Of a stretch of DNA of 64,000 bases, positions 1-64,000 are shown piece after piece. The stretch spans positions 16,740,001 through 16,804,000 of the forward strand of contig NC_043016.1 in the NCBI RefSeq assembly GCF_006345805.1, written 5' to 3'. The position numbers were made by a program, and so were the translations under genes. Position 1 is the stretch's first letter; every line of letters starts with the position of its first letter. The notes beneath the pieces are model-generated. The model saw only the letters and a program-made list of their open reading frames with translations. It was not told the DNA's origin and did not search any database. The stretch is from Octopus sinensis. Taxonomy: Eukaryota.

Positions 1-201
1 TCTAACTACTGGGCCATGTTCCTACACAGATATTACACAGTTCTTCAAAAAACAAAACAAGGTATTAAACCTCTTACCTCAGTTCTTACAATTACTGGAC
101 TTGACAGTCCATTACAAATTGAGGTGCTGAGCCCCTTACAAACAATAACAGACAAACATTTAGGCACTAAAGCCTCTTTATCCTTCCTCCCCGACCAGGC
201 T
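1..201 (-). mobile_element. 3'-region fragment of the ORF1-only Tx1-like element family (continues off the window)
   Basis: Shares GGTATTAAACCTCTTAC, CTTACAAACAATAA and CCCGACCAGGCT with 26538-26726. Confidence 0.65.
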
Positions 202-850
202 GTTAGTATGCCAGGTAAATACTTAGTTGTATTTCGTCTGCTTTGACATTCTGAGTTCAAATTCTGCTGAGGTCAACTTTGCTTTTCATCCTTTTGGAAT
301 CAAAAAGAAATAAGCATCAGTTTTACACTGGGGTTCATTCAATCGACTCCAACATATTTCCTCAAAATTTCAAGTCTTGTACTTAGAGTAGAAAGGGTTG
401 TTGTTGTTGTTATGAAGCACTGAGATGGCAGAATTTGTTAACAGAGTAGACAAAATGTTCTGAGTTCAAATTTTCCTGAGGTTGACATTTCCTTTCATCC
501 TTTTGAAGCTCGATGAAATAACTATCAGTCAAGTACCAGGATTGATGAAATTGACTAAACCCGTCTCTTTAAATTTCTGGCCCTTTTGCCTATTGCACAA
601 AGGATTATTATAAGTGTCGAGCTGGCAGAAATGTTAGCACGCCAGTCAAAATGCTTAGTGGTATTTTGTGTGCCGTTACGTTCTGAGTTCAAATCCCACC
701 GAGGTTGACTTTGCCTTTCATCCTTTCAGGGTCGATAAATTAAGTACCAGTTACGCACTGGGGTCGATGTAATCAACTTAAACCGTTTGTCTGTCCTTGT
801 TTGTCCCCTCTATGTTTAGCCCCTTGTGGGCAATAAAGAAATATGAATGG
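202..850 (+). mobile_element. Three head-to-tail copies of tRNA-derived SINE family B
   Basis: Repeated GGCAGAA..GTTAGCACGCC...TTCTGAGTTCAAAT..GAGGTCGACTTTGCCTTTCATCCTTT...GATAAATTAAGTACCAG body, separated by GTT/ATT tails. Confidence 0.85.
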
Positions 851-867
851 ATTATTATAGAGGAGCA

Positions 868-1040
868 GATCTTTTCCCTTTGAACAGCAAATCGAGAAAT
901 TAATTTTTTGTAACTAAACACTTTGAAACTTCGGACACTGGTAGAATGTGTCATATAAAACATCTTTTACTCTTAACGTTTAGGGCAAAGTTTTGTCTTT
1001 TAGAAGATATTTCATGTTGAAGTTGTTGCATTTCAAAATT
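868..1040. mobile_element. Partial copy of the long-TIR MITE seen whole at 50146-51001
   Basis: TTTTTGTAACTAAACACTTTGAAACTTCGGACACTGGTAGAATGTGTCAT shared with 50180-50230. Confidence 0.75.
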
Positions 1041-1152
1041 CAAATTCTACTGAGGTTGAGTTTTCCTTGTATTTCAACTGTTCTCATCCCCTTAAAATAT
1101 TTGCTCTCCTCTTAAAATTTAAAATTGTCATTTTTCTTTTTTTTTTCCACAG

Positions 1153-1225
1153 CCTTTCCAAAGTCAAGAACTGTATGATAATTCTATGTCTCTGGTGAAA
1201 AACACAAATTCAGCTGTTGTTTTAG
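1153..1225 (+). CDS. MRCK: MRCK/CDC42BP exon A (first in window; gene starts upstream): PFQSQELYDNSMSLVKNTNSAVVL(D)
   Basis: ttccacAG acceptor, G|GTAAAT donor, 73 nt, phase 0 to 1. Resembles the vertebrate MRCK CNH start AYDSTLPLIKTTQAAAIID (recalled). Confidence 0.88.
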
Positions 1226-1264
1226 GTAAATATTTACTCTTAAATTTTGCATTTGTCATTTTTT

Positions 1265-1305
1265 CCAGTGCACCAGCATGGCCACAGCTCTAAGCTGAAA
1301 CTAAA
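1265..1305 (+). mobile_element. Extreme 3' tip of a CR1 LINE
   Basis: CCAGCATGGCCACAGCTCTAAGCTGAAACTA matches the CR1 end at 38731-38764. Confidence 0.6.
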
Positions 1306-1342
1306 GGAAAAAGTAGAGGTTTGTGTTCATCAGCATCATCAT

Positions 1343-1700
1343 TTAATGTCTATTCTTTTACTTGTTTTAGTCATTTTGACTGCGGCCATGCTGGAGCACC
1401 GCCTTTAGTCGAGCAGGACTTATTCTTTGTAAGCCTAGTACTTATTCTATCGGTCTCTTTTGACAAAGCGCTAAGTTACGGGGATGTAAAGACACCAGCA
1501 TCGGTTGACAAGTGATGTTTGTGGGACAAACACAGACACACAAACATCTACATACATATATATGACGGACTTCTTTCAGTTTCCATCTACCAAATCCACT
1601 CACAAGGCTTTGGTCAGCCCAAGGCTATAATAGAAGGCACTTGCCCAAGGTGCCACGCAGTGGGACTGAACCCGAAACCATGTGGTTGGTAAGTTATGGT
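1343..1700 (-). mobile_element. SINE family A copy
   Basis: Reverse complement of the SINE A consensus (tRNA head, CCTTGGGCAAGTGTCTT core, internal (TA)n, 3' GGCGGTGCTCCAGCATGGCCGCAGTCAAATGACTGAAAC). Confidence 0.9.
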
Positions 1701-2097
1701 TGAAAATGGGGTGCAGCCAATTTTAGTGGGAAGTCCTATAAGGAATCAGTTTTGATTTTTCACCTCAAATAGGACTTAACTGAATACAATATTGCTGATT
1801 CAAAACCATCTAAATTTATACTTTAAAGTTGGTTTTCACACCCAACCCAGTTCTGCAGAATCGGTGTTGTGATGGGAGTGCATGGGTTGGGAGTTTGATC
1901 AGCAGAGGTGATCAGGTTGCATATACCAGCCCTTTCAATACACCACACCCATCATCTAACCCACCTTTGGCCATGGGTTGGGAACCCTTCCAGCAAGGAA
2001 AATAGAACACCCAAAAGGGCTCCCAATCCTCTGTCAAAAGCGGTTATATTCATATCACAACAAAGTCTTAAGTATATCTCTATATATACATACATAC

Positions 2098-2480
2098 AGG
2101 TGCAGGAGTGGGTGTGTGGTAAGTAGCTTGCTTACCAACCACATGGTTCTGGGTTCACTCCCACTGCATGGCACCTTGGGCAAATGTCTTCTAATATAGC
2201 CTCGGGCCGACCAGAGCCTTGTGAGTGGATTTGATAGACGGAAACTGAAAGAAGCTCGTCATATATATATATATGTGTGTGTGTGTATGTTTGTGTGTCT
2301 GCTTGACAACCGATGGTGGTGTGTTTACGTCCTCGTAACTTTGCGGTTCAGCAAAAGAGACCGATAGAATAAGTACTAGGCTTCCAAAGAATAAGACCTG
2401 GGGTTGATTTGCTTGACTAAAGGCGGTGCTCCAGCATAGCCGCAGTCAAATCACTGAAACAAGTAAAAGTGTAAGGAGTA
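2098..2480 (+). mobile_element. SINE family A, full length (tRNA-derived head, internal microsatellite, CR1-like tail)
   Basis: A-box-like GGAGTGG.TGTGTGGTAAG and B-box GGTTCA.TCCC. More than 20 further full or half copies occur in the window (e.g. 14635-15025, 19405-19575, 22170-22320, 22495-22862, 31110-31270, 32020-32200, 39745-40065, 41822-41990, 51975-52575, 62285-62640). Confidence 0.9.
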
Positions 2481-2846
2481 CACACACATGTTCATGTATG
2501 TGTGTTTCCTATATATCAACAAAACACTTTTTTCGTCGATGGAAAAAAAACAAGAAAAGTCTTAACAAAAACTAGGAGCAGACTTAACTCCTGTTTGCAA
2601 ACAATGGTGATTTCTCCAACTTGAAAACTGTTAAAAGTTTTGATTGAAAATTAATTTTTACTGCTATTCGCAGGTGCCTTTAGGGAAAATAATTTGATGA
2701 AAATACAGCTAGGGTCATGACAAATATCCTCCTAAATTTGGAGCAACATGCGTGCTAGTTTGTGGACATGCATAAATTACATACATATATATACATATTG
2801 ATTATTGATTTTATTTAAACATTTATTGATGTAATTTATTTCTTAG

Positions 2847-2909
2847 ATTCCAGCAAATTGCTTATAGGAACTGAAGACGGGCTGTATATAGCTGAATTAA
2901 CAAAAGACA
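2847..2909 (+). CDS. MRCK: MRCK exon B: (D)SSKLLIGTEDGLYIAELTKD
   Basis: ttcttAG / GTAAGT, 63 nt, phase 1 to 1. CNH LLIGTEDGLY motif. Confidence 0.95.
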
Positions 2910-2968
2910 GTAAGTAATTTTGTATGCTTGTCTAATCTGTTCTGCTTCTGTCTCACTGTTGTTTGTAT

Positions 2969-3733
2969 TACCGCAGATCCTTGAATATAATCCGCATTTT
3001 TTCACCAAAATTTAAAGGTCAAAACCCCAAGTGCGTACTATATACAAGGTTAAAAATGAAAAATATTTTCTAAGCAATGTTCGAGTCTCTATTTGCTGTC
3101 CGGCAATGTTTATTCAGGCACATTTTGTGATGTCGGGCGTGAAAATACCTTAAGCTAAGCCTGGAAGCAATGAAATCATAAAAGAATCATCCATAACTTG
3201 CAGTAAGCAACATTTATTAAACGTTATTACTGTTATTACTTTATTTTCTGAGTATAATACGCAGGGGATTTTTAGGGGGCTGTACCTTTGAAAAACCTAA
3301 ACCTTGTGTATAATACACACTCCTTCTTTAACTTGAGTCAGGGAGGTCTATATAACGTCCTTGGTTTGTAAAAATGTATACGGTAACGTCCTTTATTATT
3401 ATTGTATATATAACACAATGCAAACGTGTAGCTTTTTTGTACATTTTGTTTGCAGAAAATAAAGAAATAACAGTAATAACGTTTAATAAATGTTGCTTAC
3501 TGCAAGTTATGGATGATTCTTTTATGACTTCATTGCTTTCAGGCTTAGCTTAAGGTATTTTCGCACCCGACATCACAACATGCGTCTGAATAAACATTGC
3601 CAGACAGCAAATAGAGACTAGAACATTGTCTAGAAAATATTTTTCATTTTTCACCTGGTTTATAGTACACACTAGGGATTTTGACCTTTAAAATTTGGGG
3701 GAAAATGCTGATTATACTCGAGGATTTACAGTA
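2969..3733. mobile_element. pogo/Tc2-type (TcMar) MITE fold-back: inverted right-end half plus near-complete copy
   Basis: TA-CCGCAGATCCTTGAATATAA ... TTATACTCGAGGATTTACAG-TA; arms 2971-3250 and 3453-3731. Confidence 0.85.
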
Positions 3734-3931
3734 GTTGTAAGATAGTAGATTTCAATAGATATGGTAACAAATGGGCTAAAGTGATCTTTTTCCATGAAAA
3801 GTTTGTATAATTAACTTAATAATGGCAAAGTTATTTAATTAAATTTTTCATTATTTTTAAAATTAAAATGCCATGTATCATGTCTGTTTAAAAATTACAT
3901 GGTTTTTAAATTTCCACTTTCAACTTTACAG

Positions 3932-4021
3932 TTTTTACTCGTATTGGTGACAAAAGTGATAAGAAAGCCGTGTACCAGATGGAATTAATCGCTGAAGAAC
4001 AGTTAGTTGTTTTTATCAGTG
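3932..4021 (+). CDS. MRCK: MRCK exon C: (I)FTRIGDKSDKKAVYQMELIAEEQLVVFIS(G)
   Basis: ctttacAG / GTAAGT, 90 nt, phase 1 to 1. Matches the MRCK IRVGDNKKIHQIELIP..QLVAVISG pattern. Confidence 0.95.
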
Positions 4022-4992
4022 GTAAGTACAAATTTATTCACTCTAATACGTACATGGAACTGCCTAAAATGTTTATATATTAAGTTTCGATACCATCTTA
4101 CAAGATTCTTGCTGTGAAATTGTTGAAACAGATATTGTGATATTTTTGGGGACAGTCATTTTGACAATAAACACATGCACTGTGTATTTGGTCTTCACTT
4201 CAGTTTTACTATTATTATTATTCAGTAGTTTTATTTTTATCCCATTTTGTTTCTTCATGATCTCTGATAACTATATCTGGCCAATTGGCCTTAATGTCTC
4301 TATCTGTTATTATTATTATTATTCAGTAGTTTTATTTTTATAGTTGCCTTGGTTATGTGCTATGGTTTGCTGTGATGCTCTTATGGTTACTGTATTGAAA
4401 GTGTTTTGTGTAGGATGTGTGCAGTACCCAGTAGTGCAATTTTCTGTATGTTATATATATTTGTTAGCCCTGGTGTTTTTGTTATGTATTTGTCTGAATA
4501 TTTTTTTATCGTACATGCGTCCTCTATTCTAGGAATTGTTTCTGTTTTTAGATTCCACATTCTAGTTACCTCTATTTCCAGGTCTTGGTATTTTGAGAGT
4601 TTCTCTATTTCTTTTAGAGAAACGTTGTCATCTGCTGATATTCATACATCAATCAGAAAGCTTTTTTTTTCTTCATGATCTCTGATAATTATATGTTGCC
4701 TGTTGGCCTTAATTTCTATATCTGTTATTATTGTTATTATTATTATTGTTATTGTTGTTGTTATTATTATTATTATTATTATTTCTGATAGGGCACAGAA
4801 AGTGTGTCAATAGCTAGCTGGAGGAGGTGTCCTCCTGGGACTAAAAGCTACAGTGGCATCCACCCTTAAGGGTTATCCACATTTAAGTGGCAAATATACT
4901 TCACGGTGTCATGCAGCGACTGTTTGTATCTTGCTCAGAGATTTATTATTGATTATTTACACTTTTTCGAGATCAGTGACTTTTTGTCAGTG

Positions 4993-6001
4993 GACAAAGA
5001 ATATATGTATTTGCAGCTTTATCCATTTTGAGAAAAAGAAATGTGTAAATAATTCTTTTATTTGTATAAAAAATAGAGAATCAGAACGAGACGGATCTAA
5101 AGTGGCATCAACCTTCTCCTGAATCTGAGAATGCACTGAAGTAAAAGTTCAAAACTTAGAAGCATAAATTCTTTGAAATGGTGCCAGAATATGTGCTGCC
5201 AGGCATACGACAACGCAAGTTGCTCAAAAATGAAATGACACAAAACAAATAAACTCGTTTGAGTGCTAAAATTAAAAGTTAATTTTGACCGGGTATACCC
5301 GTGCTGGTTCTAAAAAGATACATTTACGATGCACGATTAACTATTTGTTTTGTGTCATTTCATTTTTGAGCAACCATGAATTTACTTGCGTTGTCGTATG
5401 CCTGGCAGCACATATTCTGGCACCATTTCAAAGAATTTATGCTTCTAAGTTTTGAACTTTTACTTCAGTGCATTCTCAGATTCAGGAGAAGGTTGATGCC
5501 ATTTTAGATCCGTCTTGTTCTGATTCTCTATTTTTTATACAAATAAGAGAATTATTTACACATTTCTTTTTTCAAAATGGATGAAAACTTCAATATATTC
5601 AGCAATCACGAGAGCGGTTTTTCATTTCACAATCTGGAAAGCTCTGGCGATGAATTAGACACGTGTAGTTCAGACTCTGACAATTTTTCAGAAAATGACA
5701 AGGAAGATAATCAGATAGATGCACGTGCATGGCACGAAATCAATTGCTTGTCTGATTCGAAGAGAAAGCAGATACATGTGTGATATCTGCAAGATAACTT
5801 TGTGTGTAACTCCTTGTTTTCAAAATTATCATTCTAAATACACTGTATATCTCATTTTTTAAAAATTTTCTTTTCATTTAAAAGCAAAACATCTTAGAAA
5901 AAAATCAAAGATCGTTAAGTTGTATGTACTTTTTCAATGTCCGAGTTAACTCATTTAAATCCAAATGAGTAAAAACTCGGGATAATCCATTGAGGGGTTA
6001 A
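4993..6001 (+). mobile_element. Internally deleted piggyBac with an inverted duplication of its left part
   Basis: Ends CCATTGAGGGG-TTAA (5998-6001). Acidic transposase N-terminus MDENFNIFSNHES...SSDSD (5577) is fused to the C-terminal Cys-rich YMCDICKITLCVTPCFQNYH. Confidence 0.85.
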
Positions 6002-6048
6002 ATATATTAATTATCTTTAACAACATTTTTATTTTATTTTCTGATCAG

Positions 6049-6372
6049 GAAAACAACGGCATGTTAAACTGCTACAAATGTCCGCTCAAGGCTGGTCCGA
6101 AAATGACCCAATCAAGATAACTGAAACAAAAGGCTGTCATTTATTTTGCACTGGATTAATTCGACAAGGATCAACATCTTGTCTATGTGTAGCTATCAAA
6201 AGGACTATACAAGTTTATGAACTTACAAAAACCAAGCTACGTCAGCGCAAACTGAAAGATGTACAAGTGCCAGGGTGTGTTCAGTTTTTGGAGATGATGA
6301 ATGAACGGCTTTGCGTTGGATATCCTTCATGTTTTGCTATTTATAGTGTGCAAGGAGATGGAGCTCCTATGA
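6049..6372 (+). CDS. MRCK: MRCK exon D, CNH core: (G)KQRHVKLLQ...KITETKGCHLF...LCVAIKRTIQVYEL...RLCVGYPSCFAIYSVQGDGAPM
   Basis: gatcAG / GTAAGT, 324 nt, phase 1 to 1. Contains ORF-track ORF 6078-6380. Confidence 0.97.
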
Positions 6373-6506
6373 GTAAGTAAATTTAAAGTCTTCTACCATT
6401 TTTACTACGAGAAATTGCTTTATATTCTAAACTCTCTTTTGTTCAGGAATGTCATGTTTAAAGCCATTGTCTGAGTCAAACAATCATGGGCTAATGGAAG
6501 TAATGT

Positions 6507-7075
6507 GAAGGCGCGTGGTTTAGTGGTTAGGGGCATTTGGCTCATGATCGTAAGGTCATGAGTTCAATTCCCAGTGGCGCGTTGTGTCCTTGAACAGGAT
6601 ACTTTATTTCATGTTGCTCCAGTCCACTCAGCTGGCAAAAAGGGGTAGAACCTCTGTTTCAAAGGGCCAGCCTTATTTCTTTACTACCCACAGAGGGGAC
6701 AAACAAGGACGGGCAAACAGATTAAGTCGATTATATCAACCCCAGTGCGTAACTGGTACTTATTTAATCAACCCTGAAGGGATGAAAGGCAAAGTCGACC
6801 TCGGCGGAATTAGAACTCTGAACGTAGCAGCAGACGAAATACCACTAGGTGTGCTAACATTTCTTCCAGCTCGCCACCCTATCACACTGTGTCACACTCG
6901 GTGCCAGCCTTGTCACACTCTGTGTCACGCTGAATCCCCCCGAGAACTACGTTAAGGTTACATGTGTCTGTGGAGTGCTCAGCCACTTGCACGTTAATTT
7001 CACGAGCAGGCTGTTCTGTTGATCGTATCTGCTGGGGCCCCCGTCGTTGTAACCAATGGAGTGCTCCTTGAATGA
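6507..7075 (+). mobile_element. SINE family C (tRNA head, CORE-like GTGTCCTTG..CA.GA.ACTT) with a nested reverse SINE B at about 6674-6880
   Basis: GGCGCGTGGTTTAGTGGTTAGGG...GAGTTCAATTCCC head. The body GGGCCAGCCTTGTCACAC...GAACTAC.TTAAGG is shared with 24481-25324. Confidence 0.75.
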
Positions 7076-7594
7076 AAGCATTTATAAGGATGGCCCCTTT
7101 TTAATACACAAATAAAATAGGTGGTCTGATCCAAAAGTATCAGGACAGTTGCTATGGTAACAGAGCTTAGGAACAAAAAAATGAAGCTGCCTGGCACAGA
7201 CTGTCCTTGAACTTTGTCACGCATAATGTTCTCACTCACTTCAGTTGATTATAGGAGTGCTTGGGTATAAAGTATGCAGAGTGTGGTCATCTCACCATAC
7301 CGCAGAGGTTCCATCAGTGACCATGGCATGTCGTCCATCATCATCATCATCGTTTGTCTGCTTTCCATGCTGGCTTGGGTTGGACGATTTGACTGAGGAC
7401 TGGCACACCAGATGGCTGCACCAGGTTGCAATCTGATCTGGCAGAGTTTTTACAGCTGGATGCCCTTCCTAATGCCAACCACTCTGAGAGTGTAGTGGGT
7501 GCTTGTATAAGTGAAGTACATCAATATCAAAATAAAAATCAAATGGAAATTGTAGTTGCCGGTGGCATGTAAAATGTACTATCCGAATGTGGCC

Positions 7595-7905
7595 GAATCA
7601 TCCATAACTTGCAGTAAGCAACATTTATTAAAATAAAAGTATTCAGAACACAGAATAACATGTAAAAAAAACAATTTGCAAACATATTTACATTCCCATA
7701 TAACAGTTAAGAACATCACCATTATTGTATTATGCATGCGCGGAAGTGTTTGTTCAACTTGGTGCTGCTGACTTAATTACGCACGACTCAAGTTAGAGAA
7801 GGGGTGCGTATTATACACAAGGTTTAAGTTTTTCAGAAGTACAGCCCCCTAAAAATCCCCTGTGTATTATACTCAAGGGCGGACTATACTCGAGGATTTA
7901 CAGTA
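7595..7905 (-). mobile_element. pogo/Tc2 MITE, partial copy
   Basis: Ends TATACTCGAGGATTTACAG-TA; homologous to 3180-3330 and 42420-42628. Confidence 0.8.
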
Positions 7906-8365
7906 AGCAGTTCAAATGTAAGATCTGTGCTTTTGTATGGCTCTGAAACATGGAGAGCCAGCTGCAGCAAGAACAAAAAGATCCAGACCTTCATCAACAA
8001 ATGTCTCTGTCGAACCACTTCAGATGGAAGAACTGCCAGAGTGTCAAACACCGACCTGTGGGAAAGGGCCAACCAGGAGCCCGTACATGTTCAGATTAGA
8101 CAAAAGAAATGGAGATGGATCGGGCATACACTGCGGAAAGAACCCTCAAATGTGACACAACAAACACTTGACTGGAACCTGCAGGGGAAAAATGAAGCGA
8201 GGATGCCTGAAGCAGACATGGAAGCGGAGCATTTTGGACGAGCTCAGGACCACCGGCCTCACATGGGAAGCAGCCAAGAAACACGCCAATGACCGCAAAA
8301 AGTGGGAAACAACTGTTGAGGCCCTACGCTCAATAAGGGGCAAAAAGGATTAAGAAGAAAAAGCC
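7906..8365 (+). mobile_element. 5'-truncated RTE-clade LINE, ORF2 C-terminus (frameshifted)
   Basis: SNVRSVLLYGSETW...WRWIGHTLRK...WNLQGK/KRG..KQTW...W..TVEAL; ends GATTAAGAAGAAAA. Confidence 0.85.
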
Positions 8366-8514
8366 ATGTGATAGAGTTCGGGTTCAATCTATGCCAAGCA
8401 GCTTCATTCTGTTTATAACACTTGATATTTTTTTATCAAACCTTGTATATAGTTTATTGGTTTATTCTCTGTTTTTTGTAAAACAAATAATTTTATCAAA
8501 CTTTCTTTTTACAG

Positions 8515-8622
8515 CTCTTGTGAACGCAGATGATGTCACTTTGAAATTTCTTCACCAAACACCTCTGGATGCATTAGCTGCGGTTGAGATGTCCCATAAA
8601 GAATATTTATTAGTTTTCAATG
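8515..8622 (+). CDS. MRCK: MRCK exon E: (T)LVNADDVTLKFLHQTPLDALAAVEMSHKEYLLVFN
   Basis: tttacAG / GTCAGT, 108 nt, phase 1 to 1. CNH AVE..KEYLL.F motif. Confidence 0.95.
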
Positions 8623-8717
8623 GTCAGTATGTCTCCTCTTTTACGATACTCATCGTCATTTTCTTTAAATGTTAAGGGTTAAATGAAATTTAAATGTAGA
8701 TTTATGTAGATAGATGT

Positions 8718-9230
8718 ATGTATGTGGGTGTGAGTGTGTGTGTGTATACATATGTATTTTTTTTTATGCAAGCATATAGATATGAAAATAAACAGATCAA
8801 CGTACAGACGGATAGGTACATAGGTTATATGAACAGACAAGCACACATGCAAATGGAGACTGAAACACATGACCATATACAACACACACACACACACACA
8901 CACACACTTTACTCCACACAAGGACACATATGGAGACACAGGTCCACACATATAGAGATGCACATCCATACATACATACAAACATGGTACATAGTTACAT
9001 AACACACACAAGGAGACAGAGGTGCATACATATACAGACACACGCTCACACACACATACATAGAAAATAAACAAACACGGATTTGCAAGCACATGAATAT
9101 ACAGGATACATATATACACATGCACACACACACACACACACACACATACATAAATACACACACACATACATATGTACATGCATGCATGTATAGGCACACA
9201 CACTGACTCACACACATGCGCACAAACAAA
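8718..9230. repeat. CA/TA-rich low-complexity tract
   Basis: (CA)n and CATA runs; this is the source of the spurious 247-aa ORF. Confidence 0.85.
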
Positions 9231-9569
9231 CAAAAGGGAACGCAATGTAAATAACGGACAGTCAAAACTATTGAAAAGGTTGCAAGACGCAACAAAAATT
9301 TTAGGAAAATGAAAGTAAGAAATAAGTGGAAATTTTACCGGTGAGTGTGTTACATTATAAGGCACAAAAAGAAAATGACGCTCCCCAGACACAACAGAAT
9401 ATGCTTCAACACACAAGCTCATATAAAGAATCTTGCAAACGAAATTTAAATAATTTTATATTTTGAATTTAACTGTATTGAAAATAAATTAAGAGCAACG
9501 CTAAGAGTCATGGAAAGAAGGGATGCTGAAGATTAACCCAGTGGATAAATGAAGAAACAAGAGGATAGG

Positions 9570-12113
9570 AGTGGCAACCGATTCTATGACACCCTCTTGC
9601 AGACTACCACGTTGACGAATGACGGGGACCTTCACTTTGTGGCTGGTGACTTCAATGGACATGTTGCACGACATGTCGGGGGCTTCCATGGCATACATGG
9701 AGGCTACAGTTTTGGCTCTCGCAATGAGAAGGGAACCATGCTGCTGGAGTTCTGTGATGCAAATGATCTTATGGTCTGCAATACTAACTTCGGAAATCCT
9801 GCCAGTTACCTAGTCACCTACTGCTCTGGCAGACACACTAGTCAAATTGACTACATCCTCACCAGAAAAAGGGAAAGAGAGCTGCTTATAAATGCCAAAA
9901 CCTTCCCTGGCAAAGAATGTACCCCAAAACATAGACTAATAGTTAGTGACTTCAGGATCAGGGCTAAATGGATGCCCAGAAGACGACCAGCTTGGAGAAG
10001 AAGGGTCTAGAGACTTAAAGATCCGGCAAACGGACAGATTTAGAGATATATTAACCGAAACCTTTGACAAAATAGAAGGGGATATAGCTTCACATGGGAT
10101 AGAAGACAACTGGAGGTCTCTAAGGGACAACCTGCTGAGGACCACTGACCAAATCTGTGGTTGGTGCAGAGTCCCCTCAAGACCCAAAATAACGTGGTGG
10201 TGGAACAATGTTGTTGACAGGGCTATTAGACAAAAGAAACAGGCTTGGAAGGACTGGAAGAAGGGTGGTATCAGACAGCCAGAAGGGAAGCTAGGAGGCA
10301 GGTGTATTTAGCCAGAGGGGAAGCAGATAAGAAAAAATTTGCCAATGTTTTGCACCGTGAGGACCAAAGACTTGAGGTGTTTCGTGTTGCAAGACTGTGA
10401 GAGAGAATTGTGACGTGGTAGGAGAGAAATGTGTTTGCATGGATGATGGTTCACTTGCGCTGAAAGAGGATGCAAAGAGAGAGGTTTGGAGACACCTTTA
10501 TGAAAGGCTGCTGAATAAGGAAAATGAATGGGATAAAGAGAGTCTGCTGAATATCGACCCAACAGAGGGACCAGCTATCCGAGTTGACAGTTCCTTGGTA
10601 GTTAAAGCAATCAAGAGTATGAAGGCAGGGAAAGCCTCAGGCCCATCAAGAATTACTGCGGAGATTCTCAAAATATCTGGCTGTGTCGGCTAAAGCCCAG
10701 TCACCCGTATAGTTAACCAGGTAATACACGGAGTCATTCCCAATGACTGGTGTAGCGGCATAATAGTCAACTGCTAAAAAGGTAAAAGTGACGCCCTCGA
10801 TACAAATAACTACAGAGGTATCAAGTTGCTGGTTCAAGTAATGAAGGTCACAGATAGGGTCATAGCCCAACTAATTAGAGAGAGTTAGTTTAGATGAGAT
10901 GCAGTTTGGGTTCGTGCCAGAGAAAAGTACCACTGATGTTATATTCCTGGTTAGGCAGCTGTAGGAGAAATACCTAGCCAAAGATAAACCTCTGTACCTG
11001 GCTTTTGTCGACATGGAGAAAGCCTTCGACAGGGTCCCCCGATCCCTTATCTGGTGGTCATTGAGGAAACTAGGGATAGATGAATGGTTAGTGAGAGCCG
11101 TGCAAGCCATGTACAGGGACGCTGTCAGTATGGTGAGGGTTGGCAACGAGTACACTGAAGAATTCCAGGTAGAGGTAGGGGTCCACCAGGGTTCAGTCCT
11201 CAGCCCCCTCCTATTTATCATAGTCCTCCAGGCAATAACAGAAGAATTCAAGACAGGATGCCCCTGGGAGCTCCTCTATGCTGATGACCTTGCTCTAATT
11301 GCTGAGTCACTATCAGAACTGGAGGAGAAGTTTCAGACGTAGAAACAAGGATTAGAATCGAAGGGCCTTAGAGTCAACCTAGCTAAAACAAAAGTCCTAA
11401 TAAGTAGGAAGGCACGCTAACCACAAATCCCTTCAGATAGATGGCCCTGCTCGATATGTAGTAGAGGCGTAGGTAGAAACTCTATAAGATGTACCCAGTG
11501 TAAGCTATGGACATATAAGAGGTGCAGCAATATCAAAGGAAGGCTAACGGGGAAGATAGTTTTTCTCTGTGGCAGATGCTCAGGAGCAATAAACTCTGAA
11601 AATGCTCAGAGAACAACTTCCGCCACATTCCAGGGAGAAAAACTAGAAATAGTTGATAGCTTCCGTTACCTAGGTGACCAAGTCAGTAGTGGGGGAGGGT
11701 GCGCTGAAAGTGTAGCTGCTAGAATAAGAATAGCCTGGGCAAAGTTCAGAGAGCTCTTACTTCTGCTGGTGACAAAAGGCCTCTCGCTCAGAGTAAAAGT
11801 AAACTGTATGATGCATGTATACGAACAGCCATGCTACATGGCAGTGTAACATGGGCTGTGACTGCTGAGGACATGCGTATGCTCGCAAGGAATGAAGCCA
11901 GTATGCTCCGATGGATGTGTAATGTCAGTGTTCATACTCGACAGAGTGTAAGTACCTTGAGAGAAAAGTTGGACCAAAGAAGCATCAGAAGAGGTGTGCA
12001 AGAGACAACTGTGCTGGTATGGCCATGTGGCGAGAATGGATGAAGATAGTTGTGTGAAAAAGTGTCACACCCTAGCAGTTGAGGGAACCTGTTGAAGAGG
12101 TAGACCCAGGAAG
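9570..12113 (+). mobile_element. Decayed RTE-clade LINE ORF2 (AP-endonuclease remnant, RT, internal PHD finger)
   Basis: AGDFNGHV, SQIDYIL, HRLIVSD (endonuclease); EKAFDRVP, GVHQGSVLSPLLF, LLYADDL (RT); multiple stops and frameshifts. Confidence 0.93.
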
Positions 12114-12199
12114 GCTTACACTCTGTCGTAGGCCACAGGTTATTGTCTCACTTGGCTTGCCAGGTCTTCTCAAGCACAGCATATTTCCAAAGGCCTCTG
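12114..12199 (-). mobile_element. Inverted 3' end of the same RTE family
   Basis: Reverse strand reads RGLWKYAVLEKTWQAK* plus a short UTR. Confidence 0.8.
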
Positions 12200-12317
12200 T
12201 CGTATATATATCCTTTATCTTTGTAAGTGTAATAGCCAAACATGGCACCTCCTCAAAATTGCAGCCATTAAGCCTAAATTGGAACTAATTATTATTTTTG
12301 TCCTGTTCTGTTTTCAG

Positions 12318-12398
12318 TATTGGGTGTATATGTTGATAATAATGGAAAACGAAGTAGAAATCAAGAGATTATGTGGCCTTCACCTCCTCATGCTATCA
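12318..12398 (+). CDS. MRCK: MRCK exon F: (V)LGVYVDNNGKRSRNQEIMWPSPPHAI
   Basis: ttttcAG / GTAAGT, 81 nt, phase 1 to 1. CNH G.YVD..G.RSR..E.MW motif. Confidence 0.96.
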
Positions 12399-12614
12399 GT
12401 AAGTATTTTTTTAAATGATGCATAAATTTAATTTTTGTATTTCTTGCAGCAATGCAGTTTTCTCGTTTTAACTCTTTTGCATTCAAACTTGCCAGATCAA
12501 GCCTCTCACACTTAACCAGAAATTTCATTTTAAAACTAAACCATCGTAAGATAATGCATGATTAATTCAAAACAATGTTAATAAATAGGCCTTAGATTTA
12601 CCAAAGTAATCATC

Positions 12615-13250
12615 ATCATCATCATTATCATCGTTTAACGTCCGTTTTCCATGCTGGCACGAGTTGGACGGTTTGACTGAGGGCTGGCAAGGCAGGAGGC
12701 TGCAGCAGGCTCCAATCTTGATCTGGCAGAGTTTCTACAGCTGGATGCCAACCACAAATGATATCGGGTTCTAAATACATAATAATAATCATCATCGTTT
12801 AACATCCACTTTCCTTGCTGGCATGGGTTGGACGGTTTGACTGGGGACTGGCGAACCAGATGGCTGCACCAGACTCCAATTTGATCTGGCAGAGTTTCTA
12901 CAGCTGGATGCCCTTCCTAACGCCAATCACAAATGATGAAGGTTCTACATACATAATAATCATCATCATTATTTAACGTCCGCTCTCCATGCTGGCATGG
13001 ATTGGATGGTTTGACTGGGGACTGGTGAGCCAGATGGCTGCACAGGCTCCAATCTGATCTGGCAGAATTAATTGGATTATCTTCATTACTTAATGTTTTC
13101 TTTCTATGTTGGCATGGGTTAGATGAGTTGACAAGGCCAGGAGCCATACCAGATTGCATAGTCTGTTTTAATATGGTCACTACTCCTGGATGCCCTTCGT
13201 AATGCCAACCACTTTGCAGAGTGTACTGGGTACTTTTTATGTGGGACCAG
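12615..13250 (-). mobile_element. Chain of four short RTE 3'-UTR fragments with (GAT)n tails
   Basis: Repeated CATCATCATCGTTTAAC.TCC..TTTCCATGCTGGCATGGGTTGGACGG...; the same sequence is contiguous with the RTE ORF2 end at 62705-63700. Other copies at about 7318, 18330, 18622, 19310, 23290, 24755, 33460, 45130. Confidence 0.85.
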
Positions 13251-13832
13251 CAATGATAGGGCCACCAAGTTATTTGCAAGACAGAAGTTCCAGGATTGTG
13301 AAGGAGGACTGAGTGATGAAAGCTCAGAAGGAATAGGGTAGATATGTGGTTACCCTGGTTGAAAGAGAAAAGAGAGTTAGAGATTAATATAGAGAGCAAG
13401 AGTAGGTGAGATGGTGTGAGAGATGTGTTGAAACACGCCCTCAAGAGACATTGGTAGTGATATGGTGAAGTGATCGAGAGGTTTGGATCATGTGAATGGG
13501 GGCAAGAGAACAGAAGTGATCGTCACGAATTTTAGAGAGAAATATAGGAACAGTTTAGGGGCAGGGTTTGTGGCAGATGTATGAGGGCATTGAGGGTGAT
13601 AGAAGATTACTGAAGCACCCACGATAGGAAATAACACAAAGGAGAAAACATACAAAAAAGGAGGTGATTAATGGAGACAGCATGTAGGGAAAGATAACGA
13701 GAAACAGAAGTGGTTTGCGGTGAGGGGGAAAAAAGGGTAACTTGAGAAAACCAAAGGGTATGCCTGTTCTTCTCACAGTTGATGGGAAAACCGAGCCTTT
13801 CATGGACATACATTACCAAAGTGGTTTTAGAA

Positions 13833-14312
13833 TACCATAAATCCTTGAGTATAATACGCAGGGGATTTTTAGGGGGCTGTACCTTTGAAAAACCTAAACC
13901 TTGTGTATAATACACACTCCTTCTTTAACTTGAGTCAAAGAGGTCTATATAACGTCCTTGGTTTGTAAAACTGTATACGGTAACATCCTTTATTATTATT
14001 GTATATATAACATAATGCAAACGTGTAGCTTTTTTGTGCATTTTGTTTGCAGGAAATAAAGAAATAACAGTAATAACGTTTAATAAATGTTGCTTACTGC
14101 AAGTTATGGATGATTCTGTTATGACTTCATTGCTTTTAGGCTTAGCTTAAGGTATTTTCGCGCCAGACATCACAAAATGCGTCTGAATACACATAGCCAG
14201 ACAGCAAATAGAGACTCAGACATTGCTTAGAAAATATTTTTCATTTTTAACCTGGTATATAATACGCACTAGGGATTTTGACCTTTAAATTTTGGGGGAA
14301 AAACGCAGATTA
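13833..14312 (+). mobile_element. pogo/Tc2 MITE, right TIR clipped
   Basis: TA-CCATAAATCCTTGAGTATAATACGCAGGGG...; colinear with 17138-17621. Confidence 0.88.
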
Positions 14313-14329
14313 GTTCTGTGTGATGGGTG

Positions 14330-14560
14330 GGTCTTAGGTATATTAAGGCACCAGATATTTTCGTCCTATGTTATCTTTATAAGGCTCAGCATCTTAAGAT
14401 TAGCCTTCAGTAAATCGTCCCATGTTTTCCGGGGTCACCCTCTTCCACGAGTTCCATCCACTTTAAGTGATAATGATGCCTTCATGCAGCTGCCCTCATC
14501 CGTATGCATCACATAACCAAACCAGTGCAATCTTCTCCCGTGCATACAGCAAATAATTCC
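14330..14560 (-). mobile_element. Older RTE ORF2 3' fragment
   Basis: Reverse strand reads RRLHWFGYVM...GTRGRG*PRKTWDDLLK. Confidence 0.7.
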
Positions 14561-15302
14561 TTTCATCTTTTATCTTTTGCCTCTGAGACTACAGACATGC
14601 TGGGGCACCACCTTGAAAGATTGTACTTATTAGACATAGGTGTGGCTGTGTGGTAAGTAGCTTGCTTACCAACCACATGGTTCTGGGTTCAGTCCCACTG
14701 CATGGCACCTTGGGCAAGTGTCTTCTACTACAGCCTCGGGCTGACCAAAGCCTTGTGAGTGGATTTGGTAGATGGAAACTGAAAGAAGCCCATCGTATAT
14801 ATGTATATATATATATATCTGTGTTTGTCCCCTCAACATCGCTTGATAACTGATGTTGGTGTGTTTATGTCCCTGTAACTTAGCAGTTCGGTAAAAGAGA
14901 ATGATAGAATAAGTACTAGGCTTAGAAAAAATAAGTCTGGGGCTTGATTTGCTCGACTAAAGGCGGTGCTCCAGCATGACCACAGTCAAATGACTGAAAC
15001 AAGTAAAAGAGTAAGAGTAAAGAGTATTTTTTTTAAAGCCTGGTACCTATTCCATTTGTCTCTTACCAAACTTCTAAATTATGCAGACATAAACAAACCA
15101 ACTCCGGTTGTCAGGTTGGGGTGCAAATAGACACACACACAGGGAGATCTATATATGTATATGAAAGGTTTCTTTCAGTTTCTACCTACCCAATCCACTC
15201 AAAAGGCTTTGGCTGGACCAGGGTTATAGTAAAAGACACTTGCCCAAGTTGCTGTGCGGTAGGACTGGACCTGGAACCTTTTAGTCGAGAAGCAAACTTC
15301 TT

Positions 15303-16334
15303 TTATTCATTATATTGGCGATAAAGGCCTTACATAGAAGGGAAACTACGGGCTGGATATGGACATAATGTTATCAAATGACAATGATGATAAACGAGAG
15401 CAACGAGCAGCGCCCACCGATTGCTGCCCAAGAACATTGGTCTTTTATATTTCATTCACGAGGCAACAAACCTCTTAAATTTTTCACAATACAAAACCAG
15501 AAATGAGGCACTAAGCCTCTTACCTTTATTTTGAACTTTCATGCCCGATCTGGCTCCTCACCTCATTCAAACACCTGGACGGTTCCAAGTTGGGCCACTT
15601 TATCATAAATCTAAATGTGTCCTCGGGGAAGAAGTTCATCACCCTGCACAAATCAGTCTCCTATATGACCTCCGCAGCTACCTGCAAAGGCCAGTCAGGG
15701 GCCTCAGTGCAGGCTAGAATCCCTTCTCTGTGGCCATTCTTTTTAAACTTCTTAAAAAAAGCCTTCTTATGACCCTCCCTTATGGAAGAGGATCACAAAT
15801 TCCTCATCCTTAGTATAGGAAGGGCCTACTGTTTCTGCCTTTGGTGGCACAACTTCCACCAAAGGTGCTTCGTTACACGCTGGCAGTGTGTCACAAACCA
15901 CTGGTAATATCCCGTTTTTTTTTTTCCTTGGGCCATGGGAGGATGCAGTTCTTCCGTTTTGTCCGGAAGACCTTCCTTCCCTCCTGTAGCCTCTGGATCC
16001 TTCGGTGGGCAACCATTGTTGCCCAACTTTTTTTTTTACTTTTTTTGAGGAGGTCTCCACCTCCTCAACTACATCCTTCTCTCCCTCCAATGGGGGAGCA
16101 GGGAGCGGTATTTTTATTAGCTGCTCCAGGACCTTACCTTGGTCCTGGGGACAGTTCTTTTTAATGTGGCCTGGTTCCAGGCACAGGTAACTCTTGGGAG
16201 GTGGGGGTCCTTCAAGCATCACCGGATACCTAGAACCGGCCATTCTCATAAAATCTGGGAATACCAGATTTTTGGTTGATTTGGTCCATAGGGTCAGAAC
16301 CACTTTTGACTCCTCCCAATCAGCCTCTGATTGG
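15303..16334 (-). mobile_element. ORF1-only Tx1/L1-like retroelement, copy 1, inserted in a SINE A head
   Basis: 14-bp TSD GAAG(C/T)AAACTTCTT at 15289-15302 and 16335-16348; ORF 15767-16303 with a degenerate gag knuckle SYLCLEPGHIKKNC; 3' end AATAAAA. Confidence 0.82.
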
Positions 16335-16522
16335 GAAGTAAACTTCTTACCACAGCCATTCTTGCATCACCTAATTTTCCTTTGCATTCTGCTCTCAGGT
16401 GATGAAGTGATGGGTGTTAAGCAATGAAATGTGGGGTCGTGGTACTCAGAGGATGGATTTGGGGCTCTGTCTCTCATGGACTCACATTACCATGTTGACT
16501 TTTCGACCTCTTATTTTCACAG

Positions 16523-16620
16523 CCATCAACCATCCATACTTGTTATGTTACGCTGAAAACTCTATATTTGTATATGATGTCAGAAATACATCTTGGACTC
16601 AAACTATTTGTCTGAGAAAA
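16523..16620 (+). CDS. MRCK: MRCK exon G: (T)INHPYLLCYAENSIFVYDVRNTSWTQTICLRK
   Basis: tttcacAG / GTAAGT, 98 nt, phase 1 to 0. CNH PYL..Y.EN...DV...W.QTI motif. Confidence 0.95.
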
Positions 16621-17137
16621 GTAAGTATCTTCATATTTATTATTCCATATCTTATATGTAAATATGTATAAGTATAAATATATAATGTATATGACAGTTT
16701 AAAAAGATTTGAATTAAGTTTTTATAGCATCTTACGATCGTTTCACATATTCTTATATTCATAAGCATTTGTAGACAACTCTTCTGCTCTTCAGAGATAT
16801 AAAATTTGAATTTTGTATAATATATCAAATGGTAGTTTTTTAAAAATTTGAAGTCATACTATAAAACGGTGTTTGTTTGAAATATAAATTAAATATCGAA
16901 AATTACTGTTTTTGATTTCGGTAAGTACACTTTAGTATGAGAGTCTTTAAATCTATATATACTTCCTTGGTTAGTCATCTGCAATAATCCATTATAGTTA
17001 CGTGAGTACCATTATATTGTCCTGTATTCCAAATATAGTTCATAGACTGAGATAATATAGAATAATGGAATCCTATATTGATAAGCATTTATAGATAAAT
17101 CTTCTTCTCTTCAGTAATATCAAATATGAAATTTGCA

Positions 17138-17621
17138 TACTGTAAATCCTTGAGTATAAAACACAGGTGATTTTTAGGGGGCTGTACCTCTGAAAAACCT
17201 AAACCTTGTGTATAATACGCATAGTCAAGGAGGTCTATATAACGTCCTTGGTCTGTAAAAATGTATATGGTAATGTCCTTTATTATTGTTGTACATATAA
17301 CATAATGCAAACGTGTAGCTTTTTTGTGCATTTTGTTTGCAGGAAATAAAGAAATAACAGTAATAACGTTTAATAAATGTTGCTTACTGCAAGTTATGAA
17401 TGGTTCTTTTATGACTTCATTGCTTCCAGTCTTAGCTTAAGGTATTTTCACGCCAGACATCACAAAATGCGTTTGAATAAACATTGCCAGACAGCAAATA
17501 GAGACTCGGACATTGCTTAGAAAATAATTTTCATTTTTAACCTGGTATATAATACGCACTAGGGATTTTGACCTTTAAATTTGGGGGAAAAAATGTGGAT
17601 TATACTCGAGGATTTGCAGTA
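17138..17621 (+). mobile_element. Complete pogo/Tc2 MITE (about 480 bp)
   Basis: TA-CTGTAAATCCTTGAGTATAA ... TTATACTCGAGGATTTGCAG-TA (TIRs and TA TSD). Confidence 0.9.
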
Positions 17622-19058
17622 ATTTAACAAAGGGTTATTTATCATTCCATAGTGGTTAGGGTATTGTGCTCGCAGTTACCAGATTGTGGGTTGAATTCTT
17701 GGACCATTATCAGCAAAATCTCAATCAGTAATTGTAGTTTCACCACAACTCAATCAAGCCACCATTCAGCAAAGTATATGGTCCATACAGACACTGAATA
17801 CGGTCAAAGCCAAAATACAATTCTGATGGATTCCTGACCTGACTGGGAAAGAGTCAGATGTCGAACCCTTAATCTCAACTGTACACTTTGTTCAAATATA
17901 TATACCTAAACTCGGCCTAATCAATAAATCAAGAAGTGTGCTACATAGCTCCAAAGTCCTTTACGCATGTCCCTGTCCACTGCATCAAACACTTTGTGGA
18001 GGCCAACATAAGCTACCAATAGGCCCTGCCAAAAACATTCGCCTGTGTTAGATGAGTAGAAGGTTAGCAGTACTAGTATTGAGGCATGCACTGCAATAGT
18101 GCATTAATCCATCAACCAGTGAGGCCTTATAGCTCCTAGTGGATGACACCACCTTTGCACTACTCGGGTAACAATACTTAAAGTCATGGGTCTGTTTTGG
18201 GTAGGTTTTCTTAGTGGTGGTTTACAAGCTTGGAGTATAAATCCTACCTGAACATCTTCGTCTTTTTTTTCCAACACACAAGGAAACATTGGATCTATTC
18301 TTTGACATGCAAGTCTCCACACAGCACAATCATCATCATCATCGTTTAGCATCCGCTTTCCATGCTGGCATGGGCCGGATGGTTTGACTGAGGACTGGTA
18401 AACCACATGGCTGCACCAGGCTCCAATCAGATCTGGCAGAGTTTCTACAGCTGGATGCCCTTCCTAACACCAACAACTCCAGGAGTGTAGTGGGTGCTTT
18501 TATGTGCTGACAGCATAAGGGCCAGTCAAGCGGTACTGGCAATGGCCATACTCAAATGGTGTTTTTTACGTGCCACCTGCATAGGAACCAGTCCTACGAA
18601 TATATATATTTAATACATTACCATCATCATCGTTTAACATCCACTTCCCATGCTAGCATGGGTTTGACTAAGGACTGGCAAGCCTGATGGTTGCACCAGG
18701 CTCCAATCTTGATCTGGCAGAGTTTCTACAGCTTGATGCCCTTCCTAATGCCAACCACTCCGAGAGTGTAGTGGGTGCTTTTACATGCCACCGGCACAAG
18801 AAAACCTACCCAAAACAGACCCATGACCTTAAGTATTGTTACCCAAGTGGTGCAGAGGTGGTGTCATCCACCTGAAGCTATAGGGCCTCACCAATAAATG
18901 GTTGATGGATTAATGCACTTTTGCAGTATTTTTGCACTTACTGGTGGATGTATTTAGAATTCTTTTCTCTATGTTTACTATTTTGAAAATGTCTTGACAT
19001 TCAAGAATTGTTCTTTCACTGGAAATAATTTAAGACATTGATGTCTTTTTGATTTCAG

Positions 19059-19146
19059 ACGAAGCCACTTTGCAAAGACGGCTCTTTGAATTTGTTCAGT
19101 AATCTTGATTCACAGCATATAGTCTATCTACGGAACACAGACCTCA
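19059..19146 (+). CDS. MRCK: MRCK exon H: TKPLCKDGSLNLFSNLDSQHIVYLRNTDL
   Basis: gatttcAG / GTAAGT, 88 nt, phase 0 to 1. End of CNH (RPL..GSLNL...IY). Confidence 0.93.
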
Positions 19147-19349
19147 GTAAGTTTTGATTAAAATTATAATTTTAAGATTAATAACATTATGAATAGATAA
19201 TTAAATGATAATTAAAATATTAACCCCTTAATGGATCAATGCAGTTGGTAAGCAATCTACTTACCACACACAGCCACTCCTGTGCCTATATATATATATA
19301 TATATATCATCACATCATCATCGTTTAACGTCCGTTCTCCATGCTAGCA

Positions 19350-19404
<55 letters not shown>

Positions 19405-19574
19405 TACACACACAACGGTTTTCTTTCAGTTTCCCTCTGCCAATCCACTCACAAGGCTTTTGGTCGACCCGAGGCTATAGTAAAAGACACTTGCCCAAGG
19501 TGCCACGCAGTGGGACTGAACCTGGAACCATGTGGTTGGTAAGCAAGCTACTTACCACACAGCCACTCCTGCAC

Positions 19575-19650
19575 CTCTCTCTCTCTCTCTCTCCATATAT
19601 ATATATGTGTGTGTGTGTGTATATATAAATACATTATATAAATACATATA

Positions 19651-19714
<64 letters not shown>

Positions 19715-19755
19715 CATATATATAATATATATATATATACATATATATATTTATA

Positions 19756-19790
<35 letters not shown>

Positions 19791-19880
19791 TATATATAAT
19801 ATATAGATAATATTCTATATACATATTATATATTATATTTATATATATATATTATATACTCTATATATTATATTTATATA

Positions 19881-19915
<35 letters not shown>

Positions 19916-20290
19916 TTATATATATATATATATATATATACATAATATATATATATATTTAATATATATATATATATCTACATATATATATATATATTTA
20001 TATATATATTATATATATATATACATATATATCTATATTATTTATATATATATATATATATATACATATATAACATATATTTATATTTATATATATATAT
20101 ATATATACATTATATACATATATTATATCTATATCTATATATATATATATATCTCTATATACCTATATATCTTTATAATATATATATATAATATATATCT
20201 ATCTATATATATATATTCTATATCTATTATATATCTATATATATATATATGACATATATATAATACTTATATATATATATATATATATAT
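19575..20290. repeat. (TA)n-rich microsatellite
   Basis: About 700 bp of interrupted TA repeats. Confidence 0.95.
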
Positions 20291-20499
20291 GACAGGCTTC
20301 TTTCAGTTTCCGTCTACCAAACCCACTCACAAGGTTTGGTCGGCCCGAGGCTATAGCAGAAGACACTTGCCCAAGGTGCCATGCATTGGGACTGACCTAG
20401 AACCATGTGGTTGCTTTTTACGTGCCACCGGCACAGAGTATCACGACTACAATTTCCATTTAATTTTTCCATTTGACTTAACTGAATAAGTCTCCTCAA

Positions 20500-21265
20500 G
20501 CACAGCAGGTCACCCTAAGATCCAATGTAAGCACAGCAGGCCGTTCTGCAATCCAAGGTACTTTGGATGGGCTGGGGCTTGTATGTGAAGCTGGTGTAGG
20601 ATACAGCCATAAACACACTTTATTTGTTGGGTCTTTGCAGTCACAGCATATCTCCAGAGGTCTCAGACTTTCGTCATTGCCTCTGTGGGGCCCAACATTC
20701 GAAGGTCATGCTCGGCCACCTCATCCCATGTCTTCCTTTCACTGTTTGGGAGTGGCACTTCTTCACACATCTCTCCTCATCCATACATGACCATACCAGC
20801 GCAAACGTCTCTCTTGCATTCGAGCCTACGCATATTTTCAGCAGTCACAGCATATCTCCGGAGCTCTCGGTCTTTCGTCATTGCCTCTGTGTGACCCAAC
20901 GTTCGAAGGTCATGCTTGACCACCTCATCCCATGTCTTCCTGGGTCTACCTCTCCCCCGGATTCCTTCAACGGTTTGGGAGTGGCACTTCTTCACACATC
21001 TCTCCTCATCCATCCGTAGTACATGACCATACCAGTGCAAACGTCTCTCTTGCACGCCACATCCGATGATTCTTATGTCCAGCATTTCTCTCAGGGTGCT
21101 TACACTCTGTTGTGTATGCACACTGACATTACACATCCAGCAGATCATGCTAGCTTTGTTTCTTTCGAGCCTACACATGTCCTCCACAGTCACAGCATAT
21201 CTCCAGAGGTCTCGGTCTTTTGTCATCGCCTCTGTGAGGCCCAACATTCAAAGGTTATCAAAATA
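20500..21265 (-). mobile_element. Tandem concatemer of an RTE ORF2 C-terminus (three overlapping units)
   Basis: DR.LWRYAVT occurs three times in the reverse translation (near 21190, 20850, 20645). Confidence 0.82.
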
Positions 21266-21574
21266 TTACTCATCCATACATATTACTCAACTCAGTGGGC
21301 TTTTAAGCAACATCTTCATTGACCGTTAATGGATTGGACATGATACTGATGATTGAGCAATAACTCTTGAAATATGTATCACCTATTTTTTTCTATCTTC
21401 GATCACAGACAGTCTCTAGCAGTAAGCTTCACACTGTTAACACAAGGTAAAACGCAACATTGACTTATAAATATTTAATATACCTGGTAGTATATCATGG
21501 TCGCAAAATGAAATACTGTGTCCTTTGCTAACAATTAATTTGGTTATAATATTTTTCCATGCATTTTCTTTTAG

Positions 21575-21680
21575 GTGAAGATCAAACCATTCTACCTGAC
21601 TTGTCTGCATTCCGGCAGGCCAGCCGTACAAAACGTCGATATTCATTCAAAACAAGAGATGATGACAGGGTAACAAAGGG
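21575..21680 (+). CDS. MRCK: MRCK exon I: (S)EDQTILPDLSAFRQASRTKRRYSFKTRDDDRVTK(G)
   Basis: cttttAG / GTGAGT, 106 nt, phase 1 to 2. KRRYSF motif characteristic of MRCK just before the CRIB. Confidence 0.94.
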
Positions 21681-21913
21681 GTGAGTTTGTTATCCTTAAT
21701 AAAGCATAATTTTTAGTAATATCACTGGTCTGTTTTGAAATTTATTCATGATTTCTAATGTTGTTGTTTCAACTCCAGGTCAGTCTACATTAGGTTTTCT
21801 GCCAAAGAATGCCCGTAAATTCTACTTCTTATCTATTTTTTTCAGATAATTCAATCCTTTACCATTGAGACTGCTCTGTCAAATGTTTTGCTTATCTATT
21901 TACAATATTTTCA

Positions 21914-22057
21914 GTTAATCCTGTATTATTATTACTTAATCCTGTGTTATTATTAGTTAATCCTGTTATTGTTAGTTAATCCTGTGTTATTGTTAGTTAA
22001 TCCTGTGTTATTGTTAGTTAATCCTGTGTTATTGTTAGTTAATCCTGTATTATTATC
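21914..22057. repeat. 21-bp minisatellite, about 7 units
   Basis: Unit GTTAGTTAATCCTGTGTTATT. Confidence 0.9.
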
Positions 22058-22457
22058 ATAGCTTCAGGATTTCAATGATATGATTGTTTAGTTTGAGAAT
22101 GACATAGTAGGATAGGTGTGAAAGGCAGGATCTGGGCAATTAAGTGCTAAAAAATATATCATCATCATAGGCACAAGAGTGGCTGTGTGGTAAGTAGCTT
22201 CCTAACCAAGCACATGGTTCCGGGTTCAGTCCCACTGTGTGGCACCTTGGGCAAGTGTCTTCTACTATAGCCTCAGACCAACAAAAGCCTTGTGAGTGGA
22301 TTTGGTGGACGGAAACTGTCCGACAAACAGGAACGTGAAACTCAGAGTAACAGGTTTTGTTGAATTTCTGCTGCTTTTAAATAAAGCATATTACTCTACC
22401 CCTGGTATTTGAGTACCCTTTTTTCCACCTTGTTTCACATTTATGTGTTTACTCCGG

Positions 22458-22495
<38 letters not shown>

Positions 22496-23564
22496 GGTGC
22501 AGGAGTGGCTGTGTGGTAAGTAGGTTGCTTACCAACCATATGGTTTCGGGTTCAGTCCCACTGTGTGGCACCTTGTGCAAGTGACTTCTGCTATAGCTTC
22601 AGGCTGACCAAAGCCTTTTGAGTGCATTTGGTAGGTGGAAACTGAAAGAAGCCCATAGTATATAAGTATGTGTCTGTTTGTCCCCCCCCACATCACTTAA
22701 CAACCAATGTTGGTGTGTTTACGACCCCCGTAACCTAACGGTTCAGCAAAGAAGACTGATAGAATAAGTACTTGGCTTGCAAAGAATAAGTCCTGGGGTT
22801 GATTTGCTCGACTAAAAGGCAGTGCTCCAGCATGGCCACAGTCAAATGACTGAAACAAGTAATGTCTATTGTCCATGCTGGCATGAGCTAGATGGTTTGA
22901 CCAAAGCTGGTAAGTGGGAAGGCAGCACCAGACTCCATGGTTTTCTATGGCGGGATGACGTTACTAGCGCCAACCACTCGAAGAGTGTAATGGCACAGGG
23001 GCCATTTGCGTGACACCAGTATCTGATTTTGCTAGGCTTGATGGGTCCTCTTCGCAAACACGATATAATGTCAAAGGTCTCAGTTATTGCCTCTGTGAGG
23101 CCCAGCACTCGAAATGAACTCAGCTATTTTGCCTCTGTGAGGCCCAATGTTCGAAAGGAAATGCCCAGCACTCGAAATGAAGCACATGTATGTATATATA
23201 AGCTTTTAGCATTCAGATTAATCTATAAAATATTTTTGAATCAATAATGCATTATCTCATAGCATTGAAATTTTGATGATCCTCATCATTATTATCGTAT
23301 AACATCCGCTTTCCGTGCTGGCATGGGTTGGACGGTTTGACTGAGGACTGGCGAACCAGATGGCTGCACCAGGCTCCAATCTGATCTGGCAGAGTTTCTA
23401 CAGCTTGATGCCTTTCCTAAAGACAACCACTCCGAGAGTGTAGTGGGTGCTTTTATGTGCCACCGGCATGAGTGCCAGTCAGGCAGTACTGGCAACAGCC
23501 ACGCTCAAGTGGTGTTTTTTATGTGCCACCTGAATAGGGGCCAGTCCAGCGTATATATGTATTA

Positions 23565-24330
23565 TCGTCATCATCATCATCATTTAACATCCGTTTTCCA
23601 TGCTGGCATGGGTTTGACAAGGACTGGCAAACCAGATGGCTGCACCAGGCTCTAATCTCATCTGGCAGAGTTTCTACCGCTGGATGTGCTTCCTAATGCC
23701 AACCACTGAAGTGGTGTCTTTTACGTGCCACCTGCACACGAGCCAGTCCAGCGGCACTGGCAATGATCTCGCTCGAATGTTTTTCACTTGCCAGTAAGGC
23801 GACGCTGGTACAAATCGCATTTGAATGGTGCTTTTTACATGCCACCAGTTCAGAAGCCAGTCAGCTGCTCTGGCGGCAATCACACTCAGATTGTGCTCTT
23901 AGTGCTCCACTGGCACGGGTGCTAGTCATCGAATTTGCAAATTTGATTTCGATTTCACTTGCCTCAACAGGTCTTCGCAAGCAGAGTTTAGTGTCCAATG
24001 AAGTAAAAGGTTACGCATAAGTAAAAGGTTACACATAAGGTTTATGGTCTCACTTGGCTTGCCAGGTCTTCTCAAGCACAGCCTATTTTCAAAAGTCTCA
24101 GTCGCTAGTCATTTCCTTGGTGAGGCCTAATGTTCGAAGATCATGCTTCACCACCTCATCCCAGTTCTTCCTGGGTCTACCTATTCCACAGGATCCCTCA
24201 ACCGCTAGAGTGTGGCACTTCTTTACACACCTATCCTCATCCATTCTCACCACATGACCATACCAGCACAGTCGTCTCTCTTGCACACCACATCTGATGC
24301 TTCTTTGGTTCAACTTTTCTCATAGGGCTC
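23565..24330 (-). mobile_element. 5'-truncated RTE: ORF2 end, 3' UTR and (GAT)n tail
   Basis: ORF 24098-24313 RRLCWYGHVVRMDEDRCVKKC...GRPRKNWDEVVKHDL is continuous with the UTR family. Confidence 0.88.
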
Positions 24331-24480
24331 ATACACTTTGTCGTAGGCCACAGGTTATGGTCTCACTTGGCTTGCCGGGTCTTCTCAAGCACAGCGTATT
24401 TGTAAAGGTCCCAGTCACTAGTAATTTCTTCCGTGAGACATGATTATATACTTTTAGATGCACATTGTAGGGTATGTGTG

Positions 24481-25324
24481 GAGGCACAATGGCCCAGTGG
24501 TTAGGGCACGGACTCATGGTCGTAGGATAGGGGTTTCAATTCCCATAATGGGCATTGTGAGTGTTTATTGAGCAGAAACATCTGAAGTGCCATGAGGCTC
24601 CGGCAGGGGGTGGTGGTGACCCTTGTACTCTTTCATCCCCAACTTTCTCTCACTCTTTTTCCCTGTTTCTGTTGTACCTGTATTTCAAAGGAGCCAGCCT
24701 TGTCACACCGAATCTCCCCAAGAACTACATTAAGGGCACACATCATCATTTATCATTTCATCATTTAGCGTCCGCTTTCCATGCTAGCACGGGTTGGACG
24801 ATTTGACTGAGGACTGGCGAACCACATGCCTGCACCAGGATCCAATCTGATCTGGCAGAGTTTCTACAGTTGGATGCCCTTCCTAATGCCAACCACTCCT
24901 AGAGTGTAGTGGGTGCTTTCAAAGTGCCACCGGCACAAGGGCCAGTCAGGCGATACTGGCAATGGTCACGCTCATATGGTGTTTTTTATGTGCCACCTGC
25001 ACAGGAGTCAGTATAGCGGCACTGGCAATGACTTTGCTCAAATGTTTTGTTCATGTGCCACCGGCACAAGTGTCAGTAAGGCGACGTGTCTGGGAAATAC
25101 TCGCCCACTTGCATGTTTATAAATGAGCTGTGATGTCACGGGTGTCAAGCTGTATGGGCCCCTTTTGCCTTTCCCTTGGATAACATCGGTGGCATGAAGA
25201 GGGGAGGCTGGTATGCATGGGTGACTACTGGTCTTCAATAAACAACCTTGCCAGGACTTGTGCCTGTGGGGGTTACTTTCTAGGTGCAATCCCATGGTCA
25301 GTCATGACCGAAGGGAGTCACAAA
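24481..25324 (+). mobile_element. SINE family C with an RTE 3'-UTR insertion (about 24755-25100)
   Basis: 14-bp direct repeat GTAGGGTATGTGTG at 24467-24480 and 25325-25338; tRNA-like head TGGCCCAGTGGTTAGGG...GTTTCAATTCCC. Confidence 0.75.
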
Positions 25325-25344
25325 GTAGGGTATGTGTGAGAGAT

Positions 25345-25770
25345 TTCTTTATTATGATCATAAGATCTAGTATAGGACAGTACAAGACAATACAAAACAT
25401 AATTCATATGATTAAAATTTTGATTTCCTTACACTTTTTTCTTGTTGGTCTGCTGTCCAACGGCTACATCCTTTTTCATTTTCCCTCATGGTAGATTGAG
25501 AAGGGACACTCCCAACTTCCTTGCCACATCCTTCCATCTTTTCTCATATATACTTCTAGACAGGTGTCTCCTTTCCAGCCCTATCTTGCTTTTCAGGTAA
25601 TACTTGAAGTAGTAAAGCATTCCAGGGCCGGAGATGAAGATCCCTGACTTCTTACCTTGTATTCTGGTTCTCCATACATACTCTTTCATAACAGCGACTG
25701 TACACAGAAAGCAAGCCTCACCCCTTGGACAGTCCGCTGGGTGATACATTCTTAATCACAGACTCAGCCG
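25345..25770 (-). mobile_element. Tx1/L1-like LINE ORF2 C-terminal fragment with 3' UTR
   Basis: FLCTVAVMKEYVWRTR...YYFKYYLKSKIGLERRHLS...KRWKDVAR resembles L1/Tx1 ORF2 ends (recalled); AATAAA on the reverse strand at about 25348. Confidence 0.6.
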
Positions 25771-25805
25771 ATAGCTTTACTCTTCCCAGATGTGACAACA
25801 CATGT

Positions 25806-26040
25806 TACTCTTTTACTTGTTTCAGTCATTTGACTGTGGCCATGCTGGAGCACTGCCTTTAGTCAACCAAATCAACCCCAGGACTTATTCTTTGTAAGCC
25901 CAGTACTTATTCTATCGGTCTCTTTTGCCGAAACGCTAAGTTATGGGGATGTAAACACACCAGCATCGGTTGTCAAGCAATGCTAGGGCGACAAACACAG
26001 ACACACAAAAAACACACACCACACACATATATATATATTA

Positions 26041-26071
<31 letters not shown>

Positions 26072-26200
26072 CAATATAAGACGGGCTTCTTTCAGTTTCC
26101 GTCTACCAATCCACTCACAAGGCTTGGTTGGCCTGAGGCTATAGTAGAAGACACTTGCCCAAGGTGCCACACAGTGGGACTGAAACCCACTCAGCCACTC
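25806..26200 (-). mobile_element. SINE family A copy
   Basis: Reverse complement of the SINE A consensus with an internal TA run. Confidence 0.88.
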
Positions 26201-26381
26201 CTATGCCTGTGTATGTATGTATAACATATATATATATATACGACAGGTTTCTTTCAGTTTCCGTCTACCAAATCCACTAACAAGGCTTTGGTCGGCCCGA
26301 GGCTATAATAGATGACTCTTGCCTAAGGTACCACGCAGTGGTTATGAACCTGGAATCATGTGGTTGGTAAGCAAGCTACTT

Positions 26382-27461
26382 TATTTCAAAATTTTGCCGT
26401 AAAGGCACTACACGAGTAGCTTGCGAGCTGGACAAAGATGATATTGATGAGAGAAGACAAAAAACGTCTGCCGATTTTTTTGCTTCTCTAAAACATTCGT
26501 TTTTTTTTTGTTTTTTTACTCAGTAAAAACCATACAAGGTATTAAACCTCTTACTTTAGTTCCATAGTTCATTATAAATTGAGACTGAGCTTCTTACAAA
26601 CAATAAAATCAGACCTCAAAGCAAAGCAACAGACCGAGGCATTAAACCTCTCACTTTAATGTTGATACACAATACGAGGCTCTAAGACTCTTAATTTTTC
26701 CGTGCTGCCATCACCCGACCAGGCTCAATGCCACACTGAAGCACCTCGATGGTGCTAGGTCAGGGCTTTTCAGCAAAAAGAGAAATGTGTCCTCGGGGAA
26801 GGACTTTATTACCTCAAACAAGTTTTTTTCGCACACGACCTCTGCAGGTACCTGCAGAGACCAATCAGGGTTCTTGATACAGGTGCTAATTCCTTCCCGT
26901 CGACCTTTTATATTAAACTTTTTAATCATTTTTTTAGCACAGGACTACAAATTCCTCCTCCACATAGAGAGCCCTTAAATTCCCCTTCCAGTGGCACAAT
27001 TCCCACCGAAGGAGCTTCAGGACACATCAGTAGTGTACTAGCAACCGCCGGTAGTGCCCCATTTTTTCTTTTTTCTTCCTTTCTCCTTTATGACGGGAGG
27101 GTGGAGTTCTTTTGTTTTGTCTGAAAGATCTTCCTTCCATCGCGCCGCCTCAGTATCCACTGGTGGGCAACCATTGTTACCCACCTTTCTCTTTTTACCT
27201 TTTTTTGAGGAGGTCTTCACCTCCTCGACTGCCTCCATCTCTCCCTCCGATGGGGGAGCAGGGGGCACTGCTTCTATTAACTGCTGCAGGACCTTACCTT
27301 GGTCCTGAGGGCAGTTTTTCTTAATGTGGCCCAGTTCCAGACACAGGTGACACTTGGGAGGGGAGATGGCCCTCAAAAATCACCATATACCTAGATGCGG
27401 CCATCCTCAAAACATCTGGAAAAACCAGATCATTGGCTGACTGGGTTCACAGGGTCAAAAC
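26382..27461 (-). mobile_element. ORF1-only Tx1/L1-like retroelement, copy 2, inserted in a SINE A head
   Basis: 14-bp TSD TAAGCAAGCTA(CTT/TCT) at 26368-26381 and 27462-27475; intact CX2CX4HX4C knuckle CHLCLELGHIKKNC in ORF 27038-27376; 3' end AATAAA. Confidence 0.85.
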
Positions 27462-27628
27462 TAAGCAAGCTATCTACCACATAGCCACTCCTGCGCCTGT
27501 GCATTGGTTTGTATTACAAGAAACAGCTGGGTTTCTTTCTCTAACATTTTACTTATTTCAACCTACACAAGTTAAATGTGTGATAAACAAACTAGGAATT
27601 TTGAAAGAAATATCTGTAAAACTGGTTT

Positions 27629-28890
27629 TTAACCCCTTAATGGATCAATTATTTTGACATGGCGTTTCATTTCAGAGCACATTTTAAAAAGTTCCTTTTT
27701 TAATTATATACACTGTTAATTACAAAACAAAAAAGGTTTTTTTTATCTTGTTTCCATTATTTTTTATTATAGAAATTAAAATGTACTTTTACTCATTTGG
27801 ATTTAAGCGAGTTTACTCGGACATTGAAAAAGTACATATAACTTAACGATCTTTGATTTCTTTCTAAGATGTTTTGCTTTTAAATGAAAGGAAAATTTTT
27901 AAAAAATGAGATATACAGTTTATTTAGAATGATAATTTTGAAAACAAGGAGTTACACACAAGTTATCTTGCAGACATCACACATGTATCTGCTTTCTCTT
28001 TGAATCTTCTTTCCTTTAGCATCTCTCTTCTCTGCGCATTTTGCACACTGTCTTCAAGGGTTCTTTTTCTTATCACTTGGTGGTATTTCCATGGGAAAGT
28101 GACCAGCTGGGGCAAATCTGATTGATGATGGTTTTCCTGGTTTCGTGGGAGGCAATAAGGGCCTATATTTTTCAATAATCTTGGTGATTATTTGCATTCT
28201 AAATTTCAGCAGTTTCATAACAGAAGCTGAAGTTTCCAAAGATGCTTTATACAAAACACAATTATTCCAGATAGCCAAATCCATCAAATGATAAAATACT
28301 TTTTTTTTTAAACAACGCGAGTAAATTCGTGATTGCTCAAAAATGAAATGACACAAAACAAATAACTGGTTTGAGGCCCTTATTGCCTCCCACGAAACCA
28401 GGAAAACCATCATCAATCAGATTTGCCCCAGCTGGTCACTTTCCCATGGAAATACCACCAAGTGATAAGAAAAAGAACCCTTGAAGACAGTGTGCAAAAT
28501 GCGCAGAGAAGAGAGATGCTAAAGGAAAGAAGATTCAAAGAGAAAGCAGATACATGTGTGATGTCTGCAAGATAACTTTGTGTGTAACTCCTTGTTTTCA
28601 AAATTATCATTCTAAATACACTGTATATCTCATTTTTTAAAAATTTTCCTTTCATTTAAAAGCAAAACATCTTAGAAAGAAATCAAAGATCGTTAAGTTA
28701 TATGTACTTTTTCAATGTCTGAGTAAACTCGCTTAAATCCAAATGAGTAAAAGTACATTTTAATTTCTATAATAAAAAAAAAAACTTATTTTTTGTAATT
28801 AACACAGTGTGTATAATTAAAAAAGGAAATAAATAAATATACTCTGAAATGAAACACCATGTCAAAATAATTAATCCATTAAGATATTAA
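27629..28890. mobile_element. piggyBac fold-back with two right ends facing outward
   Basis: TTAA-CCCCTTAATGGATC at the left and CCATTAAGATA-TTAA at the right; arms 27629-28163 and 28375-28890; transposase C-terminus KKVFYHLMDLAIWN...CAKC...MCDVCKITLC. Confidence 0.88.
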
Positions 28891-30114
28891 ATGCAATATT
28901 AGATGTCAAATCATGTATATTTTTGCATGAAACTTTGCCTCAATATTCACTTCAGATGCTTACTAAATCACCTCGATTTTGCATGAAAGATAAATACATT
29001 TTAAATTTTAATTTAATAATGTCTGTTATTTAACTATTGATGAATCTTGACCTTATAAAAACCAATTAATTTGCATGCTGTTTTATTTTTCTATCCCTGT
29101 CTTTTTACATAGCAAATTAACCATTCTAATCTTAATATCATTTCCTGTTTTCAATTGATCTAAGTTCTTCATTATTCTCGAGATTAATTAAAAGAAAGGC
29201 AGTGTATTTCCGCAGGAATATGCTAATAAATGAGTTAAAATAATCTAAAATAAAACCTTCCATAAAATTTTCACCTTAATTAATTAATGACAAAGTAATT
29301 TTATTAAATTCATTATTTTCGAAATGAATTGAACCAAAGGCAGTATGTTTCTTATTTCTTTATTACCCTCAGAGGGCTAAACACAGAGGGATTAAGTCGA
29401 TTACATCGAACCCAGTGCGTACTGGTACTTAATTTATCGACCCCAAAAGGATGAAAGGCAAAGTCAACCTTTCTGGAATTTGAACTCGGAATGTAATGTT
29501 AGACAAAACACTGCTAACATTTCTTATTTCTTTACTGCCCACAGGGGGCTAAACATAGAGGGGACAAACAAGGATAGACAGAGGGATTAAGTCAATTACA
29601 TTGACTCCCAGTACATAACTGGGACTTAATTTATCAACCCCAAAAGGATGAAAGGCAAAGTCAACCTCAGCGGAATTTGAACTCAGAATGTAACGGCAGA
29701 CGAAATACCGCTAAGCATTTCACCTGGTGTGCTAACATTATGTATCTCTTTATTGCCCGCAAAGGGCTAAATATAGAGGGGACAAACAAGAACAGATAAA
29801 GGAATTAAGTCAATTATATCGACCCAGTGTGTAACTGGTACTTAATTTACCGAACCCGAGGGATGAAAGGCAAAGTTGACCTTGGCAGAACGTAACGCCA
29901 GACGAAATACTGCTAAGCATTTCGCCCAGCATGCTAACATTTCTGCCAGCTCGCCACCTTTTCTCAGAAATATAGAAAAAAAAGGGGGTTAAAACTCCAT
30001 ATTTTTGATGCAGTTAAAATTAAATAAACACCTCTAAAATAAAGTGAGACTTCATTAATATTTAATCCAAATGATGTTTTCCTGTTCTCAACAGCGTTTA
30101 GTTCCTGCTTTGCT

Positions 30115-30455
30115 CTTTTACTTGTTTCAGTCATTTGACTGCAGCCATGCTGGAGCACCGCCTTTGATCGAGCAAATCGACTCCAGGAATTATTCTTTAT
30201 AAGCCTAGCACTTATTACTAGTGGTCTCTTTTGCCGAACCTCTAAGTTACGGGGACGTAAACACCAGCATTGATTGTCAAGTGATGTTGGGGGGACAAAC
30301 ACATATATACAACAGGCTTCTTTCAGTTTCCGCCTATTAAATCCACTCACAAGGCTATAGTAAAAGTCACTTGCCCAAGTTGCCAGGCAGTGGACTGAAC
30401 CCGGAACCATGTGGTTGGTAAGCAAGCTACTTACCATGCTGCCACTCTTGCGCCT
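30115..30455 (-). mobile_element. SINE family A copy
   Basis: Reverse complement of the SINE A consensus. Confidence 0.88.
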
Positions 30456-30517
30456 ATATATATAACAATAATTAAGGGTTTAGCAACAAGTTGCTTCGCC
30501 GTATACCGAAAATTTAG

Positions 30518-30944
30518 AAATAGCAGCCAAAAGACCGTTATTTCCTTTTCACTACAAAATATGATTCTGCTGATAACATTTGCTGTAACTCACATAGGTT
30601 AAAAGAAGGAAACAGAATGAAATCAAACTTGGAGGGAAAATATGAATTTCACTGGTCTATATAAGTTTGGATATGCTGACTACCTTGTGCCATGTTCTGA
30701 TGGCGCTTGATCAGAAATGCAAAGGCTAAGTTCTAGCATTTTCAAATTTATAATTCCTGAAATATTATGTTGACAAAGGAAATGAAGTTTTATAATTCTA
30801 ATCCAGAAACGCATCCATAATTAATCAAAGACTGCTTGATTTCATTCTGTTTCCTTCTTTTAACCTATGTGAGTTACAGCAAATGTTATCTGTGGAGTCA
30901 TATTTTGTAGTGAAAAGGAAATAACGGTCTTTTGGCTGCTATTT
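30518..30944. repeat. Inverted repeat with 109-bp arms (30518-30626 / 30836-30944)
   Basis: AAATAGCAGCCAAAAGACCGTTATTTCC... pairs with ...GGAAATAACGGTCTTTTGGCTGCTATTT. Confidence 0.85.
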
Positions 30945-31070
30945 ATAATTATATATAAAAAAACCTTTTTGTATAAGTTTTTACCGAATGTGGTTCTTTT
31001 CCATACTGAAACTACTTCGTAAAATTTATTATTAAATTAATAATTTTTTAACCCTATAATCTATAATGAT

Positions 31071-31108
<38 letters not shown>

Positions 31109-32199
31109 CGACGGGCTTCTTTCAGTTTCCGTCTACCAAATCCACTCACAGGCTTTGGTTGGCTCGAGGCTATAGTAGGAGACACTTGGCCAAGGTGCCA
31201 TGAAGTGGGACTGAACCTGGAACCATGTGGTTGGTAAGCAAGCTACTTACCACACGGCCACTCCTGCGCTTTGCTTATAGCATATTGTTACTATTTTTAA
31301 GAAGGTGACATTTCCAACATCCTTAAGTTCAGCATTCAAATTCTACTGAGGTTGACATTGCCTTTCATCCTTTCAGGATTAATAAATTAATTGTTAGTGA
31401 ATCACTGGGGTTGATGTTTAATACTGGCCCCTTTCTTCTAAATTATCAGGGCTTGTGCATATAGTAGATAAAATGATTATCATTATTGAAATTACAGAAT
31501 GCTATATATTGTTTTGCTTACTGCTATAAGTTTTTTAACCAATTCTGCATCAAGATGTATTGTCTACACTCAATAGTATTCTGAAAGAATTTTTTCCTCC
31601 AAAACAAAAAAAAAACACTTTCTTTGCATACTTGTAAATCAAGCATTTGAGACTCATGGCCCAAAAGTGGAGCAGTTAGATGTTCAAAGAAATTGAAGAA
31701 GCTGAACAATGATCAATAATATTTTTATTAATAAAAATAGGGTTATAGACGGTTGCTCTTCTTCACTTGTTGCAGTCATTTGGCTCCGGCCGTGCTGGAG
31801 CACCGCCTTCAGCTGAGCAAATCGACCCCAGGACTTATTCCTTGTAAGCCTTGTACTTACTTTATCGATCTCTTTTGCCGAACAGCTGGTTACAGGGACT
31901 TAAACACACCAGCATCAGTTGTCAAGTGATGTTGGGAGAAATACAGACACACAAACATACACACGCGCGCACACACACACATATATATATATATATATTA
32001 TATATACACACACACACATAGGCACAGGAGTGGCTTTGTGGTAAGTAGCTTGCAAACCAACCACATGGTTCCAGGTTCAGTCCCACTGCATGGCACCTTG
32101 GGCACGTGTCACAAGTGTGGGCAAGTGTCTTCTGCTATAGCCTCAGGCCGACCAAAGCTTAAGGAAGTTGGTTTGGTAGACGGAGACTTAAGGAAGTTC

Positions 32200-32742
32200 G
32201 TCAAACATATATATATGTGTGTATAGATATATGTATATATATGTGTGTATAGATATATGTATATATATGTGTGTATAGATATATGTATATATATGTGTGT
32301 ATAGATATATGTATATATATGTGTGTATAGATATATGTATATATATGTGTGTATAGATATATGTATATATATATATATAGGTGTATATATATGTGTGTAT
32401 ATGTATATATATGTGTATGTATATATGTATGTATGTAGTAGATATATATGTATGTATGTGTGTAGATATATATGTATGATGTATATATATATGGTATGTA
32501 TATATATATATATATATTATGTATATATATATGTATATATATATGTATGTATGTATATATATATATGTATGTATGTATATATATATGGATGGATGTATAT
32601 ATATATATGTATGTATATATATATATGTATGTATATATATATGTATATTTATATATATGTATATGTATATATATATATATGTATGTATATATATATGTAT
32701 ATATATGTATATTTATATTTTTGTATATATATATATATGTAT

Positions 32743-32774
<32 letters not shown>

Positions 32775-32877
32775 TTATATATATGTATATATATATATAT
32801 AGTATGTATATGTATATTTATATATATATATGTATGTATATATGTATAATTATATATACATACATATATATATATAC

Positions 32878-32912
<35 letters not shown>

Positions 32913-34307
32913 CATACATATATATATACATACATATATTATACAATATATATATATACATACATATATATATACATATATATATATATACATACATATA
33001 TATATACATATATATATATAATACATACATATATATATACATAATATATAACATATATATATACATATATATACATACATATATATATACATACATACAT
33101 ATATATAACATACACATATATATATATACATACATGTATATATATATATACATAGATGTATATATATATATACATACATGTCTTAATATATTATACATGT
33201 ATATATATATAATGTATATATATATACATACATGTTATATATTATATATATAATATATATACATACATGTATATATATATATAATATATATATATATATA
33301 TTATATATATACATACATATATATATATATGTATGATGTATATATATGTATGTATGTATATATATGTATGTATGTATATGTATGTTGTATATGTATGATA
33401 TGTATGTATGTATGTATATATGTGTATGTATGTATGTATATATTGTATGTATGTCATCATCATCATATCATCATCATCGTTTTTAACGTCCGTTTTCCGC
33501 GCTAGCACGGGTTTGGACGGTTTCGACCGGGGTCTGGGGAGCTAGGGACTGCCCCAGGCTCCAGTCTAGTCTGGCAGTGTTTCTACAGCTGGATGCCCTT
33601 CCTAACGCCAACCACTCCGCGAGAGTGTAGGGTGTGTTTTTTTACGTGCCACCTGCACAGGTGCCAGAGGGGTCTGGCATCGGCCACGTTCGGATGGTGC
33701 TTTTTTTTTTTTTTATATATATATATAATATGTATGATGTATGTATGTATGTATATGTATGTATATATATATGTATATGATGTATGTATATGTATGTATA
33801 TATATATGTATATGTATGTATATATATATGTATATGTATGTATATATATATATGTATATGTATATGTATGTATATATATATATGTATATGTATGTATATA
33901 TATATATATATGTATGTATATATATATATATATGTATGTATTATGTATGTATATATATATATGATGTATATGTATGTATCTATATATATATGTATGTATA
34001 TGTATGTATCTATATATATATATATATGTATGTATATGTATGTATTGTGATATATATATATATGTATGTATATGTATGTAGTTATATAATATATATGTAT
34101 GTATATGTATGTATATATATATTATGTATGTATATGTATGTATGTATGTATATATATATGTATCTATATATATATATATATGTATGTATGTATATATTAT
34201 ATATGTATGTATTATATATATAATATATGTATGTATATTATGTATGTATATTGTATGTATTAATATATATATATTATATATATGTATGTAATGTATGTAT
34301 GTATATG

Positions 34308-34349
<42 letters not shown>

Positions 34350-34420
34350 AATGTATGTATATATATGTATGTTATATATGTATGTATGTATTATATATGT
34401 ATGTATATATATGTATGTAT

Positions 34421-34454
<34 letters not shown>

Positions 34455-35028
34455 TGTATGTATATGTATGTATATATATATGTATGTATATGTATATATA
34501 TATGTATGTATATGTATGTGTATGTATATGTATGTATATCTATATATATGTATGTATGTATGTATGTATATATATATGTATGTATGTAATAATGTATGTA
34601 TGTATATATATATATGTATGTATGTATATGTATGTATGTATATGTATGTATGTATATATATATATGTATGTAGTATATGTATGTATATGTATGTATGTAT
34701 ATGTTGTATGTATATATGTATGTATGTATGTATGATATATATACATATTATGTATGTATATATATATGTATGTATATGTATGTAATATATATATAGTATG
34801 TATGTATGTATATATATATTATGTTATGTATGTATATATATATATATGTATATGTAGGTATATATATAAATAGTATGTATGTATGTATATATATATAATA
34901 TGTTATGTATATATATATATATTATATGTATGTATATATATATGTATGTATGTATGTATGTATATATATATATATATGTATATGTATGTATATATATATG
35001 TATGTATATATATATGTATATGTATGTA

Positions 35029-35061
<33 letters not shown>

Positions 35062-35798
35062 AAATATATATATTATATATGTATGTATTATATATGTATG
35101 TATATATATATGTATGTATATATGTATATATATATATGTATGTATATATATATATTGTATGTATATATATATATGTATATATAATGTATGTATATGTATG
35201 TATTATATATATATTATGTATAAAATGTATGTATGTATATATTATATATGTATGTATCTTATAATATATATATATATGTATGTTATATATATATATATAT
35301 GTATGTATATATATATATATGTATGTATGTATAATGTATGTATGTATATGTATATATATATATGTATGTATATGTATATATATATATATGTATGTATATA
35401 TATAATTATGTATGTATATGTATGTATGTATATGTATATATATATATGTGTATGTATGTATATGTATGTATGTGTATGTATGTATGTATATGTATGTATG
35501 TATGTATATGTATGTATGTATGTATATGTATGTATATATATATATGTATGTATGTATATCTATGTATATATATGTATGTATGTATATCTATGTATATATA
35601 TATATGTATGTATGTATGTATATGTATATATATGTATGTATGTATGTATATGTATATATATATATGTATGTATGTATATGTATATATATATATGTATGTA
35701 TGTATATGTATGTATGTATATGTATGTATATATATATATGTATGTATGTATATGTATGTATGTATATATATATATGTATATGTATGTATGTATATACA
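32200..35798. repeat. About 3.6 kb compound TA/TATG microsatellite, interrupted by an RTE UTR piece at about 33460-33700
   Basis: Includes six copies of a 26-bp unit at about 32213-32370. All Y/I/M/C/V-rich ORFs here are artefacts. Confidence 0.95.
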
Positions 35799-37560
35799 TA
35801 GAGAATATTAAAACAAACCCTAAAGCCTTCTTTAAATTTGCGAAAGAAACCACCTCGGTACACTGCAAGATTGGCCCACTCTTTGATAAAAAGGGCTCTC
35901 TAACTGAGGACCCCCAAGGGATACGTGAAATACTAAAGGAACAGTAGAAAAGTGTGTTCACATCCCCTCTGGGGCACATGCAAATCACAAACCCAGAAGT
36001 TTTCTTTGATGCCACAACACTCCAAAACCAAACAACAACCATCGACCACATAGACATAACAGAGAGGGATGTAATATCTGCCATAGAAGAAATGAGAATA
36101 AACTCAGCTGCTGGACCAGATGGATTCCCAGCAGTCCTCCTAAAAACATGCAGGCATGCCCTAGCAGGACCACTGAAGAAGCTCTTCAGTGGTTCCTGGC
36201 TAACGGTAAACTGCCCAGGCGCTAAAAGAAGGCACCATATGCCCTATCCACAAAGGAGGCAGTAGAGCAGAGGCCAAAAATACAGGCCAGTCTCCCTGAC
36301 GTCACACATAAGTAAGGTCATGGAACGAATCATCAGAAAAAAACTGATCACGTTCCTCGAAGAAACTAACCGTCTCACTGACACACAGCATGGCTTTCGC
36401 CCAGGAAGAAGCTGCCTTACGCAGCTGTTACAACACTACAACTGGGTACTGAAACAACTACTGGATCACTCACAGGTGGATGTGGTATATCTCGACTTTG
36501 CGAAGGCCTTTGACAAAGTCGACCACGGAGTGATATGTCACAAATTACTCAGACTCGGCATAACAGGAAAAGTAGGTGAGTGGATACATGACTTCCTGAA
36601 GGACAGAAGCCAGATGGTTGCAGCCAATGGAGCCCTCTCGGGAAAGACACCAATAGCAAGCAGGGTGCCACAGGGCACAGTCTTGGGACCCTTGCTGTTT
36701 TTGGTGGCGCTCTCTGACATGCCTTGGTAGCACAAACAACATCCCTCACTAGCTATGCTGATGACAAAGGTAGCACAGGCAATCAAAAACCCAGCTGATG
36801 CTGACCTTTTACAACAAATCTGGATGCCATATACAAATGGCTGAAGACAACAACATGCAATTTAATGCTGGTAAATTTCAAGCCTTACAATATCAAGCTG
36901 TAAACACATATACATTAAAACACAACTATACTGGTCCAGGAGGGATCGAAATCCCAGTATCGAAATCAATACGGGACCTGGGGATAGACATGAGTGACGA
37001 TGCATCTTTTTCTTCACACATCGCGAAGGTGGGACAATGTGCAAACGACTCACTGGCTGGATCCTGAGGACATTCTGGACAAGAGACTGCGAGACCATGT
37101 TGACACTATGGAGGACATTTGTCCTAAGCCGCCTGGACTACTGCTCCCAACTGTGGTCACCGCATAGTGTCAAACTAACCACAGAGCTTGAGACAATCCA
37201 AAGACATTTCACCAAGAGGATTTCCACCATGAAAGAAAAGAACTATTGGGAGAGGCTTAGGGAACTCAATTTGTACTCCTTGGAACGAAGACGAGAGAGA
37301 TATGCAGTGATATACATATGGAAAATCCTGGAGGGACTAGCACCAAATTTTGGAATTGAGAGCTGTTCCAATTACCGTACAGGACGTCACTGTGTGGTGC
37401 CAAAGGTCCCGTCTTCCACATCCAGGGTAAGGAGCAGATACTGTAATAGCCTGGGGTTCAGGGGCCCTCAGCTGTTCAACAAACTGCCAAGAAAACTAAG
37501 AGATCTACATGATGCGGATGTGGACATTTTCAAAAAACATCTAGACAAGCTGCTTTCCGG
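35799..37560 (+). mobile_element. 5'-truncated, decayed CR1-clade LINE ORF2 (copy A)
   Basis: [85 protein letters not shown]. Confidence 0.93.
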
Positions 37561-37660
37561 NNNNNNNNNNNNNNNNNNNNNNNNNNNNNNNNNNNNNNNN
37601 NNNNNNNNNNNNNNNNNNNNNNNNNNNNNNNNNNNNNNNNNNNNNNNNNNNNNNNNNNNN
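37561..37660. other. Assembly gap (100 N)
   Basis: Run of exactly 100 n; the true length is unknown. Confidence 0.99.
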
Positions 37661-38790
37661 GGGCCACTTCCATTAACACGCAAATAGTAAGCGGTGTTCC
37701 GCAGGGCACTGTTTTGGGACCACTACTGTTCATAATGGCGCTCTCAGAGATGCCCTCAGCCACGCAGAGAGCCATGATCACAAGTTATGCAGATGATACA
37801 AAAGTTTCACAGGCAATTCAGAACCCTGAAGACACTAAGCACCTGCAATGTGAGCTGGACAAAATATACAAGTGGGCTGAAAAGAATAGCATGCAGTTCA
37901 ATGCTGACAAGTTTCAAGCTTTATGCTATCAGCATGAAAAACTAAATGCAATACCCAATGAATACACTGGACCTGGAGGGATTGCACTCCCAGAGGCACA
38001 ATCAGTGCGAGACCTGGGTATTTACATGAGTGATGACGCAACCTTTCATGTACATGTTGCTAAATTGGCAATGAAATGTAGGCGGCTGACCGGATGGATT
38101 CTTAGAACCTTTAGAACAAGAGACCAAGAAACCATGATGGTCCTCTGGAGGACACTTGTCCTAAGCCACTTTGACTATTGCTTTCAGCTATGGTCACCAT
38201 CCAGTGTCAAGTTGATCACAGAACTTGAGGCGATCCAACGAAGCTACACGAAGAAGATAGCCTCTGTGCTGCATTAAAGCTACTGGGAAAGACTCAAGAG
38301 ATTAAAACTCTATTCCTTGGAGCATAGGCGAGAAAGATATGCCATAATATACATCTGGAAGATTCTGGAAGGACTTGTCCCAAACTTTGGCATCAAGAGT
38401 TACACAAATGCCAGAACTGGGCGCCACTGCGTGGTGCCAAGGACTCCAAATTTGCCATCAAGTTGTAGGACAAGATACTGTGATAGCCTGGGCTTCCGAG
38501 GCACACAGCTCTTCAATATCCTCCCGAAGGACCTGAGAGACCTGCATGGGGTGGATGCAGATGTCTTTAAAATAAAACTGGATCTCTTCCTGTCAGGTGT
38601 CCCGGATGAACCAACTTCACGGCAGAAGGTGCAGATGAGGGCAGCTGCATCGAACTCTCTCGTGCACCAAATGGCAGTTGCTAAAAAGCATTAGTGAAGT
38701 AAAATCATGTAGCAACACCAAATGGCGGTGCCCCAGCATGGCCACAGCTCGTGAGCTGAAACTAGATAAAATTAAATTAAAATAAATAAA
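37661..38790 (+). mobile_element. CR1-clade LINE 3' part (copy B, a different subfamily) with 3' UTR and (ATAAA)-type tail
   Basis: SGVPQGTVLGPLLF, YADDTK, LDYC.QLWSP, LERRRERY-like; ends GGCGGTGCCCCAGCATGGCCACAGCTCGTGAGCTGAAACTAG(ATAAA). Confidence 0.92.
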
Positions 38791-39600
38791 TGTATATATA
38801 TGTGTCTATATATGTTTGTGTGTGTGTGTATATATATATATATGTGTGTATTTATATATATGTGTATATATAAGTATATATATGTGTGTATTTATATATA
38901 TGTGTATATATAAGTAAATATATGTGTATATATGTGTACGTATATATATATGTATATATATGTGTGTGTATATATGTGTGTATATATATGTGTGTATATA
39001 TGTATATATGTGTGTCTGTATATATATAATATATATATATAATGTGTGTGTGTGTGTGTATATATATTGTGTGTGTGTATTATATATATGTGTGTGTGTG
39101 TGTATATATATGTGTGTGTGTGTGTATATATATGTGTGTGTGTGTGTATATATATGTATATATATATATGATATATATATATGTGTATATATATATGTTA
39201 TATCTATATATGTGTATATACACATATATATATACACATATATATATATACATATATCATCATCATCATCATGATGATGATGATGATATATGTATATATA
39301 TATATGTGTATATATATATGTGTATATATATATGTTATATATATATGTGTATATATATATGTATATATATATATAGTGTATATATATGTATATATATATG
39401 TGTATATATATGTATATATATATGTGTGTATATATATGTGTATATATATGTGTGTATATATGTGTATATATATGTGTGTATATATGTGTGTATATATATG
39501 GTATATATGTGTGTATATATATAGTGTATATATGTATATATATATATATATATATATGTTATATATATATGTGTGTATATATATGTATATATATATATAC
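38791..39600. repeat. TA/TG microsatellite with an embedded (CAT)n(GAT)n inversion point at about 39257-39286
   Basis: Direct inspection. Confidence 0.9.
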
Positions 39601-39745
39601 CGGAGGGTGACACTCTCCTACTTTGATGTAATCTCCATGGATACAGGCATCCAGCAACAGGACCTTCGTAATGCTATGATGGACCGTGAAGTTTGATGTA
39701 ACATAGTAAATTCCATTGTCTCGACCACGGTCAAAAAATGAATGA
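39601..39745 (+). mobile_element. 3' end of another RTE-like family
   Basis: Reads [28 protein letters not shown], followed by a (ATGA)n tail. Confidence 0.55.
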
Positions 39746-39833
39746 ATGACTGGCCAAGTGTCTTCTACTGTAGCCTTGGGCTGACCAAAACCTTTTGAGT
39801 GGATTTGGCAGACGGAAACTGAAAGAAGCCCAT

Positions 39834-39864
<31 letters not shown>

Positions 39865-40247
39865 GTGTGTGTGTTTGGGTGTCTGTTTGTCCCCACAACA
39901 TCGCTTGACAACCGGAGCTGGTGTGCTTACGTCCCTGTAACTTAGCGGTTTGGTAAAAGAGACCGATAGAACTAGGCTTACAAAGAATAAACCCTTGGTC
40001 AATTTGCTCGATTAAAGGCAGTACCCCAGCATGGCCGCAGTCAAATGACTGAAACAAGTAAAAGAGCATGTGTTTAAAATTGTGCATGCCCTGATTTGAA
40101 CACACATACGCATGCGCAATGCGGTCCAAGCGACTCTGCATTTTGACTTTCTTTCATACGTTTGTCACTTTTCTCTGCGTCTGTCTGTATGTCCCTCTCT
40201 CTCTCACTCTCTCTCTCCTCTTCTTTCAATGATTCTAACCCAAACAG

Positions 40248-40349
40248 GAGCGAGAGACGTTCGCGGGACATATCAGCGCCCTTCTCATTCAGTCACATTG
40301 CTCACATGCGTCCAGATCAAGTTTTGCCTGCCCCAGCTGTAGCTAACCT
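40248..40349 (+). CDS. MRCK: Putative cassette exon encoding an extra CRIB-like motif: (G)SERRSRDISAPFSFSHIAHMRPDQVLPAPAVAN(L)
   Basis: (CT)n pyrimidine tract then aaacAG acceptor, CT|GTAAGC donor, 102 nt, symmetric phase 2 to 2. Paralogous to exon 44188-44302 (ERRSR.IS.P..FSHIAH..PDQ). Confidence 0.78.
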
Positions 40350-40384
40350 GTAAGCATTTTACCTTGAAAAGCTGACTTTGTGCT

Positions 40385-40550
40385 ACACTCCATCATCATC
40401 ATCATTATTATTATTATTACTATTATTATTATTATTTTTATTATTATTACTATTATTATTATTATTATTGCTATTGATTTTATTATTATTACTGTTATTA
40501 TTATTATTTTTATTATTACTATATTATTACTATTATTTTTATTATATTAC

Positions 40551-40586
<36 letters not shown>

Positions 40587-40885
40587 TATTATTATTAGTA
40601 TTATTAGTATTATTACTACTATTATTATTATTATTATCATTATTATTATTTTTATTATTATTATTGTTATTATTATTATTATTATTATTACTATTATTAT
40701 TATTATTACTATTATTATTATTATTATATTACTATTATTATTACTATTATTATTATTATATTATTATTACTATTATTATTACTATTATTATTATTATTAT
40801 TATTATTACTATTATTACTATTATTATTATTATTATTACTATTATTTTTATTATATTACTATTATTATTATTATTACTGCTGCTG
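40385..40885. repeat. (ATT/ACT)n microsatellite, about 500 bp
   Basis: Direct inspection; starts about 35 nt after the putative CRIB cassette donor. Confidence 0.95.
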
Positions 40886-41074
40886 CTAATTGGTGGATTC
40901 TGGTGTTGTTTCGTAAAACTTTATCTGTTTTGTTTCGTTTTTGCCTTTCTTTTATTACTGTTTATTTTTGAGGCAGTGACTTTTGTGGTATTTCATTCTT
41001 TCAGGGTCAATGAAATAAGTATCCGTTAAGAAATGGGGTTAATGTAATCAACCAACCCCTAACCAAGAATATCA

Positions 41075-41560
41075 TCATCATTCTTATTATTATTATTGCG
41101 TGAGAGAACAGTGCATGCCATCAAAGTGACACTGGGGTAAAATATACGAAGCCCAGTATACCCATCATGACTACCTGTCTGATAAGGGTATACCAGGCAC
41201 ATGCATCACAACCATATGTGCTCGACATGGTGATCTCATATCAAGAGAAACAGTGCAGGTGGGGCCCAGTTAGAATCTTCTCAAAAGGTTCCTCAATAAG
41301 GGTTGTTAAAGGAGGATGTTTCCTGAGGTGAATTATCCAAATTCCAAAGAATTCCTCCCAACACATGGCTATGATGCTACCCCACTGCTCCTGCTCATAA
41401 TCAGAGATGGACATATTGTCATGCTCAACTGGTTATGGTCAAATCTGTTATATTAAACAGAATATTTGCTGTAGCCCATCTTTTATCCGAGGACAAATCA
41501 TGTACATGATAACACTTCCAATCAATTAAGATCGGAAGCCAGGAGATCCACTGCCTGGTT
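41075..41560 (-). repeat. Interspersed repeat with an (AAT)n-type tail, probably a retroelement 3' part
   Basis: GC-richer block bounded by an ATT run; family not identified. Confidence 0.35.
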
Positions 41561-41749
41561 ATCAATCAGGACTTAATTATTGTGAAGTGGTGAGCTGGTA
41601 AAACCATTCGGATACCAGACAAAATGTTTACTGGCATTTTGTTCATCTGTGCATTCTGAGCTGAAATTCCAGAGGTCAACTTTATCATCCTTTCAGGACC
41701 GATAACATAAAAATACCACACAGTCACTCCTGTGCTTACATATATATAT

Positions 41750-41814
<65 letters not shown>

Positions 41815-42267
41815 CATACATACACGATGGGCTTCTTTCAGTTTCTGTCTACCAAATCCACTCACAAGGCTTTGGTTGGCCCGAGGCTATAGTAGAGGAC
41901 ACTTGCCCAAAGTGCCATGCAGTGGGACTGAACCTGGAACCATGTGGTTGGTAAGCAAGCTACTTACCACACAGCCACTCCTGCACCTTAGGTCAATGTA
42001 ATCAACTCATCCCCACTCCAAAACTACTGGCCTTCTGCCCACTTCTGGACAGCATGCATTATTTCATTTCATGTTAATTTCTTTTCCATTTTCTTTTAAA
42101 TATCCTTTTCTGCTATTTTTGTTTCCTTTGCATGTAAATCTTCCATTTTTTTGTCTGCTTTTTAATGCTTCTTTATTATTTTTTTCCTCTGATGCTTGTT
42201 TTATTTTCGTTTCAAGCTTTATAAATAATTTAATTAACAATTAGCATGTTTTATTGCTTATTTCACT

Positions 42268-42628
42268 TACCATATATCCTTGAATATAATCCGCATTTTC
42301 TTCCCCAAATTTAAAGGTCAAAATCCCTAGTGTGTATTATATACGAGGTTAAAAATGAAAGATATTTTCTAAGCAATGTCTGAGTCCCTATTTGCTGTCC
42401 GGCAATGTTTATTCAGACACATATAACAATTAAGAACATCACCATTATTGTATCACACATGCACGGAGGTGTTTGTGCGACTAGGTGCTGCTGGCTTAAT
42501 TACGCATGACTCAAGTTAGAGAAGGGGTGCATATTATACACAGAGTTTAAGTTTTACAGTGGTACAGCCCCCTATAAATCCCCTGCATATTATACTCAAG
42601 GGCGGACTATACTCGAGGATTTATGGTA
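42268..42628 (-). mobile_element. Internally deleted pogo/Tc2 MITE with both TIRs
   Basis: TA-CCATATATCCTTGAATATAA ... TATACTCGAGGATTTATGG-TA. Confidence 0.85.
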
Positions 42629-42689
42629 TTTTATTTTGTATCAAAAACAGCCTACATTTAAAGCAGAGGCCACTTTTCTGTCAGTTCTT

Positions 42690-43030
42690 TGATCCCACAC
42701 TTGTACTACAAAGTGAAGAACCCCTCCAGTGAAGCTCCACTTCTTGTTGGTTCACAAAGTGTCACAAGCATAAGCAGTGAGCCATCAACCACAATAGCCC
42801 AAGGGAAATATTTTTCAGCAGTCCTTAATGCGCATAAGCAGTGGTTAAGTAAGAGCCAGTTACCAAGCAATTTGAACACAAAGGGATGCTCTGCATCTGG
42901 TGGATTTATGACAGGATGCTTCACCAGGAATCCTTTCTGGATGGTCAAACCATCAATGTCCACCTCTACCCCGAACAGCTGGAGCAGATGTATGTTATTG
43001 TGGGGCAGAAATACTTAACATTGGTTAACA
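42690..43030 (+). mobile_element. Degenerate mariner transposase fragment
   Basis: Frame reading KGMLCIWW...GQTINVHLYPEQL resembles mariner KVMLCVWW...GQTINADLYCQQL. Confidence 0.6.
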
Positions 43031-44187
43031 AAAACTGATGGCTTACTTCCTGTGATCACAATACTTCATCGACCAAGAGTGAATTAGTTCTTCCCTCAAA
43101 GGACCAATTTTCCGGAACCTCCATATCCAAAAACGGGGATTTTTGCCCCCCAAAAATTACAAAAATAAACAAATTTTGGAGAAAATGAGGGGTAGGGGAC
43201 GACCGGAAGTCTTTCCAACAATTTGTACACAAAGGGATACTCTGCAAGACAACACAATACTTCATACCACTTCATTGACCAGGAATACACACCAGGATCT
43301 TGATGGAATGGTACTAATTCCATGGCTTATTTCCTCGGATCACAATACTTCATCGACCAAGAGTGAATTAGTTCTTCCCTCAAAGGACCAGGACTGGGTT
43401 AGGGTTCACTTCAAAGGACAGGGACTGGTATCAACATGGGATCAAAGAACTAGCAGAAATGATCCAACCTGATGGCCTCTACTTTGAATGCTCGACTTGA
43501 TGGATAAAGGAAATAAGTTATCAAAATCTTGAAAAACTTTCAACTTAACACTTTAGAATTCGGCAAAATAAAATGATTTTGTATGTTACATTGATAATGT
43601 TTTTTCTATACAACTTCTCTTGCAGAATTTGATTTAAATAATTTAGAATTAATTTTAACATATTATGGTATTGCTTCATGTAAAGTTTGTATTTTGTAAT
43701 GATTAATAAAATACCTTTTAAGTTATCTTTATAAAGTTTGTATAAAATTTAGAGCCAACAAATACATCTTTGTAAACAATGTGATCAAAGATGGAAAAAG
43801 TAGGTAAAGTGTGTATATACATATTTTAAAAGTTATTACGCTTTCATTAGTACCACTTCCAACCCATCAACTATCTACAAGCACATTGCGTAGATACCTA
43901 CTATGTTTAGTGGTGTAATGTTATTCGATAAACTAATTTACATATCTAACACATTCTTAGCAACTGATACATATTAATGTCTTGTAGGAATGTGGTATTT
44001 CATTATGTAACCATAATATTCTACAAAGTATATTAAATGCTTTATAATTCAGAACTGTGTTCTTCTGTGTTAGCAGTGCTATTAAATCACTTTGAAGTTC
44101 ATTTTTACAGACTTTTCATAGAATTTAAAGCCAGAATTAATTACAGAAAACTAGCATAGCAATGGTATCTTGAAATTTCCTTTTCAG

Positions 44188-44302
44188 AATTGAAAGGCGG
44201 TCTCGTATCATTTCACCCCCTATCAACTTCAGCCATATTGCTCATCTGGGCCCAGATCAGGGAATGCAAGCATTGATAGGTCTTCCAACTGGACAAAGAC
44301 AG
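44188..44302 (+). CDS. MRCK: MRCK CRIB exon: (G)IERRSRIISPPINFSHIAHLGPDQGMQALIGLPTGQRQ
   Basis: ttttcAG / GTAATT, 115 nt, phase 2 to 0. Canonical CRIB ISxPxxFxHxxHxG. Confidence 0.96.
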
Positions 44303-45042
44303 GTAATTTTGGTTTCTTTTTGAGTTTTTTTTTGTTATTCTGTTGTCTTTCATTGAATTGTCTTTATTATTATTATTATCTGATTTCTACTCTTCCATGT
44401 GCTTGTATGGGTTGGTGAGTTTATTTGAGGCAGATTTTCTATAGCCTGATGCTCTCCGTTTCCATCTTCATTGACTAGCATCAGTTTTTCTTGCTGTCAT
44501 GGATCGGACGGTTTCACAGGAACTGGTCAACAAGAGTTTCACCAGGTTCCAGTTGTTTGTTACGACATGATTTCTATGACTTTCTTGATGTCAACCACTT
44601 TTAAGAATGTGCTGGATGTTTATTGCATTGCACTAGCATGGGTACCTTTCATGGGGCACCAGGGCAGGTATCTTTTATGTGGTGTCAGTGTGGGTACATT
44701 TTACAAGACCCCAGCACCAAGGTAATATTTCTTGTTGACCAGACATACAATGTGTACATTAAATTACCTTTAAAAGATGAGAAAAGTGAAGAATAAAAAT
44801 AAATTGGCAGACGAGATTAGAAAGCATAGGCTGACAAATAAAGTTTTATTAGAATTAATGGATCTCAGCTTTAATAGAAACAATTTGCAAAAGTTGTAAA
44901 AATAATTAATGAACACTCTCTTTATTGAGCCAGATTTTCTATGACTGGATGCCTTTCCTGTTGCCAACCCTCATTAATGATGATGAGATATAATATCATC
45001 ATTTCAACATCGATATTTTCCAAGCTTTCAGATTGAGTTTAT

Positions 45043-46340
45043 TTAAGCCCTTAATGGATTATCCCGAGTTTACTCATGCATCACAAATGTATCTTTTTAG
45101 AACCAGCATGAATATACTCAGTCAAAATACATCATCATCGTTTAACATCTACTTTCCATGCTAGCATGGGTTGGACGATTTGACTGAGGACTGGTTAACC
45201 AGATGGCTGCACCAGGCTCCAATCTTGATCTGGCAGTTTCTACAGCTGGATGCCCTTCCTTTTAACACCAACCTCTCCAAGAATGTAGTGGGTGCTTTTA
45301 CATGCCACTGGCACGAGGGCCAGTCTGGCAGTACTAGCAACGGCAACACTCAAATGGTGCTTTTTATTTGCCACCTGCACAGGAGCCAGTCCAGCGGCAC
45401 TGGCAACAACCTTGCTCGAATGTTTTTTCATGTGCCACCAGCACAAGTGCCAGTAAGGCGATGTAGGTAACGATCATGCTCGAATGGAGTTTTTACATGC
45501 CATTGGTTCGGAGGCCAACTTGTTGCTCTGGCAACGATCTCGTTCATATGGTGTACTCTTAGCGCTCAACTAGCACGGATGCCACTCATTAATAACTTTT
45601 AATTTTAGTACTCAAACGAGTTTATTCGTTTTGTGTCGTTTCATTTTTGAGCAATCACGAATTTACTCGCATTGTTAAAAAAAAGTATTTTATCATTCGA
45701 TGGATTTGGCTATCTGGAATAATTATGTTTTGTATAAAGCATCCTTGGAAACTTCAGCTTCTGTTATGAAACTGCTGAAATTTAGAATGCAAATAATCAC
45801 CAAGATTATTGAAAAATATAGGCCCTTATTGCCTCCCACGAAACCAGGAAAACCATCATCAATCAGATTTGCCCCAGCTGGTCACTTTCCCATGGAAATA
45901 CCACCAAGTGATAAGAAAAAGAACCCTTGAAGACAGTGTGCAAAATGCGCAGAGAAGAGAGATGCTAAAGGAAAGAAGATTCAAAGAGAAAGCAGATACA
46001 TGTGTGATGTCTGCAAGATAACTTTGTGTGTAACTCCTTGTTTTCAAAATTATCATTCTAAATAAACTGTATATCTCATTTTTTAAAAATTTTCCTTTCA
46101 TTTAAAAGCAAAACATCTTAGAAAGAAATCAAAGATCGTTAAGTTGTATGTACTTTTTCAATGTCCGAGTAAACTCGCTTAAATCCAAATGAGTAAAAGT
46201 ACATTTTAATTTCTATAATAAAAAAAAAAAACAACCTATTTTTTGTAATTAACACAGTGTGTATAATTAAAAAAGGAAATAAATAAATATACTCTGAAAC
46301 GAAACACCATGTCAAAATAATTGATCCATTAAGGGGATAA
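45043..46340 (+). mobile_element. Complete non-autonomous piggyBac with an RTE 3'-UTR insertion (45130 to about 45590)
   Basis: TTAA-GCCCTTAATGGATTATCCCGAG left end; CCATTAAGGGG-ATAA right end; transposase C-terminal ORF 45700-45930. Confidence 0.88.
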
Positions 46341-46443
46341 GGCAGATTTTGTACGGTAAGATGCCTCAAATTATCGCCATCAAAACCATACAGGCACGAC
46401 AAAGTGAACATTAAAATAATGGTAATAAAATTCTTACTTTCAG

Positions 46444-46594
46444 CCTGGAGACAAGTCTGACGAACAAATCAAAAAAGTGCGCAATTTGATGCAACCGAGT
46501 ATGAAACAGTTGCAAGAACAAATGCGAGGTGCAGGCGGCAAGCCAGCAGCAAGTAGCGGCACTGGTAGTGCTTGCGGAGATTCACATTTTAATG
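46444..46594 (+). CDS. MRCK: MRCK C-terminal tail exon: PGDKSDEQIKKVRNLMQPSMKQLQEQMRGAGGKPAASSGTGSACGDSHFN
   Basis: actttcAG / GTAAAT, 151 nt open frame, phase 0 to 1, GC-richer than the intron and phase-compatible with both neighbours. No recognisable domain. Confidence 0.8.
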
Positions 46595-46684
46595 GTAAAT
46601 ACAACACATGATGTTTTAAATCTTTCCTCATGTTTACTTAATGCTACTCCCAGACCAAAGCCTCTCTTTCTAGGTTTACGGTCT

Positions 46685-47225
46685 TTCACTTATTTCAGTC
46701 ATTTCACTGCGGCCATGCTGGAGCACTGTCTTTAGTCGAGCAAATCTACCCCAGGACTTATTCTTTGGAACCCTAGTACCTATTCTACCAGTCTCTTTGG
46801 CCGAACCGCTAAGTTATGGGGAGGTAAACACACCAGCATTTGTTGTCAAGCGATGTTAGGGGCACAAACACATACATATACATATATATGACGGGCTTCT
46901 TTCAGTTTTTGTCTACCAAACCCACTCACAAAGTTATGGTCGGCCTGAGGCTATAAGTAGAAGACACTTACCCAAGGTACCACGCAGTGGGAATGAACCC
47001 GGAACCATGTGGTTGGTAAGCTACCTACAGCACAGCCACTCCTGCACCTATATATATATATATACGACAGGCTTCTTTTAGTTTCCGTCTACCAAATCCA
47101 CTCACAAGGCTGTGGTCAGCCAAAGGCTATAGTAGAAGACACTTGCCCAAAGTGACACACATTGGGACTGAACCTTGAACCATGTGGCTGGTAAGCAAGC
47201 TACTTACTACACAGCCACTCCTGTG

Positions 47226-47271
<46 letters not shown>

Positions 47272-47436
47272 CACGACAGGCTTCTTTCAGTTTCCGTCTA
47301 CCAAATCCACTCACAATGCTTTGCTTGGCCTGAGGCTATAGTAGAAGACACTTGCCCAAGGTGTCACGCAGTGGGACTGAACCCGGAACCATGTGGGTGC
47401 TAAGCAAGCTACTTACCACACAGTCACTCCTGCGCC

Positions 47437-47470
<34 letters not shown>

Positions 47471-47640
47471 TATATATAATGGGCTTCTTTCAATTTCCTT
47501 CTACCAAATCCTCTCACATGGCTTTGGCCGGCCTGAGCCTATAGTAGAAAACACTTGCCGAAAATGCCATGCAGTGGGACTGAACCCACAACCATGTGGT
47601 TGGTAAGCAAGCTACTTACCACACAGCAATTCCTGCGACT
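46685..47640 (-). mobile_element. One SINE A plus three additional SINE A 5'-halves chained through (TA)n runs
   Basis: Repeated GAC.GGCTTCTTTCAGTTTCC...ACCACACAGCCACTCCTG at about 46890, 47065, 47272, 47478. Confidence 0.88.
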
Positions 47641-47689
47641 ACATTTGTAATTTTTTTAAAGGACATTTTGTATTTTATTTTTGATATAG

Positions 47690-47859
47690 GGACTGGTGTA
47701 AGAGACCGTGATTCTCCTCATAGAGTTTGGCAGCAAACCCCTCCAAGCCGGCCTTTGTCTTCCATCACATCAGTTTCACCTGGAGATAACACTTCTATTT
47801 CTTCACAAGAGCAGACAAATACTTTGGATTCCTTAAATACATTTAAGACAACATTAGAG
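47690..47859 (+). CDS. MRCK: MRCK C-terminal tail exon: (G)TGVRDRDSPHRVWQQTPPSRPLSSITSVSPGDNTSISSQEQTNTLDSLNTFKTTLE
   Basis: tttgatatAG / GTGAGA, 170 nt, phase 1 to 0. Ser/Pro-rich, lies inside ORF-track 47596-48003. Confidence 0.8.
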
Positions 47860-48042
47860 GTGAGATCCTTGTTTCTGTGTCCTTTAAACCATCTGATTTT
47901 TAGATTTTTTTTTTTTATCAAGTATCCATGTTCCATGCTGGCTTGGGTTGGGGGCAGGAGGTTTGACAATAGTCTAGTATGTCAGAGGGACTTGAACGTA
48001 TGATAAACAAACAGTAACAGTTTGAATATATATATGTATATA

Positions 48043-48083
<41 letters not shown>

Positions 48084-50145
48084 ACGCTTTTTTAATTTGT
48101 GGGTTTACAAGGCAACCAATGGTTTCATGCGAAGATATCTTCACAATTGTTCAAGCATGCCATGCAGACCAGTTGGTTCTTGGCTCCATTTTATTTATCA
48201 TTTAACTTTCACGTTCTGTGCTGGCATGGATTGGATAGTTTCACTAAGATTCAAGGTATCCAGCGACTGCATCAAACTTCAATGTCTGTTTTGACTGGAT
48301 GCCCTTCTTAATACCAGCCTATTACATCATAGATTGGGTGCTGTTTATGTAGCACCAACACTATTGAGGTTGCCATGCAGTTTGTATGACTATTAGCCTT
48401 GTGGTCGTTTGTTTCGTTCTTGAGGATGCATTGATTACTATAAGAAAACGAAGGCAGAGCAGGTTCTTATGGGTGTTTGCATGGCTACTCACTTGTAGGG
48501 GATGAGCTGGCAGAAATTAAGTACCAGTTACTCACTGGGGTCGATGTAGTTGACTTAATCCCTTTGTCTTTGTTTCTCCTTTCTATGTTTAGCCCCTTGT
48601 GGGCAATAAAGAAATATAAAATGTTAGCACGCCAGGCGAAATGCTTAGTGGTATTTCGTCTGCCGTCACGTTCTGACTTCAAATTCCGCCGAGGTCGACT
48701 TTGCCTTTCATCCTTTCGGGGTCGATAAATTAAGTATCAGTTACATACTGGGGTCGATGTAATCGACTTAATCCATTTGTCTGTGCTTGTTTGTCCCCGC
48801 TATGTTTCGTCCCTTGTGGTCAATAAAGAAATAAGAGCTGTGAAAGATAGCTAATGGCAATGAGGTGACACAGGTGGTCCCATGAGGGAAAATTTGAAGA
48901 ATCAGATTGGAAGCAGGGGAAGAAGAGAGAAAGAGAAAATGAACAATAGAGCAATATGAGAAACTCAGATAGATTAGTTCAAATAATTGGTATGTGATTG
49001 GTTATTGACAATTTGTTCTAGATGAAGTTAATTTGAGGTAAAATTGAAAATTTTTGTATTTATATCAAAGTGCAAAGAATGTTGTTGAGAGTGTACACTT
49101 TTAATTCTTTCTTTACACATAATAATAAAACTAAATTTTCTTGTTGTTGCCAGATATGCATAGTACTATTTCATCCTTCTTTGAACTCATCAGCATTAGT
49201 TCAAATATTTGGTGTGACAATTTCTTCTATATTACATTGAGGTGGAGTTGCAATTTTGGAACTTAAAGAGTAATGAATGCACAGCATATATTTAATATTA
49301 TTTTTCTTAAAATTTTTAGATGTTGGTAACATGCATCTTTGAAATTATCAGCATGGTATAAGTTGGAACAAATAAATAAGTTAAATTCAACAATTTGTGA
49401 AGTTAGAAATTTCATATTCAGAGAAAATAGTTTGTATGGTTTTAAAAGTTATTTGTGATTTTATTTTTTTCCATCCTAGATTGTTAATTTTCCAGCAAAA
49501 AGGAGATAGATTAGTCTGTAACTGGTTGTCAAGTATTATAGAGAAGTTAATTTTTTGTAGATTAAGTTAATTTAAAGAAAAATGTGCACATTAATTCTTT
49601 CTTTACACATAATAAAACTAAATTTTCTAGTTGTTGCCAGACATGCATAGTACTATTTCATCCTTCTTTGAAATCATCAGCATAACATCTGCCAAAAATG
49701 GTTACAGTTAACATTTTCTCTCCAAATTTCACAAGCCTATTGTGATATTTTCTTTCCAGTTGCCATCAAGGAAAAAATCCTTCACTTTCTTTCATATCAA
49801 TTTCATCTTTGGTCTGAGTCCTTCATTCTTTTTTCTTTTGAAATTGCTTTTTCTGACGTTCTTCAGATAAAAGAATACCAAGGGCCACATATTAGGGCAA
49901 GTGGAACCACATATAGAAGTGTAGGATCCTTTGCAACATGTGAAACTTCCTGGCACAAGTGAAGGGTTAGACCGCACGCATATACCTTTGTTTTTTTTTT
50001 GGTCTTTTTACTTCCACCTTTCTATTCCCATTTGCATGGATTATAAGCCTCCAGTCCTATACTTTCTCTGCTCCACCCTATTCTTAACGAGCCTTTTTAC
50101 TATTTCCTTCTCTCTAATTTAAACATTATTAATTCTAAAAAATTT

Positions 50146-51001
50146 GGATTTTATCTTTTTGACTGACAGATTTAGAAAATAATTTTTTGTAACTAAACAC
50201 TTTCAAACTTCGGACACTGGTAGAATGTGTCATAAAACATCTTTTACTCTTAACATTTTGGACAAAGTTTTGTCTTTTAGAAGTTATTTTGTGTTAAAGT
50301 TGTTGTATTTTGGTAATTTCAACCAATCAATGACGTGCATTCAGCTGAATAAAATTACTGCTGTTGTTTGCCAACAACAACTTCTGGCACTGTATATTTC
50401 GTTTGTCACTGTTATTTATGACTTATTTCATCTCAGTTATGTTTGTATGAATAAACGAGCGTATCTGAAGCATGTTTACTTCATGGCACCACCATAATTG
50501 TTCATGCATTTCTACTACATTTAGTTTTCTTTTTCCTGTTTTTCAGTTACTATTTTTGGAAAGACGTTTTTGCCTCATTCCCCTACCCCTCCAATTTCTT
50601 CATTTTTCATTTTTTTTTTCCATAACCCTAATCCTAACACACTAACTCTAAAACCCTAACCTTAACCCTTAATTCTAACCCTAAAACCTTACCCCTAACC
50701 CTTAATTCTAACCCTAAAACTCCAACCCTAACACCCTAACCCTAAAACCTTAAAACCAGTACAAACACATGAACAATGTCATAAATAACAGTCACAAGTG
50801 AAATATACACCGCCGGCAGTAATTTTATTCATCTGAATACACGTCATTGATTGGTTGAAATTACCGAAATATGACAATTTGTCCAAAACGCTAAGAGTAA
50901 AAGATGTTTTATATGACACATTCTATCAGTGTCCAAAGTTTCAAAGTGTTTAGTTACAAAAAATTATTTTTTAAAATCTGTCATTCAAAAGGTAAAGATC
51001 C
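50146..51001. mobile_element. Long-TIR MITE carrying a central degenerate (CCCTAA)n tract
   Basis: Arms about 50146-50445 and about 50758-51001 are reverse complements; the ACCCTA-type repeats lie at 50623-50757. Confidence 0.82.
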
Positions 51002-51039
51002 AAAGATTTTTCACCAACTATTGCAACTTTTTAACATAT

Positions 51040-51180
51040 ATAGTTAAAAATCCTTATCCAAAATTCCTGGGACCAAAACTCTAATGGATTTTGTTTTGCA
51101 TTGAATTTTGGTTTTTTTTTATATTTGCATCTATGAAATGAGATAGTTTGAGGATGGGTCCCCAACACTGAACACATTAT
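51040..51180 (+). mobile_element. Possible Tigger4/Zombi-like pogo end
   Basis: CCTTATCCAAAATTCCTGGGACCA...ATATTTGCAT...AATGAGATAG..TGAGGATGGG.CCC resembles my recollection of the Tigger4/MER46 terminus; not verified. Confidence 0.4.
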
Positions 51181-52309
51181 CCTTTTACATTTGCAATATT
51201 TTTGTAATTTATTTACTTTATTCCTCGAGTTACATCAAACGCAGCAAAAAATTCACCGTAAAGGTCATCGTGTTGTGCTATCTGATGCCGCCTTTCTGCC
51301 AGTTCTTTGATCCTATGATGTGAAGCATTGCAAATGTAGGAAATTAAATGTTTCCTATTTGGAAATAGATAATAAATATATTTTACTTTTGAAGTAGGGA
51401 TATATATTGATAAACCCGTCACTTATAACTTACTTATAAGTGTTATCATTATACGTAAATCCTGACTCCAGCTACATAAATGCCATAGGGAGAAATATAT
51501 CCACTGAAATGCTAACGGACATTTTATGCGTGCATGTATGTTGAAGATAAATAAATTTGTGTTCTTTTAACCGCTATAAAAAAATACACAGTTTCATAAT
51601 TGCAGAAATAAATTTTTCAACTGCCATTGCTTGCCTCCATATTTTCATCATCAAATTTATCTATTCTTTTCCTTTTTTCAAGATTATCTTTACAAACATC
51701 CTTGTGTTTAATTTTGCAGTGTTTTGTTTTTACCTCTTTTTTTTTTTTGACACATTTTTCTTTTCTTTTTGTCTCATTTTTTTTGTGTGTGTGTATGTGT
51801 GTGTGTTTTTTTTTAATTGTAAAAACTTATCTTATATTTTTGTGTAATAACCATTTTATAGAACTGAAACCAGTTCAAGGCATTAACCCTTTCGTTACTA
51901 TTTATTTTTCTCGCAATTATTTTAAATATAACAAAGAATTTAGTAAAATAACTTCGTTATCATTAAGCTAGTTGGCTGTGTGGTATGTAGCTTACTTACC
52001 AACCACATGGTTCCAGGTTCAGTCCCGCTGTGTGGCACCTTGGGCAAGTGTCTTCTATAGCCTCGGGTTGACCAAAGCCTTTTGAATGGATTTGGTAGAC
52101 AGAAACTGAAAGAAGCTCGTCATATATATATATAGGCACAGGAGTGGCTGTGTGGTAAGTAGCTTGCTTACCAACCACATGGTTCCGGGTTCAGTTCCAC
52201 TGCGTAGCACCTTGGGCAAGTTACTTCTACTATATCCTTGGGCCGACCAAAGCCTTGTGAGTGGATTTGGTAGATGGATGTATATATATATATATATGTG
52301 TATATATAT

Positions 52310-52367
<58 letters not shown>

Positions 52368-52954
52368 GTGTATGTATATGCTTGTGTGTCTTTTTTGTCC
52401 CCCCAGCATTGCTTGACAACCGATGCTGGTGTGTTTACATCCCTGTAACTTAGCAGTTCAGCAAAAGACCGATAGAATAAGTACTAGGCTTACAAAGAAG
52501 TCCTATGGTCGATTTGCTCGACTAAAGGTGATGCTCCAGCATGACCACAGTCAAATGACTGAAACAAGTAAAAGAGGGAGAGAGAGAGTTGTGTTAGGAA
52601 CATAAATTGTGACTAAGGTTTGGTGGAAGATTTTAATTGAAAGCTTATGAAAACAAGACATTTGTATTAGAGAGCCAGAACCGGTTTCAGCCAGGTTGGT
52701 AACGAAAGGGTTAAGATAAAAAAGAAAGGGATCAAAGTTCCTTTTCAAGCCCATAGGCTCATGAAGCCAGTTTCTTGGATTCTGCAGTGTATATATATCC
52801 CCCTGGATGGCACACCATTCCATTACAGGAGTACTCATTTATGATAATTGCTCTCTTCGTTTAACTTGGCTCTTTCTACTAACTCTTATAAGTAACCTGT
52901 TGAAATTTGAGTTTGGTATTTTGTAATTCCAGAATTTTTGCTTTTTATTTTTAG

Positions 52955-53116
52955 GAATCTGGATTTCCATGTTGGAGGATGTCCATAGGGTCAAATAACA
53001 GCAGTGGTGTTAGCAGTCCTCCTGGTTCCAGTCGGCACAGTTTGGTCGAGGACAGAGAACAGATGACTGACGCAGCTGACCAACAACCTGGCTGGCTGAC
53101 CAAGCAAATTTTATAA
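52955..53116 (+). CDS. MRCK: MRCK terminal coding exon: ESGFPCWRMSIGSNNSSGVSSPPGSSRHSLVEDREQMTDAADQQPGWLTKQIL*
   Basis: tttttAG acceptor, phase 0, TAA at 53114-53116; the other two frames stop early. SNNSSGVSSPP resembles vertebrate MRCK SNSSNLSSPPSP. Confidence 0.82.
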   Translation, partial: ESGFPCWRMSIGSNNSSGVSSPPGSSRHSLVEDREQMTDAADQQPGWLTKQIL

Positions 53117-53341
53117 ACTGAATCGTACTTTGTTACAAACAGAAAAATCTGTGGCTATATTGCTCTTTCCTCTAGGAATTCTTGAAGGGGTTAAAAAAAG
53201 AAAAAAAAATGACATGGAAAACTCAACAACAATACAACACAAATCGAACACCTATCTCTTACCAAAATTTTTAATAACATCAAAACCTATTATAAGTTTT
53301 CTCAAGTTTTCTTACATCCTTTTAAAAAGTCTGAGTTTGGT

Positions 53342-53379
<38 letters not shown>

Positions 53380-53389
53380 GTTTCTGCTA

Positions 53390-54590
53390 TAAGCACAAGA
53401 GCTGAAATTTTGGGTACAGTGGCACTAGTTGATTACATTGACACCCCAACCCACAGCACTTGACTGGTACCTATGTTGTTGACCCCCAAAAGGATGAAAG
53501 GCAAAGGATGAAACCTCGAATTCAAATTCTGCCAGGGTTGAGTTTGCCTTTCATCCTTTCAAGCTCGATAAAATAAGTACTAGTTGAACACTGGGATCAA
53601 TGTAATTGACTTACCCCCTGGCCCCCTAAATTTGCTAGCCTTGCACCAAAATTTGAATTTTTTTTTTTCCTGTTGTTGTTACTGCTATAAACACGAGAGT
53701 TGAAATTCTGGGGGGTAGGGACTAATCGATTATATCAAGACCCCTGGTGCTTGACTGGTATTTATTAACCCTTAACAGGCTGAAAGACAAAGTGGACCTT
53801 GGCAGAATTTGAACTCAGAACATGAAGATAGATGAAAAGATATCATGCATTTTGTCCAGCATGCTAACCATCCTGCCAACTTGCCACCCTTACAATAATA
53901 ATAATAATCCTTTCTACTGAAGGCACAAGGCCTCGAGTCTGGGGGTGGGGACAAGTCAATTACATTGACCCCAGTACACAACTGGTACTTATCCAATTGA
54001 CTCCAAAAGGATGAAAGGCAAAGTCAACCTCAGCAGAATTAATGATAATAACAATAATAATAATAATGATAATATTAATAATCCCTTCTACTTTAGGCAC
54101 AAGACATGAAATTTTGTCAGAAGGGTCTAGAATTTGGTGTTCTAAATAATAATGATGATGATGATGATCCTTTCTATTATAGGAACAAGGCCTAAAGTTT
54201 GTGGGTAGAGGACTAGTTGATTACCTTGACCCTAGTGCTCAGCTGGTGATTATTTTATCAACCCTGAAAGAATGAAAGTCAAAATCCACCTCAGTCGGAT
54301 TAAATGCCACTAAGCATTTTGTCCAGCATGCTAAATAATAATAATAACAATTCTTTCTACTATAGACACAATGGCTGAAAGTTTGAGGGAGGGAGTAAGT
54401 CAATTGCATTGACCTTAGTACTCAACTGGTACTTATTTTATTGACCTGCAAAAGGATGACAAGCAAAGTTGATTCGGTAGAATTTGAACTGAGAAATGTA
54501 AATGCAGACAAAGTTACGCTAAGCACTTTTCCCACTAGAGTAATAATTCCACCAGTTTGCATTTGCTAGTTGAAAATTATTATTATTATT
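53390..54590 (-). mobile_element. Cluster of about 6 degenerate SINE B copies, mostly reverse-oriented
   Basis: Repeated AAAGGATGAAAGGCAAAGTCAACCTC; one forward copy at about 53515-53680. Confidence 0.8.
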
Positions 54591-54774
54591 ATTATTATCA
54601 TCAGATAATAAAGAGCGTGCAGTCCAATTTGTTATACAGATTGTTTATTTAATGGATTGAACAATAATTCAACAGATCATGTATCTTCTTCGGGTACAAA
54701 ATGTAATACAAAAAATAAAAACCACAGAAATTCAGAATTTAGATAAAATGACATCATCAGTTTTTCACTTTCAG

Positions 54775-55090
54775 AACTGGTGACAAATCAACATGGAGGT
54801 CTCTTTCCTCACAAGCAGCAGCAGCAGCTACTCTTTAAGAGGACCAGAAACATCATCTTGATGCTGCAAGAGAAAGACTTTGCAGAGCAGCATCTGCCTC
54901 AATCCAGTCAACAGACTATCACTGTGGGTGCCTATGTGCTTCCAGCTTTGGACTGCAGAGTCACATGAGCTCTCATCACTGAGACCACAAACTTTGTCAT
55001 CATTGGATACCAATACACCACCAACTGGTAACAAGGAAAAAGAAAGAAAATAACAGGAAAAAGAAAGAAAATAATAGGAAAAAGAATACT
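54775..55090 (+). mobile_element. Old BovB/AviRTE-type RTE 3' end with a terminal C2H2-like motif
   Basis: DKSTWRSL...HLDAARERLCRAASAS...HCGCLCASSFGLQSHMSSH*, then an A-rich tail. Confidence 0.6.
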
Positions 55091-55439
55091 TAGTCAAACA
55101 GTTTTGTGTAAAATGTGATGAAATTTCACCTGTCATTTTTTTTTCTTCTTTCTCCTTGTTACTAGTTCTGAATGTGAAAACTGATGATGTCATTTTATCT
55201 ATAAAAAAACCAACTCAGGATTTCCCTGTTCATATTTTGAATTTCTGTGTGTGTGTGTGTTTTTGTTTTTTGTTTTGTTGTTTTTGTTTTTCATTTTACA
55301 TTTTGTCCTTGGAGAAGACAGATGATCTGTTGAAATATTGTTCTATAAAATGAACAATCTCTATTATGCTTTTCTTATTATCTATTTACCTTTGTGAAGA
55401 GTTATGTCAATCTTTATAAATTACTTTTTGTTGAAATCA

Positions 55440-58030
55440 AGGCAGCCTCTGCTGGTAGAGTCATTGGCACATTGGGACGACAAAATGCTTAGCAGCATCT
55501 CATTCATCCTTATGTTCTGAGTTCAAATTCCACTGATGTCAACTTTGCCTTTCATCCTTTCAGGGTTTATAAATTAAGTACCAGTCAACGGGGCCAATGT
55601 AATCAACTAGCCCCCTCCCCCAAAATTTCATACCTTGTGCCTATAGTAGAAAGGATTATTATTATTGTTGTTGTTACCAAGAGGTTGAGTTGACAGAATC
55701 GTTAGCACACTGGGCAGAATGCTTAGCAGCATTTCATCTGTCTTAATGTTCTGAGTTCAAATTCCACCAAGGTCAACTTTACCTTTCATTCCTTCAGAGT
55801 TGATACAATAAATACCAGTTGATCACTGGGGTTGATATGTGATCGACTTACCCATTCCCTGAAATTGCTGGCTTTGTGCTAAAATTTGAAACCATTATCA
55901 CTATTAAAATCAATGCAGCAAGCTGGCAGAATCGTTAGCACAGCAGAGAAAATGCTTAGTGGCATTTCATCCATCTGAGTTCAAATACCATTGAGGTTGA
56001 TTTTGCCTTTCATCTTTTTGGGGTCACTAAAAGAAGTATCAGTTGTACACTGGGGTGGATTTAATCCACATACTCCCTCTCCTGTAATTTCAAGCCTTGT
56101 CCAAAATTTGAAACTATTATCATTATCATTATTATCATTGAGACAGTGAGCTGGCATAATTGTTAGCAGAGCAGACAAAATTTTTAGTTACGTTTAGTCT
56201 ATCTTTGTTTTGAATTGTAATTCTGCTGTGGTTGACTTTGCCTTTCATCCTTTCAGGGTTGATGAAACAAATACCAGTTGAGCACTGGGATCAATATAAT
56301 CAACTTAACCCTTCCTCCAAAACCTGCTGGCCTTGTGCCAAAAATGTGAAACCATTATTATTATTATTATTGTTGCTGCTGTATTCAAGAAGGGTGAGCT
56401 GGCAGAGTCATTAGCACACTGGACAAAATGCTTAGCAGCGTTTCAGCTGTCCTTACATTCTGTGTTCAAATTCCACTTGGGTAGTCTTTGCTTTTCATCT
56501 TTTTTAGGTCATACAATAAGTACCAGTTGAGCACTGGGGTTGAGGAAATTGACTGGCCCCTTTCTACAAAATTTCAGGCATTGTGCCTATTGTAGAAAGG
56601 ATCATTATTATTATTAAGGGACAGCAAACGGCAGAATTGTTAGCACACCAGACAAAATGCATTTCATCCATCTTTATATTCTGAGTTCAAATTCCGCCGA
56701 GGTCAACTTTGCCTTTCATCCTTTCACGGTCAATAAACTAAGTACTAGGCATGTACTGGGGTTGATGTTATCGACTTGTCACCTCCCCCAAAATTTCAGG
56801 CCTTGTGCCTTTAGTATTATTATTTTATTATTATTATCATCATTGTCGTCGAGGCAGCGAACTGGCAGAACTGTTGGCACGCCAGACAGAATGCTTGGTG
56901 GAACTTCATCCATCATATATTTTGAGTTCAAATTCTGCCAAGGCCAATTTTGCCTTTCATCCTTTTGGGGTCAATAAAATGAGCACCAGTTGAACACTGG
57001 GGTCGATATAATTGACTTAGCACCTCCTCCAAATCTCTGCTGGTCTTGTGCCAAAATTGAAACTATTATCATTATCATTATTATCATTGAGACAGTGAGC
57101 TGGCATAATTGTTAGCAGAGCAGACAAAATTTTTAGTTACGTTTAGTCTATCTTTGTTTTGAATTGTAATTCTGCTGTGGTTGACTTTGCCTTTCATCCT
57201 TTCAGGGTTGATGAAACAAATACCAGTTGAGCACTGGGATCAATATAATCAACTTAACCCTTCCTCCAAACCTGCTGGCCTTGTGCCAAAAATGTGAAAC
57301 CATTATTATTATTATTATTGTTGCTGCTGTATTCAAGAAGGGTGAGCTGGCAGAGTCATTAGCACACTGGACAAAATGCTTAGCAGCGTTTCAGCTGTCC
57401 TTACATTCTGTGTTCAAATTCCACTTGGGTAGTCTTTGCTTTTCATCTTTTTTAGGTCATTACAATAAGTACCAGTTGAGCACTGGGGTTGAGGAAATTG
57501 ACTGGCCCCTTTCTACAAAATTTCAGGCATTGTGCCTATTGTAGAAAGGATCATTATTATTATTAAAGGGACAGCAAACTGGCAGAATTGTTAGCACACC
57601 AGACAAAATGCATTTCATCCATCTTTATATTCTGAGTTCAAATTCCGCCGAGGTCAACTTTGCCTTTCATCCTTTCACGGTCAATAAACTAAGTACTAGG
57701 CATGTACTGGGGTTGATGTTATCGACTTGTCACCTCCCCCAAAATTTCAGGCCTTGTGCCTTTAGTATTATTATTATTATTATTATTATCATCATTGTCG
57801 TCGAGGCAGCGAACTGGCAGAACTGTTGGCACGCCAGACAGAATGCTTGGTGGAACTTCATCCATCATATATTTTGAGTTCAAATTCTGCCAAGGCCAAT
57901 TTTGCCTTTCATCCTTTTGGGGTCAATAAAATGAGCACCAGTTGAACACTGGGGTCGATATAATTGACTTAGCACCTCCTCCAAATCTCTGCTGGTCTTG
58001 TGCCAAAATTTGAAACTATTATTATTATTA
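55440..58030 (+). mobile_element. Head-to-tail array of 11 SINE B copies; the last four duplicate the preceding four
   Basis: About 220-240 bp period separated by (ATT)n; 56101-57050 repeats at 57051 to about 58010. Confidence 0.9.
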
Positions 58031-58317
58031 TTATCATTATTAAAATGCTCATTCTGTAGGTTTACACTAAGATGGACTTAAAAATTTTGAAGCCAACATT
58101 TTCTGTTAAGCAACAAGTTTCTCTCACTCTCTCTCTCGAATATTCAACTACTTAAATATTTACAAAAGAACTTACAAATGAATCCAGAACATTAAATGTT
58201 TGTCTTCTGTTTTTAATGGATGTAGCGTTGATTTCCTCTTTGCCAAAATTATTCATATATATAAATATATATATCAAATCATATAAATTTAATTCTATAC
58301 GTCTTTGTCTGACCGTG

Positions 58318-58367
<50 letters not shown>

Positions 58368-58461
58368 AAACATAAATTTAATTCTATATGTCTGTCTCAC
58401 TGTCTCTCTCTCTCTCTCTCTGATATATGTATATGTGTGTATGTATGTATATATATCATTA

Positions 58462-59694
58462 TAGGGTGAGGAAGCTAAACAAAATTTGAAAATATTTTAT
58501 TGTACATGGAAGAGTCAATGTATAACAAAATTACTTACCCACAAGTTAATAACAGATTCTACTCTGTGTGTCCACCATTATTTTCTATCACCAATTGGAT
58601 ACGGCATCCAAAAGCTCCACAGATCTTTATAATAAAATATTCAGACAATTTGGCCCATTCTTCCTTCAAAACCTGCTTGAGGTGTTCAGTGCTAGGATTA
58701 AAACCTCTGTTGGTAGACTGCTCTAAAGTGTTCCAAATAGAATAGTGCAGCAGATTCAAATCTGGGCTGGAGGAGGGCCAATAATTAACAAAATTGTCCT
58801 TGCCAAGTTTTTGCCCTTTCTTCACTGTATGAGCAGGTGCTCCATCCTGAGTCCACACATAATTACCTTTAGGGTAATTAGCCTTAAGCCAAAACAGGAC
58901 ATGCTATCTTAACACTTAGTAATAGACATCAGCACTGATTCTCTCACCAGATTTGAAAAAAATGTAGGGCTATTCTTTTGCCATCTGATGCCACAACTCT
59001 CAAAACCTTCACCTGAGCAGGTTGCTTTGTTCTGAAGACATCCTTGACTTGAGATGGTGATTCAGCAATAAACTGACCATTTCACCTGTTCACAACAGCA
59101 TCTACAGTGAAGATTTTCTTGTCAGAAAATGTTTTCACAATGGATTCAGACCTCTCAAGAAAGGACAACACATTTTTACCCTTTCAAACTTCCTGGCTTT
59201 CATTGAATCAGTCAGATGTCTTGGAGATCGAGTAAAGGATTACAGGCCTAAATCACAGAGAGTAACATTTCTTAGTCTTGTCGTCAACTTTCATGTCAAT
59301 TGCCAGCTTCCTCGTGGATGTGGTTGGATGATTTGAAGTTTTAAATTTGAGGGCCTTCAGGAATGCTGGATATTGCTTTGTATTGGTTCTTCCAGTGCCT
59401 TGCTTCCACTGAATGCCTCTGATGTTATCTAAACAATTCTTGACATTGTAAACTGTGCTTAATGACACATTAACCAACTCAGGGATTTACTTGATTCCTG
59501 CATGGAGCAAATCAGTAATGTGTTGTCTTTTTGCTTCTTGAGGTTCTATGGTTGGACTTGTACACAAAAATAAGCAAATGAAATTGTTACTATGAGACCT
59601 AATGCTGAAGAAAAGAAAAAAATGTTTCTTATAATAGACCAGTGCTACAGAAAAAAGGTTTACAAAAAATTCTATAGTTTGCTTCCCCTCCCTG
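58462..59694 (-). mobile_element. Tc1/mariner (maT/DD37D-like) transposon, full length (1233 bp) but decayed
   Basis: TA-(C/T)AGGG.GAGGAAGC.AAAC TIRs with TA flanks; N-terminal HTH-like ORFs; QDGAPAH and WPSSSPDLN motifs. Confidence 0.88.
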
Positions 59695-60175
59695 TATATA
59701 TATATATATATCAAATCGTATAAATATAATTATATACGTCTTTGTCTGACCCTCTCTCTCGTGTGTGTATATATATATATCAAAAATCAAACCATATAAA
59801 TTTAATTATATGCATCTCTAACCATGTCACTCCCTGTCTCTCTTATATATAATTTATATGTTGTATATAACATATATATGTGTGTATGTATGTGTATATA
59901 TATATACAAACATAAATGCAATAATGAATAAGGGCAAAAAACAGACACTAAATTGTCTAACCACATAAAATATAAGTGAAAATATTTTATGTGGATAGAT
60001 GATTTAGCATCTATTTTTCAGCATGCTAGCAAAGAAATGTTTTCCTTTTTGCCCTTATTTATAATTTTCACTATGAAAGGTATTTTTCATATGCTGGCCA
60101 CTGATAAAATTTTCCAATGAAATTTTCTCCTTATATTAGAAGAATATAACATTATATATATATATATAATATATA

Positions 60176-60218
<43 letters not shown>

Positions 60219-60496
60219 TAGATAGATAAAGCATTAGATTTACTCTGACATATAAATTTAGTTATGTGTCAAAATATTTTGTCGCTTTGAAACCACGACC
60301 TGTTCATTGGCCAATGCAGCATAAGGTTTTATCAGTGAACACGTTGCAGCTTCCAAGCAACAAAAGTATTTTGACACAAATTAAATTTTAATGTTGAAAT
60401 GAATCTAACAGGGGGTTTTTTTGTGTGTTCTTAAATGGCTTGGAAACAACTATGCTGTAATTGTTTATTTATATATATATAAAACATATGTGTGTA

Positions 60497-60534
<38 letters not shown>

Positions 60535-60559
60535 AACAACATGTATATATATATATGGC

Positions 60560-60735
60560 ATGTAAAAAGCACCCATTACACTCTCTGAATGGCTTGCATC
60601 AGGAAGGACATCCAGCTGTAGAAACCTTGCCAGATCAGATTGGAGCCTGTGCAGTCCCCTGGCTTGCCACTCCTCAGTCAAACCGTCCAACCCATGCCAG
60701 CATGGAAAGTGAATGTTAAATGATAATGATGATAA
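60560..60735 (+). mobile_element. RTE 3'-UTR fragment in + orientation
   Basis: ...CCCATGCCAGCATGGAAAGTGAATGTTAAATGATAATGATGAT. This is the only + copy of this UTR that I found. Confidence 0.85.
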
Positions 60736-60782
60736 CATATATATGTATTATATGTGTATGTATCTATATATATATATATATA

Positions 60783-61652
60783 AAGGGTATGGTGATTAAA
60801 CTGTTGTCTAAATTACGCAAAAATGAAAATAACACTGACATCTTATCTTAACAGATATATTTACTAAAATTACTTAAAATATCTTGAAATACTAAACAGT
60901 AAATTTATTCAATAAAATTGCCATTGGCTTCAACCACAACCTCCATGCGATTTTGGAATCTCCTGCAACTCTTCTGGATGGTCTCCTTGTTTAAGTTGGT
61001 GAATGTTGCCATAATTCTTGCCTTCAGTTCATCTTTGGGGTTTTATTGGTCCCTTGCTCAACTGCACGTTACACATAAAAATCAAAGGGGTTGCAGTTTG
61101 GGGAGTTAGTTAGCCAGATGTTAGGGGTGATGTGGTTGCAGAAATTGTCTGACAGCCATGACTGGGTTCTCCTGCTTGTGTGGCATGGTGCAGAGTCCTG
61201 TTGCTAGACATAAGCTCTTCCAGCAGCCACCCTCTTGAACCAAGGTAGCATTACCTCCTCTAGGTACTTGATGTAGGCCTCCGTATTGAGTCAGGCCATA
61301 AGGGAAGATGAATGAAGGCATAATGTCACCATCACTAGTGATCACTCCAGACACCATGCTGTTGACTGGATGTTTCATTTTTATTGCTCTCTGTACATGT
61401 CCTCAAATTGCACTCTCCTCAGATTGACATCCAAACACTCTGAAATGTTCGTATTGTCGCTTCCAGCACAAATGCCAAGTAGTACAGCATGTCGTTTCCA
61501 AATTTCTGGCAGAGTGAATTGTGTTATGGTGTTGTTTTTCTCACAGATGGTGCCAAACTGACACTACAATAATGTGTAGTCAACAAAATCAAAACCACAA
61601 TGCACGAAATTATGAATATAAAATGGCAACAATTTAGCCATCACACCCTCTG
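60783..61652 (-). mobile_element. Second maT-like mariner, internally deleted
   Basis: Degenerate TIRs AGGGT.TG.TG..TAAA.TGTTG; reverse strand KHPVNSMVSGVITSDGD.MP.FIFP, then QDSAPCHT- and WPPNSPD-like frames. Confidence 0.78.
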
Positions 61653-61668
61653 TGTGTGTATATATATT

Positions 61669-62146
61669 GTTTATATCCAGTTAAAAGAAGAAAAGAAAAT
61701 GGAGATAAGGAAGTTAACAAACATTTATTATTAACAAATAAGTCAGCTTTGCTTCTTACATCTCTTTCAATTAATACTCAATAATTTAATTACAAATCTG
61801 TGTATTAAATTTACTTTTACGTGACATGAGTATAATTACATCAGAGAGGAAAAAGATGTACCTTGAGATGTTGTATGTGGACCTACCGACTCATTTCAGC
61901 AGATTAAACCATGATATTTAATCTGCTGAAATGAGTCGGTAGGTCCACATACAACATCTCAAGGTACATCTTTTTCCTCTCTGATGTAATTATACTCATG
62001 TCACGTAAATGTAAATTTAATACACAGATTTGTAATTAAATTATTGAGTATTAATTGAAGCGAAGATGACTAATTTGTTGTTAAAAATAAACAATTATTA
62101 ACTTCCTTATCTCCATTTTCTTTTCTCCTTTTAAATGGACATAAAC
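61669..62146. repeat. Long palindrome: 143-bp inner arms (61766-61908 / 61917-62059), 8-nt loop
   Basis: One mismatch in the inner arms by eye; the outer arms of about 90 bp are clearly diverged. Confidence 0.93.
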
Positions 62147-62704
62147 TATATGCTTAAGATTGTTTTAAGGGAATTTCATTCCCCAACATTACTAGATATT
62201 GAACCAGTATTTTCTTGGATGCAATCATCCCTTCTCAAGATTAACATATCCTCTAATTATAAATAAACACACACACACATATAAAGGTGCAGGTGTGACT
62301 ATGCAGTACGAAGCTTACTTCCCAACCACATGGTTCTGGGTTCGGTGTCTTCTATAGCCTTGGGCTGACCAAAGTTGTGTGAGTGGATTTGGTGGATGGA
62401 AACTTAAAGAAGCCTGCCATATATATACATATGTATACGTTTGTGTGGCTGTGTTTGTCCCTCCACCATCACTTGATAACTGATGTTAGTGTGTTTACGT
62501 CTCCATAACTTAGCAGTTCGGCGTAAGAGATCGATAGAATAAGTACTAGGCATACAAAGAATAAGTCCTGGGGTCGATTTGCTCAACTAAAAGGTGGTGC
62601 TCCAGCATGGCCGCAGTCAAATGACTGAAACGAGTAAGAGAGAGATATATATACATATACAACTATATATACTAAGATTTTATATATATTTACATACATA
62701 TACA

Positions 62705-64000
62705 AATCATCATCATCATAGTTTAACGTCCGTTCTCCATGCTAGCATGGGTTGGACAGTTCGACCGGGGATCTGGGAAGCCAGAAGGCTGCACCAGGCT
62801 CCGGTCTTATCTGGCAATGTTTCTACAGCTGGATGCCCTTCCTAATGCCAAACACTCCATGAGTGTAGTGGGTGCTTTTTACGTGCCACCTGCACTGGTG
62901 CCAGGCGAGGCTGGCATCGGCCACGGTCGGATTGCTGCATTTTACGTGCCACCTGCATGGAAGCCAGTCGAGGCGGCACTGGCAATCGGCCACGTTTCGG
63001 ATAGTGCTTTTTACGTACCACTAGTCCAGGGGTCCTGGCATCTGCCGGGTGCCAGTCATAGGATTGGTTCAATTTCGATTTCGATTTCACTTGCCCCAAC
63101 AGGTCTTCGCAAGCATGGGTGCCTGTCGTCAGATGAGGTTCAATATCGACTTCGCTTGCCTCAACAGGTCTTTGTGTCCAATGGAGGAAAGGCATTCATA
63201 AGTGGGCTGGGCTCACTTGTCCTGCCTGGTCTTCTCACGTACAGCATATTTCCAAAGGTCTCGGTCGCTGGTCATTTCCTCAATGAGGCCTAAAGTTCGA
63301 AGGTCGTGCTTCACCACCTCGTCCCAGGTTTTCCTGGGTCTACCTCTTCCACGGGTTCCCTCAACTGCTAGGGATTGGCACTTTTTCACACACCTATCTT
63401 CATCCATTCTCGCCACATGACCATACCAGCGCAATCGTCTTTCTTGCACACCACAACTGATGCTTCTTAGGTACATTTCTCTCAAGGTACTAACGCTCTG
63501 TCGATTATGTACACTGATATTACACATCCATCGGAGCATACTGGCTTCATTCCTCGCGAGCTTACGCATGTCCTCAGCAGTCACGGCCCATGTCTCACTG
63601 CCATGTAGCATGGCTGTTCGTACATATGCATCATACAGTCTGCCTTTTACTCTGAGCGAGAGGCCTTTAGTCACCAGCAGAGGTAAGAGCTCCCTAAACT
63701 TTGCCCAGGCTATTCTTACTCTAGCAGTTACACTTTCAACACACCCACCCCCACTATGACTTGGTCACCTAGATAACGGAAGCTATCAACTACTTCTAGT
63801 TTTTCCCCCTGGAAAGTGACGGAAGTTGTTTTCTGCAGATTTTCAGAGGTTAATACTCCCGAGCATCTGCCACATACAAAAACTATCTTCCCAGTTAGCC
63901 TTCCTATGACATTGCTGCACCTCTTATGTGTCCATAGCTTACACTGGGTACATCTTATAGAGTTTCTACCTACACCTTTTCTACAGATCGAGCAGGGCCA
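62705..64000 (-). mobile_element. RTE LINE 3' part: PHD finger, RT thumb, ORF2 end, 3' UTR and (GAT)n tail; runs off the window
   Basis: ORF 63213-63674 ...RLRWYGHVARMDEDRCVKKC...GRPRKTWDEVVKHDL...KYAVREKTRQDK*; upstream WPCSICRKGVGRNSIRCTQCKLWTHKRC. Confidence 0.93.

What the first reader, a model, noticed from the sequence alone, without database searches (positions are those of the whole stretch)
40248..40349. Hidden duplicated CRIB exon: MRCK with an optional second GTPase-binding motif
Seen: deep in the 22.5-kb intron, between microsatellites, is an AG/GT-bounded 102-nt exon reading SERRSRDISAPFSFSHIAHMRPDQ. It is an obvious paralogue of the canonical exon 4 kb downstream (IERRSRIISPPINFSHIAHLGPDQ). 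It is symmetric (phase 2 to 2), so it can be included or skipped without frameshift. Read-through of its donor instead hits TAA (40351-40353), which would give a short isoform ending after the new CRIB. The I-S-x-P-x-x-F-x-H-x-x-H core is kept but the conserved Gly is Arg. Three GCATG motifs (40066, TGCATG at 40083, 40110) lie upstream. Established: the vertebrate MRCKs and Drosophila Gek as I know them carry one CRIB, and UGCAUG is the RBFOX splicing element. Inference: exon duplication created a splice-controlled one- versus two-CRIB switch that could change Cdc42/Rac avidity or specificity.
Basis: partly seen in the sequence, partly recalled or inferred. Interest (0 to 1): 0.85.

Follow-up and report, generated by a model that had tools for sequence, protein, structure and literature searches.

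The report
Known optional CRIB exon of octopus MRCK
The 102-base exon is real and is optionally spliced into the octopus MRCK kinase to add a second Cdc42/Rac-binding-type motif, but it is already annotated in Octopus vulgaris and is the ordinary state in molluscs, so it is not a new discovery.

Summary
Window 40248-40349 (+) is an AG/GTAAG-bounded, frame-preserving 102-nt exon encoding SERRSRDISAPFSFSHIAHMRPDQVLPAPAVANL.

It is not hidden. Octopus vulgaris proteins CAI9734871.1 and CAI9734872.1 contain it letter for letter, and CAI9734870.1 skips it. The window matches O. vulgaris at 100% in the exons compared.

Transcript assemblies from at least two other cephalopod species either carry or exactly lack the orthologous 102 nt, with essentially identical flanks. 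Synonymous sites are saturated while amino-acid sites barely change, which indicates purifying selection.

The duplication is ancient. RefSeq isoforms with and without this upstream CRIB exist in oysters, mussels, scallops, abalone, Aplysia, Physella and the brachiopod Lingula.

What is specific to cephalopods is the Gly-to-Arg change, which is Gly in 13 other molluscs. The motif scores below Pfam's PBD threshold.

The RBFOX idea is not supported. Part of the GCATG cluster lies in or at the edge of a SINE, and O. bimaculoides has no GCATG within 500 nt. The read-through TAA is simply part of the GTAAG donor.

GTPase binding by this motif remains untested.

The parts
21575..21680 (+). Constitutive MRCK exon upstream of the cassette (…FRQASRTKRRYSFKTRDDDRVTK-G); ends with two codon bases GG
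   Evidence: tblastn of P0004 and P0126
39890..40066 (+). SINE-like dispersed repeat in the intron; contains GCATG at 40029, and its 3' edge meets the one starting at 40066
   Evidence: over 5,500 first-look candidates in the own genome, scored copies 85-89% identical over query positions 1-177; absent at the O. bimaculoides orthologous site
40029..40114 (+). Cluster of four + strand GCATG (40029, 40066, 40084, 40110); proposed RBFOX sites, not supported
   Evidence: positions; densest 100-nt cluster in the window, P about 0.017 under uniform placement; none conserved in O. bimaculoides
40200..40247 (+). 3' splice region: CT-rich tract, CTAAC branch-point-like element, acceptor AG at 40246-47
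   Evidence: acceptor conserved in O. bimaculoides
40248..40349 (+). Cassette exon encoding the upstream, accessory CRIB motif (CRIB1); 102 nt, frame-preserving
   Evidence: (100% = residues 1516-1549 of O. vulgaris CAI9734871.1)
40350..40355 (+). Donor GTAAGC; in-frame TAA at 40351-53 on read-through
   Evidence: the same CTG TAA is present in O. bimaculoides
38791..39599 (.). TA/TG microsatellite upstream of the exon
40404..40876 (.). (ATT)n microsatellite downstream of the exon
44188..44302 (+). Canonical CRIB exon (CRIB2), 115 nt, with the GMQALIGLP extension; passes Pfam PBD
   Evidence: 27.1 bits against a cut-off of 21.3; aligns to PAK4 CRIB in 5UPK/2OV2

Best explanation
Window 40248-40349 is the conserved, alternatively spliced 'CRIB1' cassette exon of the single octopus MRCK (CDC42BP-type) gene.

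When included, through junctions 21680>40248 and 40349>44188, it places a 34-residue segment directly in front of the canonical CRIB. This segment is a short CRIB core followed by a Pro/Ala-rich linker. When skipped (21680>44188), the protein has the canonical CRIB only.

The exon arose by duplication of the CRIB exon before the radiation of molluscs, and probably before the split of molluscs, brachiopods and annelids. It has been kept as an optional exon since then. These points are shown.

The following is inferred. CRIB1 is a core-only, lower-affinity Rho-GTPase contact. When spliced in, it changes how the dimeric kinase engages membrane Cdc42/Rac-GTP, by extra avidity or altered preference. 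The cephalopod-specific Gly-to-Arg change after the second His retunes or weakens that contact.
For: - Identity with annotation: the O. vulgaris isoforms P0126 and P0125 contain the exon at 100%, and P0006 skips it.
- Transcripts of other cephalopods: full-length Logan mRNA contigs about 75% identical to octopus MRCK, against about 55% for other molluscs, carry both CRIBs.
- Exact skipping: same-species contigs with 99.5-100% identical 200-nt flanks either have or precisely lack the 102 nt. L001 and L002 include it and L007 skips it. L003 includes it and L005 and L006 skip it.
- Purifying selection between octopus and those species: pN 0.10-0.12 against pS 0.81-0.96.
- Purifying selection among closer pairs: dN/dS is about 0.1 between the two Logan species. 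Against O. bimaculoides, 14 of 102 nt differ with one amino-acid change, and the splice sites are kept.
- Orthology to mollusc CRIB1: an acidic residue before I-S, S/T before F, and Q followed by a hydrophobic residue after GPD.
- Conserved alternative use: RefSeq isoforms with and without CRIB1 exist in Magallana, Aplysia, Haliotis (three species), Pecten/Mizuhopecten, Mytilus species, Physella and Lingula. The cassette is exactly 34 aa in Haliotis and Mytilus.
- Core-only nature: CRIB1 lacks the GxQxLxxLP extension that aligns to PAK4's GTPase-contacting segment, and it scores below Pfam's PBD cut-off.
Against: - No binding data exist for any CRIB1.
- The octopus CRIB1 gives no Pfam PBD hit at E<=1. 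The squid-like one scores 13 bits against a cut-off of 21.3, and the consensus Gly is Arg. It may therefore not bind GTPases at all in cephalopods.
- I have no transcript reads from Octopus itself. Inclusion in O. vulgaris rests on the deposited annotation, whose evidence I could not inspect.
- The species of the Logan samples are not named.
Confidence: 0.85

Rival explanations
1. CRIB1 is a degenerate pseudo-CRIB in cephalopods. The exon is kept and spliced for another reason, such as acting as a spacer or linker, a phospho-regulated or other docking motif, or an intramolecular mimic that competes with CRIB2. On this view it does not bind Rho GTPases.
For: The Gly-to-Arg change is fixed in all three cephalopod lineages seen, while 13 other molluscs keep Gly. 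There is no Pfam PBD hit for the octopus exon, and replacing the Arg by Gly in the scoring control raises it to only 17.1 bits. The motif lacks the C-terminal extension present in CRIB2 and PAK4.
Against: The I-S-x-P-x-x-F-x-H-x-x-H core is invariant and under strong purifying selection. The partial CRIB of Par6 is known to bind Cdc42 with help from a neighbouring domain; this is general knowledge, not tested here.
Confidence: 0.3
2. The exon also serves as a terminal exon. Failure to splice at 40349 gives a truncated MRCK ending …PAVANL-stop, with CRIB1 as its only GTPase-binding motif.
For: O. bimaculoides XP_014785818.1 (P0127) ends exactly at …PAVANL. CTG TAA is present in both Octopus species. 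One Nucella model (P0042) ends 29 residues after CRIB1.
Against: The TAA is part of the GTAAG donor consensus, so it is expected without any function. There is no AATAAA or ATTAAA until 41452, 1.1 kb downstream, after a 470-nt (ATT)n tract. The O. bimaculoides locus lies at a scaffold end with many gaps, and the gene is split into several models. No CRIB1-terminated transcript was found in the fragment search.
Confidence: 0.1
3. The exon is a dead or recent duplicate (pseudo-exon) that is not used.
For: None beyond its position deep in a repeat-rich intron.
Against: It is present in annotated isoforms and in spliced transcripts of other cephalopods. It is under purifying selection and is orthologous across molluscs.
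Confidence: 0.01
4. Inclusion is controlled by RBFOX through the upstream (U)GCAUG cluster.
For: Four + strand GCATG lie within 86 nt, 135-220 nt upstream of the acceptor. This is the densest 100-nt cluster in the window.
Against: One motif lies inside a SINE copy present thousands of times in the genome, and another sits at that SINE's 3' edge.
Confidence: 0.1

Closest known systems
Annotated O. vulgaris MRCK isoforms CAI9734871.1 / CAI9734872.1 (two CRIBs) and CAI9734870.1 (one CRIB)
   Same: Identical sequence.
   Different: Nothing; this is the same locus.
CRIB1 cassette of other lophotrochozoan MRCKs (RefSeq isoforms of Magallana, Mytilus, Pecten, Haliotis, Aplysia, Physella, Lingula)
   Same: Same position between the '…KG' exon and the canonical CRIB exon. 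The insert is in frame at 30-43 aa (34 aa in Haliotis and Mytilus). It shares the signature residues and is optionally skipped.
   Different: Cephalopods have Arg in place of the consensus Gly (H-M-R-P-D-Q). The linker sequence differs.
Optional second CRIB of amphioxus MRCK, and the CRIB-like ISSPSNFEHIYHM of some vertebrate MRCK-alpha models
   Same: One-versus-two CRIB isoforms of the same kinase.
   Different: The extra motif lies downstream of the canonical CRIB rather than upstream, so it is probably an independent duplication. From memory only, Tan et al. 2003 (Gene 304:107) reported 3'-end splice variants of human MRCK-alpha affecting the GTPase-binding region. That paper was not held here.
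PAK4 CRIB bound to CDC42 / Rac3 (PDB 5UPK, 2OV2)
   Same: These are the closest solved sequences. CRIB2 aligns through the core and the …GLP extension.
   Different: CRIB1 did not produce its own match and lacks the extension. No MRCK CRIB entry appeared among the PDB matches.

Membership tests
MRCK / CDC42BP kinase gene | Architecture of kinase, KELK/DMPK coiled coil, C1, PH_MRCK, CNH and C-terminal PBD; the window exons belong to it | tested here: met
   The window exons are 100% identical to O. vulgaris MRCK P0126 within exon bodies. The Pfam families of full-length relatives are listed.
CRIB / PBD motif (Pfam PF00786) | Core I-S-x-P-x(2-4)-F-x-H-x-x-H | tested here: met
   The core DISAPFSFSHIAH is present.
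CRIB / PBD motif (Pfam PF00786) | Consensus [VM]-G after the second His | tested here: not met
   The sequence is H-M-R, with Arg for Gly. The same holds in two other cephalopods, while 13 other molluscs have Gly.
CRIB / PBD motif (Pfam PF00786) | Score at or above Pfam's gathering threshold (21.3 bits) | tested here: not met
   Octopus CRIB1 gives no hit at E<=1. The squid-like CRIB1 scores 13 bits and other mollusc CRIB1 motifs score 14.6-19.3. CRIB2 scores 27.1.
CRIB / PBD motif (Pfam PF00786) | GTP-dependent binding of Cdc42/Rac | not testable with these tools
   This needs pull-downs, ITC or a modelled or solved complex.
Lophotrochozoan MRCK CRIB1 cassette exon | Same intron position, in-frame cassette, and CRIB1 signature (acidic residue before I-S; S/T before F; Q followed by a hydrophobic residue after GPD) | tested here: met
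Lophotrochozoan MRCK CRIB1 cassette exon | Both inclusion and skipping observed | tested here: met
   O. vulgaris isoforms. Logan transcripts with exact 102-nt presence or absence.
RBFOX-regulated exon | (U)GCAUG near the exon, conserved in related species | tested here: not met
   The motifs are present in the window but partly in or bordering a SINE. None lies within 500 nt in O. bimaculoides.

The most novel reading that the evidence does not exclude
An accessory CRIB exon has been kept as an optional cassette in MRCK for more than half a billion years across molluscs, brachiopods and probably annelids. Analogous optional second CRIBs arose separately in amphioxus and vertebrate MRCK-alpha. 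This one-versus-two CRIB switch appears not to be discussed in the literature I could search. It may be a real regulator of how MRCK reads Cdc42/Rac signals, and the cephalopod Gly-to-Arg change may have altered its GTPase preference.
Probability: 0.35. Interest if true: 0.45.

Novelty: already known. Interest (0 to 1): 0.2.

Why it matters
For the scan, this is a correct piece of exon-finding from raw sequence that rediscovers an annotated isoform. It adds no new biology for octopus.

The wider pattern may deserve a short note from people who work on Rho effectors. MRCK is routinely described as a single-CRIB kinase (reviews read). Database annotations nevertheless show a deeply conserved, splice-controlled tandem CRIB in lophotrochozoans, and separate optional second CRIBs in amphioxus and some vertebrate models. 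Nobody appears to have tested what the second motif binds.

Tried and rejected
- Fragment search with the joined 123-aa octopus peptide, to catch short octopus transcript contigs or read-through products. It found only other molluscs' fragments and no octopus reads.
- Looking up the SRA run numbers in papers to name the Logan species gave no hits. Their cephalopod origin is inferred from about 75% identity to octopus against about 55% to other molluscs.
- Tan et al. 2003 and Zhao & Manser 2015 are not held, so the vertebrate splice-variant literature could not be read.
- Mutually exclusive use of the two CRIB exons was considered and rejected. The exons are 102 and 115 nt with different end phases, and no full-length CRIB1-only transcript was seen.
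- A third CRIB copy in the window was sought and none found in six frames.
- A-to-I editing restoring Gly was considered and rejected. The Arg codon is CGT in octopus and CGT or CGC in the other cephalopods, with no A to edit.

Full report
**1. The observation**

- An acceptor AG (40246-47) follows a CT-rich tract. The exon 40248-40349 is 102 nt, and the donor is GTAAGC.
- In the frame set by the upstream exon, which ends at 21680 with GG, the exon reads SERRSRDISAPFSFSHIAHMRPDQVLPAPAVANL.
- The downstream exon 44188-44302 reads IERRSRIISPPINFSHIAHLGPDQGMQALIGLPTGQRQ.
- The exon starts after two codon bases and ends with two codon bases, so including or skipping it keeps the frame.
- Read-through gives CTG TAA (40351-53).
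- Microsatellites flank it at 38791-39599 and 40404-40876.
- A relaxed CRIB pattern occurs only at these two exons in all six frames of the window, so this is not a chance match.

**2. What gene and what organism**

tblastn of full-length relatives places the 3' third of an MRCK (CDC42BP-type) gene on the + strand. It runs from CNH-domain exons near 1168 to the last coding exon near 52949-53113.
- Within exon bodies the window is 100% identical to Octopus vulgaris MRCK proteins.
- The window is G000:C20:16740001-16804000 of a 2.72-Gb assembly.

**3. The exon is already annotated and is alternatively spliced in octopus**

I translated the intron in frame and searched with the exon region only. 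This found two full-length MRCK proteins from transcript assemblies that carry both CRIBs in tandem.

The 90%-identity cluster of the O. vulgaris protein holds three O. vulgaris isoforms.
- CAI9734870.1 (1713 aa) reads …VTKG|IERRSR…, so the exon is skipped.
- CAI9734871.1 (1747 aa) reads …VTKG|SERRSRDISAPFSFSHIAHMRPDQVLPAPAVANL|IERRSR…, so the exon is included.
- CAI9734872.1 (1725 aa) shows the same inclusion with an alternative 3' end.

I could not see the evidence on which that annotation rests.

**4. Independent transcript evidence in other cephalopods**

The Logan contigs are 5.3-6.7 kb and hold the whole 5.2-5.3-kb coding sequence, so they are spliced mRNAs.
- Their proteins are about 75% identical to octopus MRCK and about 55% identical to gastropod, bivalve, chiton or Lingula MRCK. 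I infer that they come from other cephalopods. The run numbers could not be tied to a species.
- Within each species, contigs with 99.5-100% identical 200-nt flanks either contain or exactly lack a 102-nt segment orthologous to the exon. L001 and L002 include it and L007 skips it. L003 includes it and L005 and L006 skip it.
- The exon is therefore a conserved cassette in cephalopods.

**5. Selection**

- Between octopus and these species, the exon has pN 0.10-0.12 against pS 0.81-0.96 (saturated).
- Between the two Logan species, dN/dS is about 0.1. The canonical exon behaves similarly.
- In the O. bimaculoides genome (L008, GCA_001194135.2), 14 of 102 nt differ but only one residue changes (Ile to Val). 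The AG and GTAAG splice sites are kept.

**6. Age and distribution**

The 120 best named relatives were scanned for CRIB motifs.
- Two tandem CRIBs are the rule in gastropods: Haliotis, Nucella, Aplysia, Physella, Lymnaea, Biomphalaria, Babylonia and others.
- The same holds in bivalves: Crassostrea/Magallana, Ostrea, Pinctada, Argopecten, Mytilus, Mya and Tegillarca.
- It also holds in a chiton, in Lingula and in the annelid Ridgeia.

Cluster members show RefSeq isoforms with and without the first CRIB in Magallana, Aplysia, three Haliotis species, Pecten/Mizuhopecten, several Mytilus species, Physella and Lingula. The cassette is exactly 34 aa in Haliotis and Mytilus.

The octopus exon carries the CRIB1 signature rather than the CRIB2 signature: an acidic residue before I-S, S/T rather than N before F, and Q followed by a hydrophobic residue rather than Q-G-M-Q after GPD.
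- The duplication therefore predates the mollusc radiation, and probably the split from brachiopods and annelids.

Amphioxus has an optional 33-aa second CRIB. Two vertebrate MRCK-alpha models have a CRIB-like motif. Both lie downstream of the canonical CRIB. I read these as separate events.

**7. What is particular to cephalopods**

- The consensus Gly after the second His is Arg in octopus and in both other cephalopods. It is Gly in all 13 other molluscs compared.
- The Arg codon is CGT or CGC, so A-to-I editing cannot restore Gly.
- Against Pfam PBD (cut-off 21.3 bits), the octopus exon gives no hit and the squid-like exon scores 13 bits. Other mollusc CRIB1 motifs score 14.6-19.3, and Lingula and Ridgeia CRIB1 about 27. 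Octopus CRIB2 scores 27.1.
- Only CRIB2 aligns to solved CRIBs, namely PAK4 with CDC42 or Rac3 (5UPK, 2OV2), including the …GLP extension that CRIB1 lacks.
- CRIB1 is therefore a core-only motif, and it is the most diverged in cephalopods.

**8. Mechanism**

Shown: a splice choice yields MRCK with CRIB2 alone or with CRIB1, a linker and CRIB2.

Inferred: CRIB1 is a weaker accessory GTPase contact that changes avidity or preference of the kinase at membranes. MRCK is described as recruited rather than activated by Cdc42 (review). The main rival is that cephalopod CRIB1 no longer binds GTPases and serves another role. No tool here can decide between these.

**9. Claims that do not hold**

RBFOX control:
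- Four + strand GCATG lie in 40029-40114, the densest such cluster in the window (P about 0.017).
- However, 39890-40066 is a SINE with thousands of copies.
- The O. bimaculoides intron has none of the motifs, and no GCATG within 500 nt either side of the exon.

Short isoform:
- The TAA is inside the GTAAG donor consensus, so it is expected by construction.
- The first poly(A)-signal hexamer is 1.1 kb away.
- The only support is XP_014785818.1, which ends at …PAVANL. That model comes from a gapped locus at a scaffold end where the gene is split into several models.

**10. Literature**

The reviews read describe MRCKs with a single CRIB and note that splicing has not been characterised systematically. 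No paper on a two-CRIB MRCK was found. The key 2003 paper on human MRCK-alpha splicing is not held.

**Verdict**

This is a correct observation and a largely correct structural reading. The feature is already annotated in this species and is ordinary across molluscs. Interest is low. There is a modest open question about what the accessory CRIB does.

Noticed in passing
window 37699-38620 (+): Remnant of a reverse-transcriptase ORF (Pfam RVT_1, 36.4 bits) from a LINE-like retroelement. It lies inside the 18.6-kb intron, in the same orientation as the gene.
   Followed up: partly
window 39890-40066: SINE-like repeat with over 5,500 first-look candidates in the genome and copies 85-89% identical. 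It is absent at the orthologous site of O. bimaculoides, so it inserted after the two Octopus species split.
   Followed up: partly
window 49858-49959 (+): Alternative 3'-terminal coding exon (…TTLE|IKEYQGPHIRASGTTYRSVGSFATCETSWHK) used by O. vulgaris isoform CAI9734872.1 in place of the exon at about 52949-53113.
   Followed up: partly
P0044-P0058 (Branchiostoma), P0117 (Varanus), P0119 (Bufo): Amphioxus MRCK isoforms differ by an optional 33-aa second CRIB placed downstream of the canonical one. Two vertebrate MRCK-alpha models carry a CRIB-like ISSPSNFEHIYHM about 40 residues downstream. One-versus-two CRIB variation therefore recurs outside molluscs.
   Followed up: no
L008 (O. bimaculoides CM046616.1, 57493414-57524431): The MRCK locus sits at the very end of the chromosome-scale record and holds nine N runs of more than 20 bases (8.5 kb of N in total). 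The gene is split into at least three RefSeq models there (XP_014786460.1, XP_014785818.1, XP_014785817.1).
   Followed up: partly
P0042 (Nucella lapillus ACOMHN_034822) and P0139 (ACOMHN_034825): On a second Nucella contig, one MRCK model ends 29 residues after CRIB1. A separate 202-aa model starts at CRIB2. This is the same split at this intron as in O. bimaculoides, which suggests that gene predictors often break here.
   Followed up: no
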